A DNA stretch of 63,354 nt, the filler included, from Trichosphaerium sp. ATCC 40318 (taxonomy: Eukaryota > Protista > Tubulinea): the NCBI GenBank assembly GCA_038496445.1. It is 3 parts of 3 records of this genome, joined end to end, with 100 filler letters (N's around TTAATTAATTAA, not from the genome) between each part and the next. Parts side by side here need not be neighbours in the genome. Positions count along the whole stretch, not along the records: positions 49,521 to 63,354 come from JALMLS010000511.1; 2 more parts are not named here. One strand, 5' to 3'. The notes beneath the pieces are model-generated. The model did no database searches, was not told where the DNA came from, and saw only the letters and a program-made list of their open reading frames with translations. The translations under genes and the position numbers were made by a program. This document shows, in pieces, positions 1 to 63,354 of this stretch; position 1 is the first letter of the stretch; each line of letters begins with the position of its first letter.

Positions 1-858
1 ACGGAAACAACAGCTTCGCTATTGGAGAACCCAATCACAGGGAAAACTGTTTCCTCTGAGATAGTACCCATAGTACCTAACTCTTTCAATAAAGGTGCGA
101 CCAGTTAACCGAAAACTAACCCGCCACAACACCATTCAAAACAGCACAATTTGGCCTGAAGTAGTATCCATAGCAATACCAACGTGTACATGGTAGTGGA
201 ACGGTTTGGTGAAGGGTACATACAATTGCCGAAATCTACATTGAAGATAAATTAAATCATATCGTGCTGTTAACAAAGAAAAAATGCCGAAAACTCCTTA
301 CAAGTTTCCATCGTCACTGTGAATAGCTACAGAACCAGGTTTCCATCCTGGATGTTGACCATTTTTAGGGAATGACTCTCCAGCAAGGCCAACAGAAATG
401 GCACCGTTCAGACCGGACAGAGTGAGTTTGAAGGTGACCTCAAAATACTCAATCTCTTTGAGACCTCCAACACTCTATTATTTCATAAATAAGGTTGTAA
501 TAGGAACCGGCAATGCAGGAACTCAAGGACCCAACGTAAAACACGTTCTATGGTCGTGTGATGGTAACGTACCAAGGTCTTCTACCGAATACAACGGTTG
601 GCACCTATGGTATTCGATCAACGCTTATTAGTAAATTTTGCTTTATTTTTTTTTATTAAACGTACTCTAGAAGGGCTGTGATAATGTACGGTATCCCCAC
701 GTACTGTTTTAATACATGTTAACTAATTGTTGGTTAAATAATAACGTACTTATCACAGAAGTGTTGAATTGTTAAATGATCGCTTAGTCGCCCATTCTGC
801 TATTTTGAGCAGCATTGATAGCCTCCATGGCAGCGAAAAGACGCACGAAGTCTTCCAT
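1..858 (-). CDS. SPRY/B30.2-domain protein (RanBPM-like SPRY), multi-exon, runs off window start
   Basis: Minus-strand exon ~305-475 reads KEIEYFEVTFKLTLSGLNGAISVGLAGESFPKNGQHPGWKPGSVAIHSDDGNL (YFEV..GL..PGW..S..HxDDG SPRY signature); later exon TVFPVIGFS. 5' exon structure and the ATG at 858 are uncertain. Confidence 0.7.
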
Positions 859-1948
859 GTTGAGAACAATGAAAATAAGAAAGTTAAGTGACATGCACGT
901 GCGAGAGTGGAACTGGGTTATTGGATTCATAGCGCCACCCCAAGTAACAATTCTCACCCATTGAAGCAATATGCACAAAATGACAATAGTTAGGAGCGCA
1001 CAATGCTCTAATTTTACTGGTTAGACTATGCAAATCTCAAATTTTCTGATTTAAAACATTGGCAGTACTTTACGTGTTGAAGAAAAATAATTACCATTCT
1101 GTTAACAGTAATTTAAACGCTAAACAGCCGTATATCCTAATCAGTGGCTTTTTGCCTTATTACTATAATGTCCAGAGATTAGGCCTTCTAGTAAGCCAGT
1201 CCATCAGAAATTTCGATAAAATTTACAACCAAAAAAAAATTTGTGTAATTCTCTCTAGCTGCCAGCTGAGTCTACCAAAAACAATTTTGAAAGTGAAAAC
1301 ATTGAAATGTAAAATAGTCTGCCCTTTTACGTGGTGTAGACTTTGTATAATTGCAAAACAAAGTGGTTTAATGTAAAAGCCGATTTCTCAGAATGTCCCT
1401 GTTTCTCCAACTTTTCACTACTAACGACGCATTTACATCATATAGCGGTCATGTGACGAAAGTATGGGCACTGTAGGATGCAGTAGAATAAATTCCACAC
1501 TTTTCAAGTTTACAAAGCAGATTTGACCTAACACCCAGCCACACACGCAAACCAAGAAGCGCAATGCGTATGCTTCAAAAATATAAGACAAATTATTCTG
1601 GCCAGTGAGGCGTAAACGATCAAATTTTTGCTTTTTTTGCTCAGAGTGCGCCCTTAAAAACACAATTGGTTGGTTGAGCGATAGAAGTGACCCACAAAGC
1701 CAAAACTATTATTGTTTCGCAAATCATCGTACAACGCATGTAATATAAGCTGCAAAAGTACGTGTAGTACCGAAAAGCGCACTCAACTTTTCATTTGGCT
1801 TTCAAGTAATGTACTGGGTATTCTTCCTCACTGTCTAAGACATACAACGTTCACAAGGCTAGCATACGCATTCTGAGCTCTCCCCGCTTAAATACTGTTA
1901 AGATTTGTTTCAATTGTTTCGATTTGCCGCTACGAATAGACACTCACC

Positions 1949-2418
1949 ATGTCAGGATACAGGCGCCCTAAAGTGAAGAAGATTATGACTCAGCCGATCG
2001 TACGTGAAAAATTATCTAAAGCAATTTTCTTTTACATAAACGCTCTTAGCAAATTCCTACGTTGTTAATACACGCTAATACTAACTTTCGCTTAGAATCT
2101 GATCTTTCGCTTTTTGCAGAGCGTACGCCCATAGTATATAACCCCCGAACGCGTTTAATTGTGTTTTAGAAAGCCACAGTTCAGATTTGGATGTACGAGC
2201 AAACAGACCTAAGGATCGAGGGCATTATCATCGTGAGTACTCCCAAATATTATATTTTAGCGCCTCATAGCGTGTAGGGCTTCGACGAGTACATGAACCT
2301 CGTTTTAGACGATGCTGTTGAAATCTCTTTGAAAAAGAAAACAAGGAAGACTTTAGGCAGAACACTACTCAAAGGAGACAACATTACATTAATGATGAGC
2401 ACTGGAGGAAAAAATTAG
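1949..2418 (+). CDS. SNRPE: Small nuclear ribonucleoprotein Sm E (4 exons)
   Basis: Spliced: [93 protein letters not shown]; three GT-AG introns. Confidence 0.97.
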
Positions 2419-3198
2419 ACAAAACCAGCTTTTTTTTTGTTTTGACAGATGCTCGCCCAATGAACTTATTGCGTATAATATACGCGGTTTTTAAAGCAAA
2501 CTCGTACGTTTTATTGCAATGTGTCACATTATCAAAATCTACTCAGAAGCACCTGTGGCATTGTTCACATGTAAATAAAAACGAGGCTATTGCAAAAAGC
2601 TTAAAAAAGGCTACGTGATTTATAATAATGGCGTACGGCACGCAGGAAAAAACAAATCTAATTTTTTTTTTTCACTTTTGGTATTCCAACTACGCGTTTT
2701 CTTTCACGCTTTGAATAGCGACAGTTTGCTATCACAAATTTTATATGAATTAATAGTGCAATAAGCATATTGCTATTCTACGCGCTTGCGACACTAAACG
2801 AGTGTGGAAAGTTTTCTTTCCAGTCAAGTTAGCAGTGCCTCTTTCGACATCGAACTCAGTCACTCCCTTATCATTCCTATTGCTTTGGAACTATTGGTTA
2901 GAATTAGAAGGATCTTTCAACGTGTCTAGATTTAGCTTCAGAGATTACGTGGTCACGTGCCAAGATATGGAAAGTCTTCAACAACAATTCCACAAAATTT
3001 GTTCACTAGCACCATTAGAAGTGTTGTTGAGTTACATTTAATGCGTATCAAATAGTTTATTACCATTCCGAGAATACACGTGATAAAGAACAGTCAACAC
3101 GTGAGTGCAGACACCGTAACGTATTTGAGTAGATTCACCTAAAATTGCTAAATGTGTAAGTTATTTGAAGGCTTTTTTGTTATGTACAACAAGCCATA

Positions 3199-5657
3199 AT
3201 GTTGTGGTTTGTATTGTCGTTTTTATTACTAAGCATCATTGCTTTTTACGGCTACAAAACAAGCCGTAGCTTTAATCTCCCTGGACCTATTGGATTGCCT
3301 TTCATAGGCGTATTACTAGACTTTGTAATTGATTTGAACAACATTGCGAATAAATTTGTACAGGTACGGTGCTTTTGGCCTTTTTATGATAAAAAACCCA
3401 TTTAATTGTTACGTTTGCTTCTATATTTGTGACAGTTCTCTACAAATTGGTTCATTTAGCTTATAAATGTAGTATCAACAAGAGTATGGCGATTGTTTCG
3501 CTTATAAAGTGATGGGCGTTGAAATAACTCAGTTCTGTGACCCTGGTATGTCAAATCCTCTCTATTCTCACCTTAGTGTTGCTAATATGACTAGATGACG
3601 CACGTGTTATCTTAAATGCGCGTCCTGCATCATTTGGAAGACCTTCTAGACAAAGAAACCCACTACTTGATTCTGTACGTTTTACTTCTTTCAATTTAGG
3701 CTGACTAACTCTACAGGGATTCGTTGGTGTTCATGGTGTGTTTTGGGCTAACGGGGAGTCTTGGAAGGTTCAACGAAGGCTGATGGCGCCCGGTTTTAGT
3801 AACAACTACCTTTTGAAACAATTTCACTTGATTAAGGAAATCATGCAAAACTTTTTGACTAGGTACCTCATAATATTGTTCCTATCTTATGTGTCTATAG
3901 GTTTGATGAAATTGCTGAGAAAAAGAAGGAGTTTGCACCGAGGACGGAAACAAATAAGATTACTTTTGATATCATCAGTTTGCTTAGTTTTGGAATGCGT
4001 ACAAATGTTTTAGGTGGTGATCCAGATGGGAATAAATTCTGTAGTATTCTAGATACAGGTTTTAAGGTATGTAAAATGGTTGTACCTCCACGTGATAAAA
4101 TGCAATCAACTTTTCCTTTTTTTTTTTTTTTGTTGGCTTTACTCCACCAGTTTGTTTGCTATTACATCTCATGTGATCACCTTCCCTTTTCTGTAGTATG
4201 TGAACAAATACTTTGATAATTAATGAAGCTATTACTGAGTATAATTAATTTACCGCCTGGTGTTCAAGAAACCTTTCTTTCTTTTTCCAAACTACTTTTC
4301 AAATCTCATCAACTTTTTTGTTTTCATAGGTTGTTGCAAAACGTATTGTTTTTCGATTTCCATACTATAAATTCTGGGCTCCTGATTTTGAAAAACAATA
4401 CTTTAAGGATGTTAAGAATTTTGTGCTACCTAGAATAAAAAAGAGTACAATGCTTTATTACAAAAAAACACTTTAACTTTGACATAGCGATTAACGATAT
4501 TAAGACATCAAGCAACAAAGATCCTACCCTTGTCCAGGTACCATCATCAAATCACAATCAATCAAAACCACTAAAATGGCCACCTACTAGTCTATGATCC
4601 AAGCTGCAGATGGCGAATCAAAACTAACAGATAAACAGTTATTGGTAACAACAGCTTTTTGTAAAATCCAACAAGATCTAAAATTAAATTTCTAGGGAGG
4701 AATTTTTACACTTTACGCAGCAGGAACTGATACTTCGTCTATAACAAAGGCATGGTGTTTGTATTATCTTGCAAAGCATCCAGAACATCAAGAGTCCATA
4801 AGAAAAGAAGCTGTTGAGTCCTTTGGTGGCGATATAGATGGACTTGAATTTAAGAAAGCAATAGCTCTTCCTTTTACTTCAAAATTTGCCAAAGAGGTTG
4901 ACGTCAATTGTGTCCAACGTCATGTCCGAGGCTAATATTTTCATGTGTTTAGACATTGAGGATTGCAGCTCCAGCATCTGTTGTCGTTTTAGAAGCGTTT
5001 AAAGACTTTTCTTTTGAAACTAAGAACCATGGAAGTGCGTCTTGTTTTCTTCCTTAAGGTGTTTTTTGTTGTAATACTACTTAGAGATACACATAAAAAA
5101 GAAGTCTATTGTTCATGTGGGCATAGAATCAATGCATATGTCATCGAAGTACTATGATGAGCCACATGTTTTTGATCCATATAGATGGGATAGACCAAGT
5201 ACTTAATTTTCTTTTTTTTTTCTTTAAATGTGACTTGAACTCATCGCTGTACTGACAACGTTTGTGTTGTTTAACTGTTGCTTTTTTATGTTGGTATTGC
5301 TTCTAAGTGTTCTATCAAGGCAAAGCAAATGGAAGAGAAGCGTGGATACCTTTTGGTGGAGGACCACGTGTTTGTCCTGGAAGAGCTTTGGCTTCTTTGG
5401 AAATAAATGTCTTTTTGGCTTTATTTTGCTCTCGCTATACGGTCCGTTATAAAAACACTTCATAGTACCTATTGACATAATATTTAGGTGTCATTTGGAC
5501 CATCTCACATTGATAAGAAAGTGTGTAAGGTACCAGCAAACTCAACATAAACCAAACCTGACTAAAACATGGTTTTTTATTTAAGGTTTTCCAGTTTGTA
5601 ACAATGCCATCAAATATCTTTCTTACCATACATAAGAGAGAACCTAACAAAAAATAA
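3199..5657 (+). CDS. Cytochrome P450 (multi-exon)
   Basis: N-terminal anchor plus PGPIGLPFIG, I-helix AAGTDTS, KE|TLR (ExxR), FDPYRW and heme motif WIPFGGGPRVCPG at ~5343-5381. Confidence 0.95.
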
Positions 5658-5849
5658 TGTAAAAATATCTTACAAGAAATAAAAATACTTTTTTATTGAT
5701 AATCTTTCATCAACACAACGTTGATGTGTTCGGTATAAACAAGGATACAAGTTTTTATTTAGAAACAGAAAATATTTCTACATGCTTCCTTTTCCGTGTT
5801 TGTTAAAGTATGTGATCAAATAGCCTTCCATCAGTGATCAGTGTCTTCG

Positions 5850-6746
5850 CTAATATGTGGCCGATGCACCAACAAGATTCATCGTATGCAACACCTCACC
5901 ATTAAGTGATTTGATGCCTTCATCTGTAATGTATATACAATTATAAAGATCTATCCTATAAGCATCAGAGAGCGATTGTATGCCTTCATCTGTTACTGAA
6001 GTATTTGCAAGTATGGCAGTATGAACACCTGAAAGTGCATTGACGTTTGTTATTTGTTTACAAAAACGAAGGTTGATTGTATGCACTCCTGAAAGGTTCT
6101 TAATACCTTCATCTGTAACTCTAGTATTGTTTAGAAAAATGGTATGAACTCCAACAAGCGATTTTACACCTTCGTCTGTAATGTAGTGACAGTTGCCTAA
6201 ATCTATGGTATGAACACCATACCAGCAAGAGCTTTTATCCCTTCATCTGTAATAGACTTGCAGCAACCACCTGCTAGCAAGGCAGAAAGTGTGAGATCCC
6301 CATCATTACAGTTTTTATTGCTCAGATTAATGGTATGGACACCAGCAAGTGATTTGATACATTCATCTGTTATACCTTCAGAAACTCCAATACTAATGCT
6401 ACGAACACCAGCAAACTCTTTTATAATACTACATGGAATGTTACCAATCATTTTGATTTTAGTGTATGCAAGAGTGCTGGTGTGTTTTAGAAGCGCTTTG
6501 GCTTGGTCCACAGTACTTATTGTAACGCTGTCGTATCCTATAATGTCGTGTATGATAGAAGCAATCCTATGACAGGTTTGACAAGCTGTAAATCGCGCTT
6601 TTGTCAGTTGCCTTAGTATATGAGCTAAAATCTCTATAGGGAAGTCCAAGATGCTTATTTGCGTGCTGTAGAGATATTTTAAGCGAAAAATAGAGCAATG
6701 AAGCATAAGTTTACCTTTGAGCGGTGTATTTACTAGTTTGTAGCAT
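5850..6746 (-). pseudogene. F-box + leucine-rich repeat protein, frameshifted
   Basis: F-box ILDFPIEILAHILRQL then repeats GVHTI(N/D)L...ITDEG(I/V)KSL; frame breaks at ~6210-6225 (gctggtatggtgttcat) and repeats degenerate near 5850. Confidence 0.75.
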
Positions 6747-7095
6747 TATTACGTAATAAATTAAACCAAAGGTATCGTGCGCTGTAGTTTGTTGGCTTTG
6801 ACCCGAAAAGCGCTATTTAAGTGTGACGTTAAGACAACCTTTTTAACCCGCCACTCCGTAGTGTTAACACTTGTTCAGCTGGGCATGCGTGGAATGTTGT
6901 TTATCGTGCTGCATGATCCTACAACACTCTACTCTAAGACCTCTGAAACAATATATCTTTTGTTTGTTTTGTAATTCCATAACTATTTTGTAAATCTGTT
7001 GTTCTGTTATTTGTAGTGAAAATTTTGTTTTTCACGTGATTTGTGTGTGGTTCACATTATTTGTGGCAAGTCTACTTCAAATACGCCTAAGAACA

Positions 7096-7543
7096 ATGAA
7101 AGCATCTCTTCTGTATTCTTTAATATTTTTATCGTGTATAAGCGTCGTAGTAAGCGAATTAGTATCTTCTTGCGTTTGGAACAACACAGTTTATCATCTC
7201 CATAAATCAATGGGCGGAATAGACACGTGCGAAGGAGGTACACCTTCAACGCCCTTTTTTAATCACGTCCTTACTGTAATATTAACTCTCGTGCTTTATT
7301 ATAGACTCTATTCCGCTAGTGTTAACTAGCGTAGTCGAGGGAGCTGCGATGTCCACTTTCGCTGTAAGTCCAGAACCTCAACTTTTAATTTTCGCTTAAT
7401 TGATGAACATAGGATTTACGTATAATGATAGAAAGTAATGGTACTCATGACTTGTGGCTCGATGGTACTCTAGTAAATGAGTTTTATACTACCGCTACTA
7501 CAATCAGAACCAAAGGAGTCGACAGATGCATGTCACTTTCGGA
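7096..7543 (+). pseudogene. 5' part of a secreted/membrane C-type lectin domain gene, interrupted by a retrotransposon
   Basis: Signal peptide MKASLLYSLIFLSCISVVVS; exon 3 ...KGVDRCMSLS is cut at the first TSD and resumes after 11956 (SDTVHKQDVV). Confidence 0.75.
7521..7543 (+). repeat. Left target-site duplication (23 bp)
   Basis: gacagatgcatgtcactttcgga, identical to 11934-11956. Confidence 0.95.
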
Positions 7544-7637
7544 GCCCGCCTTAACTGCGCGGGGAGTGCATCACCTCTTCACTATTTTACGTTCTAACTA
7601 TTATGTTACGCTAGTTAGAATAACGGTAGTGCTGGTT

Positions 7638-8243
7638 ATGCCTACTTTAAATTTTACAAGCTACACATTAATTTATAGTCAACACATCCTAGAACGCCGT
7701 AAACACATCATAATACATCATAGATATAATACAAAGAACAATACAATACCAGACGACGTTGGATATTCAAATTTATTTTACCCTCAAACTGGGGTAGTAT
7801 ACATGTACGAGTGCTACTACAGAATAAATATCATGTCTGCAACTTTGATAGGGACAGTGGTTAATTTTTTCACGCAACCAGCTTCTGACTCTATAAACAA
7901 TACCTATATACTTTTCAAACCAAAAAAGAACTTACAAAAAACATATTTGAATTCGTGTTTTATTATCATAACGCATTTCGCATCCAGGGAAATCTCCAAA
8001 ATTTTAGAATTTTCCACAGCTTGTAATTACACGTGTACATTTTACATGAATGTTTCTATATCCTATTGCCGGTTCATACCACAATTTTTCTCTTTGTCTA
8101 ATGTCATTTTCTGCGTGTTAAACAGGTTTATAGTTTACGTGATTGCTTGTGTTAAGATTTTTTCCAATTGGCGTTCCTCATGGATTGTCTCTTCTTTAGC
8201 AGGTACGGTGTTGTCGTTTTCGTGTTGGCTGGGATATGTGTAA
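7638..8243 (+). CDS. Putative ORF1 of the retrotransposon, hydrophobic, no recognised domain
   Basis: Frame is stop-free from the element's first base (7544) to TAA 8241-8243, then 3 nt and the ORF2 ATG in the same frame; first internal ATG at 7638. Confidence 0.55.
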   Translation: MPTLNFTSYTLIYSQHILERRKHIIIHHRYNTKNNTIPDDVGYSNLFYPQTGVVYMYECYYRINIMSATLIGTVVNFFTQPASDSINNTYILFKPKKNLQKTYLNSCFIIITHFASREISKILEFSTACNYTCTFYMNVSISYCRFIPQFFSLSNVIFCVLNRFIVYVIACVKIFSNWRSSWIVSSLAGTVLSFSCWLGYV

Positions 8244-8246
8244 ATT

Positions 8247-9053
8247 ATGAGTAAAAATAAGTGTATCAAACTCGCTACAGCTAATATAAGGGGATTCAGT
8301 AATTTTGACAAGGTACGAGAACTGGCATACAATCTCAAGTGCAATATTCTTTGTGCTACAGAAACAAATGTCTTTCAAGATCATAGGCGTAAAACGGTAC
8401 ATACAGATGAAGGGAGAGGCACTGGAGTAGCATTGACTGCAGTTAGAGGAAAACAACCGATATTACTTAATTCTGTAGATGGTCGAATTCTGGTAGCAGA
8501 GATAGAATGCAATGGAGTTAAATTAAAAATAGCAACCATATATGCTAAATCTAACAGCTCAAATGATTTTTGGCTTAAAGTCTTTCAAGCGGTGGCTGAT
8601 TGCGATATTATCACAGGTGATTTTAATCTACGCCTAGAGAATAAAAAGGCACTTAAAACATACGCATTATTACTACAATTAGGATTTATTGATGCAGCGG
8701 TAAAGTTCCACAAAGTACTGCCTACACATGAAAAAGGAGGTAGATTAGATCTATTATTAATTTCTAAAACGTTATCTCCTAATCTAAAATCATTCAAAGT
8801 TTTTGACATGCCAATTTTTGAACTTGATCACTCGATTTTACTTGCTTCTCTTGAATTCGGTCCTCGACTCCCTCGTCCTTTTCGCATTAATCCAGTTCTT
8901 TTCAAGGAAGTACACAAAGCCACTAAAACGTGTGATTTAACATTTGGTCCTTCTCCAAGCGATTATGTACGTGATAAGAATGAACTAATAACTAGATTTG
9001 TAAAAATCAACGCAATCTATTATTCAAAAAGAACGCACGAATCAATGTGCTAG
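8247..9053 (+). CDS. APE-type endonuclease part of ORF2
   Basis: ANIRG, ATET, GRIL, TIYA, GDFN, RLD, LDH motifs of LINE AP-endonucleases. Confidence 0.92.
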   Translation: MSKNKCIKLATANIRGFSNFDKVRELAYNLKCNILCATETNVFQDHRRKTVHTDEGRGTGVALTAVRGKQPILLNSVDGRILVAEIECNGVKLKIATIYAKSNSSNDFWLKVFQAVADCDIITGDFNLRLENKKALKTYALLLQLGFIDAAVKFHKVLPTHEKGGRLDLLLISKTLSPNLKSFKVFDMPIFELDHSILLASLEFGPRLPRPFRINPVLFKEVHKATKTCDLTFGPSPSDYVRDKNELITRFVKINAIYYSKRTHESMC

Positions 9054-11587
9054 CAGCGACTCTATCAAATAAACACACAGCTACTATGAAAGACCTATTA
9101 GAATACAATAAACTCACCAAAGAAAAGAAAGAATTTACCTGTGTGGCGGCATCTATCGATAAAGACAAACACAATGAAATACCATCTGCTCAGCTAACGA
9201 GGATATTAAAAGGCAGAAATTCCGCTAGAATAGTTGAAGAACTAAAGTGCACATGGAACAACACATCTTCAAAAGATATAAAAGAAATACTTTCAACAAG
9301 TGTAAGATTTTATAAAAATCTATACGACGACTTTAAAATAGATGAAGAAGTCCTTAACCAAGTAAGTAGTTTATGGAAACCTAAGTCCTTTGTAGAATTG
9401 GAAGAACAACTAAATGTTCCTATTGAAGAAGAAGAAATAGAAGAAGTAATAAACAACATGCCTTCTAATAAAGCTCCAGGCCCAGATGGCTTATCAGCGT
9501 GCGTATACAAATCTATGAAGGAAACTTTTGTTCCGTCACTTACAAGTCTATTTAATACATTTATCAAACAAGGTTGTGTAGATCAGTTTCTATGTAAGGG
9601 TACGATTATTCCTATTTTCAAAAAAGGAGATCCCAAATTGATGGCTAACTACCGTCCTATAACTCTTACTAATGTTGATTACAAAATTTTAATGAAGGTT
9701 TTCTACAATCGCTTGACACCTCTCATGTCAAAAATTATCCTCAAAACCCAGAACGGTTTCATACCAGGAAGGGATATTGTTGATAATGTCATAGCTGCTC
9801 TAGAAACCATAGCCTACAACAAGAAGCATTCAAAATGGTTGAGGATGATTGCATATGATTTCAAAAAAGCTTTCGATTCCTGTAGCCATATTGCGCTAAA
9901 ATTATTCCTAACAAAAATAGGATTCTCTGACAAGATTGCTAAAATGTTAGTTCAAGCTCTCAAATTAGATGTTCAAGTAAGAATCAACAATGTCGTTAGC
10001 AAAGAAACCTTTTGTACAAAGAGAGGTACAGGTCAAGGAAATCCTATAAGCCCTTATTTCTTCGCACTAATGGTGGAACCGCTCAACTGGATCATAAATC
10101 ATGAAGCTTATATCAAGGGTGCCGAGATGAGTCTACAGAATTGGCTTAAAAACCTGTTCTTTGCTGATGATCTGTTATTATTAGCTAGCTCCATAGATGA
10201 TATTGATGAAATGAATTATTGGTTAACAAGATATGGAAAAGCAACTGGTCTTCAGATTAACGAAAAGAAATGCTTTCAAGCAAACATCTCAGGCTTGGAT
10301 AATGATAAAAGTAAAGTGTTTGATACAGGTACTAGTATCAGATATCTCGGCTTTACTTTGAGTGATGACGGCTTGAATTTTGATTGGAACAAAGCAATAG
10401 ACAAAATAACAGTACAACTAGTAAAGTGGAAGCCGCTGTGTAAAACAATTCGACAAAAAATCAATGTTTTTAAATCGTATGCTCAATCTCAACTAATCTA
10501 CTTCACCAGGCCTCTTTCAATCCCTCCTAGTGCAACTGCCAAAATTATCAATGTGTGCAACTGGTTTCTTTGGGATGTATCACATGTCTTTGACAAGAAG
10601 AAGGTCTATTGTTGTGTATCTTGGACGCAACTGTCACTTCCATTCCCCTTGGGAGGTTTTTCTCTCAGTTCGATTGCGCAAATAAGCAATGCATTTAAAG
10701 CATCGTTGTGGGAACGGCACTTGGCGATTGATACAATATATTCACAGGCATGGAAAGATGGGTCACAGCTAAGTTCTTTGTGCCGAGTTTCTTTTGAATC
10801 ATTTAACATAAAACCAGAAAACAAATTCAGAAAAGTAAAATTTTTTACAAATATTTTACATAACAAAATCATTCCACGTTTAAAACCTCATTTTAGGAAA
10901 AATTTTATCCTTAACTCAATGATACTCAAGCTACTAAACAAATTTAAAGGTGTAAGTTACATTAGAGATATATTATGGAGATTTATTATGAGATGTCTCC
11001 CTGTTACGCACAAAAAAGATGCATTCCCACCAGAGAAGCACGAAGAAATATTTTTTGACTGGTCGATACCCAGCAAGATAATGGAAGTTGTTTTTGATCT
11101 ATTATCATTTTGTAAACCAGATGTGTCACTAAAAGTATCGCTAGAAAATTGCAAATCAGTACATCACCTTTTGGAAATAGGAATAATTTTGGCGATAACT
11201 TGGATCATTAGAAATGATATTAAACATGGTGTACCTGTAGGTAAATGGTTATCAGGACAACAGATCAGATACAAATATATTAATTGGATGATTATTGCTA
11301 CTTACAATGGAACAATAAAAAAAGTTGATTGGATATACAAGAATGAGACCACAAATAGATGGACAACTGACAGATTCAAATGCCACGTTCAAATGGATTA
11401 TACAAATGTAGTGTCAGAACAGAATAGCTTGCGGAGACTACAAATTAATACACCTGCATTTATTGTTGGAAGCGGAATTGACGATATATTACCAGATGGT
11501 ACAATTATTTTGAGTAAATATTTACAACCTACTAACGCTAGAAGAATCTCCAAACCTGTACTTAGACTAGGTTCAATTTACAACTAG
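9047..11587 (+). CDS. Reverse transcriptase part of ORF2 (-1 frame relative to the endonuclease)
   Basis: KAPGPDG, NYRPITL, DFKKAFD, QGNPISP, FADD, RYLG motifs. Confidence 0.95.
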   Translation: MLAATLSNKHTATMKDLLEYNKLTKEKKEFTCVAASIDKDKHNEIPSAQLTRILKGRNSARIVEELKCTWNNTSSKDIKEILSTSVRFYKNLYDDFKIDEEVLNQVSSLWKPKSFVELEEQLNVPIEEEEIEEVINNMPSNKAPGPDGLSACVYKSMKETFVPSLTSLFNTFIKQGCVDQFLCKGTIIPIFKKGDPKLMANYRPITLTNVDYKILMKVFYNRLTPLMSKIILKTQNGFIPGRDIVDNVIAALETIAYNKKHSKWLRMIAYDFKKAFDSCSHIALKLFLTKIGFSDKIAKMLVQALKLDVQVRINNVVSKETFCTKRGTGQGNPISPYFFALMVEPLNWIINHEAYIKGAEMSLQNWLKNLFFADDLLLLASSIDDIDEMNYWLTRYGKATGLQINEKKCFQANISGLDNDKSKVFDTGTSIRYLGFTLSDDGLNFDWNKAIDKITVQLVKWKPLCKTIRQKINVFKSYAQSQLIYFTRPLSIPPSATAKIINVCNWFLWDVSHVFDKKKVYCCVSWTQLSLPFPLGGFSLSSIAQISNAFKASLWERHLAIDTIYSQAWKDGSQLSSLCRVSFESFNIKPENKFRKVKFFTNILHNKIIPRLKPHFRKNFILNSMILKLLNKFKGVSYIRDILWRFIMRCLPVTHKKDAFPPEKHEEIFFDWSIPSKIMEVVFDLLSFCKPDVSLKVSLENCKSVHHLLEIGIILAITWIIRNDIKHGVPVGKWLSGQQIRYKYINWMIIATYNGTIKKVDWIYKNETTNRWTTDRFKCHVQMDYTNVVSEQNSLRRLQINTPAFIVGSGIDDILPDGTIILSKYLQPTNARRISKPVLRLGSIYN

Positions 11588-11933
11588 ACATCATGGGTCG
11601 CGTTCCCTCCTAATTTGCTTTGCAAATTTGGAGCCGTTGGCGCTCCCTATACCTAGTTACCGCACTTAGTGTGTGGTTTTTATATTAAAGTGATTTTCTT
11701 TTTATTTGGGGGGGAAACTTCCCCCCCAACCCCCCTTCTTCTTCTTTTATTATATCGTATTACTTGCTTCTAATAATTCTATTTATGTCAATACGTCGGT
11801 ATACTGTTGAGAAGGAACTTATTGCACAATAAATTTATTTTATTTTTATACAATGTAAACAAACAAACCTGTAACAAAACCATATGTAATAAAGTAGGCG
11901 CTAGCGCGCTGCCTCTTATTCTAAAAAAAAAAA

Positions 11934-11956
11934 GACAGATGCATGTCACTTTCGGA
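11934..11956 (+). repeat. Right target-site duplication (23 bp)
   Basis: Identical to 7521-7543, directly after the A11 tail. Confidence 0.95.
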
Positions 11957-13490
11957 TACAGTACACAAACAAGATGTAGTTTTGGACGGGTTTTTAACAG
12001 GTGGTTAGAGTTTCTTCTGTGACGAACCAAATTACTTATGTGAATCCCTAAAGCCTCCTTCTATGCTTAATATTTCGTTAAATTGTATAGAAGTACCAGA
12101 TGACATACCTTGTGAACACTCATTTGCAGGTGAACTAGTTTGGTTTGTGTAAAAAAGTTGTTAAAACCTTAAAAAAGGTCACTGCTACAACGTTTTTCAG
12201 AAGGATACCACGTGGTTGCAAGCACAAGGTACTCAATTCAAACATGAGATTTCAAGCCTAATAGCGATCGCTTTAAAGGTTTGTGTATGATGCAAGGAGG
12301 CTATCTTATTTCTATAAACTCTGAAGAAGACAATATTTTTGCCTATTCGGTAGTTGGGTCACAACTTCCTTCATGGATAGGTCTCACTGTAGGCTTTAGA
12401 GATATAGGACAATTCGAATGGGTGCAATTACTTGTATTGAGTCGCAGATACTAATAACCATAGGAAATATCTAATGAGCCATTAGAATACGGAACAAAAT
12501 TCTTTCGTAGCCCTTGGCATGGTAATCAACCAAATAAACTTAAGAACGAGAAATGCGCTACCATGTACTACTACTAGCTTTTGTGAGAAGTAAAAAAAGC
12601 TAACAGTGTGTTATAGAGGAGTGCGAGACGGATGGGAAGACATCAGGTGTGTCGGTTCTGCAGCAGCAACAGGGTTGTGTGAGATTCCACGTGATACACG
12701 AAAACAAAGTACTTTTTTATTCTCTTTACCGAAACCCTTTATGTGTTTGCTAATAATGAGCACTAGGTAATGTCGTGTTAGATGAAAAAGAGTTTGAAAT
12801 AATCTCAAATTTTTATGTATCTGGTACACACCACCAAAGAAAATGAAGCTTCTTTTTGTTTGCTGATGTTTATTAAAGGAAATTTGACAGGTAGCAATAC
12901 GCCTTTGAAATTTAAATCAGATACAACTATAATAGACGTAAGAGGATGTGTTGAAGGCTCTTTTAGTGTTGATACTACCGAAAAGGTACGTGCAGAGTTA
13001 ACAACTGTAACAACGTGATATTCTCTTTGAGACCTTACTACCTACATACAACCTTCAATTCTTACTTTTTTCCGACTGTGGAAGCTCACTTGTTCATAGA
13101 ATATTACTCTTATTGTTTCACAACAACGTTCCTGTACAACTCAATTTGACTCGCAGGTAGCCTTACGTGATACACAATGTATGGAATCAACACGATCATC
13201 AACAGGATTATTTGCTATCATCTCAATTACTATCACAAATTGTAAAAAAATTGATATTACTCCGAGTATGCCTAACGACGTATGTGTAAAAAGGATTCCA
13301 ATTATTGTACTGGTAGCTACTTTGTTGTTAAGTATCATACTTTGAATAAACAATATAGCAACTTCCTTGTTCGTGTGACTAATACAAACAACTCATTGCC
13401 AATGTTACTTTAATACATAGCAAAAGTATTCATTGCCACGAACAAGAACTGCCGTACAAGGCACAACAGTATGAAAACGGTTTACTATTC
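11957..13490 (+). pseudogene. 3' part of the interrupted C-type lectin domain gene
   Basis: Spliced exons GHCYNVFQKDTTWLQAQGLCMMQGGYLISINSEEDN..SWIGL..FEW..WHGNQPN..EKCA..WEDIRC..LCE (CTLD consensus); hydrophobic segment IPIIVLVATLLLSII near 13295-13345. 3' end approximate. Confidence 0.8.
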
Positions 13491-14132
13491 AGTGAGCATC
13501 TGTGTATTTTCAGTAACGCAGAAGGAGTTGCCAGGGGTATGGTTTAAAAATGATTCCAACGCTAGTTAACAACTGAAAGCCGCTTATTTCAACAACTTAT
13601 TCACAAAAACTGTGCAGTAAAATAATTAGTCTACTACATTCAAAATAGCAGCTATACACTAGGCTATTACTACAACACATGGTGATGTAAAACAGCCTCT
13701 CGTCATCACTCAAAAAACTAAACCGAACTTTTTTTTTTTTCGAATTTGCAAATTATGTGCGCAATACTGCGAACCTAAGCGGTTTACAAGTCCAGCAGTT
13801 TTACGTTTCGCTTCGGGCTGTTTTATTTTTTTTTGCCGTTTTTCGATTTTTGCGTCTACGAAACGATAACGAGCAATATACTTACGTCAAATAACTCGTC
13901 ATATACCTGCTAATAGTATCACGATAATACTAGCCTATTTGCTCAAAAAAAAAGATAAAAAAATCGCTAAAAAACGTAAAAACAAAAAATGCAACTGCTA
14001 CTTACAACGAACTTAGCAACGTTCATTAATATCTACAATAAATTCGTGGGAGGGTCTAGTGTCTTGGGTCAAGGGTCTTGGGTCTTTAGTCTGAGAGAGG
14101 GGTCACATATCAGATAGCAGTGACTATACATA

Positions 14133-14712
14133 TCAGACGATAGTAGTCGATGTATCATTTGCAAAATAAGCAGGTTTAACGACGTTTATTCCGTATTCTG
14201 CCAATGCCTTTGAAAGATCGTCCATACTCATCACTAATTTACGGTTCTTTTGATGGTGTCAGTCAAAGTTGAAATGAGATAGACGACAAAGAGGGGGTTT
14301 GTTTTTAACAAAAACATCAAAAAAAACGTTTTTTTTTTTTTTTCTTCTTCGTAGTCTGTGATTTTTTATATCGCACCTTGTTACGAAGTGTTTGAGATTG
14401 TTGTCTTTTTTTACAATGGTTTAGAGCTGAATTTGCTACATCCGCTATAAATTTTTGTGCTGCTACAGCTACTAATCTTTGCCTATTGTTATTATTAATT
14501 ATATGCGCGTAATATGCAGTATTAAACTGCCGTACACCCTAACGTCCGGACAATCGAAGCCAGTTCGTTTTAAACAAGAGTCAACTACCTCTTCAGGTAT
14601 CTTTAGAGTATTAAAACAAGTGATAAAACAAGATTGGAATTACCGTTGGTTTATACTCTGTCATAAGCGATAAAAACTCTTCCATGTCGTCCACTGGGCG
14701 ATTTGCTGTCAT
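14133..14712 (-). CDS. TAF10: TFIID subunit 10 (4 exons)
   Basis: Spliced: ..MEEFLSLMTEYKPTIPEEVVDSCLKRTGFDCPDVRVQRLVAVAAQKFIADVANSALNHC..KLVMSMDDLSKALAEYGINVVKPAYF..*. Confidence 0.95.
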
Positions 14713-14892
14713 GCTGACTAACTGCAGTGGCAACAGCGAAAGTCAACGCGAATTCATTTTGGATTTTTCTTGCTTCGTGGCATTTCGGGCGGTTATGGCC
14801 GCACAACCATAGAAACTAAATAAAACAAATACCAAGGCGCTTAAAACAATTATAAACCCGCCAAAATCAAGAAAGTTGTAATTGACACCTAG

Positions 14893-17521
14893 ATGGCATT
14901 CACAAACGCGTCAGATGTTCTCATATCCACTATGGGTAAAAGAACTTTTGAAATACATGTACGTTACATTTTATACAACAAAACCGTTATAATACGCATA
15001 AAAACGCAATAAATAACCCATTGAACGTATTCGTTTACATCAAAATAGCAAGATAACAGAAAACCTCAAAAGAAAAGAAAAAAAGAAGCTCAATACGAAT
15101 ATACTCCTCTAGGAGATATATACGCTGGTACCAGCAAACCAGGCAGAAAAAAATTCTACGTTTGGGGTATTCTTCTCTCGTACACAGAATGGAAGGCAAC
15201 TAGTGGAAGTGGTAAGCAACACTAAACACGAACTCTCAGTTATAAAACTTTATTGTTCTTGTGACAACACGTGCACAAAAACCTTGCTGTTTGTTTTTAC
15301 TTTTTTTCTGATTTACAATAGATTGGTACATGAACATGAATATATGCGATGAATCGTGCAATGATATGGCTGTGAGGCTTTTTTTTAATAGGCAGTCATA
15401 TCCTACACCTCCAAAATTTCCGCCTTTTGGATCTGTGGTGCGCCTGCACCGTGTTTGGGTGCGTGGTGGTCAAAGAGTTCGCTTCAAAAAAACTTGTAGT
15501 TTCAAGAATTTTTTGTGACAGTTTTTGGCTGTTGCACGTGCTAGACAGCGCCTTGTGTTGATTACAATTTATCAGTTAATAATACCGTGTTTTGTTTTAA
15601 AATCTTATTCTTGGGGTTAGGTTGACACTTATAATGGAAAGATGTGGTTGATTTACAAACAAGCAATCAGCGCTTTAACTGTTTATTCGGACAAACCTGG
15701 AGAAGAAGTTAGCTTTTTATGGCAATCCTCAGACTTTCCTACATTTATAGATAACGACAAAAAGAGGCTTAATGTTTTACGCACGTGGGCTAAGAATCAG
15801 GGAGGTTTAGTATCCGAGGAAAGGCATAACGATGAACAGAGTGATTACTTAAAAAAACTTGAAGAGATTACTGAAGGTGTTTCATGTGATGTACTTGTAA
15901 AGATTCTTGATATCCAAAATGAAGATAAGAAACAAAAAGTAATGATATGGGATGGTACAGGCGATCAAGAGAATGGAGACGAGTACGTAGCAGTGGGGCT
16001 TTTTGATGACATAGGTTTTTTTTTCTTTTTGTGTTTTTTTTGACGAAAAGTCTTAGGGCTTATGGTGCTGTTGAACGTCCTAGTGTTGGTAAAATTATGC
16101 CTGTCATAGCTTGGGAGGGTTCATATCATTTCGAAGATAACTTAATAGGATTATGGGTGAACATAAAGTTCCTCAGAAGTAGTACGTGTCTTAACAACAT
16201 TGTCAATCACTTTCTGAACTAAGAATATTTTAGGAAAATACTATGACAATCTTGAGCTACATACAATCGATCATAACAAGCCAGTTGTCGCAATTATTGA
16301 AGAATCAGATGAGCGTGTTGCTAAATTAATTAGGTATGTTGATGCAATTGTTGGGTATTGACTTCTAAGCTGTCTCTAGTGAGTACAATAAGATTGCTGA
16401 GAAAGAAAGAAAAACAACGCCTAAAAAAGCACCGCTGAGTGTTTACACTCCACCTGTATCAGCTACACGTGTTGTATCAAGTAAGACAATTTATTGAAAT
16501 ACTTTATTGTTAATGTCATATATTAGCGTGCCATCAGTTCAGTCATATGCCATTTACGCCTATTAGTACTATATTAAATAGCACTAAGCTTCCAAACAAG
16601 TATCATTCAAGTGGAATTATTAAGGTACCTTTTTGTTTGAGTCAAAAAATGATAAGCATGTATCCATAACACGTGCTTGAGTATCATGTTTTGCATGGCA
16701 CGTGCATATCAAGTTCGCACATGTGACTTCAAAACACCACCAAAGTGTTACTTTTTCTAATTTTTTACAGCAATAACTTGCCTGCTTCTTATTTTCTTAT
16801 TCCCCTTTGAGTATATTTATCTTGTTTCTTCTGATTTTATTCCTGTATAATTATTTTAAGTGCTCAGTTGTTTTTTCGGAAATTCATTCTTTTGTTCTAG
16901 GGTTGGTATCCGGAGAGAATAGAGAATTTTACTGTTATCAGTAAAAAAGATAACAAACGTATTTTTTTCTTCACATTGTTCATAGAAGAACCGAAATCAT
17001 CAAGTATTCTACCACTTATGATTCATACAGATAAACCAGTACGTAAAAACCCCATTCAAACAAAAAGAATTGGAGCTTTTCTACAATAGAATTTGACAAG
17101 CAAAATCAATACGATTAAAACTAAAACCAGTTTTTTCTCACAACACCAACAACAAGTTGAGTCGTCACTCATCACGCTGTTATAAAAACATTTTTATATA
17201 CAAAGGAATAAGACCACATTTCATAGTTATTGTGTGATGTGGAGAAAAATATAACTTCAAGAGAGAACGCTTAATGAACTCCAGAATTTTACTTTACTTT
17301 GTTCTTTTTATGCGATTTCTTATTCTTTTTTTTTTTTCAAGTTTTTTCATGGTGTGCCTATTGTTGATTTGGAAAAAGAACAAGAAGTCCTTGGTGATCT
17401 AATATTGAAACTTAATAGTATCAAAAAGAAGACTCTTGAGTTTTGTGTACAAGTATATCGTATTTATAAGCGTGGAAACTTTGAAGTGAAGTACCTTGCT
17501 TTTGATACAACTATAAACTAG
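14893..17521 (+). CDS. POT1: Telomere single-strand binding protein POT1-like (OB folds), multi-exon
   Basis: YEYTPL..FYVWGI..ICDES..GSVVRLHRVWVDTYNG..DKKRLNVLRTW (OB1); DVLVKI..MIWDGT (OB2); C-terminal AFDTTIN*. Confidence 0.8.
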
Positions 17522-18049
17522 TTTTTATTTTTTTGTTGTTGAGGTAAAGCTTGTTTATTAATAAACCTCAAAATGCATTGGTAGGACCAACAGCAAACTT
17601 GCAGTGCTTGTACAATACTTTACTTTTTTCTTGTAAGTTTCGTGTTTGAGCGCTACTCCACATACGAGCCATACTGATAGGTTTCTTGTTTGCACTGGTG
17701 TGCGTGGTGCCAACCTTGCTTTAGTTGTGCCATTTGGAAGGTGAAGTAAAACGTTCAATATTTAGAAAAACAGACCGCCAGTATGGTTATGAGAACAATG
17801 TGAACATATGTCACTTCTCACCAAAGGTTGTTTTTTTGGTAAGGTTACTACTAATAGAGTTATAAAACAGTAAACACGAATGTAGGGTTTTATCTACACC
17901 CATTGTTTTTTCTATCGGGAAGAAATTCTTATTGATGTCTTTATTCACGCACGTGACATTGAATAACAATTACAATATTCACATTGAAGAGATATTGTAG
18001 TTGTAGTATTGTTGTGATACAGACTTTTTTATTCAAACAAAATTATACA

Positions 18050-20022
18050 ATGAGCGCATCAACAGCAATCTTTTTACTTGTTCTATCGTTATTCGCATAC
18101 GCACTCTCGCAAGATTCGTTTGTAATTACAACCACGCCTCTCCCAGGCTTTGAAATACGATCGAAAGCTGATCCATCAATGGTTATACAAAGTAATAGAC
18201 ATTTTCTTCTCCCAAATAGAGTCGCTCGAATTTTTATTGACAAACACTTTGTTTAGCATGTGAATACCAACAAGCCGATGGCCTTTTCGCTATTTCGTAT
18301 ACATACATGCCATCAACTAAGACACTTATTGGAAAGACTTTTGACTTACTGTTTCAGGCGAATCCGCGCACGTGTGCTATACAGGTATCGTTTTGGTTAC
18401 AAATACAAAAAAAAAACCACGCACTCCCGCCGACAAATCCAATATCTGTTGTGTCTACTTTACAATAGTGACACATCGAGCAATCTGTTGGTCCAAGTAC
18501 AACCATATAACCCGAACTCGTGATGCCGTATAATACGCCTGTTGCTTTATCCACAGCAAGGTACGGAATGTCAGTGTTAACGGGACATGAAGTCTGAATG
18601 TAAAATTATTTTAACTTGATATTGAAAGGTGTGTTAATTCACTACAACAGTGGAGATAGTCGGCGATACATTATACATTGCTGGCAGTATGAAATTCGCT
18701 GTATTACCTCTAACAGGTCCTATGGCTTGTGTTGTTACTCAGCTAGTGGACTATATCGTACCTGCGTCCGGAGGTACATATTTTTCCTGATCAATATTGT
18801 TCTATTATTGTAATAGTACTTATTATCTACTTCCTAGATATTACCGCAATATCGGATAATGAAATTATTGGTAAAACTACCGACAATACCTATTATTCAT
18901 TTAATATTGGCACCTCAACGATAGCTCCGTTTGTAACAACATTACCAGCGATACTTGGTGGTGCTATTTCTTCTCTATTTTTTGATACAACACCTCCACC
19001 TGAAATAACACCTCCTCCGGATGTGGCAACTCCTCCTACAGTAGCTCCTCAAGGTGGTATTGTTGATGCTTTAATCATAGGAAAAGGAGACGGAATACCA
19101 GGATTTGATTATTACTCCCTTTCCGATACAACCAATATCCTTGGATGTACGAATTTTGTTTGTACTCCACTACAAAATATTACATGGATATTTATACATT
19201 TATAGCATGTGATAATCCAGAATTGGAAACAGATCCAGATGCAATGGAATACAGCGCTGTACTTGATAAAATCTTGTACTTGAACAAAAACCAGCAGCTA
19301 TTCACAATTGATCCTTACACATGTCAAGTTGTACGTCAGATTTTGAAGCGCCTTTATGAAAGTCCATCACACTTACTCCGCATTTTAGGACAAAACATGT
19401 TTCTTCCCTATTTCCCTCACTGGATTGATGATAGATGATGCGAGTGGAAGAATATTTATGGAGGGTAGAGAATTTATTACATACGAGCTAGATGTAGAGA
19501 CATGTAAACTTAGCATTGCTTGCAGTGATAAACTCAGGTCAGCTTCTGCTGGTACGAAAATTTTAGTCGAGAAACTATATTTAGAGCATGGCGTTTAATT
19601 ATAACAGGAGAAATTGTTGATGGCGTTCTATTCCTTGCTGCCGATCGTGAGACAGATGTTATAGTTGACTTTTTATCTGGGTCATGTGCAACGATAGCTG
19701 ACTGGATTGATACAGGTTGTAGAGTCGCAGGTATAATTCTCCTGTTTTTTTGCTGTGTACAACTCATTGTTGTTTTTCTTGTTTAGGTTTAACATCAATA
19801 TCAGAGACTACTTTAATAGCTGCTTGCCAAGACGGAAGTTATTTATCTATTGATATCACTGAAGTCTTAACTACCGGTGTGACCCCAATGGAAGCCTACG
19901 AAATTCCTGCACCAACAAGCTTTGCTTTATCTGCGTTTAAGTTCAATCCTCCACCTCCACCAGTAGCACCAGCATTTATAGGTAGAGAAGGTTGTATAAG
20001 ACGATTGTCACAGGCAGTTTAA
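18050..20022 (+). CDS. Secreted protein with two homologous Cys-containing beta-rich domains and Pro-rich linkers; possibly disrupted/truncated
   Basis: Signal peptide MSASTAIFLLVLSLFAYALS; paired segments ANPRTCAI/IDPYTCQV, EIVGDTLYIA/EIVDGVLFLA, ITAISDNEII/LTSISETTLI; linker PPPEITPPPDVATPP. Exon phase is unresolved near 18420-18650. Confidence 0.55.
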
Positions 20023-20377
20023 TAAAATACGTCTACCCTTTTGCGGTGTGCAACAGTTTTGAGCAATACCAGAATTTACTTCCGAAGTTTCCGTGAAACC
20101 GTTGCATCCTTGTCCAAAATATCCTAGCTTGAAGTGAACCCGACATTACTCCGTAGACTCTATGGTACATCCATTCATTGGGCCCAGCAGGTAGAATGTT
20201 CAATGTGGTAGGTTTTGTGTTGTAGATTAAATGGCATTCAATTACCTGCATTTTCTGCAAACAGGTCTTACATAAAAAGTGTAAAATTAATCGTTAGTAG
20301 CTAACCCCTGCAGAGTTATGGAACCACAGATTGACTTAGGGTAGTTTAGTTTATTGAATGTGAACTTGTTACTACTT

Positions 20378-20477
20378 NNNNNNNNNNNNNNNNNNNNNNN
20401 NNNNNNNNNNNNNNNNNNNNNTTAATTAATTAANNNNNNNNNNNNNNNNNNNNNNNNNNNNNNNNNNNNNNNNNNNN
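20378..20477. other. Assembly/concatenation gap with six-frame stop linker
   Basis: N run with embedded ttaattaattaa. Confidence 0.98.
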
Positions 20478-20758
20478 TTTGTAAATTTTTTTAACGCCTC
20501 TTACAATGTTCATTGTACTCTGTTTAGCGTTCTCAATAAAGCCAGCAATACCAGAAGCGTTCTTTGCCTGAACTCGCTCGGATTTCAGTCTCATTTGGGA
20601 AACTGGCATAATACTACGCTTAGCGACGACTGTATATGTTGAGTTGCGTATTACTGCTTTAGATGATGCATAGCGAGTTGTTGAACGAAATCCTGTATTA
20701 ATTACTCGATTAGACAGTTTACGCTTAGGTAAAGAGCTTTAGTACCTTTTACTAACAT
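20478..20758 (-). CDS. 5' fragment of LETM1-like gene (duplicate, cut by contig end)
   Basis: Mirror of 44540-44820. Confidence 0.8.
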
Positions 20759-20938
20759 TTCGCGATTGTTCAGGTTTATCTCCGGTACAAGTCTTGTTTT
20801 CTTAGTATAGTGTTACGCAGTAGTGAGTTTCGGCGTAAACAAGTGAATAATGTCGCTATTCCCATAAGCGAGAAACAAAAAAGGCTTAAGCACAAAAACA
20901 GCTACCTATCGATGTACACTACAGAGTAGGCGTAGAGA

Positions 20939-23133
20939 ATGCGGTCGCGTCGTTTGTTTACAACAAGACAAAGGAGTACGTTAATATTATTACAGAAGCT
21001 CACAAGGCGTTAATAATGCTCAATATATACTTATAAGCATATGTAGCACATGAATTAGAAATTATAGCAGCAAAGCTCTCTGTGAACGTTCTAAACGATT
21101 GGTACAACGTCACTCATGCGGATTTAATACTTGCAGGTGGCAGACAACTCCTCAAGAGGTAAACGAGCAACAAAAAAGATGATTTGATCGAGAAATGTCA
21201 CTGAGCACTTGTCAAACTGTTCTACACTCTCTCTTGCGATACCTAATACAACGTACCAATTTTAAACCATCTTAGGCATAGTAACTCGTTACCACGTGCG
21301 CTGGCAACACTCTATCCTCATTTCCTTTGGACGCCATGGAGGTTTAGGCAAGTGAATGTTCATTGTTTTGTTTACTGTTGATGCATTCTTCTGCATGTTG
21401 ATTAACTATTACTATGTCTAGAGCTGCGCCTATGGGATATTGGAATGCTATTGATAACCAAAGAGAAAGGTTTGATGGGATAGGAAAACGTCTTAATGTC
21501 AAAGTTATGGATGATTGGTATACTCACGGAAAGAGCGAAATTCTTTCTTCTGATGGAGGTGCTGGTGTATTCAACAAGTACCTATTTATCTCGTTATCAT
21601 ATACATGAGTTTAATAACAAGTGTTATAGGTATAAGAACTCATTATCAAAGACTTTAAGGAAGATATATCCTGATTACAGGTGGGAAAGTGTCAGATTCA
21701 AGTTCGTTTGTGAATTGATTTTTTTTTTCTTTTAAATGTTTGTCTAGGACTAAGCCAAGGCATTTTTGGACTATACATGCCAATCAACGACAACTTTTTC
21801 ATGATGCAGGTATATCACTTGGTGTAAAAACAATCGATGATTGGTATAAAGTAACAACAGAACAAGTCCTTAAAATTGGGGGAGCTGGTTTGTTTCAAAG
21901 GTACAAAACTTAATTCTGGACTCTCCTTCTCCTTCTAATCCCTGTTAAAAACAGGCATCAAAAGTCTATATCACAAGTTCTACGTGTGGTATACCCTGAG
22001 TACGCTTGGGACAACTCTCTATTCAGGTTAGTCTTATGGCTTTTTTTTGGATTACTGACAAAATGTCTTTATTAGAAAAGCTCCTGGAGGCCATTGGACT
22101 CGTATGAAGAATATCGTGCCTTTCTTGAAATGTAAGAAACTTTTGAGATTTTTTATTTGCTTTGTTACAGTCTCTCTTATGGTATTTGTAGCTGTAGAAA
22201 AGGTTCTGAACGTTGCTAATCCATCAGACTGGTACGATCAAAAAAAACCTTTTCCCAAATAGGAAAAAATTGGCTAAAACTGTTGGGTTGAAGGTATCGT
22301 GTTTCAAGGCCTCAAATAGCAAAATTCAAAGGAGGAGGAGTCCTATCGAAATTCCCGTTCATTTTGACAGAGCTGTACCCAGAAATGAACTGGTCTTGGT
22401 CAAGATTCGGTCTCAAAACAGGTCCAAAACGATCGATACAAAGGTACAATAAGTTCTCCACTTTCCTTTTATTGGTTTTAAGCCTTGTCCTTCTAGGTGG
22501 TTATTAGAGTGTATTAAAGAGATATGGGGTGATAGAGAAGTACAAGAAGAGCATTGTGTTGGATTTAAATCATCAGGTGAAAAGGTTATTGTTGATATAT
22601 TTATACCAAAGTATAACTTGGCTATTGAGTATCAAGGTGAGTTAAAAAAAATGCTTCAAGCACCTCCTTTCTATTCATTTATTGGTTACTCTATAGGCGA
22701 GCATCATTATTACGATATAAAACCGTATTCTAACCCTACACATGTGTTTAAAGCACGTGATGCAGAGAAAACTCATTTCTGTTCTGACATTGGTACTAAC
22801 GAAGCGCTCCCTTCATTTCTTTAAAATACAACACCTCCTAACGTTTATAATTTAGGTGTTGATTTAGTTCCTATTCCGTATTGGTGGAAGGTGCACCATT
22901 TTGTATTTAAACATCTCTTATTTTGTTGTATATAGGGAGACGTAGCTTCTTTGAGAGCAACATTAGCATACTATGCCCCAATATTGGCATCAATTTTGAT
23001 CCTAACATAGAACCTCTTGTTGGTCTAGTACCGCAAGGCAGGTGTTTTGGAGGTACTTCGCCTTTGTTTTTTGCTTGTGACCTTTCTTTTAGCCAAATCA
23101 ATTATGAGTCCAGCTGGTGTCCTTGTCACCTGA
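20939..23133 (+). CDS. Four ~75-aa DWY tandem repeats + C-terminal PD-(D/E)XK (Vsr/DUF559/RAP-like) nuclease, copy 1 (1-bp deletion near 22977)
   Basis: Spliced repeats W..NQR..F...L.V...DWY.....GG......S....L...YP...W...F; nuclease VDIFIPKYNLAIEYQGEHHY..RDAEK..C..IGVDLVPIPYWW. Confidence 0.85.
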
Positions 23134-24617
23134 TGCATGTGCGTGATAATGTGTTATACGTATGTGCAATGCCAGGGCAATAATCCGTGTTCGGAGACCC
23201 ACAAGTGGTTAAAGAAAGAAGAAAAACAGTTTACTAAACGAATAGCTGCAAAAAACAAACCTCGATTTAAATGACGTCAGTTGTCGGAGTGTTGCATAAG
23301 GTTCCACCTCACTCCAACAGGAATATATTGGCGTAGTGGCTATAAGATCGGGCAGAAGTGGATGTCGACACTCCCAAAGGCATAGCCAAGGGCTTGTTGC
23401 TCAATTTTATTGACATGGATTTATTATGTGAATCACAGCAGTGAGCAAATTGTTGCGGCGTTGATGAATAAAGAAATAGAAAGTATTTGCTTTCGAAGAT
23501 ATTTGCTTCAATTCTTTTTTCACTTGGAACCCAAAGAAGCATCTTAATAAAACAAACAAGTCTGTAAAACTTGACAATTATTAGTTTTGTGATTTCTACT
23601 TAATGTCACCTTTGATTGAAATCCAAAAGTAGCACACAAAAAAATTCGCGTAGAATAACTGGTTGTGCAGATTGGCGGTGTTGTTTTCAAAAAAAGCTTC
23701 ATTTTTGTCAGTTCGAACCAGAAAAAATTGAGACGAAAGTCTAACAAATTCGGTCTCGGATTTTCACAATCGCACAAGTCAAATGGAGTAAATTAGCCTT
23801 TCGTATTCGAAACAAGTACGGATAATGGTAAGTGTAAAGAAAAAGTTGTCCTTTGGTTGGTAGCGCTAGGCTGCAACGAAACGCACAAAATCCGTTTATT
23901 TTGCCCGTTTAACTTCGTTGACTAATTGTACATACAAGCTGAGTACTTGGACGTTATTGAAAAGTTTTGGCCAGATAATACTCGCAAATATGTAGGTGAA
24001 TGTAAGGATGGATTGTTTCATGGTACAGGGACATATCTCTGTGCGCTGAATAGGCTACAAGTTCTTTTTGTGAGCCCTACACTGTCTCAATGAATATTTT
24101 TATACAATGTGATGCTATACAGAACGGTTTGAGGTTAAACAGATGGCCACATTGTGTTGTAGGGTTTTCTGTAACAAGTCCGAAAACTCATATTTTTTTG
24201 TGCACTGTAGAGTAAATAACATAATTCTTGCGCAAGACCACGTGAACGAGTAATTATTACATCTTTGGCAATGAGCACACGCTACGATACTTTACGGTAC
24301 GTTTTAATACAGCAATAATAAATTACAGCGTCAACCTGCTTTAAAAGTACCTACCAGGCGTTAATGGCGCTGTTGTATTTATTTGCGATAGTTTTTTCAC
24401 CCAACAGGTTAAATAGAAGAAGCATACACAAATGGTGTGCGTAGTGTAGATTTGATATCTGTGCGCAGCAAGACAAGCTCTTGTCGTGGCTAGAACTCTT
24501 TTTTTTTTCTTCTATTTCAATCACGTGATTTTCTGTTTGAAGAAACCCAAACATTCTAATGTAGTTGTAGGAACCTTGAAACCCACGCATGTTGGAATAA
24601 TCACAGCTGTCCCTGGG

Positions 24618-26449
24618 ATGCTGTTTTCACTGGTTTACAGTCTGTTAGTGATATTTGCGTATGTGTTGTTCTATACACAAGTACTAATAAAGTTTAGGTG
24701 ATTCCCAACAACCCGACAGTACTCACATCTAACAACATAGATGGAAGTAGAAACCCATTTATTCAGTTGTTTTTACAGCATTGCTACACAAAATATCCAA
24801 AGAGGAGGAAGGAAATAGAACATAACTATGAGGAGCATCGCTGTGGAAAATATAGCCCTGATTTTAGTGTCCGTGAAATTCCAGCTATGTTAGAAGTGTT
24901 TGTGTTTCATTTCATGCATTTGCTAAGTATAACAGCGGTTGCAAATGTGAAGGTGAGCATAATAAACTATTGCATCCATGCTTCTGACACATCCAGATTA
25001 CAGAGTGTCGCATCAGTTGCGTGTTTTTGGAGCAAGATATTGAAGCAAAAATATTCAACTGGCTCATTAAACGTCTTTCAGTTTCAAACAACTGTCTGAC
25101 TTGTAGTGAGGGAGGGTTTAAGGCTGTTGAGGTATGTAACTTTATATTATTTTGAAAACAGCCTAATTTGATAAAGAGTGTGACATTACCGGCTTCGATT
25201 ACAGTGTATCCAAATCCCAATGTTGTTCAGGACATGGCCAAATTACCTAAGACTTTAAAGCTCCATGGAAGGTATGTAAAGACAGTTAGCATTTGCACTT
25301 ACATAAGCAGAACTTGGGAGGCAGCTTACATTTTGATGTGGCAGCCTAAACCGCATCCACATTTCACTACATATGTGAATAACAATGGAACTTGGTGGTT
25401 TATTGATTGTATGACATGGAATCTAATCCTTGTACACTATATTCAAAGCCTTTAACTAACACATTGAAAGGGAATGCCTCTAGGGCCCACAATAATATGT
25501 GGAAAATACAGTTGGTTGTCTACAGAGGATTACAACACACTGTATCATGTAAAGAACCGTACAAATTGCGCCCAGAGAGGCAAGTAATACAAATTGACCT
25601 GATAAGTGAAAGTGACAGTTTCAGGTATGTAAATGTTGTTCCATTGCTTTACTAACATCAAACAGTGACTATATCTTCAGTGACGCTGATAGTGACGGGA
25701 GTATTCAATCAGATGTGTCTGGCAATAGTGTTGAGTTGGCATTTACTTCCCAAAATCAAATGGAATTGCCACGGAATATAGAATCTTTTGGGCCAAATGC
25801 AGGTGTTCAAATTGTTCAAATATTGAACAAACAAACAGTGACAGAAGCAGAAAGAAACAAAAATGGCAATCACAAGTGGCTTCTTGAAGCAACAGTAAAC
25901 GCAAAAAAGGGTTCTTGTAGGTGTTTTGTGTGGGAATGCTGTAGGTAAGTAATCTATTTTTTAAACCTCACATCTTGTTTTTCTGACCAACAATAGGTTT
26001 TAACAAAAAGTTATCTTGTAAGCTGTTAAAAAGACACCGCTCATTGGCAAACAAATTTCCAATATCTGAAACACCTATAACTACAACTATAAAAGGGCCA
26101 ACTAAACTTCCAAGGCTTGTTGTACAACGTACACTGTTAAAACTGAGGCACCAAGTACAAAGGTCAACAAACGAAGGTTCAAGACAGAAAGATTACTGTT
26201 GATGATACGTTGTCTTAACTTCTGTCACAGAAACACCTTCTACAAGCTCATCAACCACTGCTTCACAGCCAACTGTTGCACCAACAACAGATGCTCCAAC
26301 TATTGCTGCACACAACAACAGATGCACCTAACTGGTACTTGCTTGATATTTTTTAGCTTTCTTTCTAACTGTGATAGATGCGCCAACTAAACCTACAACT
26401 GCAGCCCCTACCACAGCCACACCAACAACTGATGCTCCTACTGCAAGTA
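24618..26449 (+). pseudogene. 5' part of mucin-like secreted protein gene, truncated at the duplication breakpoint
   Basis: Mirror of 38844-40675; stops after the first APTT repeats. Confidence 0.6.
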
Positions 26450-26469
26450 TCACTTGTTGTAGTTACAGT

Positions 26470-26874
26470 TAACAACAGTTTTCAAGTAGGATTCTCTTTC
26501 ACCAAAACCAATTAAAACCACCAATGTACTCAGGATGGACTGAGTTTATACTCTTGCTTGATTTATTATGGTCTGGTATACCACTTGGTATATTGGTGAC
26601 ATATGAAATGTTTGCGGTACAGCATTTAGATTGGATAGGGATGTGGGAAGGTGAACATACATTTGAAACAATCAAATTATTTGCACTGATTGTTGATGTA
26701 TTGGTGCTTCTTTTTTTATACTTTATGGCCACCTACTCTCACACCAACAACAAGATGATGAACATACTTCAGACGACGAACAAGATGTTAGCATCCAACA
26801 CACTGGCGAAAAAAGAGCACTCATTAGTAACGTTGTATAAAATTCGTCTTAGTGAATACTTGCTACCTCAATAA
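26470..26874 (+). pseudogene. 3' fragment of an unidentified membrane protein gene
   Basis: Open frame with two hydrophobic segments (FILLLDLLWSGIPLGILV; LFALIVDVLVLLFLYFM) starting right after the breakpoint. Confidence 0.35.
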
Positions 26875-27321
26875 AATAATGTGTATTTTTTTCAAACGGG
26901 TTGTTTAATGCTGACTTTTGTGTGGCTAATATTCAGTGCATACAAATTTAGCGCATGGTAAAAGTCTTTGACAACTGTATCAGTAAACGCTTGACACTTA
27001 CTAACTGCTTATAGTAGTGTAGCAAAAAAGGAGTTTGTACCTACAAGCACTTCTTGTTGGTGTATCTACAAATCACAAGATGAAATTTCCACTCTTTAGG
27101 TACACTATCTAAGATTCATTCGTCCCTCAGTAGCACAAGTGCATGTCAATCTCATGAAAGTTCCGTGTAATGGCACGTTTTAGATTTATGTCATCTTTGG
27201 TCCTACTTGCTTCCTTGTAAATAATGTCGATTTATTGGATACAGTCTATGTACAATATGCTAAAGTATTTCCGCTTCGAGATTACAGTCTTCAAGCCCAG
27301 AATAGAAGAGTTCAAAATTCT

Positions 27322-27944
27322 CTATACAAATACCTTCTCCATCTTAACCAGCGGATTTCCTAGCCTTGAACTCTCTCTGAAAATTGTGTATCCCTGCTTC
27401 CTAAGATGGTAGTACCGACATCAGTTTTTGTTGTTGTGGAGTTATTGGGTACCTATAAAAATTTACAACCCACGTGTTTTCTTGGTATGTACTTAACATC
27501 ACCTTTCTCTCTCCTTTTTTTATCACAATTGACTCTGCTGTATTAAGAGCCATCTTGCCAATACCCTTACCTTGAAACTTGGGATCAACTGCAACCTGAA
27601 AAAAATATGTTAGTCAATCCAATTCAACTGAACTCGCAAAAAATCGTCTACAGGAGCTCACAGCGCTTACTGTTATGACGTACTTGACGTATTTCATACA
27701 AAGAGTAACGTTTATTGTAACATACTCTAAAACAACCGCAGATTACCTCCTTTCCACCTTTTTTGGCGTAGACAATGGTGTAAAGCTGTTTTCGTGATAT
27801 TTGAGATGAAAGATGTTGTTTCGTTAATTGTAACGCGCTTGGTGGTCTTCCGAGTATTCTTTCAACTGGTGCGTACGCTGAGCGTATTATTTGATGTATT
27901 ATGGGTATATCAGTTTTCTTTGCTTTGCGTGTCGTCAGATACAT
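27322..27944 (-). CDS. GNAT family N-acetyltransferase (3 exons)
   Basis: TRKAKKTDIPIIHQII..EIRQ|VAVDPKFQGKGIGK (motif A)..TYQENTWVVNFY..GY. Confidence 0.9.
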
Positions 27945-28229
27945 TGCTTACAGGCTAAATACATAAGCGTAGTGGCTTTCGGTTCAAAATTCAATGAATG
28001 CATAACTTACAGAATCCTAAGCACTGGTGCACGTGCAATCCCAAAATGAAAACAAGAAGGTGTATGTTGATAATGGTTTCTATACGTTGTATGTCCTTTA
28101 TCCACTTCTAGCATGGTGCTATAGTGACGTTGGTTTTTGGTTTTAGTACACTGAAACTAAGTACAGGAAAGGAACCAAAACAAGTAAAACGTTTTGATTT
28201 ACAAAGAACAACCTTTTCTATAAAATTAG

Positions 28230-29140
28230 AAGTTTCTAGACAGATTTATTGAGATCATTCAGTTAGAAGTACTGGTCTTAAAGCGCCTCTAATCCACTAG
28301 TGGTACAAGTCATTGGATACATTTAAGGTGGAGGAATAGAACAACGTTAGACACGAGCAATAACAAGCTCAGGATGTTTATGGTATTCTTCAAATGTCCG
28401 ATACATCCTGGGCTTTATTTGTTATTTTAACCTTCTTGTACTTTTTCTTGATGTATTTCACCTTTGACGTGTCTCCTTATATTTTTCTTTCATTAGAATA
28501 CATGCGATACGTCTGGTTAAAGAATAGTACATACCACAAAAAACAAGAACAGGTGTTTTGGCACTGCCTTAATTTTTCTTACACTTTTGATTAACTTTTC
28601 TGCTGCCTGCTCATCTCCATCACCTTTACGATAGCTGTTGGTGATGATATGTAACCTGTTGTTACAGAATCCTTTGAACTTATCAATCCATGCCAATACC
28701 TCTGATGATGACTTCATTACCAATACCTTGAAATTTCATTAACATTTGTTTTTAATAGTAGTTTTTTTTCTTTGTTTTGTTTTGGTACCTCTGTATTCTT
28801 TTGTCTTTGTTGTAGCATTTCCATTATTTTCTTGTTTTCAAATGATAGGTTGTCATCAACCCATAATATAAGACACTTTGCATCCCTGTACTTAAGTTCA
28901 TACGCTTTGATATTAGTACTGTCTATTGCCTTGTAGTACACAAGGTAACGTGGAAGAATCTAAGAAAATAATAAGAAAAACAAGAAGCAAAAACGAAACG
29001 TGTTAGTGGGCTATGTACTTGGTTTTTTGAAAATACAACAATCTCATTTTGATCTACTTTGTCATCATAACCACATGGATACCCACTAGTCGATTTAGTA
29101 AGAACATAGTGAGAATCATATCCTTTCTGAACAAAAAATC
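28230..29140 (-). pseudogene. 3' fragment: PARP-type ADP-ribosyltransferase C-terminal strands followed by a receiver-like domain
   Basis: KGYDSHYV..NEIVVFSKNQ|ILPRYLVYY then LILWVDDNL..IITNSYR; the N-terminal half of the ART fold is absent. Confidence 0.65.
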
Positions 29141-29153
29141 AGTACATGAAATG

Positions 29154-30500
29154 TCACGATTTACCACTCTTTGATTGAAGTTTGAAACCTGAAATTTCTT
29201 TGGCAGGTACTTTGTCAAGACACGTTTTAGCCTTGAAAGTAAGTCCACTTCCAATTGAATCAGAATAGAATGATGTACGTGCTGTAGCACTTTTGGGTCC
29301 AGCCTTGTTGAATACATTAATTTGCCGCGTTATGCAATAGTGATAAGAGGGAACAGCGTACTGAAACAGTTGACCAATCTTTTGCCCATGGTCCCAAGTA
29401 TTGAACATCTTTTTCACCATAAGTGAATGCTTGAGCGTTTTTCAAGAGTCTTTGACCACAGGTTGTTTATCTCTTGGATGAATGGAACCGAAAGGAGATG
29501 TTGGATCTCCCCTACATAAACAATTAGTTTGAAAAGCCAGCAGTACTATCACATACCCGACGTTTTGGTTTTCGCATGCTTCAAGTTGAGATCCGCGCAA
29601 TTCAGGTTCATTTACAACATTTGCGTCAAGCCAAGGAGCCAGTTGAACGAAAAAGAATGGGCAATGGATCAGTTTCACTGTCTTAAGAAAAAATCATTTA
29701 GGCAATCAACTCCCTTGCAAAAGAAAGCGACGTACTCCACTTTGATCTCCAGTCTTTTATCATCTCAGGAAAAGCGCAAGCATAGTAATCCTAAAACGAT
29801 TTAAGTAAATACTTAGATTATTCAATAAAGACGGTACAGGTTGGTAACTGTTTGCTTCTCCTTACCAAAAGCACCTTTTATTGTCATCTAAAAAAACAAT
29901 CAGTTTGAGTAATACGTCCGAAAGCAAGAAGGTTCGTACATCTAGTATTGGTACTATCATTGCGTTCCATAGTACATTAATCATTTTGATTACCAGCACA
30001 TGCTGTTAAAGTGAGATTGCATACTTTCGATGCATCCGGAGAGCTCCAAGCCTAAATAGTACAACGTCAATATAATATAGCAACACGTACTTTACCGCAG
30101 CTGTACTGGCGTACCACCCCAGTTATCACTCAACTAAAATAAACAAAACAATGTAAGATATAGTATCATTCTGTATTCACGTACAAGTCCAATAGGCACT
30201 TTACCATCAAGGTGATTGTATAAGTCTCTTCCAAAGAACCAACACACAGCACTAAATGAAGACCAGTTTCCAACGCCAATGGATTGACTACTTGCAGGAA
30301 TCCATGGATGATCAACTTTTTTGAACTCTTGTACAGGCTACAGTTGTTGAAGTTAGAATAGAGCGGCAACACAAAAATCAGCGGCGTATCTTGGCTTACA
30401 ATTTTAGAGTATGTAGATTGTCCTACTGTCATTACACGTATATCTGGGAAATCATTCGCAGGCGCAACTTCTTTTGTACTGTTGAAAGCTTGGTCGATAC
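29154..30500 (-). pseudogene. Sialate O-acetylesterase (SASA/SIAE-like) internal fragment
   Basis: [78 protein letters not shown]; lacks the GQSNM start and has stops/frameshifts. Confidence 0.85.
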
Positions 30501-30611
30501 AGTATCATCAGTTGCCATAATTGTAGTTTTATTAGCAAAACAACCCTAAAAGAAATTTGATTGAAATAGTGTTCCTTTGAGCGAAATTTCATTACATCAA
30601 ACAACGTTAAC

Positions 30612-31480
30612 ATGTCCTCTCAACAACCAACAAACAGCCAGAGTTTATTTCAGCCAATAACAGTTGATCCTTACACCTACCTTAGTCAAAGGCCAATAGG
30701 TGCAAAGCCAACGCAGTAAAGCACTCCTACACCAGGTTATCAACCACCAACTGTGGCTGGAGTTAAAAAACGTAAACGCCAACCTGAGTCCTCCTTCAAT
30801 CGCAGAATGGACACTAAACGCACAGAAAAGGACAATTGAGTACTAGCAGAAAATGAAGCGAAGTTTCGGGAGGTGCTTTCAACAGCTATAGTTACATTGA
30901 CAAGTCTGCTTGAGTGTGGACAAGCGCATGATGAGCACATGATGGCAATGCTGGAAAAAATATACGCTAGAACACCAAGCAGCAAAGCCTAAGATGTGTA
31001 ATATTACATTAATAAATAAATTGTTTATTTTCAAACTGTTTACAAATTACGTTTTACGAGCCCGAAGGTATTAATAGGAAAGCCATAACACCTGGTTAGG
31101 CATACAGTTTGAACAAGATTCGTACTAAGAAACCACTGTTCTCGTTTTGTAAATGGTTCTTGGTAAGCGGTGTCAGACACATAGATATAATCGCATCTGT
31201 CAGATGACGTGATACTTTCTTCCAAGATTAATGACATGTAGAACGCAACATTGTAATCATTGAAACCTAAATAAAGCAGAATCACTTAACTTTCAACTCA
31301 GTCGCAACAGCTCTTACAAGCGGAAGTTATAATTGAAGCAGTTATCCCTTTGCTTTAAAAGGTGTTGATAGAGGTGGTCCCAACTAAGCGGGCTACCTCT
31401 ACGTGCTGAACGTTGCCTTTTGATAGTGCCACTGTAAATAGCTTTGGTAAAATTGGATGTGTACCCGTACAAAGTTTCAA
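30612..31480. mobile_element. Degenerate, internally deleted PIF/Harbinger-like relic (two convergent ORF remnants)
   Basis: Minus strand: WDHLY..DNCFNYNFRL, GFNDYNVAF, YVSDTAY, TFGLVK resemble DDE_Tnp_4 motifs; plus strand 30612-30992 has a KKRKR/coiled-coil remnant with stops. TIRs not found. Confidence 0.4.
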
Positions 31481-32561
31481 CGCTATCATCTCAGGCTTCA
31501 AATACGTAAGCGCACAATGGTATAATTCTGTCCAAATAACAATACTAATCGATATTTAACATAAATTCACAATAATCTTTATTTTGAATACTTTGGGCAT
31601 AATTAGCGATGTTATGGTTGTATTTTTCGTTGGTACTTTACCTGTACTAGCAAAAAGACAATCTTGTCGGTTTAAGACGGCTCCCGGGTGCAATGTGGGA
31701 GCCCTCAGCGTCCAGGGTTAAAGAACGGTGCTGGAATGGAACAATACTGGCCGTACCGGGGTTGTCGTGCTCAAGAGCCCGATAGGATGGAAGCCTACTG
31801 TACCCACAAGCCATGGTTCTTGCACAAACCGGATGCCTTGGATACTGCTCACACGTTCACAGTTGTCGATTCCTTCGCCGATATACAAGGAAAATTGAAA
31901 TACTTATGTACCATTCATTTGTGGATAAAAATAAAAAGTGGTATTGAGAAATGTTGATAAAACGCAATTTCCTTCACTCCATTGTGTTGCATTGGTGTTT
32001 ATGAGCGTTTTGTATCTTCGTTTTACGTTGATCAAAGGTATTCGAGGATAGTTTCGTCTAATTCACTGAAATATCCAGTCTAATACTCCAAATATGGATA
32101 ATGCACATTTCAAAACTCTCAAAAAGCCCTTGTACTACATATTTTCATGCGTATGAACGTATGAACGCTATCGATGATGTTTTGGTTCGCGAAACATGGT
32201 ACTAAACTATTAATTCTTTTTTCTGTGTATATTTTAGGTGACTTCATTTGATTACTCCAACACAGTACGTTGATGCCAAAGGCTGTGTTACGTTATGTTC
32301 GCAATATATAAAGCGAATTCGGTGAAATAGTACGCATATGGTAATATTAACTTTTTGGGGTATTGCCGTTTGTGTTTGGAAGCTTTGCTTTGAGTTAAGC
32401 CTCAATTGTAAGGTGCCTCTGCGGTCGCTTAAACAAGGTAAAATAAAATAATGTACACTTGGATATTGTAAAACGATGTGGTATATGCTGTGCTTCCATA
32501 CGAGTTGCATTTATAATCCAAAATGAGATAATTCCAGGAATAGAAAAGTAATGCTGTAGTA

Positions 32562-32842
32562 CCGCGAGTTTCTTAATTATTGGTACCAAACAAAATCCAA
32601 TTTAACCTATCCTACACTAATCATGTGGTGTGTAAAGCTACATTCGTGATAGTCAACAGCCTATAGAACCAGAATTGTAGAGTTCACAGGTTCGCTTAGG
32701 GTAGCCATTGTAAAATGCTATGAGGTGAGTTTTTATGGCTGACAAACGCAGTGTACGTTATTTCAATATTGTGACTTATTTACTTTCATTAATATCGCCA
32801 CAGTGGGAACTGTTCTCGTACCAATAATTAAGAACTCGCGGG
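32562..32842. mobile_element. MITE with ~25-bp TIRs flanked by TA (Tc1/mariner/pogo-type)
   Basis: ta|ccgcgagtttcttaattattggtac ... gtaccaataattaagaactcgcggg|ta. Confidence 0.7.
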
Positions 32843-35800
32843 TATTATTGTTGGTTCTAAAGGGAGTCATGAATAGCAAGCACGTGCCTTATTTACTACT
32901 ATTGGATTTGGGCTGCCAAAGCACAGACTTGGCCATATTTGTTTGGAAGTAGAGAACTAGACACATCAACTTTAGTATCTCGTTAGTCTGTTACACCTAA
33001 AACTAAGTGTTCAATACAAGTAGTTAAACCCCAATTGATTATTTAGTGCAAAGCATACATGCGTATGTGCTCCTTCAAGTACCAGACAGAGTTAACTTGT
33101 TTTCCACTTCAGATTGCATTCAAATAGTGTAGCATGTCAAAGGTATCATAACATATCGCCACTACCAGTTGCAATCTGTTCTATTTCAACATGTTAGAGT
33201 TGGGGCTTATAATTGTCCATCTGAGATTGAGATTGCGGTTGGTTAACATGTACTTGTAGATGCCCTTTCCTTGCTGATAAACGATTGTTCTGAGTTTGTG
33301 TACTGGAGGACAACAAACATTAGTACATAACAACAAGGTTGAGCAAGAGAGATAGGGGTGGGGATAATACAGGGTAACTGTAACACTAGCACGAAATAAG
33401 CAAAAAACCTAAAAATAAGTGGGTGCTAGTAGATGGATATAGGGTTTGGGGTTAATAACTGCCCGTAGGAATATGCCCTCGTATACCACTACATTTTCTT
33501 CTCCCTCCACCTCTTTTTTGCCTTTTTTCTTAGTCATAAGGCCGTGTCTTTGTGGGTTTTGGGAAGTTGATTTACTACTGCTACCTCTGAGAAGCTCAAA
33601 GTGCCGGTTCTTCTAATACGCTTGGCTTAGGTTGTTTGCCTGTTCAGAAAATTGTTAGTGTTTGGTGTTTGTAGTCTCTACAGGGACGAAAATGAGCGCT
33701 AACCATAGCACTAGATTCATGTGATTGATACTAAACGAAAACAAAATAGATTGACAACTAGATGGCACAGTACCTCTCTTAGACACTGTCAAGCTCTCCT
33801 TTTCACATATAACGATAGATTTGGTACAAGGGTCCTCAAAGTCAATACAATTCCATGTTAGAGCACTGCAATATGACGATATTTAAAAAAGACCCAAAAA
33901 TAAACAAAAACTGTTTTACCTTGTTGTTACTTACCTTCTACTTCCTCTATTTCGGCTGAAACCTGTCTGTACCTATCCAAAGCATTCTCAAACACCTCTT
34001 GGGTTGCTTGATGCCCTTTTCAAATTCCACTCGGCCTTTGTAGTCACTAGAAAGAAGAGTGAGTGAGATTTAATTTGATTAACGAGATGGTGTTATGTTG
34101 TTTACACTGGGTAAATACTAATGCTAGCACTAGGGACGATTTTTGTAAGCAGTTCACACTTTCAAAAAAAGTCTAGCACACCTCAAAAACGTTATTTTTG
34201 CCCAAATTTTGGGTATGCTTCAGAACACATTTGTGTCTACAATTTGGCTGAACCAGGACTTGCTGGTAATTAATAGTGTACTTCAATAAACTATTTCATT
34301 GAATCTAAAAACGAGTTTTTTCTGCTTGGGATCATATTCTTCTCCTCTAACACCACCATGTTTTGCAGGTAATTCTTTTACAACATAGTGATTAAGGATT
34401 ACATTCTGTCTTTTGTTGCATTTTTTATCACTTTCAGTGTTCTACATAAAGCTATCATCACCCGTCTCTATACCTGATTGCTGTAAATTGGTCATTCTTT
34501 TGAACAATCATTCTAACCCACAGATACCTTTTTCAAATCTTTCATTTTGGCGGCAGGTGCTCAATAAACCATTGTGTACCTATGCACAGTCATAGAGTAT
34601 TTAATAATTTAGGTATCAAAACACGGAGGTTACTTTTTCATAGAAGTTGATGAACATAATATTTAAATGAAAATGTCAAAATACTCACTCTTGCTTGGTA
34701 CTTTATTGAATCAGAGGTCCACAAAGCTTGCTGTAGTTATGTTTTACCACTACAGAAGTTTTAGAGACAGAACTTACTTTTTACATGGAGATACTTCAGT
34801 ACTTGCCAAAAACAGTTTTTTTGAAACTATGCTGCTACAATTGTTTAACTATTGCTGAAAGTTATGCTGTATCATATGCAGTGTGTGGAATGTACTTTCA
34901 AAGAGTAAGGGACCTTCAATTACTCATGGTATTTCATAAAATGTAAAATTGCTTATGGTGACTGAGGACAGAATATTGGAATTTACAGATTACGCAAGGC
35001 TGTACAGACTTGAAACCCATCTTACCATATGTCAAATAGCTGTTAAATGTATGTACACCGTTTAAAAGCTTGTACACGCTTGCCCTACATCGGTATTGGG
35101 GAACTCGATTTGACTAGAATATTAACACAGCAAACCAACGTTTTAAGCGTTTTCTGAGCGATAAACGTCGTTTAAAGGTACATTGTACATACACGTTCAT
35201 ATTGTGGTACCATAAGCTTTATTTTAGCCCATAACGCATAAATTTATTTGCAAGAGCCGTTTATGATGATTCCAGGCTCTAATCATCTGCTTTATTCTCA
35301 ATGAAGCTCGATTGAAGCTTTTTTAGCTGTGTATTAAACAAATACGCCAAAAAACATGTAAAAAAGTAAATAATTTATTTCACACTTAGAACATAACAAT
35401 AGAGCCATTCATTCTAGATATACATTAACACACGCTACAGCTTTGATATAAGAGGTGTGAACCGCTTACAAAAATAGTCCCTAGATTAATACTTACTTGA
35501 CATTCTACATGTCAAAGAACAGCTACAACATTTGAAAATGTCAAGTGTTGTGCCAGGTGATGTGTCTGGATGGCAAGTCACATTGTTCACAGAGATTACG
35601 AATGTACCAGAAACTTGAAAACAAAGAGGTGCTAATACCAGGCGTCAAAAATAGACAACACAGTTTAAAGACTGCAAACCCCGGTATACAGCATCTTAAT
35701 CGCATATATGACCATTCAATCTAACAAGAACCCATTTAATAGCATCTGCTACAAATTTATGTTCTGGTGCTTGTTGGAAAGCTTGAAGTAGATGTGTTAC

Positions 35801-36107
35801 CTAGTTTACGCATAAGCGTGTTTGGCGTACTATTCCGCAGAATTATAATTCAACAGGTAGGCAGTTTACCTTATTTAGCGTTTTCACTTCTGTATGTTTG
35901 TTTAATAGTGTTTCAGAGCTGCTTAGACCCAAACCATAGCAAAAAATTCCCGTTTGACAGACTTAGAACTGATAAAATATGGAACACGTGCAAACCACAA
36001 ACCGTTTTTTTAATTCTCTATATTATGAGCTGTACTTACAGTTGGTGGTTCTACAGTATGTTGTAAGTTGGTTGACACTATTCGGAGCGTCAGAAATCCC
36101 CTTTTAG

Positions 36108-36148
36108 CTATTCAGCGCACAGAGATAATATCTCCATGCGCTGAATAG
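36108..36148. repeat. 41-nt hairpin, one arm of which recurs at 41240-41259 and 24034-24053
   Basis: ctattcagcgca-cagagataatatctcca-tgcgctgaatag. Confidence 0.8.
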
Positions 36149-36443
36149 TCGCCAGTCTTAGTAATTGGTCTAAAACTTGTCTAAACCTGCTCTCCACACC
36201 CAGGCGACTATGTTAACTGGTCCATAGCGCTCCTATTTTCGTACACAATCTTAAACAAATTTGAGCAGCACCGCAGCGTTTTTTTCGTGTTCACAGAAAC
36301 CATATTTTATTTTCGGACAATGTTACACGTCCAACACACTTTCCATATTGGGTGCCCATGTACAAAGGGCTCCAACGAGTATGTAAATATACAATTACAC
36401 TTAAAACAATACATAAATACACCCATCTTCGGCATCATCTTAA

Positions 36444-39400
36444 TTAGCGTGTCAAAATTGCTTTTTTAGTAGCCATAAAAATAGTGCCTTGTAAAAGCAG
36501 CTTCTTTGGATGCAGTAGGCGTCTTTGGTGTAGTTTATTTAGTTGAAGCCAAGCATCAGTTGTAGACGCATCTGTACAAGGTACCTCAGCAGTTGATGAA
36601 GCACTTGAAGGTACTATTGTAGTTGCCTCCGTAAATAAAGTTAGTTCTAGAAAGTAAAGTAGGAAGTACCATTTATTGAGCCTTTGTAGTTGGAGATTTA
36701 GTAGGAGCTTCAGTTGTAGGAGCATCTGTAATTGGTGCTACTGTGGTTGGCACATCTGTTGTTGGAGCTTCGGTTGTTGGTTCTAATACTGTTAAGTTGA
36801 AAAAGATGATAGTAATGTCCAATTAATCACTCAAGTATCATTGTAGTTGAGGCTTCCGTTGTAAGAGCTACTATAGTTGGTGCTCACTTGTTGGAGCCTC
36901 TGTGTTCGGTGCCTCTGTTGTTGGCACAGCAGTTGTAGGAACCTCTGTGGTTGGAGCCTCAGTTGTAGGCGATTCTGTAGTTGGTGCATCTACAAAGAAA
37001 GTTAGTTGCTTTAGAAAGTAAAATACAAAGTACCACTTGTTGGCGCTACAGTTGTAGGTGCTTCAGTAGTTGGAGTTTCAGTCGTAGGCGCATCTGTTGA
37101 AGGTGGTTCAGTTGTTGGAGCCTCAGTAGTTGGCGATTCGGTGGTTGGAGCATCTGTAGTTGGTGCTACGGTTGTTGGTGCTTCAGTAGTAGGTGCATCT
37201 GTGGTTGGAGCTTCAGTTGTTGGCACTTCAGTTGTTGGTGCTTCCGTAGTTGGAGCGTTAGTTGTAGGAGCCTCTGTAGTTGGTGCGTCAGTTGTAGGAG
37301 CTACAGTTGTAGGGGTTGCAGTGGTAGGAGCTTCAGTTGTTGGTGCTGCTGTTGTAGGAGTAGCTGTAGTTGGTGACTCTGTTGTTGGTGCATCAGTTGT
37401 AGGCGATTCTGTAGTAGGGGCTTCAGTAGTTGGTGCTTCGGTTGTTGGCGCAACAGCTGTTGGTGCTTCTGTTGTTGGAGCTGCTGTAGTAGGTGCTACA
37501 GTTGTTGGTGCTTCAGTTGTTGGTGCCTCAGTAGTTGGCGCTTCTGTAGTTGGAGCCTATGTTGTTGGAGCCTATGTAGTTGGAGCTTCAGTGGTTGGAG
37601 CTTCAGTTGTTGGTGCTTCTATAGTTGGTGCCTCCGTTGTTGGTGGTTCTGTCATAGGCGCTTCAGTTGTAGGAGCATCTACAAAGAAAGTTAGTTGCTT
37701 TAGAAAGTAAAATACAAAGTACCACTTGTTGGTGCTACAGTTGTAGGTGCTTCTATAGTTGGAGCCTCAGTCGTTGGTGCTTCTGTTGTTGGAGCTTCAG
37801 TTGTTGGGGCTTCTGTTGTTGGAGCATGTCATTGGTGCATCAGTTGTTGGTGCATCTGTAGTAGGCGCTACAGTGGTTGGAGCCTCAGTTGTTGGAGCCT
37901 CAGTTGTAGGTGCATCTGTGGTTGGAGCTTCAGTCGTAGGAGCTACTGTAGTTTGCGCCTCAGTTGTGGGAACCTCCGTAGTAGGCGCCAATGTAGTAGG
38001 TGCTACAGTTGTAGGTTGCAGTGGTAGGAGCCTCAGTTGTTGGAGCCTCAGTAGTAGGCGCTGCAGGTGTAGGAGCCTCCGTTGTTGGCGCATCAGTGGT
38101 AGGGGTTGCAGGTGTTGGCGCTTCTGTGCTTGGTGCTTGTGTAGTTGGTGCATCTATTACTGTTAGATGGAAAAAGATAACAATATAAATCAAGTACCAG
38201 TTGTTGGTGCCTCAGTAGTTGGAGTTTCAGTTGTAGGTGCTTCTGTAGTTGGTGGAGGCGTCATTGGTGGCATTGTAGTTGGATGCTGTGTTGTTGGCGC
38301 TTCTGTTGTTGGCGCAGCAGTTGTAGGAACCTCTGTGGTTGGAGCCTCCGTTGTTGGCGCTACAGTTGTAGGTGCTTCTGTAGTTGGAGCAGTGTCTCTG
38401 TGGTAGGCGCCAATGTAGTTGGAGCTTCAGTTGTTGGTGCTTCTGTCATTGGCGCTTCGGTGGTAGGTGCATCTGTAGTAGGCGCTACAGTGGTAGGAGC
38501 CTCAGTCGTTGGGGCTTCGGTGGTTGGTGCATCTGTAGTAGGTGTTACTGTGGTTGGTGCAGCTTTTGTTGGCCCTTGGTTGTTGGAGTGCCAGTAGTTG
38601 GCGCTTTCGCTGTAGCCTCTGCTGTCAGTGCATCAGTGGTTGGAGCATCTATAGTTTATTGTCTCAGTCGTTGGTGCGTCTGTAGTAGGTGGCACAGTGG
38701 TAGGAGCATCAGTTATAGGGGCCCTTGTGGTTGGTGCTTTTGTTGTTGGAGCTTCAGTCGTAGGTACATTGGTGGTTGGAGCTGGGTTTTGGTGAAAGGA
38801 GCATCTGTAGTTGAAGCTGTTGTTAGCGGTTCTATTGTTGGAGTACTTGCAGTAGGAGCATCAGTTGTTGGTGTGGCTGTGGTAGGGGCTGCAGTTGTAG
38901 GTTTAGTTGGCGCATCTATCACAGTTAGAAAGAAAGCTAAAAAATATCAAGCAAGTACCAGTTAGGTGCATCTGTTGTTGTGTGCAGCAATAGTTGGAGC
39001 ATCTGTTGTTGGTGCAACAGTTGGCTGTGAAGCAGTGGTTGATGAGCTTGTAGAAGGTGTTTCTGTGACAGAAGTTAAGACAACGTATCATCAACAGTAA
39101 TCTTTCTGTCTTGAACCTTCGTTTGTTGACCTTTGTACTTGGTGCCTCAGTTTTAACAGTGTACGTTGTACAACAAGCCTTGGAAGTTTAGTTGGCCCTT
39201 TTATAGTTGTAGTTATAGGTGTTTCAGATATTGGAAATTTGTTTGCCAATGAGCGGTGTCTTTTTAACAGCTTACAAGATAACTTTTTGTTAAAACCTAT
39301 TGTTGGTCAGAAAAACAAGATGTGAGGTTTAAAAAATAGATTACTTACCTACAGCATTCCCACACAAAACACCTACAAGAACCCTTTTTTGCGTTTACTG

Positions 39401-40675
39401 TTGCTTCAAGAAGCCACTTGTGATTGCCATTTTTGTTTCTTTCTGCTTCTGTCACTGTTTGTTTGTTCAATATTTGAACAATTTGAACACCTGCATTTGG
39501 CCCAAAAGATTCTATATTCCGTGGCAATTCCATTTGATTTTGGGAAGTAAATGCCAACTCAACACTATTGCCAGACACATCTGATTGAATACTCCCGTCA
39601 CTATCAGCGTCACTGAAGATATAGTCACTGTTTGATGTTAGTAAAGCAATGGAACAACATTTACATACCTGAAACTGTCACTTTCACTTATCAGGTCAAT
39701 TTGTATTACTTGCCTCTCTGGGCGCAATTTGTACGGTTCTTTACATGATACAGTGTGTTGTAATCCTCTGTAGACAACCAACTGTATTTTCCACATATTA
39801 TTGTGGGCCCTAGAGGCATTCCCTTTCAATGTGTTAGTTAAAGGCTTTGAATATAGTGTACAAGGATTAGATTCCATGTCATACAATCAATAAACCACCA
39901 AGTTCCATTGTTATTCACATATGTAGTGAAATGTGGATGCGGTTTAGGCTGCCACATCAAAATGTAAGCTGCCTCCCAAGTTCTGCTTATGTAAGTGCAA
40001 ATGCTAACTGTCTTTACATACCTTCCATGGAGCTTTAAAGTCTTAGGTAATTTGGCCATGTCCTGAACAACATTGGGATTTGGATACACTGTAATCGAAG
40101 CCGGTAATGTCACACTCTTTATCAAATTAGGCTGTTTTCAAAATAATATAAAGTTACATACCTCAACAGCCTTAAACCCTCCCTCACTACAAGTCAGACA
40201 GTTGTTTGAAACTGAAAGACGTTTAATGAGCCAGTTGAATATTTTTGCTTCAATATCTTGCTCCAAAAACACGCAACTGATGCGACACTCTGTAATCTGG
40301 ATGTGTCAGAAGCATGGATGCAATAGTTTATTATGCTCACCTTCACATTTGCAACCGCTGTTATACTTAGCAAATGCATGAAATGAAACACAAACACTTC
40401 TAACATAGCTGGAATTTCACGGACACTAAAATCAGGGCTATATTTTCCACAGCGATGCTCCTCATAGTTATGTTCTATTTCCTTCCTCCTCTTTGGATAT
40501 TTTGTGTAGCAATGCTGTAAAAACAACTGAATAAATGGGTTTCTACTTCCATCTATGTTGTTAGATGTGAGTACTGTCGGGTTGTTGGGAATCACCTAAA
40601 CTTTATTAGTACTTGTGTATAGAACAACACATACGCAAATATCACTAACAGACTGTAAACCAGTGAAAACAGCAT
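36444..40675 (-). CDS. Mucin-like secreted/surface protein: Cys-containing N-terminal region + long Thr/Pro-rich stalk; several frame breaks
   Basis: Hydrophobic start MLFSLVYSLLVIFA; (E/D/V)APTT pentapeptide array; ends and exon structure approximate. Confidence 0.65.
36700..39030 (-). repeat. 15-bp coding tandem repeat array (APTT[E/D/V])n
   Basis: Plus-strand units such as gttgttggagcttca / gtagttggtgcatct repeated across ~2.3 kb, interrupted by introns. Confidence 0.95.
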
Positions 40676-43600
40676 CCCAGGGACAGCTGTGATTATTCCA
40701 ACATGCGTGGGTTTCAAGGTTCCTACAACTACATTAGAATGTTTGGGTTTCTTCAAACAGAAAATCACGTGATTGAAATAGAAGAAAAAAAAAAGAGTTC
40801 TAGCCACGACAAGAGCTTGTCTTGCTGCGCACAGATATCAAATCTACACTACGCACACCATTTGTGTATGCTTCTTCTATTTAACCTGTTGGGTGAAAAA
40901 ACTATCGCAAATAAATACAACAGCGCCATTAACGCCTGGTAGGTACTTTTAAAGCAGGTTGACGCTGTAATTTATTATTGCTGTATTAAAACGTACCGTA
41001 AAGTATCGTAGCGTGTGCTCATTGCCAAAGATGTAATAATTACTCGTTCACGTGGTCTTGCGCAAGAATTATGTTATTTACTCTACAGTGCACAAAAAAA
41101 TATGAGTTTTCGGACTTGTTACAGAAAACCCTACAACACAATGTGGCCATCTGTTTAACCTCAAACCGTTCTGTATAGCATCACATTGTATAAAAATATT
41201 CATTGAGACAGTGTAGGGCTCACAAAAAGAACTTGTAGCCTATTCAGCGCACAGAGATATGTCCCTGTACCATGAAACAATCCATCCTTACATTCACCTA
41301 CATATTTGCGAGTATTATCTGGCCAAAACTTTTCAATAACGTCCAAGTACTCAGCTTGTATGTACAATTAGTCAACGAAGTTAAACGGGCAAAAATAAAC
41401 GGATTTTGTGCGTTTCGTTGCAGCCTAGCGCTACCAACCAAAGGACAACTTTTTCTTTACACTTACCATTATCCGTACTTGTTTCGAATACGAAAGGCTA
41501 ATTTACTCCATTTGACTTGTGCGATTGTGAAAATCCGAGACCGAATTTGTTAGACTTTCGTCTCAATTTTTTCTGGTTCGAACTGACAAAAATGAAGCTT
41601 TTTTTGAAAACAACACCGCCAATCTGCACAACCAGTTATTCTACGCGAATTTTTTTGTGTGCTACTTTTGGATTTCAATCAAAGGTGACATTAAGTAGAA
41701 ATCACAAAACTAATAATTGTCAAGTTTTACAGACTTGTTTGTTTTATTAAGATGCTTCTTTGGGTTCCAAGTGAAAAAAGAATTGAAGCAAATATCTTCG
41801 AAAGCAAATACTTTCTATTTCTTTATTCATCAACGCCGCAACAATTTGCTCACTGCTGTGATTCACATAATAAATCCATGTCAATAAAATTGAGCAACAA
41901 GCCCTTGGCTATGCCTTTGGGAGTGTCGACATCCACTTCTGCCCGATCTTATAGCCACTACGCCAATATATTCCTGTTGGAGTGAGGTGGAACCTTATGC
42001 AACACTCCGACAACTGACGTCATTTAAATCGAGGTTTTGTTTTTTGCAGCTATTCGTTTAGTAAACTGTTTTTTCTTCTTTCTTTAACCACTTGTGGGTC
42101 TCCGAACACGGATTATTGCCCTGGCATTGCACATACGTATAACACATTATCACGCACATGCATCAGGTGACAAGGACACCAGCTGGACTCATAATTGATT
42201 TGGCTAAAAGAAAGGTCACAAGCAAAAAACAAAGGCGAAGTACCTCCAAAACACCTGCCTTGCGGTACTAGACCAACAAGAGGTTCTATGTTAGGATCAA
42301 AATTGATGCCAATATTGGGGGCATAGTATGCTAATGTTGCTCTCAAAGAAGCTACGTCTCCCTATATACAACAAAATAAGAGATGTTTAAATACAAAATG
42401 GTGCACCTTCCACCAATACGGAATAGGAACTAAATCAACACCTAAATTATAAACGTTAGGAGGTGTTGTATTTTAAAGAAATGAAGGGAGCGCTTCGTTA
42501 GTACCAATGTCAGAACAGAAATGAGTTTTCTCTGCATCACGTGCTTTAAACACATGTGTAGGGTTAGAATACGGTTTTATATCGTAATAATGATGCTCGC
42601 CTATAGAGTAACCAATAAATGAATAGAAAGGAGGTGCTTGAAGCATTTTTTTTAACTCACCTTGATACTCAATAGCCAAGTTATACTTTGGTATAAATAT
42701 ATCAACAATAACCTTTTCACCTGATGATTTAAATCCAACACAATGCTCTTCTTGTACTTCTCTATCACCCCATATCTCTTTAATACACTCTAATAACCAC
42801 CTAGAAGGACAAGGCTTAAAACCAATAAAAGGAAAGTGGAGAACTTATTGTACCTTTGTATCGATCGTTTTGGACCTGTTTTGAGACCGAATCTTGACCA
42901 AGACCAGTTCATTTCTGGGTACAGCTCTGTCAAAATGAACGGGAATTTCGATAGGACTCCTCCTCCTTTGAATTTTGCTATTTGAGGCCTTGAAACACGA
43001 TACCTTCAACCCAACAGTTTTAGCCAATTTTTTCCTATTTGGGAAAAGGTTTTTTTTGATCGTACCAGTCTGATGGATTAGCAACGTTCAGAACCTTTTC
43101 TACAGCTACAAATACCATAAGAGAGACTGTAACAAAGCAAATAAAAAATCTCAAAAGTTTCTTACATTTCAAGAAAGGCACGATATTCTTCATACGAGTC
43201 CAATGGCCTCCAGGAGCTTTTCTAATAAAGACATTTTGTCAGTAATCCAAAAAAAAGCCATAAGACTAACCTGAATAGAGAGTTGTCCCAAGCGTACTCA
43301 GGGTATACCACACGTAGAACTTGTGATATAGACTTTTGATGCCTGTTTTTAACAGGGGATTAGAAGGAGAAGGAGAGTCCAGAATTAAGTTTTGTACCTT
43401 TGAAACAAACCAGCTCCCCCAATTTTAAGGACTTGTTCTGTTGTTACTTTATACCAATCATCGATTGTTTTTACACCAAGTGATATACCTGCATCATGAA
43501 AAAGTTGTCGTTGATTGGCATGTATAGTCCAAAAATGCCTTGGCTTAGTCCTAGACAAACATTTAAAAGAAAAAAAAAATCAATTCACAAACGAACTTGA

Positions 43601-44820
43601 ATCTGACACTTTCCCACCTGTAATCAGGATATATCTTCCTTAAAGTCTTTGATAATGAGTTCTTATACCTATAACACTTGTTATTAAACTCATGTATATG
43701 ATAACGAGATAAATAGGTACTTGTTGAATACACCAGCACCTCCATCAGAAGAAAGAATTTCGCTCTTTCCGTGAGTATACCAATCATCCATAACTTTGAC
43801 ATTAAGACGTTTTCCTATCCCATCAAACCTTTCTCTTTGGTTATCAATAGCATTCCAATATCCCATAGGCGCAGCTCTAGACATAGTAATAGTTAATCAA
43901 CATGCAGAAGAATGCATCAACAGTAAACAAAACAATGAACATTCACTTGCCTAAACCTCCATGGCGTCCAAAGGAAATGAGGATAGAGTGTTGCCAGCGC
44001 ACGTGGTAACGAGTTACTATGCCTAAGATGGTTTAAAATTGGTACGTTGTATTAGGTATCGCAAGAGAGAGTGTAGAACAGTTTGACAAGTGCTCAGTGA
44101 CATTTCTCGATCAAATCATCTTTTTTGTTGCTCGTTTACCTCTTGAGGAGTTGTCTGCCACCTGCAAGTATTAAATCCGCATGAGTGACGTTGTACCAAT
44201 CGTTTAGAACGTTCACAGAGAGCTTTGCTGCTATAATTTCTAATTCATGTGCTACATATGCTTATAAGTATATATTGAGCATTATTAACGCCTTGTGAGC
44301 TTCTGTAATAATATTAACGTACTCCTTTGTCTTGTTGTAAACAAACGACGCGACCGCATTCTCTACGCCTACTCTGTAGTGTACATCGATAGGTAGCTGT
44401 TTTTGTGCTTAAGCCTTTTTTGTTTCTCGCTTATGGGAATAGCGACATTATTCACTTGTTTACGCCGAAACTCACTACTGCGTAACACTATACTAAGAAA
44501 ACAAGACTTGTACCGGAGATAAACCTGAACAATCGCGAAATGTTAGTAAAAGGTACTAAAGCTCTTTACCTAAGCGTAAACTGTCTAATCGAGTAATTAA
44601 TACAGGATTTCGTTCAACAACTCGCTATGCATCATCTAAAGCAGTAATACGCAACTCAACATATACAGTCGTCGCTAAGCGTAGTATTATGCCAGTTTCC
44701 CAAATGAGACTGAAATCCGAGCGAGTTCAGGCAAAGAACGCTTCTGGTATTGCTGGCTTTATTGAGAACGCTAAACAGAGTACAATGAACATTGTAAGAG
44801 GCGTTAAACAAATTTACAAA
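38844..44820 (-). repeat. Right arm of ~6-kb inverted duplication (source copy)
   Basis: Both boundary genes (mucin-like and LETM1-like) continue intact beyond this arm. Confidence 0.95.
42163..44359 (-). CDS. DWY tandem-repeat + PD-(D/E)XK nuclease, copy 2 (apparently intact)
   Basis: Mirror of 20939-23133 with the frame open through YWWKGDVASLRATLAYYAP; last exon inferred. Confidence 0.87.
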
Positions 44821-46055
44821 GACGCCATTTTGTCAAATGAACTTCACCAAAAAAGACGTTTAGGTAAACTCATCGACCATCACTTCTCACGTGAATTGCT
44901 CTAGAACCTTAAAACTTATATGTTTGTTTAGGTGAAGTACTCACACTAAATGCTCTTGAGCTCATCAGGACATCAAGATTGAATGTGTTGGTATGTCACG
45001 TGACAAAAAAAAACTTTGCAACTTTTTTTTTTTTTTTTTGCCTTAATTCTTCTCTCACTGATGTCTTTTTGGTTTTTGCTTATTTTGCTTTATCTTAGTA
45101 CTGTACACCTATCTTGATCTTTTGTGTTCCTATTGTTGGTTATGTCACGCCTCTTTTTTGGCTTGTATTCCCTGAAATGTTACCGACTGTTCTTTGGGAT
45201 GCAAAATTCTTCAAAAAGCTTGTTCTCAGGGACGCTTTGAGGAAGAAGGAGCTTATCAAAACATTCCCTCAGACATTACGTGATATCAATAAAAAGAACA
45301 TATCAGATAATAAAGTAAGCCAAGAAGTAGGAGATAAATTGGACGCTATAATCACAAATGTATGCATAATAACCCCTTCCCAAGTTCAAGGTTTGTTTAA
45401 CATATCGACAATTAGGCCGAAAACAAGCAGCCTGCAACACAACAGGAAATCCTGGATTGTGCGGACGCTCTAAACGCAATATCTCTTACAGATTTATCAC
45501 TCTCACAATTGTTTGCCATCTCCATGTCGATGAGGTACGTACAAGCCTGAAGGAAGCACCTTCTTAGAGGGTTTTTGTATTTGTCTTTTTTCATGTTTCT
45601 AAATGACTCAAATAGACAAGCACAACCAATTCCTGCAAAAGATCTTATGGTAAAGTTTCTTAAAAGAGGGCATACCGAATTACGTGATATTGATCAGGTA
45701 ACCTACCATCTCAACTGGCTAATTCTGCTTTTTTTCCTTTTTGGTTTTTTTTTGTGCAACTGCACTTGTTCATACCGCATTAATAATGTGATTTTAGGCT
45801 TGCCATCATACTCTCAATAAACCAAACGCATCAAATAATCCATTAGAGCAAGAATCATTAGAACGTATGTTGATTGAACGTCAACTATGGCCAAATTTTA
45901 CAAAAGAGGAGGATAAAAAACAGCAGTTGAAGGAATATTTAGACTTATCTGTAGCTGGATTGTCTGGTCCTTCTCTCCTGGATTCCTCTTTGACCCTATA
46001 CGGACTCATACAAACAACTGCAAACGTAGACAAAGTCACTATGCCTAAAAAATAA
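44540..46055 (+). CDS. LETM1/LETMD1-like mitochondrial inner-membrane protein
   Basis: R/S/T-rich presequence-like N-terminus; PILIFCVPIVGYVTPLFWLVFPEMLPT transmembrane motif; LTDLSLSQLFAIS; ELRDIDQ. Confidence 0.75.
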
Positions 46056-46518
46056 AACAACAAACAAACACCTTTTTTTTTCTTCACTGTTGCACACTTG
46101 GGCCAGTCCCGTTGTTCAGGATAACTCTGAACTAAGCTTAGCAAAAAAATCAACCCCGAAGCGAGTGTTTTACATCGTAAAAGTCATAAAGACTGGTGTA
46201 GCCGCGTAAGGTGTGAAATTGTGCCACTCAGTTTTTTTTTTCCTTTCTAGAAAGTTTGGTTGTCCCGAGAATTACGCGCCAGGGTGGCTTTGCATGAAGT
46301 TGCATAGTTATTGTATGGGCTTGAAAAAAATGAGCTACCAACGTACATTTTTTGAAAACCGAGTGATGAACAACGTTACAAAAAGTGCTACCTTGCAGTA
46401 GGTTTAAGAATAATTCTCCCGCCAACTTTGGAAACCAGAAATTTGAAGTGTTTTTTATTTTCAAAAATTCGAAAAGTATCTAGCGGTAAACTGCTTGGGA
46501 GTTGATCAATACTCGCAA

Positions 46519-49367
46519 ATGGCCTCCATGGATGATAATTTGACCGAGAGCTTCCCTTCTACACAGCCTTACTCTCAAGCGAGTTTAAACGACTACTATG
46601 GCTGTTTAGTATCTAAAAACCCTAAGGTAGGCGCACTGGGACACCACACAGCGGGTTTTTTTATCCGCTAATTGAAAATTAACCCTGTAGCGCTTGTGTT
46701 TGGCTAAATTAATTTTTTTTTAGTACTCCAATCTTCTACTACCTGATAAAGAGCTGCTACTCGGTCGTAGACCCGAATGCGACGTTGTTTTCGAAGAACC
46801 TCAGATCTCTGGTAAACACTGTAAATTGTACAGAGCAGGCTCTGATCCTGTCAGTGCTACCAAAGGATCATTTTATATTGAAGATTTAAGGTACTTTTCA
46901 AAAAAAACCGCGCTAAACAGCCACTTTACCATCCCTCATTCACGTTACCTAAACCTCTTCAATTGGACGGTTCCAAAATTTAAAAATATTTAAATTCAAA
47001 AATATTGCAGACTCAAGCGAGCATTCTTTCCAAATCCTATATTATGTCTCGCTAACCGCAAAAAAAGCTCTAACGGCACTTTCATCAATGGCAATAAATT
47101 GGGAAAGCACAAACGTGTAGAATTACGCAACGGCGATAAGATTACGTTCGTAACAAGCAACGATGATACAGAAGGTACTAGACACCAAAAGCTCATTCGC
47201 GTACACAAATAATTTTTTTTTTTGAAAGCCCGCAAAAAGTTCACAAGCGCAATGTACCATCTCAAAAATGTCGGAAGACATGAAAAACTCCCAGTAACGT
47301 CTTCTTTTGCTTTTTTGCGTTTTTATTTTTTTGGCGCGCGTTAAAATCCAAAATACGCTTTGAAATTGTTTTGTTGTTATAGCGGGTTTGTATTTACTCA
47401 CCGTTGTAGACTTCATGTCGTACATTTTTCAAGATTTGTCTCTTGAAGTCAAGGGGAAGGAGGCAGATGAGATTTTTGATGTCTACAGCGTAGGAGAGAT
47501 ACTAGGAAGGTAAGAATTATCGTTATTTAAGCAAATGTGTGCATCAGTGCCGAGATTTTTCAAAAAAAAAAACTTGTTGGTTTTTTTTGAAGTTTTTCAG
47601 TATTTTTTAACCGTTATGTGCGTTACTAGTCGTTAGATTTTTTTTAAAGTTTTTTGTGCTACTCGACCGCTATCTGTTGTTTGTCACTAAGTGTATATTT
47701 TTAGAGGAAATTTTAGTACAGTAAAGCATGCTATACACAAAAAAACAGGAAAGCACGTGGCTGTTAAGATTATAAGCAAGAAGAAATTTTGGAATATGAA
47801 GAAGACAAAGATGCAAATACTTCGAGAAGTCGAGATTCTAAAGAAGATTAAACATGTTAATATTATCCAGTACCAAGAGATTTTCGATACAAAGGATCAT
47901 TTGTACATAGTCCTCGAACTGTACGTTCAATCTCATGAAAGAAGCCAAACCGCTCATTTTTTTCGAATTTCTCCTCTGATAGCTTTACATCTACGCGAAA
48001 TAATTCATCTACGCGGACTACGTTTTTTTTTACGCGTACTACGCGAGTAGTAGTTTTTTTTTTTTTTTTTGTTTTGGGCTTGCTTTCTTATTTATTTCTT
48101 ATTATGCTTATTTTTTCTTTCAAGTGTTACTGGCGGTGAGCTCTTTGAAAAAATAGCAGAAGGTCATCTATATACAGAGTCTGAAGTTCGTAAATTGTTC
48201 ACACAGATGCTAAAGGCAGTAAACTATCTACACACCAATAACGTCGTTCACCGTGATCTAAAGGTATTGTGATACTTTATTTTGAATGACATTGACATTT
48301 TATGTTTTTTAGCCAGAGAATATTCTCCTTGATAAACACGGAAACATAAAAATATCGGATTTTGGATTAGGTCAGTCTTTTATCACGTGACATTTTGTTA
48401 CAATTTCTTACTCTATTTTAGCACGTATGACTAGCACTGTTAAACATATGACATCTCTATGTGGTACTCCACAATACGTTGGTGAGTAGGATGGCTTAAA
48501 GTAAACTTAACGGTTTCAGTTTTCTAATCAGTGTTTTCTTTGTTAGCCCCAGAAATCATTCATATTGGCAACTTACCTGAAAAACATACTGGCTACCAGA
48601 GTGGTGTAGATATGTGGAGTTTAGGTGTTATTCTATATGTATTGTACGTACTTTTTGAAACAAACAAACCCAGAGCCTTGATAATTTTTTCTTTCTTTTT
48701 TTCTGATTTTGACTGTGATGTCTAACAGCTCCTCTTTTTAGATTATCTGGTTGTCTACCATTTGAAGAGAGTGATAGCCAACAAGTACCACTTTTTAAAC
48801 AAATCTGTTGTGGAATGTATGACTTTGACTCCAGTACGTCAAAAATATGATATGAGACCGTGTACTAACTTTTTTTTTTGCTTTTAGTTTATTGGGAAGG
48901 TGTTTCAGAAGAAGCTATACATTTGGTCCGAAGATTGCTCGACATTGAACCACGTACACGATTGACAGCGCCTCAAGCACTTAATCATCCTTGGGTCCAC
49001 GGCAAAAAGCTACAAAGAACACCAGCACGTCAGCGACAGCAACAAACACGTGGCACAGGATTGAACGTATGAGCTTTTTTTTTTTTTTTTTTTTTTTTTT
49101 CAAAAAAAAAAACGTGCCGGTCATGTTCATGACTTGTGCACGACACGTTTTTTTTCTTTTTGTCTTATTCTTATTCTGTAGTCGTCACCTAGCTTTGATC
49201 GAAAACGTAAGTTATCAGCTATTGATGTGTTAACGACACGTGATAATAATAAGGAAAATAATACGAATGATACAAAACGTCGAAAAACGATAACACCTGA
49301 TGCGAAAACAAAAAAGCAAAATGGTGTTTCCAGGCCTCTTAGGGCTAGGGCAATCTCTAGCATGTAG
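46519..49367 (+). CDS. FHA-domain Ser/Thr kinase, Chk2/Cds1/Rad53-like
   Basis: N-terminal TQ/SQ, FHA (GRRPECD..ISGKH..DLSSNGT), kinase GRGNFSTV, VAVK, HRDLKPEN, DFG, CGTPQYVAPE, DMWSLG. Confidence 0.92.
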
Positions 49368-49420
49368 ATTAATGCGCAAAACAAAAAAAACAAACAAAAG
49401 CGCAACCCCCGTTTAGAGAT

Positions 49421-49520
49421 NNNNNNNNNNNNNNNNNNNNNNNNNNNNNNNNNNNNNNNNNNNNTTAATTAATTAANNNNNNNNNNNNNNNNNNNNNNNN
49501 NNNNNNNNNNNNNNNNNNNN
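49421..49520. other. Assembly/concatenation gap with six-frame stop linker
   Basis: N run with embedded ttaattaattaa. Confidence 0.98.
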
Positions 49521-50045
49521 CTCTAATTGTGGAAGGAAGATTGCATTGTTAAATTTGAGAACTCTTGAAGAAGCTTGGACTCAGACATCACGTGTTGGAG
49601 ATGTTAACAGTGTAAATGCTGTTCACTTTGATTTTTTTAACCGAGTGGTTATTGTTCTTTTGCGCGAATCACTGATCTTGATTTGTGCTGTTACAGGTTG
49701 TACTTAACAGTATCTCAAGCATGTGCTAATTGTCATTGCTTTAGGAGGTAATCTATTTACGTTGCTAGCGCCCAAAAGAAATAGTAAGAAGCGAACAAAA
49801 GGCCCGGATATTCACAGAGCAAAACGCTTAATGAGATGAACAACGTTATCCTTCACAATCCCTAAGAGCTCTAAGAATCGATAGTCTGGCGCATCTCGTT
49901 GCTATTCCATAGAAGAAGAGCATTGTACGATATAAAGGCTGCGAAATGTATCATAAAACTTGTTTTCTTGTATTCTTTTTACCCTTTTTTTTGGAGGTTA
50001 AGCCCAAACTGACTTATCGCGGTTTTCTATTTTCAAATTGCAAAC

Positions 50046-52205
50046 ATGTACTCAAGTGTATTACTCGGAGTTTTATGCGCACTTTGCTGCGTTTTTGCGT
50101 CCAATGGCGCCCTTATTGAAAATTTGCCTGGTTTGGTACTCAACTAGCTTACTAGCTCAAACTGACGCTCGTGTAGCCTGATATTCCAGCTTTTAAACAG
50201 TATTCTGGTTATATTACAGCAAATGAACAAAGAGACCGCAGATTGTTTTATTGGTACGCTTGCGCACAATATTGAAAACGCCTAACGCTTTTTAAAGGTT
50301 TGCAGAATCTCAAAGCAACCCAGCCAAAGATCCACTTATATTATGGCTTACTGGTGGCCCTGGATGCTCAGGACTCGTTGCAACCCTCGGGGTACGTATT
50401 TTACGCTCAAAGAGGCCTTTTCTCCAACTTTCCATCAAAAACTACCCTTTCCGACTCAAAAACGCTCAATTATACCTAGGAGAACGGTCCGTACACAATG
50501 AACATTGGCGGAGATTCTCTATACGCTAACGAATACTCATGGAATCTAGAAGCAAACGTTATCTGGATTGAATCACCTGGTACGTTTTTAACAACATTCA
50601 AGCGAAGGTTCATGTATTTCAACGTCATGAATTCTTTTCTTGAAATTTACATTGAAAAGTCCATAGTTGGAACTAAGGCAACTTGCTTTTTATGGTTAAA
50701 GGTTCTAATTTTGGAAAAATAGCTGGTGTAGGTTTCTCTACTGTTAGAGATCCTATGGATTATGATGCAAATGATATTAAGACCGGTAACTAAGATTTAA
50801 TCTCTTTTTGTCGCTTCCAACGTTCTAAACAACTTACGTTATCTCTAGCGAATGATACTTACACTTTCTTGTTGAAATTCATTCATGAAGAATTTCCTGA
50901 GTTTGTTGGTCGTGAATTCTGGATTACTGGAGAATCCTATGGAGGTATGATAATTTTTTTTCAACTCATTACTTCGTTGTTTGCTAAAGAAGTTAGGACA
51001 CTACGTACCTGAATTAGCTCTTCGTATTCACGAAGGAAATCTCGAGAACAAAGCGCAAATCAATATTCAAGGATTTTTGGTTGGAAACGCGTGGACTCAT
51101 ATGCCAGTTGATAACACTGCTGCTATTGATTCATGGTACTCTTTTATTATTTATTGAGAATGCACAAATCTAATCTCGATACCCTAAAGGTGGCAACGTG
51201 CTTTGGTACCTGAGAGTACAATTGATGAAATCAAAAAACACTGCAACCTCTCCAACTACGGTAATTATTTCAGATTGTGCTGTTGCTACAAGTAAGCTTC
51301 TAAGCTAATCTACTAGGTCCACTTGTATCCAAGCGTAGCGTCGATAATTCAGCTTGCGATAATGCTGTAGCTAAAGCTAACAAACAAATGGGTGATGTAT
51401 CTGTACGCTATAAATCTTAACTGGAACTGTATGTGCTAATCATTGGTTTAGATTTACGATATTTACGCTGATGTTTGTGTTTTAAATGATGTTGTTGGTG
51501 CATTTGCAAGAGCCGGTTCTCCATTCCACAGCGCTTTGAATAAGGTTGCTAAAACCGAACATGGTCTTGATGCTTGCCTCACTGCTGATATCACAAAATA
51601 CTTAAACGTACGGATACTCACAACAATTTGTTTGTTGATTGCTTAATCCTAACATTCTTTGTTTAATAGACTCCTGCAGTTCAAGAAGCCATACATGCCG
51701 ATCCTACACACTGGGAAGCTTGCTCACAAACGGTATGTTGCTACTGACACATAGTTGGCTTATTTATTATCGATAGGTTCACTACAACTACGAAGATGTT
51801 AAGAAGAGTGTTATTCCTGTATACGAGAAACTCTTTACCACAAATCAACATATTCTTGTATACGCCGGAGATGTTGACGCTATTGTACCATGGCTTGGAA
51901 CACAAAGATGGATCAACAGCATCAATTTGTATGTGGAACCAGTTTTTGTTTTTTTTTGCTGATCTGTTTTTTAGGCACATTAAAGACGAATGGCGTCCAT
52001 GGCATGACAGTGGTAAACAAGTTGGCGGATACGTCACTGTATATGATACAATGACTTTCGCTACTGTCCGTAATGCTGGACATCAAGTACCTTACTTCCA
52101 ACCAGAGAGAGCATACAGTAAGCAACCTATTTATTTCCAATTTGTACTAAGTTATTTTTAGTTATGTTCTCTAACTGGATCAAAAACGCAAGATTTCCAA
52201 ATTAA
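50046..52205 (+). CDS. Serine carboxypeptidase (peptidase S10), multi-exon
   Basis: Signal peptide, [44 protein letters not shown]. Confidence 0.96.
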
Positions 52206-52505
52206 ATTCTTTTAAGTTCTAGCTTGTCTTGTGGAGGTTTAATCAAAAACAATAAACAATACCACACTATCGATGACACCGAGTATTTGTTTCATTGAAA
52301 ATTGAAGTAAGTACTGATACCTTGGTCACTGTTCCGTACTTTCACGTGGAACTACAATGCATGATTTCAAACCTTTTGAACCACTTGAGAGTCTTTCAGA
52401 TTGTGCCAATTGTTATGCTTTGAAATCAGTTCTGGTAACTCAATTGTTACAAACGTACTTAAACCATTTTTTTATTTCTATTCTGGAGTAAAGCCTAAGC
52501 CACAA

Positions 52506-55480
52506 ATGGCTTCTTACGGTGCTACAGTATGGGTAATATTAGCCGCGTACTTGATAGTACTCCTTGGATTAGGCGTAGTTGGCTTCTTTATGAAGCGAAA
52601 CAACTCTCTAGGTAAATGTCGCTATAAATTTATTCCAACTGTCTCTACGCTTACTAAGAGTACCCTTGAGGTGAACATTACATCGTTGGAGGACGAATGA
52701 GCTTTTTTGTATTTTTTTGCACGGCATTCGCCTCGTAAGCAATTTTTATCACGTGGTACAGCCGCTACATCTAACACGTGATTTTTTTGTTTCAAAAAGA
52801 TTTTACTCTGGTTTTACTATTGTCGGTGTACCTGGAGACGCTTATAGAAGAGGTTATCTAGCATTAGTTTGGATGGCTGGGTACTTTAAAAAAAACAACA
52901 AGAAAATTCCGATAGTCGATAATTATTACTTGATAACATATTTCTTTTTGCTTTAGATCAGTTCTATGGACAGCTGGTCCGCTTTTAGCTATTGCTCCTA
53001 GGCTGTATCGTATAGCAAAAGTATGTCGTGGCTTTGTTTTGGGCGTGAATTTGATTGTGGTGGTAGGCAAGGAAGTACATTTCACCGGCTGAGTTTATAC
53101 GTGATAGGTACTTGCAGTCAACAAGACTCTTCTCCTCATTACTGTAGATTCGGTTCACGGTTGCTGAGAACGCTTATAGCTCTGTGTTTACTTGTACCTA
53201 ATATATGCTACATCATTGGACAGTTTAAAGCGATAGGTCAATCCACGGAGGTTCGTAATGACTCTGTACTCTTCTATGAAGTATCCAAATCTCAACGGTT
53301 GAAAGGGACTAAGTAATAACACTGTGGATGGCATTTGGGGAGCTATCGGCTTTGGTGTAGTTATGCTGATATACGAGATGCTGGTGCTCTTGTTGTTTTA
53401 ATTCTTAATACTAAGTTTTGGTTAAGGGTGGAATGCGTTCTGTTGCATGGACTGATATTGTTCAAGTACTGTCACTTAAGTGACTTTTATAGCACTTTAT
53501 GATAACTTTGATAGAAGCTCATAAGTATCCTAGGGTAGCATGATAATGTTTGCGTTTATATCCGTTATTGTGATTGGGGTTGTTCAAGAAGGAGGTGAGA
53601 AAAAAGTTATTAAGCCATTATTTGGTTCATTTACATGTTCAAGGTTTAATTAAGCAAGCAAAGCTATTACCAGAGCATATTCTTGCTGTCCCTGGACCTA
53701 CAGCTAAACTTGCTTGGTACTCTTTCATTATCTTAAACGTTAGGTACCAGTAATACCTACATAGTTATTGTTTAATGTTTGCTTAGTTCAATGATCTACC
53801 CTCATATGCTTCAAAGAATATTTGCAGTACAAAGCGAGAAGAAACTTAAACTTGGAATTTGGATGCTTGTGTTTGTACAAGGATTTGCTTACTTACCCAG
53901 GCACGTGCTTTCTTTTAATTTGAACAAAATATTTCAACAATTAATTGTGGTAAAGAAACTTTACAGTTTATTTCGGTTTTCATGATTGTCGGATTGACTT
54001 CGACTTTATTCGGTTGTACGAAGGTTTTTGACTATTTGTTCAGTATAACTATTGGTATCCTGGGCCGTGTCAGTCATCCTGATTTGAGTGATGATGAATC
54101 TGACCAGATTCTTTCAATTGTCATTGGGTGAGCTTACATATCAATTCAGTAACACAAATCGTTATTTCTGTAACTTATCTCTTCACCTCTAGGGACTTTT
54201 TGCTTAAAGGAGGTTTCTCTAACTTTGTCGCATGTACTTGCTAATTATTGGAGTATATTTCTTATTATCTTTAGCGTTATTATTGGCAAGCTCAGTAGCA
54301 GCAATGTACGTAAAAAGATTTATCAATTTTATTTATGTTTTTGTGAATGGAACATTAACACTCGAGTAGAATGAGCACTACTGATTCTCTTTTAATGTCT
54401 GCAACTTCTATAATAATTATAGATATTATTAAACCATTATGGCCGTCGTCTAAGGAATCTCATCTTCTCATTGCTTCAAAATTTGTGACTGTTTTATTGG
54501 TTGTTGTCGGAATTATCATTGGAGTTTTCATTGAATTTAACTTATATGTCATGTTGCTCTTTGTTGGTAACATACTCATCCAAGCAACTCCAAGCTTTAT
54601 ACTTGTACGTAAAAACGAGTAACCTATACTGAAAAACAACTGAAGAAGCATCAGATCAGCCTGATTTCGTGTTAAACAATTATAGTCAACTTCAGTTTTT
54701 TTTCCTTCAGTGCTTATTTATTCTTTTATGTAGGGGTTGTACTTGGGTTGGATACGTTGGATAAGTTTATTCTGCGGTTGTATAGTAGGTATTGTAATCA
54801 CTGTTATTATGATAATCGCTACTGGTGGTGATAATTTACGTAAGTAATAGAAGTTTACAATAACTTAGTTTGATTTCTTGATTGTAGTTGGTATTGATCC
54901 CGGTGTATATGGATTTACTGCGAATATAATTGTGCTGCTAGCAGTTCAAATTATAAACGATAGATTGCTTAAAAGCCCTAAAGGTCCTCTTACGTTAAGT
55001 ATTGATGTTGACACTATGTTTGGTATGTAGAAAAAAAAAGCCAAACAAAGTAATACCTTTGTTTACTGGATGTCTTGTTTTGTTTGGCTAATTATTTGGG
55101 TTTTAGAGGATGATAAGGATCCTGCACAGTATAACATGTATTGGTTACTATGGTTCCTCCTGTTTATACTATCATTGTCGTTTTTCAGAACACCTGGTGA
55201 ACTTGACAGTATAATTCTTGGATTCCCTGCATGGAGTTTTACTAGTTTGATGATACTTTTTGTTACTGTGGCTGTAGGCGTATCATTCGCCATTTGGTCA
55301 TGGGTGCCATATAACAATAGTGAATATGTAGCTGGTGAAGAAGTTGACCAAGAACGGCACTTGCTTCATGCCACCGAAACAGTGTACGTTAAAGTTTTTA
55401 CTTATTCTCGTTCCTTCGCACGTGTTTGTTTTAATTATTTCTTATTTCTATTAGTACAACATGAGAATAAATTAACTTAG
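52506..55480 (+). CDS. Sodium:solute symporter (SSS/SLC5; PanF/PutP-like) with a C-terminal YhdT-like extension
   Basis: EHYIVGGRM..YSGFTIVGVPGDAYRRG; GGMRSVAWTDIVQG; PHMLQRIFA; AAIMSTTDSLL. 3' end approximate. Confidence 0.92.
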
Positions 55481-55762
55481 TAGTAATTACAAGCGAGTAA
55501 AGTGTCATTAATGGTTTCATAAAGTTACTTAGTAGATTACTGCCAACATCTTTGGAAAAAAAATACATTTGTGTTGGCAACAGATTTTGATTTTATTTAG
55601 TCTATATTTACACCAATGAACTCCAATTACCTTGTACAAGAACCCAAATTGTTTCAGGTGTAAAATGTAGGGATTGAACTTGCTTGGCTGAATACGACAG
55701 GGCAGTAGTGCCTATGTCGAGACGTTACATTATGTTACTACCAACTGTTACAACAGTAGTTG

Positions 55763-57444
55763 TTACTCCCAATCTTTTAAACCAAATAGTTTAAGTCCAA
55801 AATCATCAAGACCAAGTCTATCAACATATGGTCTATATTCAGGAATCTCATCAAGTGTTCTTTTTGCTGTGCGCCTTTCACGAATATAGCATTCATCTTT
55901 TGCAGGAATCATCTTTACAAATTGAATCAATCTCATTTTATTCGAAGTGTTTCCATAGTTAGCGTGTGCTTGTCCTGAATTCCAAATAACCATCTCTCCT
56001 GCACGTAAAGGCACCTATACAAAACGGTAAACACAAAACGGTAAACACAAAGCCAACAAAGAGGAAGCACTGTTAAAAGTACAACAAAATTTCAGAAGGA
56101 CAATATCTTACTCTTTGCGTGTACTGTTGTATTGGGTCTGATGGCGGTACACGTGTTAATATATTCTTATTGTGTGGTTTAATATGTGTATTTCGCCTGA
56201 AAAATCTTGGTTAAGCAAAAACACGTGGTAAAAAAAACTTACCACTTGTTCAAAAACCTTGTTGATCCGGGAACAGTTAGAAATCCACCAACTTCTTCAG
56301 GGCAATCGTCTATCATTTGCAAGTTAATACTTGAATATTCAATTATTAGTTTTCAATGTATGTGCGTACCTAAAGCGATAAGAGCTTGGTATCTTGCGGT
56401 CAAGCCATCTGTAACTTCTTCCATGTACCTTAAAAAAACCGTTATAAATTGGTTCAGAGAATTACTTGGCTATTTCTTACTGCCATGGATTCAAGTCCCA
56501 ATGAAGTTGAAGATTAAATTTCCAGGCGGGTCTCTCTTTTTTAGTTTCTGATCCAACAAAATCAAGGTTCTTTGTTCCTCTCATAACACCCCAATAGTCT
56601 ATAGTTGTCCATAACTTTTTTGTTCCATGAATCTCACAAAAAGTCCGATAAATTGTTTTATTTATTCTATTCTCAAATGCTACCTTATGTAATGCAGGTC
56701 GTCTGAATAAATACTTACTACCCGAAGGCCAGTTCTTTGTTTCCCATGTACAAGGTTTTGAGCGATCAAGCTTGACTTCCTGATGAGAACAAGCATCTTC
56801 ATTGGCTTCTTCAAAAAGTGCTTTTTGAGATTTAACACACTCTTCTTTGTTTAATACTCTTATAACAACAAACCCATACTGCGCTAGAACAGGCAAGTAC
56901 TTTTCTGGTTCTGTTGGTTCAAAAGAAAGCATGTAATCGCCTTTGCGAGGGTACTTTGAAAACATCTTCGAGTGATCAGTGTTTTGCCATATTTCTTGGT
57001 ATGTTCGTTCTTGATTCTGTTTTTTCGATTGCTGGACATTAAGATTTCCGAAAATAGCCTCACGTGAGTATACAAACTGTTTTTCATGCTTTTTACGTAT
57101 AACACGAGCGTCGTTGCTATGTTTGCGTTGTTGTTTTGACGTTTGAGCTTTTTTCCGTTGTTCTAAGTTGAATTTACATAAAAGTATGTCACATTCAAGG
57201 TCGTCTTCGTGCTTGAGCGAAATAAGTAGTTTATAGCGATATAAAGCCAAAAAATGTTATACTTACCTCCCAAGTAGCGTGTTCAACGTCCCAACCTTCC
57301 CACTTTACTAAATACTCTATAGCGCCCTTAAAGGCGTATAAATAGTCAACAAAAAACTATTCTCACTCGTACGGATTTCAACGTTCTTTTATTTAGTACG
57401 CGTTCTGGTATCCAATCGTCAATATCATTTACTGTATTGTCCAT
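55763..57444 (-). CDS. Chromodomain + PhyH-family 2-oxoglutarate/Fe(II) dioxygenase fusion (7 exons)
   Basis: Spliced N-terminus DDWIPERVLNKRTLKSGAIEYLVKWEGWDVEHATWEHEDDLECDILL; then YGFVVI..LHWD..QALIALDD..GGFLTVPGS..AGEMVIWNS..HAN..N.S..R. Confidence 0.9.
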
Positions 57445-58139
57445 ACAATTATTGTTTGTTTGGAGGGAAAATAAAGTTAATAATTCAATGAAACAAACTT
57501 TTTTTTTTCTTTACAGTTTCCTTTTTAAGAGCGTTTTAAAAAACATCTTTCGACTCAGATTAGTCTACACAATTTCCATCCTCTGAAACTAGGTATGTTC
57601 TTCTAACTGAGTATGAGTCTACTAGTACAGTAGCAACATAGAACAAGGATGTAAAGTACTTCACGTGGCGCAAAGAAAATGGCCGTGCTTGCTACATTTT
57701 GATTGGCACAAGAATCCGACTAGCTTCACTGTCACGATTAGTAGTATCTTTTACATAACACTTGCACATGTTGTCAGCACTCCCCAGCAGAAACAAATAG
57801 AAGAAACCGCCTCTTGCTAGTCTGATTTAATTTTCGAAGTAGTTTTTTCGAACTTTTTCGTTTCGAACTTTCCCAGTTGTATTTTTAGGCGTCACTGATA
57901 GTATCCAACTACAATTCTTTCGCACAGAAAACAAAGGTCTGTTGTAAGTCCTGTAGAAGATGCTGACCACCAGACCCCAATCAAATTCATACCAGAGATC
58001 CTTAAATGAAAAGAAATCAAATGAAGCACAAGATAATAAGCACTTACAACTACAAGAAGATACACCGTAAAATTTAGATGCTCCAAATTGAGAAGAATTT
58101 CGTCAATTTTCGAGAAACAGTTGGAATACTATTAAGAAA

Positions 58140-59348
58140 ATGTCGTACTCGCAACACCAACTCTTCTTGGTGGCATTTGTAAGCCTATTATGCCTTTCAA
58201 AGGTATACGCAGATTGTAGCTCGATAGTAGCCCAAGACGGCTCACAATATGATCTATCTGCGCTTATTGGTAAGCTAGTAACCGGATACGGTACTGTAAA
58301 GTGTGACGGTTGCGGTGGAGGAGTAAGTGAACAAAAAAGCGAACATTCCACTTACTACTATTGTAGAAAGATAAATACCAATACCGCGTATCTATATGCA
58401 AAGAATCGAACGTTCTTTGCCAAAATGTGCGTCTTTTGGACACATCTTGCTTTCAATCTGTTTGCTGACCACACCATAGCAATACTTCGCTGGCTGTCAA
58501 GCGTGGGGGCAATATAATGCTCAAGGAGCAATGGTACAGTGACATTTCCAAGGAGGTGTTCCGAAATTTCTCGATATGGAATCGAACTCTGTTGGATTGT
58601 TCTTTCTTCTTCGCTTACTTCATCTAATTGTTTGTTCAGTACTCGATTGGTACAATAGATACAGAACAAGCAATTGGTCTTGATAACAATGGAGGTGTTA
58701 AACTGAGCTACTCTGGTGGTTATCTACACCGAACTTTTGAACGTAAGCGCATAGAAGATAGTCAATTTTGTATCTAACATGATTTGTGTGCTAGTGACAA
58801 TATCTTGCGGAACAGATGGTATTCAGTTTTGGCTTGACACATTTTTTGGCTTCATGCTGATAGTTTTCTTTTAGCATGGACCAATTTCCAAGTCTTTGAT
58901 AATGAAGGGCTTCACTATAGAATGACAGCCTCATCTATCCACGCTTGTAAGACCAATAGCGGCGGCAGCCCCACAAGTGGAGGTGGTGGCGGTGGCGGCA
59001 AAGGAGATGATAACAAAAAAAAAAAAGGATTAAGTATTGGTTCCATTATGCTTATTGTACTCTTGCTTGGTGTCATTGCATACGTAGCTGGTACAGTTAC
59101 TTTCAATATTGTTAGGAAAAATGGAGAGAAAATTCCTCACAAAGTGCGTATCTTGCTCAGTTGTCCAAAAATAAACAAGTGGTATTTACTTTTACCAAAT
59201 AGGACTTCTGGTTCAGCATTCCTGGGCTTTGCAAAGATGGTGCAATGTTTCTAGTCGGACTAGGTATGTTTTTCCGCATTAGCAAGTACGAGAATTCGTT
59301 CTCACTATTTGTTTAGTCACAAAGAGAGATGAATACTCTGAAGTATAA
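58140..59348 (+). CDS. Mannose-6-phosphate receptor/ATG27-like type I membrane protein
   Basis: Signal peptide, YDLSAL, SIHAC, GLSIGSIMLIV TM segment, IPHKDFW..PGLCKDG, terminal YSEV sorting motif. Confidence 0.8.
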
Positions 59349-59690
59349 TGTTACTTTCTTATAAATTTATCCATTATTTCACTCACCGTAATAAAACTGT
59401 TCTTTAAACTTGCAGCATAAGTAATACATAGCAAAAGGAATCTCGTATATGAACGCCACAGGACTCCATTTATTCAGCATTGCTTAATAGTTGGTAGTTC
59501 GTTGTTTACCAACACTTGAAAAATGAGATTAAAGGTAAGCAAATCCGCGTAAAGTACAACATTTCGAATAAACAAAAACAAGCTTAGATTGGACAACGTT
59601 GTCAATATAAGGGAGACGCGCTTGGGAGGAAAGACGCTCAGTCTTTGGTGGCTCTAGCGTAGCCACACGAGCGGATTTATTCTACCCACG

Positions 59691-60671
59691 TCAATCCTCT
59701 AGCCATGGTTGAGGTTGACCATCCTCCCCAGCGCGATCTGTATGATCAAGGCCATGTTTAAGCCATTGAAACATTAATTTTGGTGCTATTAATCTGTCTT
59801 CTTTGTTTTTTACAATGTATATTTGATATGCATCTGAGCTCCAATCGCCAATATATTTTATCCATTCATTAGGAACTCCTGCTGCAGCTGCATGTGTTGC
59901 TCCGCCACGCCTGTATGAGTGTCCAGCATATTCTTTAGTATTATTTACCATCTTTGAAACCATTAGTTTGGTCCATTTTACAAATTTAGAGTATGTTATT
60001 TGTGACCACCTTCCGTTGTTCTTGTGTCTAAACAGGGATTTTCCTTGTATGGGTTTGACCTGTTTAATTAGTCTGTTTATCGCTGTTGTAGGGCATAAAG
60101 GGTGACCTTCCATATCCAGAAACGGTATTACGTGTTTTCTCTCACGGAATCGAATTGTTTTTGTTTGTCTAAGTGTAAACCACCAAGTATCACCGTCAAA
60201 CTCTATGTTGGACCTTGATACGTGTCTATCGACACTAAATTCTGCTACTTTACGAGGAACCAAGTTACCTATCCTTAGCATTCCCCAAAATGCCATTAAT
60301 GCTGCTGTCCAATAAACCAGATCCTTGTTTTGTCGCAAATCCACTTTTTTTCTTATGTTCAATAACATCACTGCTGTCATAGGTCGTTTTCTGTCTACTC
60401 TATCTCCTACCTTCCTTCTAAGGCCTCTTAACATATCATGATATAATACACAATTTTCTCTTGGGTCAGCATAACCTAATCTTTTCGAAAGCCATGCCCA
60501 ATGTGAGAAGTATACGCGGATAGTGTCAGGCTTTAACCCCTCTTCCTCTGCTGATTCTTTTGCCCACAATGCTACTACCAGTTGCATGTGTTGAGAGCTC
60601 AAAGGCATCCATTGACTTTGTGGAATATTGAGCTTGAGCAGTGCAATAACTACTGCTTTTATCGCTGACAT
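59691..60671 (-). CDS. Tyrosine recombinase
   Basis: FWGMLRIGNL, KT, LCP, HSYRRGGAT, GDWSSDAYQIY. Confidence 0.95.
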   Translation of the reverse strand: MSAIKAVVIALLKLNIPQSQWMPLSSQHMQLVVALWAKESAEEEGLKPDTIRVYFSHWAWLSKRLGYADPRENCVLYHDMLRGLRRKVGDRVDRKRPMTAVMLLNIRKKVDLRQNKDLVYWTAALMAFWGMLRIGNLVPRKVAEFSVDRHVSRSNIEFDGDTWWFTLRQTKTIRFRERKHVIPFLDMEGHPLCPTTAINRLIKQVKPIQGKSLFRHKNNGRWSQITYSKFVKWTKLMVSKMVNNTKEYAGHSYRRGGATHAAAAGVPNEWIKYIGDWSSDAYQIYIVKNKEDRLIAPKLMFQWLKHGLDHTDRAGEDGQPQPWLED

Positions 60672-60758
60672 TCTATTATTGCTTGTACTTCTGGGATAGG
60701 CCTCTCGCAGGATTCTAATACGTTTGTTTTGTACTTCTGTTAAGAATTCTAAATAAAT

Positions 60759-62340
60759 TTATTTAATAAAACGTCCTGTTACATTAAAAAAGCCTAATTG
60801 ATTTGCTTTGGTATAAAATTGTTGTGTTTGCAGTCTACTTAAAGCGTCAGCAAGGGTATTTTCTTTTGAGGGAATCCAAGTTGCAGTAAGCCGGAATCCG
60901 AATGCTGCCGACCATTTATGCAGATCGTATATCATCTTCATAGCTCTGGAATTGCGCATTACCAGTCTGTTGACTGATGCAACTACTCCTGTATTATCCA
61001 CTAATAAATTGTTGATAAGTTTATTGGCAAATAAGTGTTTCCATTCTTTTATTGCCATCCACACCGCATACATCTCCTTAACATTGATATGCCATTTTTT
61101 TTCTTCTTTTGTAAAGACATGGATAAGCCATGAACCATTTAAAAACGCGCCTGCTGCTATGTTTGAAGCGTCTGTTTGAAACAAACCTTTTGATAATGGT
61201 AACGGACATAGTAAAATTGCCTTACCATTCCATAGGTCCATCATATCATGCCACCACTTTAAGTCTTTTTGCATTGCTGTTGTCTTGTGTACCCACTGTT
61301 CATTATTGCTATAGTGCCTTAAGCCGTCATATATCCTTCTTAGGTATGTATGTCCCCCATATACAACCTGAGCCGCAAAGTTTAATGTACCAGTAAGTTG
61401 TTGCCACTTCCTTAACTTCGCTGACTTCTGCTGAAGAAACCAAACCACCAATTTTTTAATTTTTGTCCTTTTACGCTCTGTTAAAGTAATCGTACGCTTG
61501 GCTGTGTTGATCTCATAGCCCAGAAAGGTGAGGCACTGTGTTGGACCTTGACACTTATCTTTAGACATTTCAAAACCTAAATTTTCTAGTATTTTCATTA
61601 GCGTTTTCATTGCAACTTTAACTTCTTCTTTAGATCTTCCAATAATCAACCAATCGTCGAAGTAAACAACATGAAAGCTAAAGCCTATTGACCGCAAGTA
61701 CCTAGAGATCATGGCCATCAATCTATAAATACTTCTGGCGCTCTATTCCATCCAAAGGGAAGCCTACCATCCTTATATAATATTCCTTTCCATTCAAACG
61801 CTATCAAATCATGATGTTTAGGGTTTACTGGTACCATTCGATATGCTGAAAACATATCCTCTTTACCTAACCATAAGACACTATTACTGTTGTTTCTAAT
61901 AAAGGTTAAAGCTTCTTTTAGAGCTGTTAATGTAAAACTTTGTGGTGTTTCAGATAGATCATTAACTGAAGTCCCAATAGGAAGATTTAAACAAACCACT
62001 TTACGTATCTTATTTCGGAATTGTCCTTTGTCATATATTTTGGGATTGCTGCTATTTTGTTACATTTTCGTACCTTGTTAGCCTTGTAAATCCAGCCTCT
62101 AGACAACTCTAAGTTTATATCTTTGCTTACTAGAGTGCTCCATTGATTGCAAGTTTTAGAATTTTCTACTCTTGTTTCTTTAATCACTGTACCTACTGGA
62201 ACTAAAGAGATACCTATTGTAATCCACACCCGACAACCACACCCAATCCTTATCTTTACTCATTAATGAGGACCATAATTTAACTTTTTTAGACATTAAC
62301 GCTGCTGAGAAAGAGAACGAAAGTTTATTGAGTACAGGCA
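60759..62340 (-). CDS. RT/RNase H polyprotein, broken by frameshifts at ~62035 and ~61722
   Basis: AAIPK, DMFSAYR, LPFGWNRAP, YFDDWL, FLG, TDAS, HINVKE, VDN, NTLADALSR. Start approximate. Confidence 0.9.
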
Positions 62341-62343
62341 ACG

Positions 62344-63131
62344 TTAATTTTGATTGTCACCTTCTTTGATTAGGACAGGTATTATGCAATGCCCTTTTAT
62401 ACCACAACTGAAGCACACATGCTTTAGGTAACATCCATTTGGGCGTCTGGAGAAGCGACAGTTATCACTACTCAATGAATTCGCTTGAATACAGGCCAGG
62501 TGATCATTGGTGATGTTCCAAGGGTTGTTTCTGCTACCAACTTGAGCATCGATCACTTCTTGCTTGGTGAGTGGAGGGCGTCTAGGTTGCTGTTGCCGTC
62601 TTGGCCTTGGTGGACCTCTAGGTTGATTGTTGGGTTGTTGAACCGGCCCTAGGTACATGTTAAAGTACAACTGAGGAACCAAGTATGGAGAATCAGATCG
62701 TTCCCAGAATTTTCTTACTGCACGATCAAAAATGAGTACCTGCTGCTGCGTATACATTGACAAGGGGCTAGCACTTGGTTGTGGTATCTTTGATAGTGCT
62801 CTAACATAGTCTTCGAAATAAGACTGTTGGTCATATCTACGTTTGCTTGGCGGAGGATCAAACGAAGACGCATAATCAGATCTGCGTCGCTGGTTATCGG
62901 AATGGCTTTGGAGGGCCTGTGTGAAAGCACTGGTGAGCTATCAAAGACATTAAAAGACTGTACAAACTCTGGAAAATAAACTGGGTTTTTTATACCAAAA
63001 CGCGTAATTCCACAAATCAAAGGAGAGTTGGTGAAAGTTTTTCGAAGTGCTGCTGCCTCTTCGGCACTTACCGCAGTGAAATCTGAGGGCATAATACCCT
63101 GAACCAATGGTGTAGGCGTTGTTTTTGCCAT
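62344..63131 (-). CDS. Gag-like protein with C-terminal Cys/His knuckles, frameshifted
   Basis: C..C..C.L.H then CFSCGIKGHC; restoring one A gives CX2CX4HX4C; frame break at ~62760. Confidence 0.7.
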
Positions 63132-63354
63132 CAGTCCATTGTACGGCGCTGTAACATTGTCAAAAGAAAAAGTATCTGTTTTTGGAGTACCTTGTTGGTT
63201 TGGTACTGATAAGGGTTAGGTAGCCCTGTTCCTGTCGCTGTACCCTGGTCTGGTACCGACTGAATGCCTTGTGTAGGCGGCGTGGCGGTGTAGCCGTAAC
63301 TCCGAAACCTCCGTGGTCGCAGAGTTCTGCAAGCCTACACGAGAGGCATAAGAA

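What the first reader, a model, noticed from the sequence alone, without database searches (positions are those of the whole stretch)
55763..57444. Chromodomain fused to a PhyH-clade 2OG/Fe(II) dioxygenase: candidate non-JmjC chromatin oxygenase
Seen: two small 5' exons missed by the ORF track splice in frame onto exon 3 to give a canonical chromodomain (W-I-P-E-R-V-L-N-K-R..EYLVKWEGWD...TWEHEDDL.C). All three aromatic-cage positions are Trp. A basic linker (RKK..RKH..RKK, NLS-like) follows, then a complete dioxygenase with HWD, a distal His (AHAN) and the Arg expected to bind 2OG; no lesions seen. Established: chromodomain cages read methyl-lysine, and known chromatin 2OG oxygenases are JmjC, TET/JBP and AlkB types, while PhyH enzymes are known for small-molecule substrates. 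Inference: a methyl-histone-targeted hydroxylase/demethylase or base-modifying enzyme from a clade not known to me to act on chromatin.
Basis: partly seen in the sequence, partly recalled or inferred. Interest (0 to 1): 0.88.

Follow-up and report, generated by a model that had tools for sequence, protein, structure and literature searches.

The report
Chromodomain fused to PhyH-type oxygenase
An amoeba-like eukaryote has an intact seven-exon gene that joins an HP1-type methyl-lysine reader (chromodomain) to an apparently active oxygenase of the PhyH/Gig2 class. I found this combination in no relative and no paper, so it may be a new kind of chromatin-directed oxygenase, but splicing and function have not been tested.

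Summary
On the minus strand, 57444..55763 reads as a clean seven-exon GT-AG gene of 441 aa.

- **Chromodomain.** Exons 1-3 rebuild a full chromodomain (Pfam Chromo 54.9 bits, E 8e-15). The best solved match is the HP1alpha/CBX5 chromodomain. All three cage positions are Trp (W11, W33, W36).
- **Linker.** A 53-residue basic stretch follows (pI 10.8).
- **Oxygenase.** Residues 104-441 match a profile of 30 homologues end to end (415 bits). H281-x-D283, H375 and R386 are intact. They align with family columns conserved in over 90% of sequences.
- **Splicing of exons 3-7.** This is supported by a transcript-derived homologue from Trichosphaerium (56% identity, no gaps at the joints).
- **Family.** The catalytic domain is PhyH-superfamily. 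Its nearest structures are Gig2/DUF1479 and YbiU, both of unknown function.
- **Rarity.** No chromodomain occurs in 150 representative homologues, 24 further hits or 22 metagenome loci, and no paper describes the fusion.

There is no RNA evidence for the exon 1-3 joints. However, no ATG start other than the one in exon 1 can produce the conserved N-terminal part of the enzyme.

Chromatin targeting is a reasonable inference from the architecture. The substrate (histone, DNA or a small molecule) is unknown.

Verdict: a real, apparently unique architecture. It is a new variant of reader-oxygenase fusions and is moderately to highly interesting.

The parts
57373..57444 (-). Exon 1 (aa 1-24). It holds the ATG at 57444, the acidic DIDD stretch, cage Trp W11 (57414-57412) and the first chromodomain strand WIPERVLNKR.
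   Evidence: An in-frame stop lies 21 codons upstream with no other ATG between. The donor is GTACGA.
57267..57326 (-). Exon 2 (aa 25-44). This is the chromodomain core GAIEYLVKWEGWDVEHATWE, with cage Trp W33 (57302-57300) and W36 (57293-57291).
56481..57211 (-). Exon 3 (aa 45-288). It runs from the C-terminal chromodomain helix (HEDDLECDILLCKF) through the basic linker (aa 59-111, 57169-57011) into the N-terminal half of the oxygenase. It includes the metal ligands H281-W-D283 (56503-56495).
   Evidence: A single open frame physically links the end of the chromodomain to the oxygenase. It aligns with P0001 at 56% identity.
56370..56428 (-). Exon 4 (oxygenase, YMEEVTDGLTARYQALIAL).
   Evidence: The junctions are supported by the gap-free alignment to transcript-derived P0001 and by the family profile.
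56243..56309 (-). Exon 5 (oxygenase, the DCPEEVGGFLTVPGS motif).
56112..56196 (-). Exon 6 (oxygenase).
55763..56014 (-). Exon 7. It holds the distal ligand H375 (55966-55964, AHAN), the predicted 2OG-binding R386 (55933-55931), the C-terminal helices and the TAA stop (55765-55763).
   Evidence: (a weak PhyH hit on this piece alone).

Best explanation
This is one intact nuclear-type gene of an amoebozoan-like eukaryote. It encodes a 441-aa protein with three parts.

1. An N-terminal HP1-type chromodomain with a complete aromatic cage (W11, W33, W36).
2. A lysine/arginine-rich linker.
3. A C-terminal Fe(II)/2-oxoglutarate oxygenase of the PhyH superfamily, from the Gig2/YbiU-like branch, with a full H-x-D...H triad and the 2OG-binding Arg.

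Proposed mechanism: the chromodomain docks on a methylated lysine of a histone tail (an H3K9me- or H3K27me-like ARKS context). The basic linker helps nuclear import and/or DNA contact. The tethered oxygenase then uses O2 and 2OG to hydroxylate a substrate held close by on marked chromatin.

Shown here: the gene structure, both domains, the intact catalytic residues, and that the chromodomain is a lineage-specific addition to a family that otherwise lacks it.

Inferred: that exons 1-2 are actually spliced to exon 3, that the chromodomain binds methyl-lysine, that the protein is nuclear, and what the substrate is.

My odds: about 0.85 that this is a real fusion gene, about 0.45 that it acts on chromatin, and at most 0.3 that it modifies histone or DNA itself.
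For: Gene model. Seven in-frame GT-AG exons, 441 aa, no lesions.

Chromodomain. Pfam Chromo 54.9 bits, E 8.2e-15. The CBX5/HP1 chromodomain is the best solved match, E 4e-13, and the alignment runs through all three exon-derived parts and the cage positions.

Evidence for the fusion.
- The last 14 chromodomain residues lie in the same exon and frame as the oxygenase.
- The frame holds no ATG between the stop upstream of 57250 and M127. M127 lies inside the conserved RTxEEW...F-x-x-YP motif.
- So a protein with the conserved N-terminal part of the enzyme must start in an upstream exon.
- The 80 codons upstream of the region homologous to P0001 stay open, with P about 0.01 by chance.

Oxygenase.
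- 56% identity to Trichosphaerium transcript P0001 over 322 aa, E 2e-125, with no gaps at the exon joints.
- 415 bits against the family profile, covering nodes 11-357 of 361.
- Triad and Arg are conserved.
- P0001 matches PhyH PF05721 at 34 bits against a cut-off of 22.
- The AF2 model of P0001 has pLDDT 92.8.

Hints that the family uses targeting modules. Relatives carry other N-terminal or fused modules:
- D123/R2K ATP-grasp, MJ1316 RNA-end domain, ankyrin, NIF phosphatase and TPR.
- K/R-rich tails, and myristoylation-like MG starts in more distant members.

Phylogeny. The window protein is sister to chromo-less P0001 (SH-aLRT 93) inside a chromo-less clade.
Against: - There is no transcript evidence. 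The only public runs holding any of the gene have a 213-nt contig inside exon 3.
- This is a single instance. No second genome shows the fusion, so conservation of the architecture cannot be shown.
- Every characterised structural neighbour acts on small molecules, and the two closest (Gig2, YbiU) have no known function.
- One bacterial relative sits beside a PLP-dependent enzyme gene in two contigs, a weak hint of amino-acid-type chemistry.
- The full-length spliced protein could not be passed to Pfam or the structure tools because it has no reference. PhyH membership of the window protein itself therefore rests on its homologues.
Confidence: 0.5

Rival explanations
1. A CDYL-like arrangement. 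The chromodomain tethers an enzyme that still acts on a small molecule, such as an acyl-CoA, amino acid or other metabolite. It would change a local metabolite pool, or consume 2OG and make succinate at marked chromatin, rather than oxidise histone or DNA directly.
For: All characterised relatives by sequence and fold are small-molecule oxygenases: SnoK, EctD, SptF, PtlH, KanJ, PHYHD1 and PHYH. A bacterial homologue lies next to a PLP-dependent enzyme gene in two contigs. CDY/CDYL chromodomains are among the solved matches. From my own knowledge, CDYL is a precedent for a chromodomain joined to a CoA-ester enzyme fold.
Against: Family members fused to D123 ATP-grasp, MJ1316, NIF phosphatase and ankyrin modules point toward macromolecular partners. 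The family is only 11-16% identical to the small-molecule enzymes and carries extra conserved Trp/Arg elements.
Confidence: 0.2
2. The chromodomain works as a non-histone adaptor. It would read a methyl-lysine or a basic motif on a non-chromatin protein, for example in the translation or RNA machinery, and the enzyme would be a protein or RNA hydroxylase acting outside chromatin.
For: Fusion partners elsewhere in the family relate to translation or RNA: D123/Cdc123-type ATP-grasp (P0137, P0144), the MJ1316 RNA cyclic-end domain (P0035), and one Tma16 hit. cpSRP43 chromodomains also appear among the matches; from my own knowledge these bind non-histone partners.
Against: The domain is closest to HP1/CBX histone readers and keeps the full cage and the TWE motif. 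The basic linker fits a nuclear protein.
Confidence: 0.15
3. A gene-model artefact, or a very recent and possibly non-functional exon shuffle. In this reading the chromodomain exons are not, or only rarely, spliced to the oxygenase, which is made without them.
For: No RNA evidence exists for the joints. The architecture is seen only once. A DIRS-like retroelement lies 2 kb away, showing local genome flux. The exon 1 donor is GTACGA rather than GTAAGT.
Against: - The end of the chromodomain is in the same exon and frame as the enzyme.
- No alternative ATG can produce the conserved N-terminal enzyme segment.
- All phases fit and both domains are lesion-free.
- The same GTACG-type donor is used at intron 4, whose splicing is supported by homology.
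- The region upstream of the ATG is intergenic, next to a divergent gene.
Confidence: 0.1

Closest known systems
HP1/CBX chromodomain readers (CBX5/HP1alpha; Polycomb CBX2/4/6/7/8)
   Same: The N-terminal domain aligns over its whole length with CBX5 (E 4e-13). It has the three cage positions, the TWE motif and the C-terminal helix. It passes the Pfam Chromo cut-off.
   Different: There is no chromoshadow domain or Pc box. The first cage residue is Trp, where the matched HP1alpha has Tyr. The domain is attached to an enzyme.
Gig2/DUF1479 (Candida GIG2, 6akz) and YbiU (4rgk), within the PhyH superfamily (PF05721 clan)
   Different: Identity is only 14-15%. Their function is unknown. Neither carries a reader domain. 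The window's family forms its own clade with conserved RTxEEW..FPRYP, TWExxNWP and MRGT motifs.
JmjC histone demethylases with reader domains (for example KDM4/JMJD2 with Tudor, PHD or chromo; JMJD6 with sporadic chromo fusions)
   Same: The logic is the same: a methyl-lysine reader joined to an Fe(II)/2OG oxygenase. Chromo fusions to JmjC families are recorded in PMC2938197.
   Different: The catalytic domain here is not JmjC. No JmjC structure appears among the best 50 fold matches, which are PhyH-type and then prolyl-hydroxylase-type.
CDY/CDYL (chromodomain plus crotonase-fold CoA enzyme)
   Same: An N-terminal chromodomain joined to a catalytic fold otherwise used in acyl-CoA or small-molecule metabolism. 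CDY/CDYL chromodomains are among the solved matches.
   Different: The enzyme fold and chemistry differ (a crotonase hydratase against a 2OG oxygenase). This is an analogy from my own knowledge and was not tested here.

Membership tests
Chromo domain (Pfam PF00385) | Profile score above Pfam's gathering cut-off. | tested here: met
   54.9 bits against a cut-off of 25.1, E 8.2e-15, on the spliced 59-aa stretch.
Chromo domain (Pfam PF00385) | Three aromatic cage residues at the positions that hold methyl-lysine in HP1/Pc readers. | tested here: met
   In the alignment to CBX5, W11, W33 and W36 sit opposite Y, W and F. That these are the cage positions is my own knowledge of HP1 structures.
Chromo domain (Pfam PF00385) | Binding of methylated lysine peptides. 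| not testable with these tools
   Needs peptide arrays, ITC or similar.
PhyH superfamily (Pfam PF05721) | Profile score above the gathering cut-off. | tested here: inconclusive
   The window protein could be scanned only as exon pieces. Exon 7 scores 13.4 bits, below the cut-off of 22. Its 56%-identical homologue P0001 scores 34.1 bits, and 85 of 150 family members pass E 0.001. The full spliced protein has no reference and was not scanned.
PhyH superfamily (Pfam PF05721) | Double-stranded beta-helix fold closest to PhyH-type structures. | tested here: met
   The AF2 model of homologue P0001 has pLDDT 92.8. Top matches are Gig2, YbiU, TlxI, AsqJ, AusE, EasH, SnoK, KanJ, PHYHD1 and PHYH. This was tested on the homologue, not on the window protein itself.
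Fe(II)/2OG oxygenase (catalytically competent) | HxD/E...H metal triad and a basic residue for the 2OG C5 carboxylate. | tested here: met
   H281, D283, H375 and R386 are present and align with family columns conserved in 90-97% of sequences.
JmjC / TET-JBP / AlkB chromatin oxygenases | Catalytic domain belonging to one of these families. | tested here: not met
   No Pfam hit to these families. None appears in the best 50 structural matches.

The most novel reading that the evidence does not exclude
A chromodomain-guided PhyH/Gig2-class Fe(II)/2OG oxygenase directly hydroxylates or demethylates histones, or oxidises DNA or RNA bases, in methyl-lysine-marked chromatin. That would be a fourth, independent recruitment of the 2OG oxygenase fold to chromatin, beside JmjC, TET/JBP and AlkB. 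It would also give a first functional handle on the uncharacterised Gig2/YbiU-like branch.
Probability: 0.27. Interest if true: 0.85.

Novelty: new variant of a known kind. Interest (0 to 1): 0.62.

Why it matters
Fusions of a reader domain to an enzyme are among the most reliable sequence-only clues to chromatin function. All known chromatin-directed 2OG oxygenases come from the JmjC, TET/JBP and AlkB lineages.

A PhyH/Gig2-class enzyme tied to an HP1-type reader would suggest that this large class can also be directed to chromatin. Its characterised members are small-molecule enzymes.

It would also give a concrete, testable entry point into a widespread protist family. That family's closest structural relatives, Gig2/DUF1479 and YbiU, still have no known function.

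If the enzyme instead acts on a metabolite, it would be a second example, after CDYL, of local metabolism tethered to marked chromatin.

Tried and rejected
- **RNA evidence.** The one run search found two runs from a single sample. They hold only a 213-nt contig inside exon 3, so no junction could be tested.
- **The window's own protein.** It is not in the protein collection, even when the query length allowed 441-aa candidates. I therefore had no reference for the spliced protein. I did not type it into Pfam, structure or atlas tools. Instead I used exon pieces, a typed 59-aa chromodomain, local HMMER and BLAST, and the 56%-identical P0001 as a stand-in for structure.
- **ESM Atlas by features.** Uninformative.
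- **Metagenome scans.** The scan for close relatives found none. An alignment of 30 sequences was too diverse to search with. A closer alignment gave 22 loci, none with chromodomain coding. Many of these have short upstream flanks, so this is a weak negative.
- **Bacterial gene neighbourhoods of two homologues.** They gave no clear functional signal: kinases and a transposase in one, a PLP-dependent enzyme gene in the other.
- **Literature.** No paper on chromo-PhyH fusions was found. YbiU and DUF1479 remain uncharacterised. The CDC123 ATP-grasp paper does not mention dioxygenase fusions.
- **Rejected: a retrotransposon (chromovirus-type) origin of the chromodomain.** The best matches are cellular HP1/CBX readers with a complete cage. 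The nearby retroelement is DIRS-like, with a tyrosine recombinase.
- **Rejected: a JmjC, TET or AlkB identity for the enzyme**.

Full report
**1. What is in the sequence**

The gene lies on the minus strand. Reading 57600..55600 and joining exons at GT-AG sites gives a seven-exon CDS:

| Exon | Coordinates |
|---|---|
| 1 | 57444-57373 |
| 2 | 57326-57267 |
| 3 | 57211-56481 |
| 4 | 56428-56370 |
| 5 | 56309-56243 |
| 6 | 56196-56112 |
| 7 | 56014-55763 |

- The CDS is 1326 nt and encodes 441 aa. The introns are 46, 55, 52, 60, 46 and 97 nt.
- An in-frame stop lies 21 codons upstream of the ATG, with no other ATG between.
- The piece has 37.8% G+C.
- The gene's flanks are short. A convergent plus-strand gene ends near 55480, and a divergent ATG27-like gene starts at 58140.

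**2. The chromodomain**

- The spliced stretch from exons 1-3 (59 aa, typed in) scores 54.9 bits, E 8.2e-15, against Pfam Chromo (cut-off 25.1).
- Against solved structures the best matches are the CBX5/HP1alpha chromodomain (E 4e-13), then CBX1, CBX6, CBX8, CBX2, CBX4, Drosophila HP1, CDYL and CHD1.
- The alignment to CBX5 runs from the acidic residues before the first strand to the end of the C-terminal helix.
- It places W11, W33 and W36 opposite the HP1alpha Y, W and F. From my own knowledge of HP1 structures, those form the methyl-lysine cage. The TWE motif is retained.
- As a control for chance, tblastn with this domain gives three collinear hits in the piece (E 6e-23). It gives nothing better than E 0.76 in 22 unrelated loci that encode relatives of the enzyme.

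**3. Is the chromodomain part of the same protein as the enzyme?**

There is no RNA evidence. The single run search returned two runs of one sample, which hold only a 213-nt contig inside exon 3. The case therefore rests on the sequence itself.

- (a) The last 14 residues of the chromodomain (HEDDLECDILLCKF) lie in exon 3. They are in the same open frame as the linker and the enzyme.
- (b) That frame has no ATG between the stop upstream of 57250 and M127. M127 lies inside the family's conserved RTxEEW...F-x-x-YP motif. A protein with the conserved N-terminal part of the enzyme must therefore start in an upstream exon.
- (c) The 80 codons upstream of the region homologous to P0001 stay open. 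At the piece's stop-codon frequency of 0.056 per codon, that has P about 0.01 by chance.
- (d) The unusual GTACG-type donor of intron 1 recurs at intron 4, whose splicing is supported by homology.

I put the fusion at about 0.85.

**4. The oxygenase**

- *Closest relative.* Exon 3 finds one close relative through the word index. This is P0001, a complete 367-aa ORF from the MMETSP0405 transcriptome of Trichosphaerium sp. ATCC 40318, an amoebozoan.
- *Alignment.* The spliced model aligns with P0001 over 322 residues at 56% identity, E 2e-125. There are no gaps at any exon joint, which supports the splicing of exons 3-7.
- *Wider family.* An exhaustive HMMER search of 1.84 billion representatives found 271 relatives with E up to 0.001, and 102 with E up to 1e-10.
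- *Profile match.* A profile of 30 of these matches residues 104-441 of the window protein end to end, at 415 bits.
- *Catalytic residues.* The metal ligands and the Arg predicted to bind 2OG are H281, D283, H375 and R386. They fall in columns conserved 135/140, 124/137, 94/97 and 97/100.
- *Verdict.* 'Complete, no lesions' is correct.

**5. Which family**

- P0001 passes the Pfam PhyH cut-off (34.1 against 22 bits). Of the 150 relatives scanned, 85 match PhyH.
- The family profile's best solved hits are SnoK (3e-11), DhiD, EctD and SptF.
- An AF2 model of P0001 built with 150 homologues is confident (pLDDT 92.8, pTM 0.90).
- Foldseek puts PtlH, SptF, KanJ, TlxI and PHYHD1 first, at 11-16% identity.
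- GIG2/DUF1479 and YbiU have no established function in the papers I could search.
- 'PhyH clade' is therefore right. More precisely, it is a separate, mostly protist clade nearest to the Gig2/YbiU branch.
- These structural tests were done on the homologue. The full window protein has no reference and was not typed in.

**6. How unusual the architecture is**

- None of the 150 best representatives has a Chromo match.
- None of the 24 hits of a profile search with precomputed Pfam has one.
- None of the 22 metagenome loci has chromodomain coding in the flanks. Many of those flanks are short.
- In a quick maximum-likelihood tree, the window protein is sister to chromo-less P0001 (SH-aLRT 93) inside a chromo-less clade. 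The chromodomain is therefore a lineage-specific addition.
- Named relatives come from Trichosphaerium, Nematostelium, Balamuthia, Phalansterium, Arcella, the foraminifer Reticulomyxa and the planctomycete Uabimicrobium. This is why I call the source amoebozoan-like. The organism itself was not identified.
- No paper in the library joins chromodomain and PhyH in one protein. Chromo fusions to JmjC families are on record (PMC2938197).

**7. What it most likely does**

The family seems to accept targeting modules. Relatives carry:

- D123/R2K ATP-grasp (P0137, P0144);
- the MJ1316 RNA cyclic-end domain (P0035);
- ankyrin repeats (P0082);
- a NIF/HAD phosphatase (P0101);
- TPR (P0078);
- K/R-rich N-terminal tails in the closest clade;
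- myristoylation-like MGxxxS starts in a more distant clade.

This pattern fits an enzyme that is brought to different cellular sites. Here the site would be methyl-lysine-marked chromatin.

That the protein is targeted to chromatin is my best reading, at about 0.45. That it oxidises histone or nucleic acid directly is less likely, at most 0.3. Every characterised neighbour acts on a small molecule. One bacterial relative sits beside a PLP-dependent enzyme gene.

The rivals are:

- a CDYL-like chromatin-tethered metabolic enzyme (0.2);
- a hydroxylase guided to a non-histone methylated or basic partner, perhaps in translation or RNA handling (0.15);
- an unspliced or non-functional recent shuffle (0.1).

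**8. Verdict**

The architecture is real on the DNA and apparently undescribed, but the splicing of exons 1-3 and the function are untested.
- I rate it a new variant of a known kind, namely reader-oxygenase fusions. Interest is about 0.6, higher if a chromatin substrate is shown.

Noticed in passing
window 59694-63131 (-): A DIRS-like retroelement lies 2 kb upstream of the gene. It has a tyrosine recombinase ORF (59694-60671, Phage_integrase E 1e-5) and an RT plus RNase H ORF (60762-61721, RVT_1 E 2e-9). Three further ORFs (61721-61999, 62347-62763, 62718-63131) have no Pfam match. The RT reading frame is split between two ORFs, so the copy may be damaged.
   Followed up: partly
proteins P0137, P0144, P0035, P0101, P0082 (homologues, not in the window): Other members of this PhyH/Gig2-like family are fused to a D123/Cdc123-type R2K ATP-grasp, an MJ1316 RNA cyclic-end recognition domain (Reticulomyxa), a NIF/HAD phosphatase and ankyrin repeats. 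I found none of these fusions described. The CDC123 ATP-grasp paper has no mention of a dioxygenase fusion.
   Followed up: partly
alignment A1, N-termini: The closest clade shares an acidic-aromatic start (for example MEEENFFFD..., MEFDDDAF...). This is followed by a K/R-rich stretch and the motif RTxEEWxxxFPRYP. A more distant clade starts with MGxxxS, which looks like an N-myristoylation signal. So the family seems to be sent to different cellular sites.
   Followed up: no
P0003 (Uabimicrobium amorphum, L023 6001-7194): A phagocytic planctomycete carries a 44%-identical homologue of this otherwise mostly protist family. It sits next to a DDE transposase and Ser/Thr kinase genes. This may be transfer between domains; the direction was not tested.
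   Followed up: partly
P0005, P0151, P0152 (Balamuthia mandrillaris, NCBI KAL6078392.1 and variants): The Balamuthia homologues of this oxygenase are named 'Sodium channel protein type 8 subunit alpha' in their record. That looks like an annotation error.
   Followed up: no
window 58140-59251 (+), 51796-52158 (+), 52401-55480 (+): Three neighbouring genes were seen. An ATG27-like gene with a signal-peptide-like start is transcribed divergently from the finding. The C-terminal exon of an S10 serine carboxypeptidase scores E 2e-12. A multi-exon gene rich in hydrophobic segments (membrane protein?) ends convergently about 280 bp from the finding's stop codon.
   Followed up: partly
window 56820-57032: The only public-run match is a 213-nt contig in two runs of one sample (2022). 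It differs by three letters, including G>A at 56999. It probably comes from a related strain or species, and the kind of run is not on record.
   Followed up: yes
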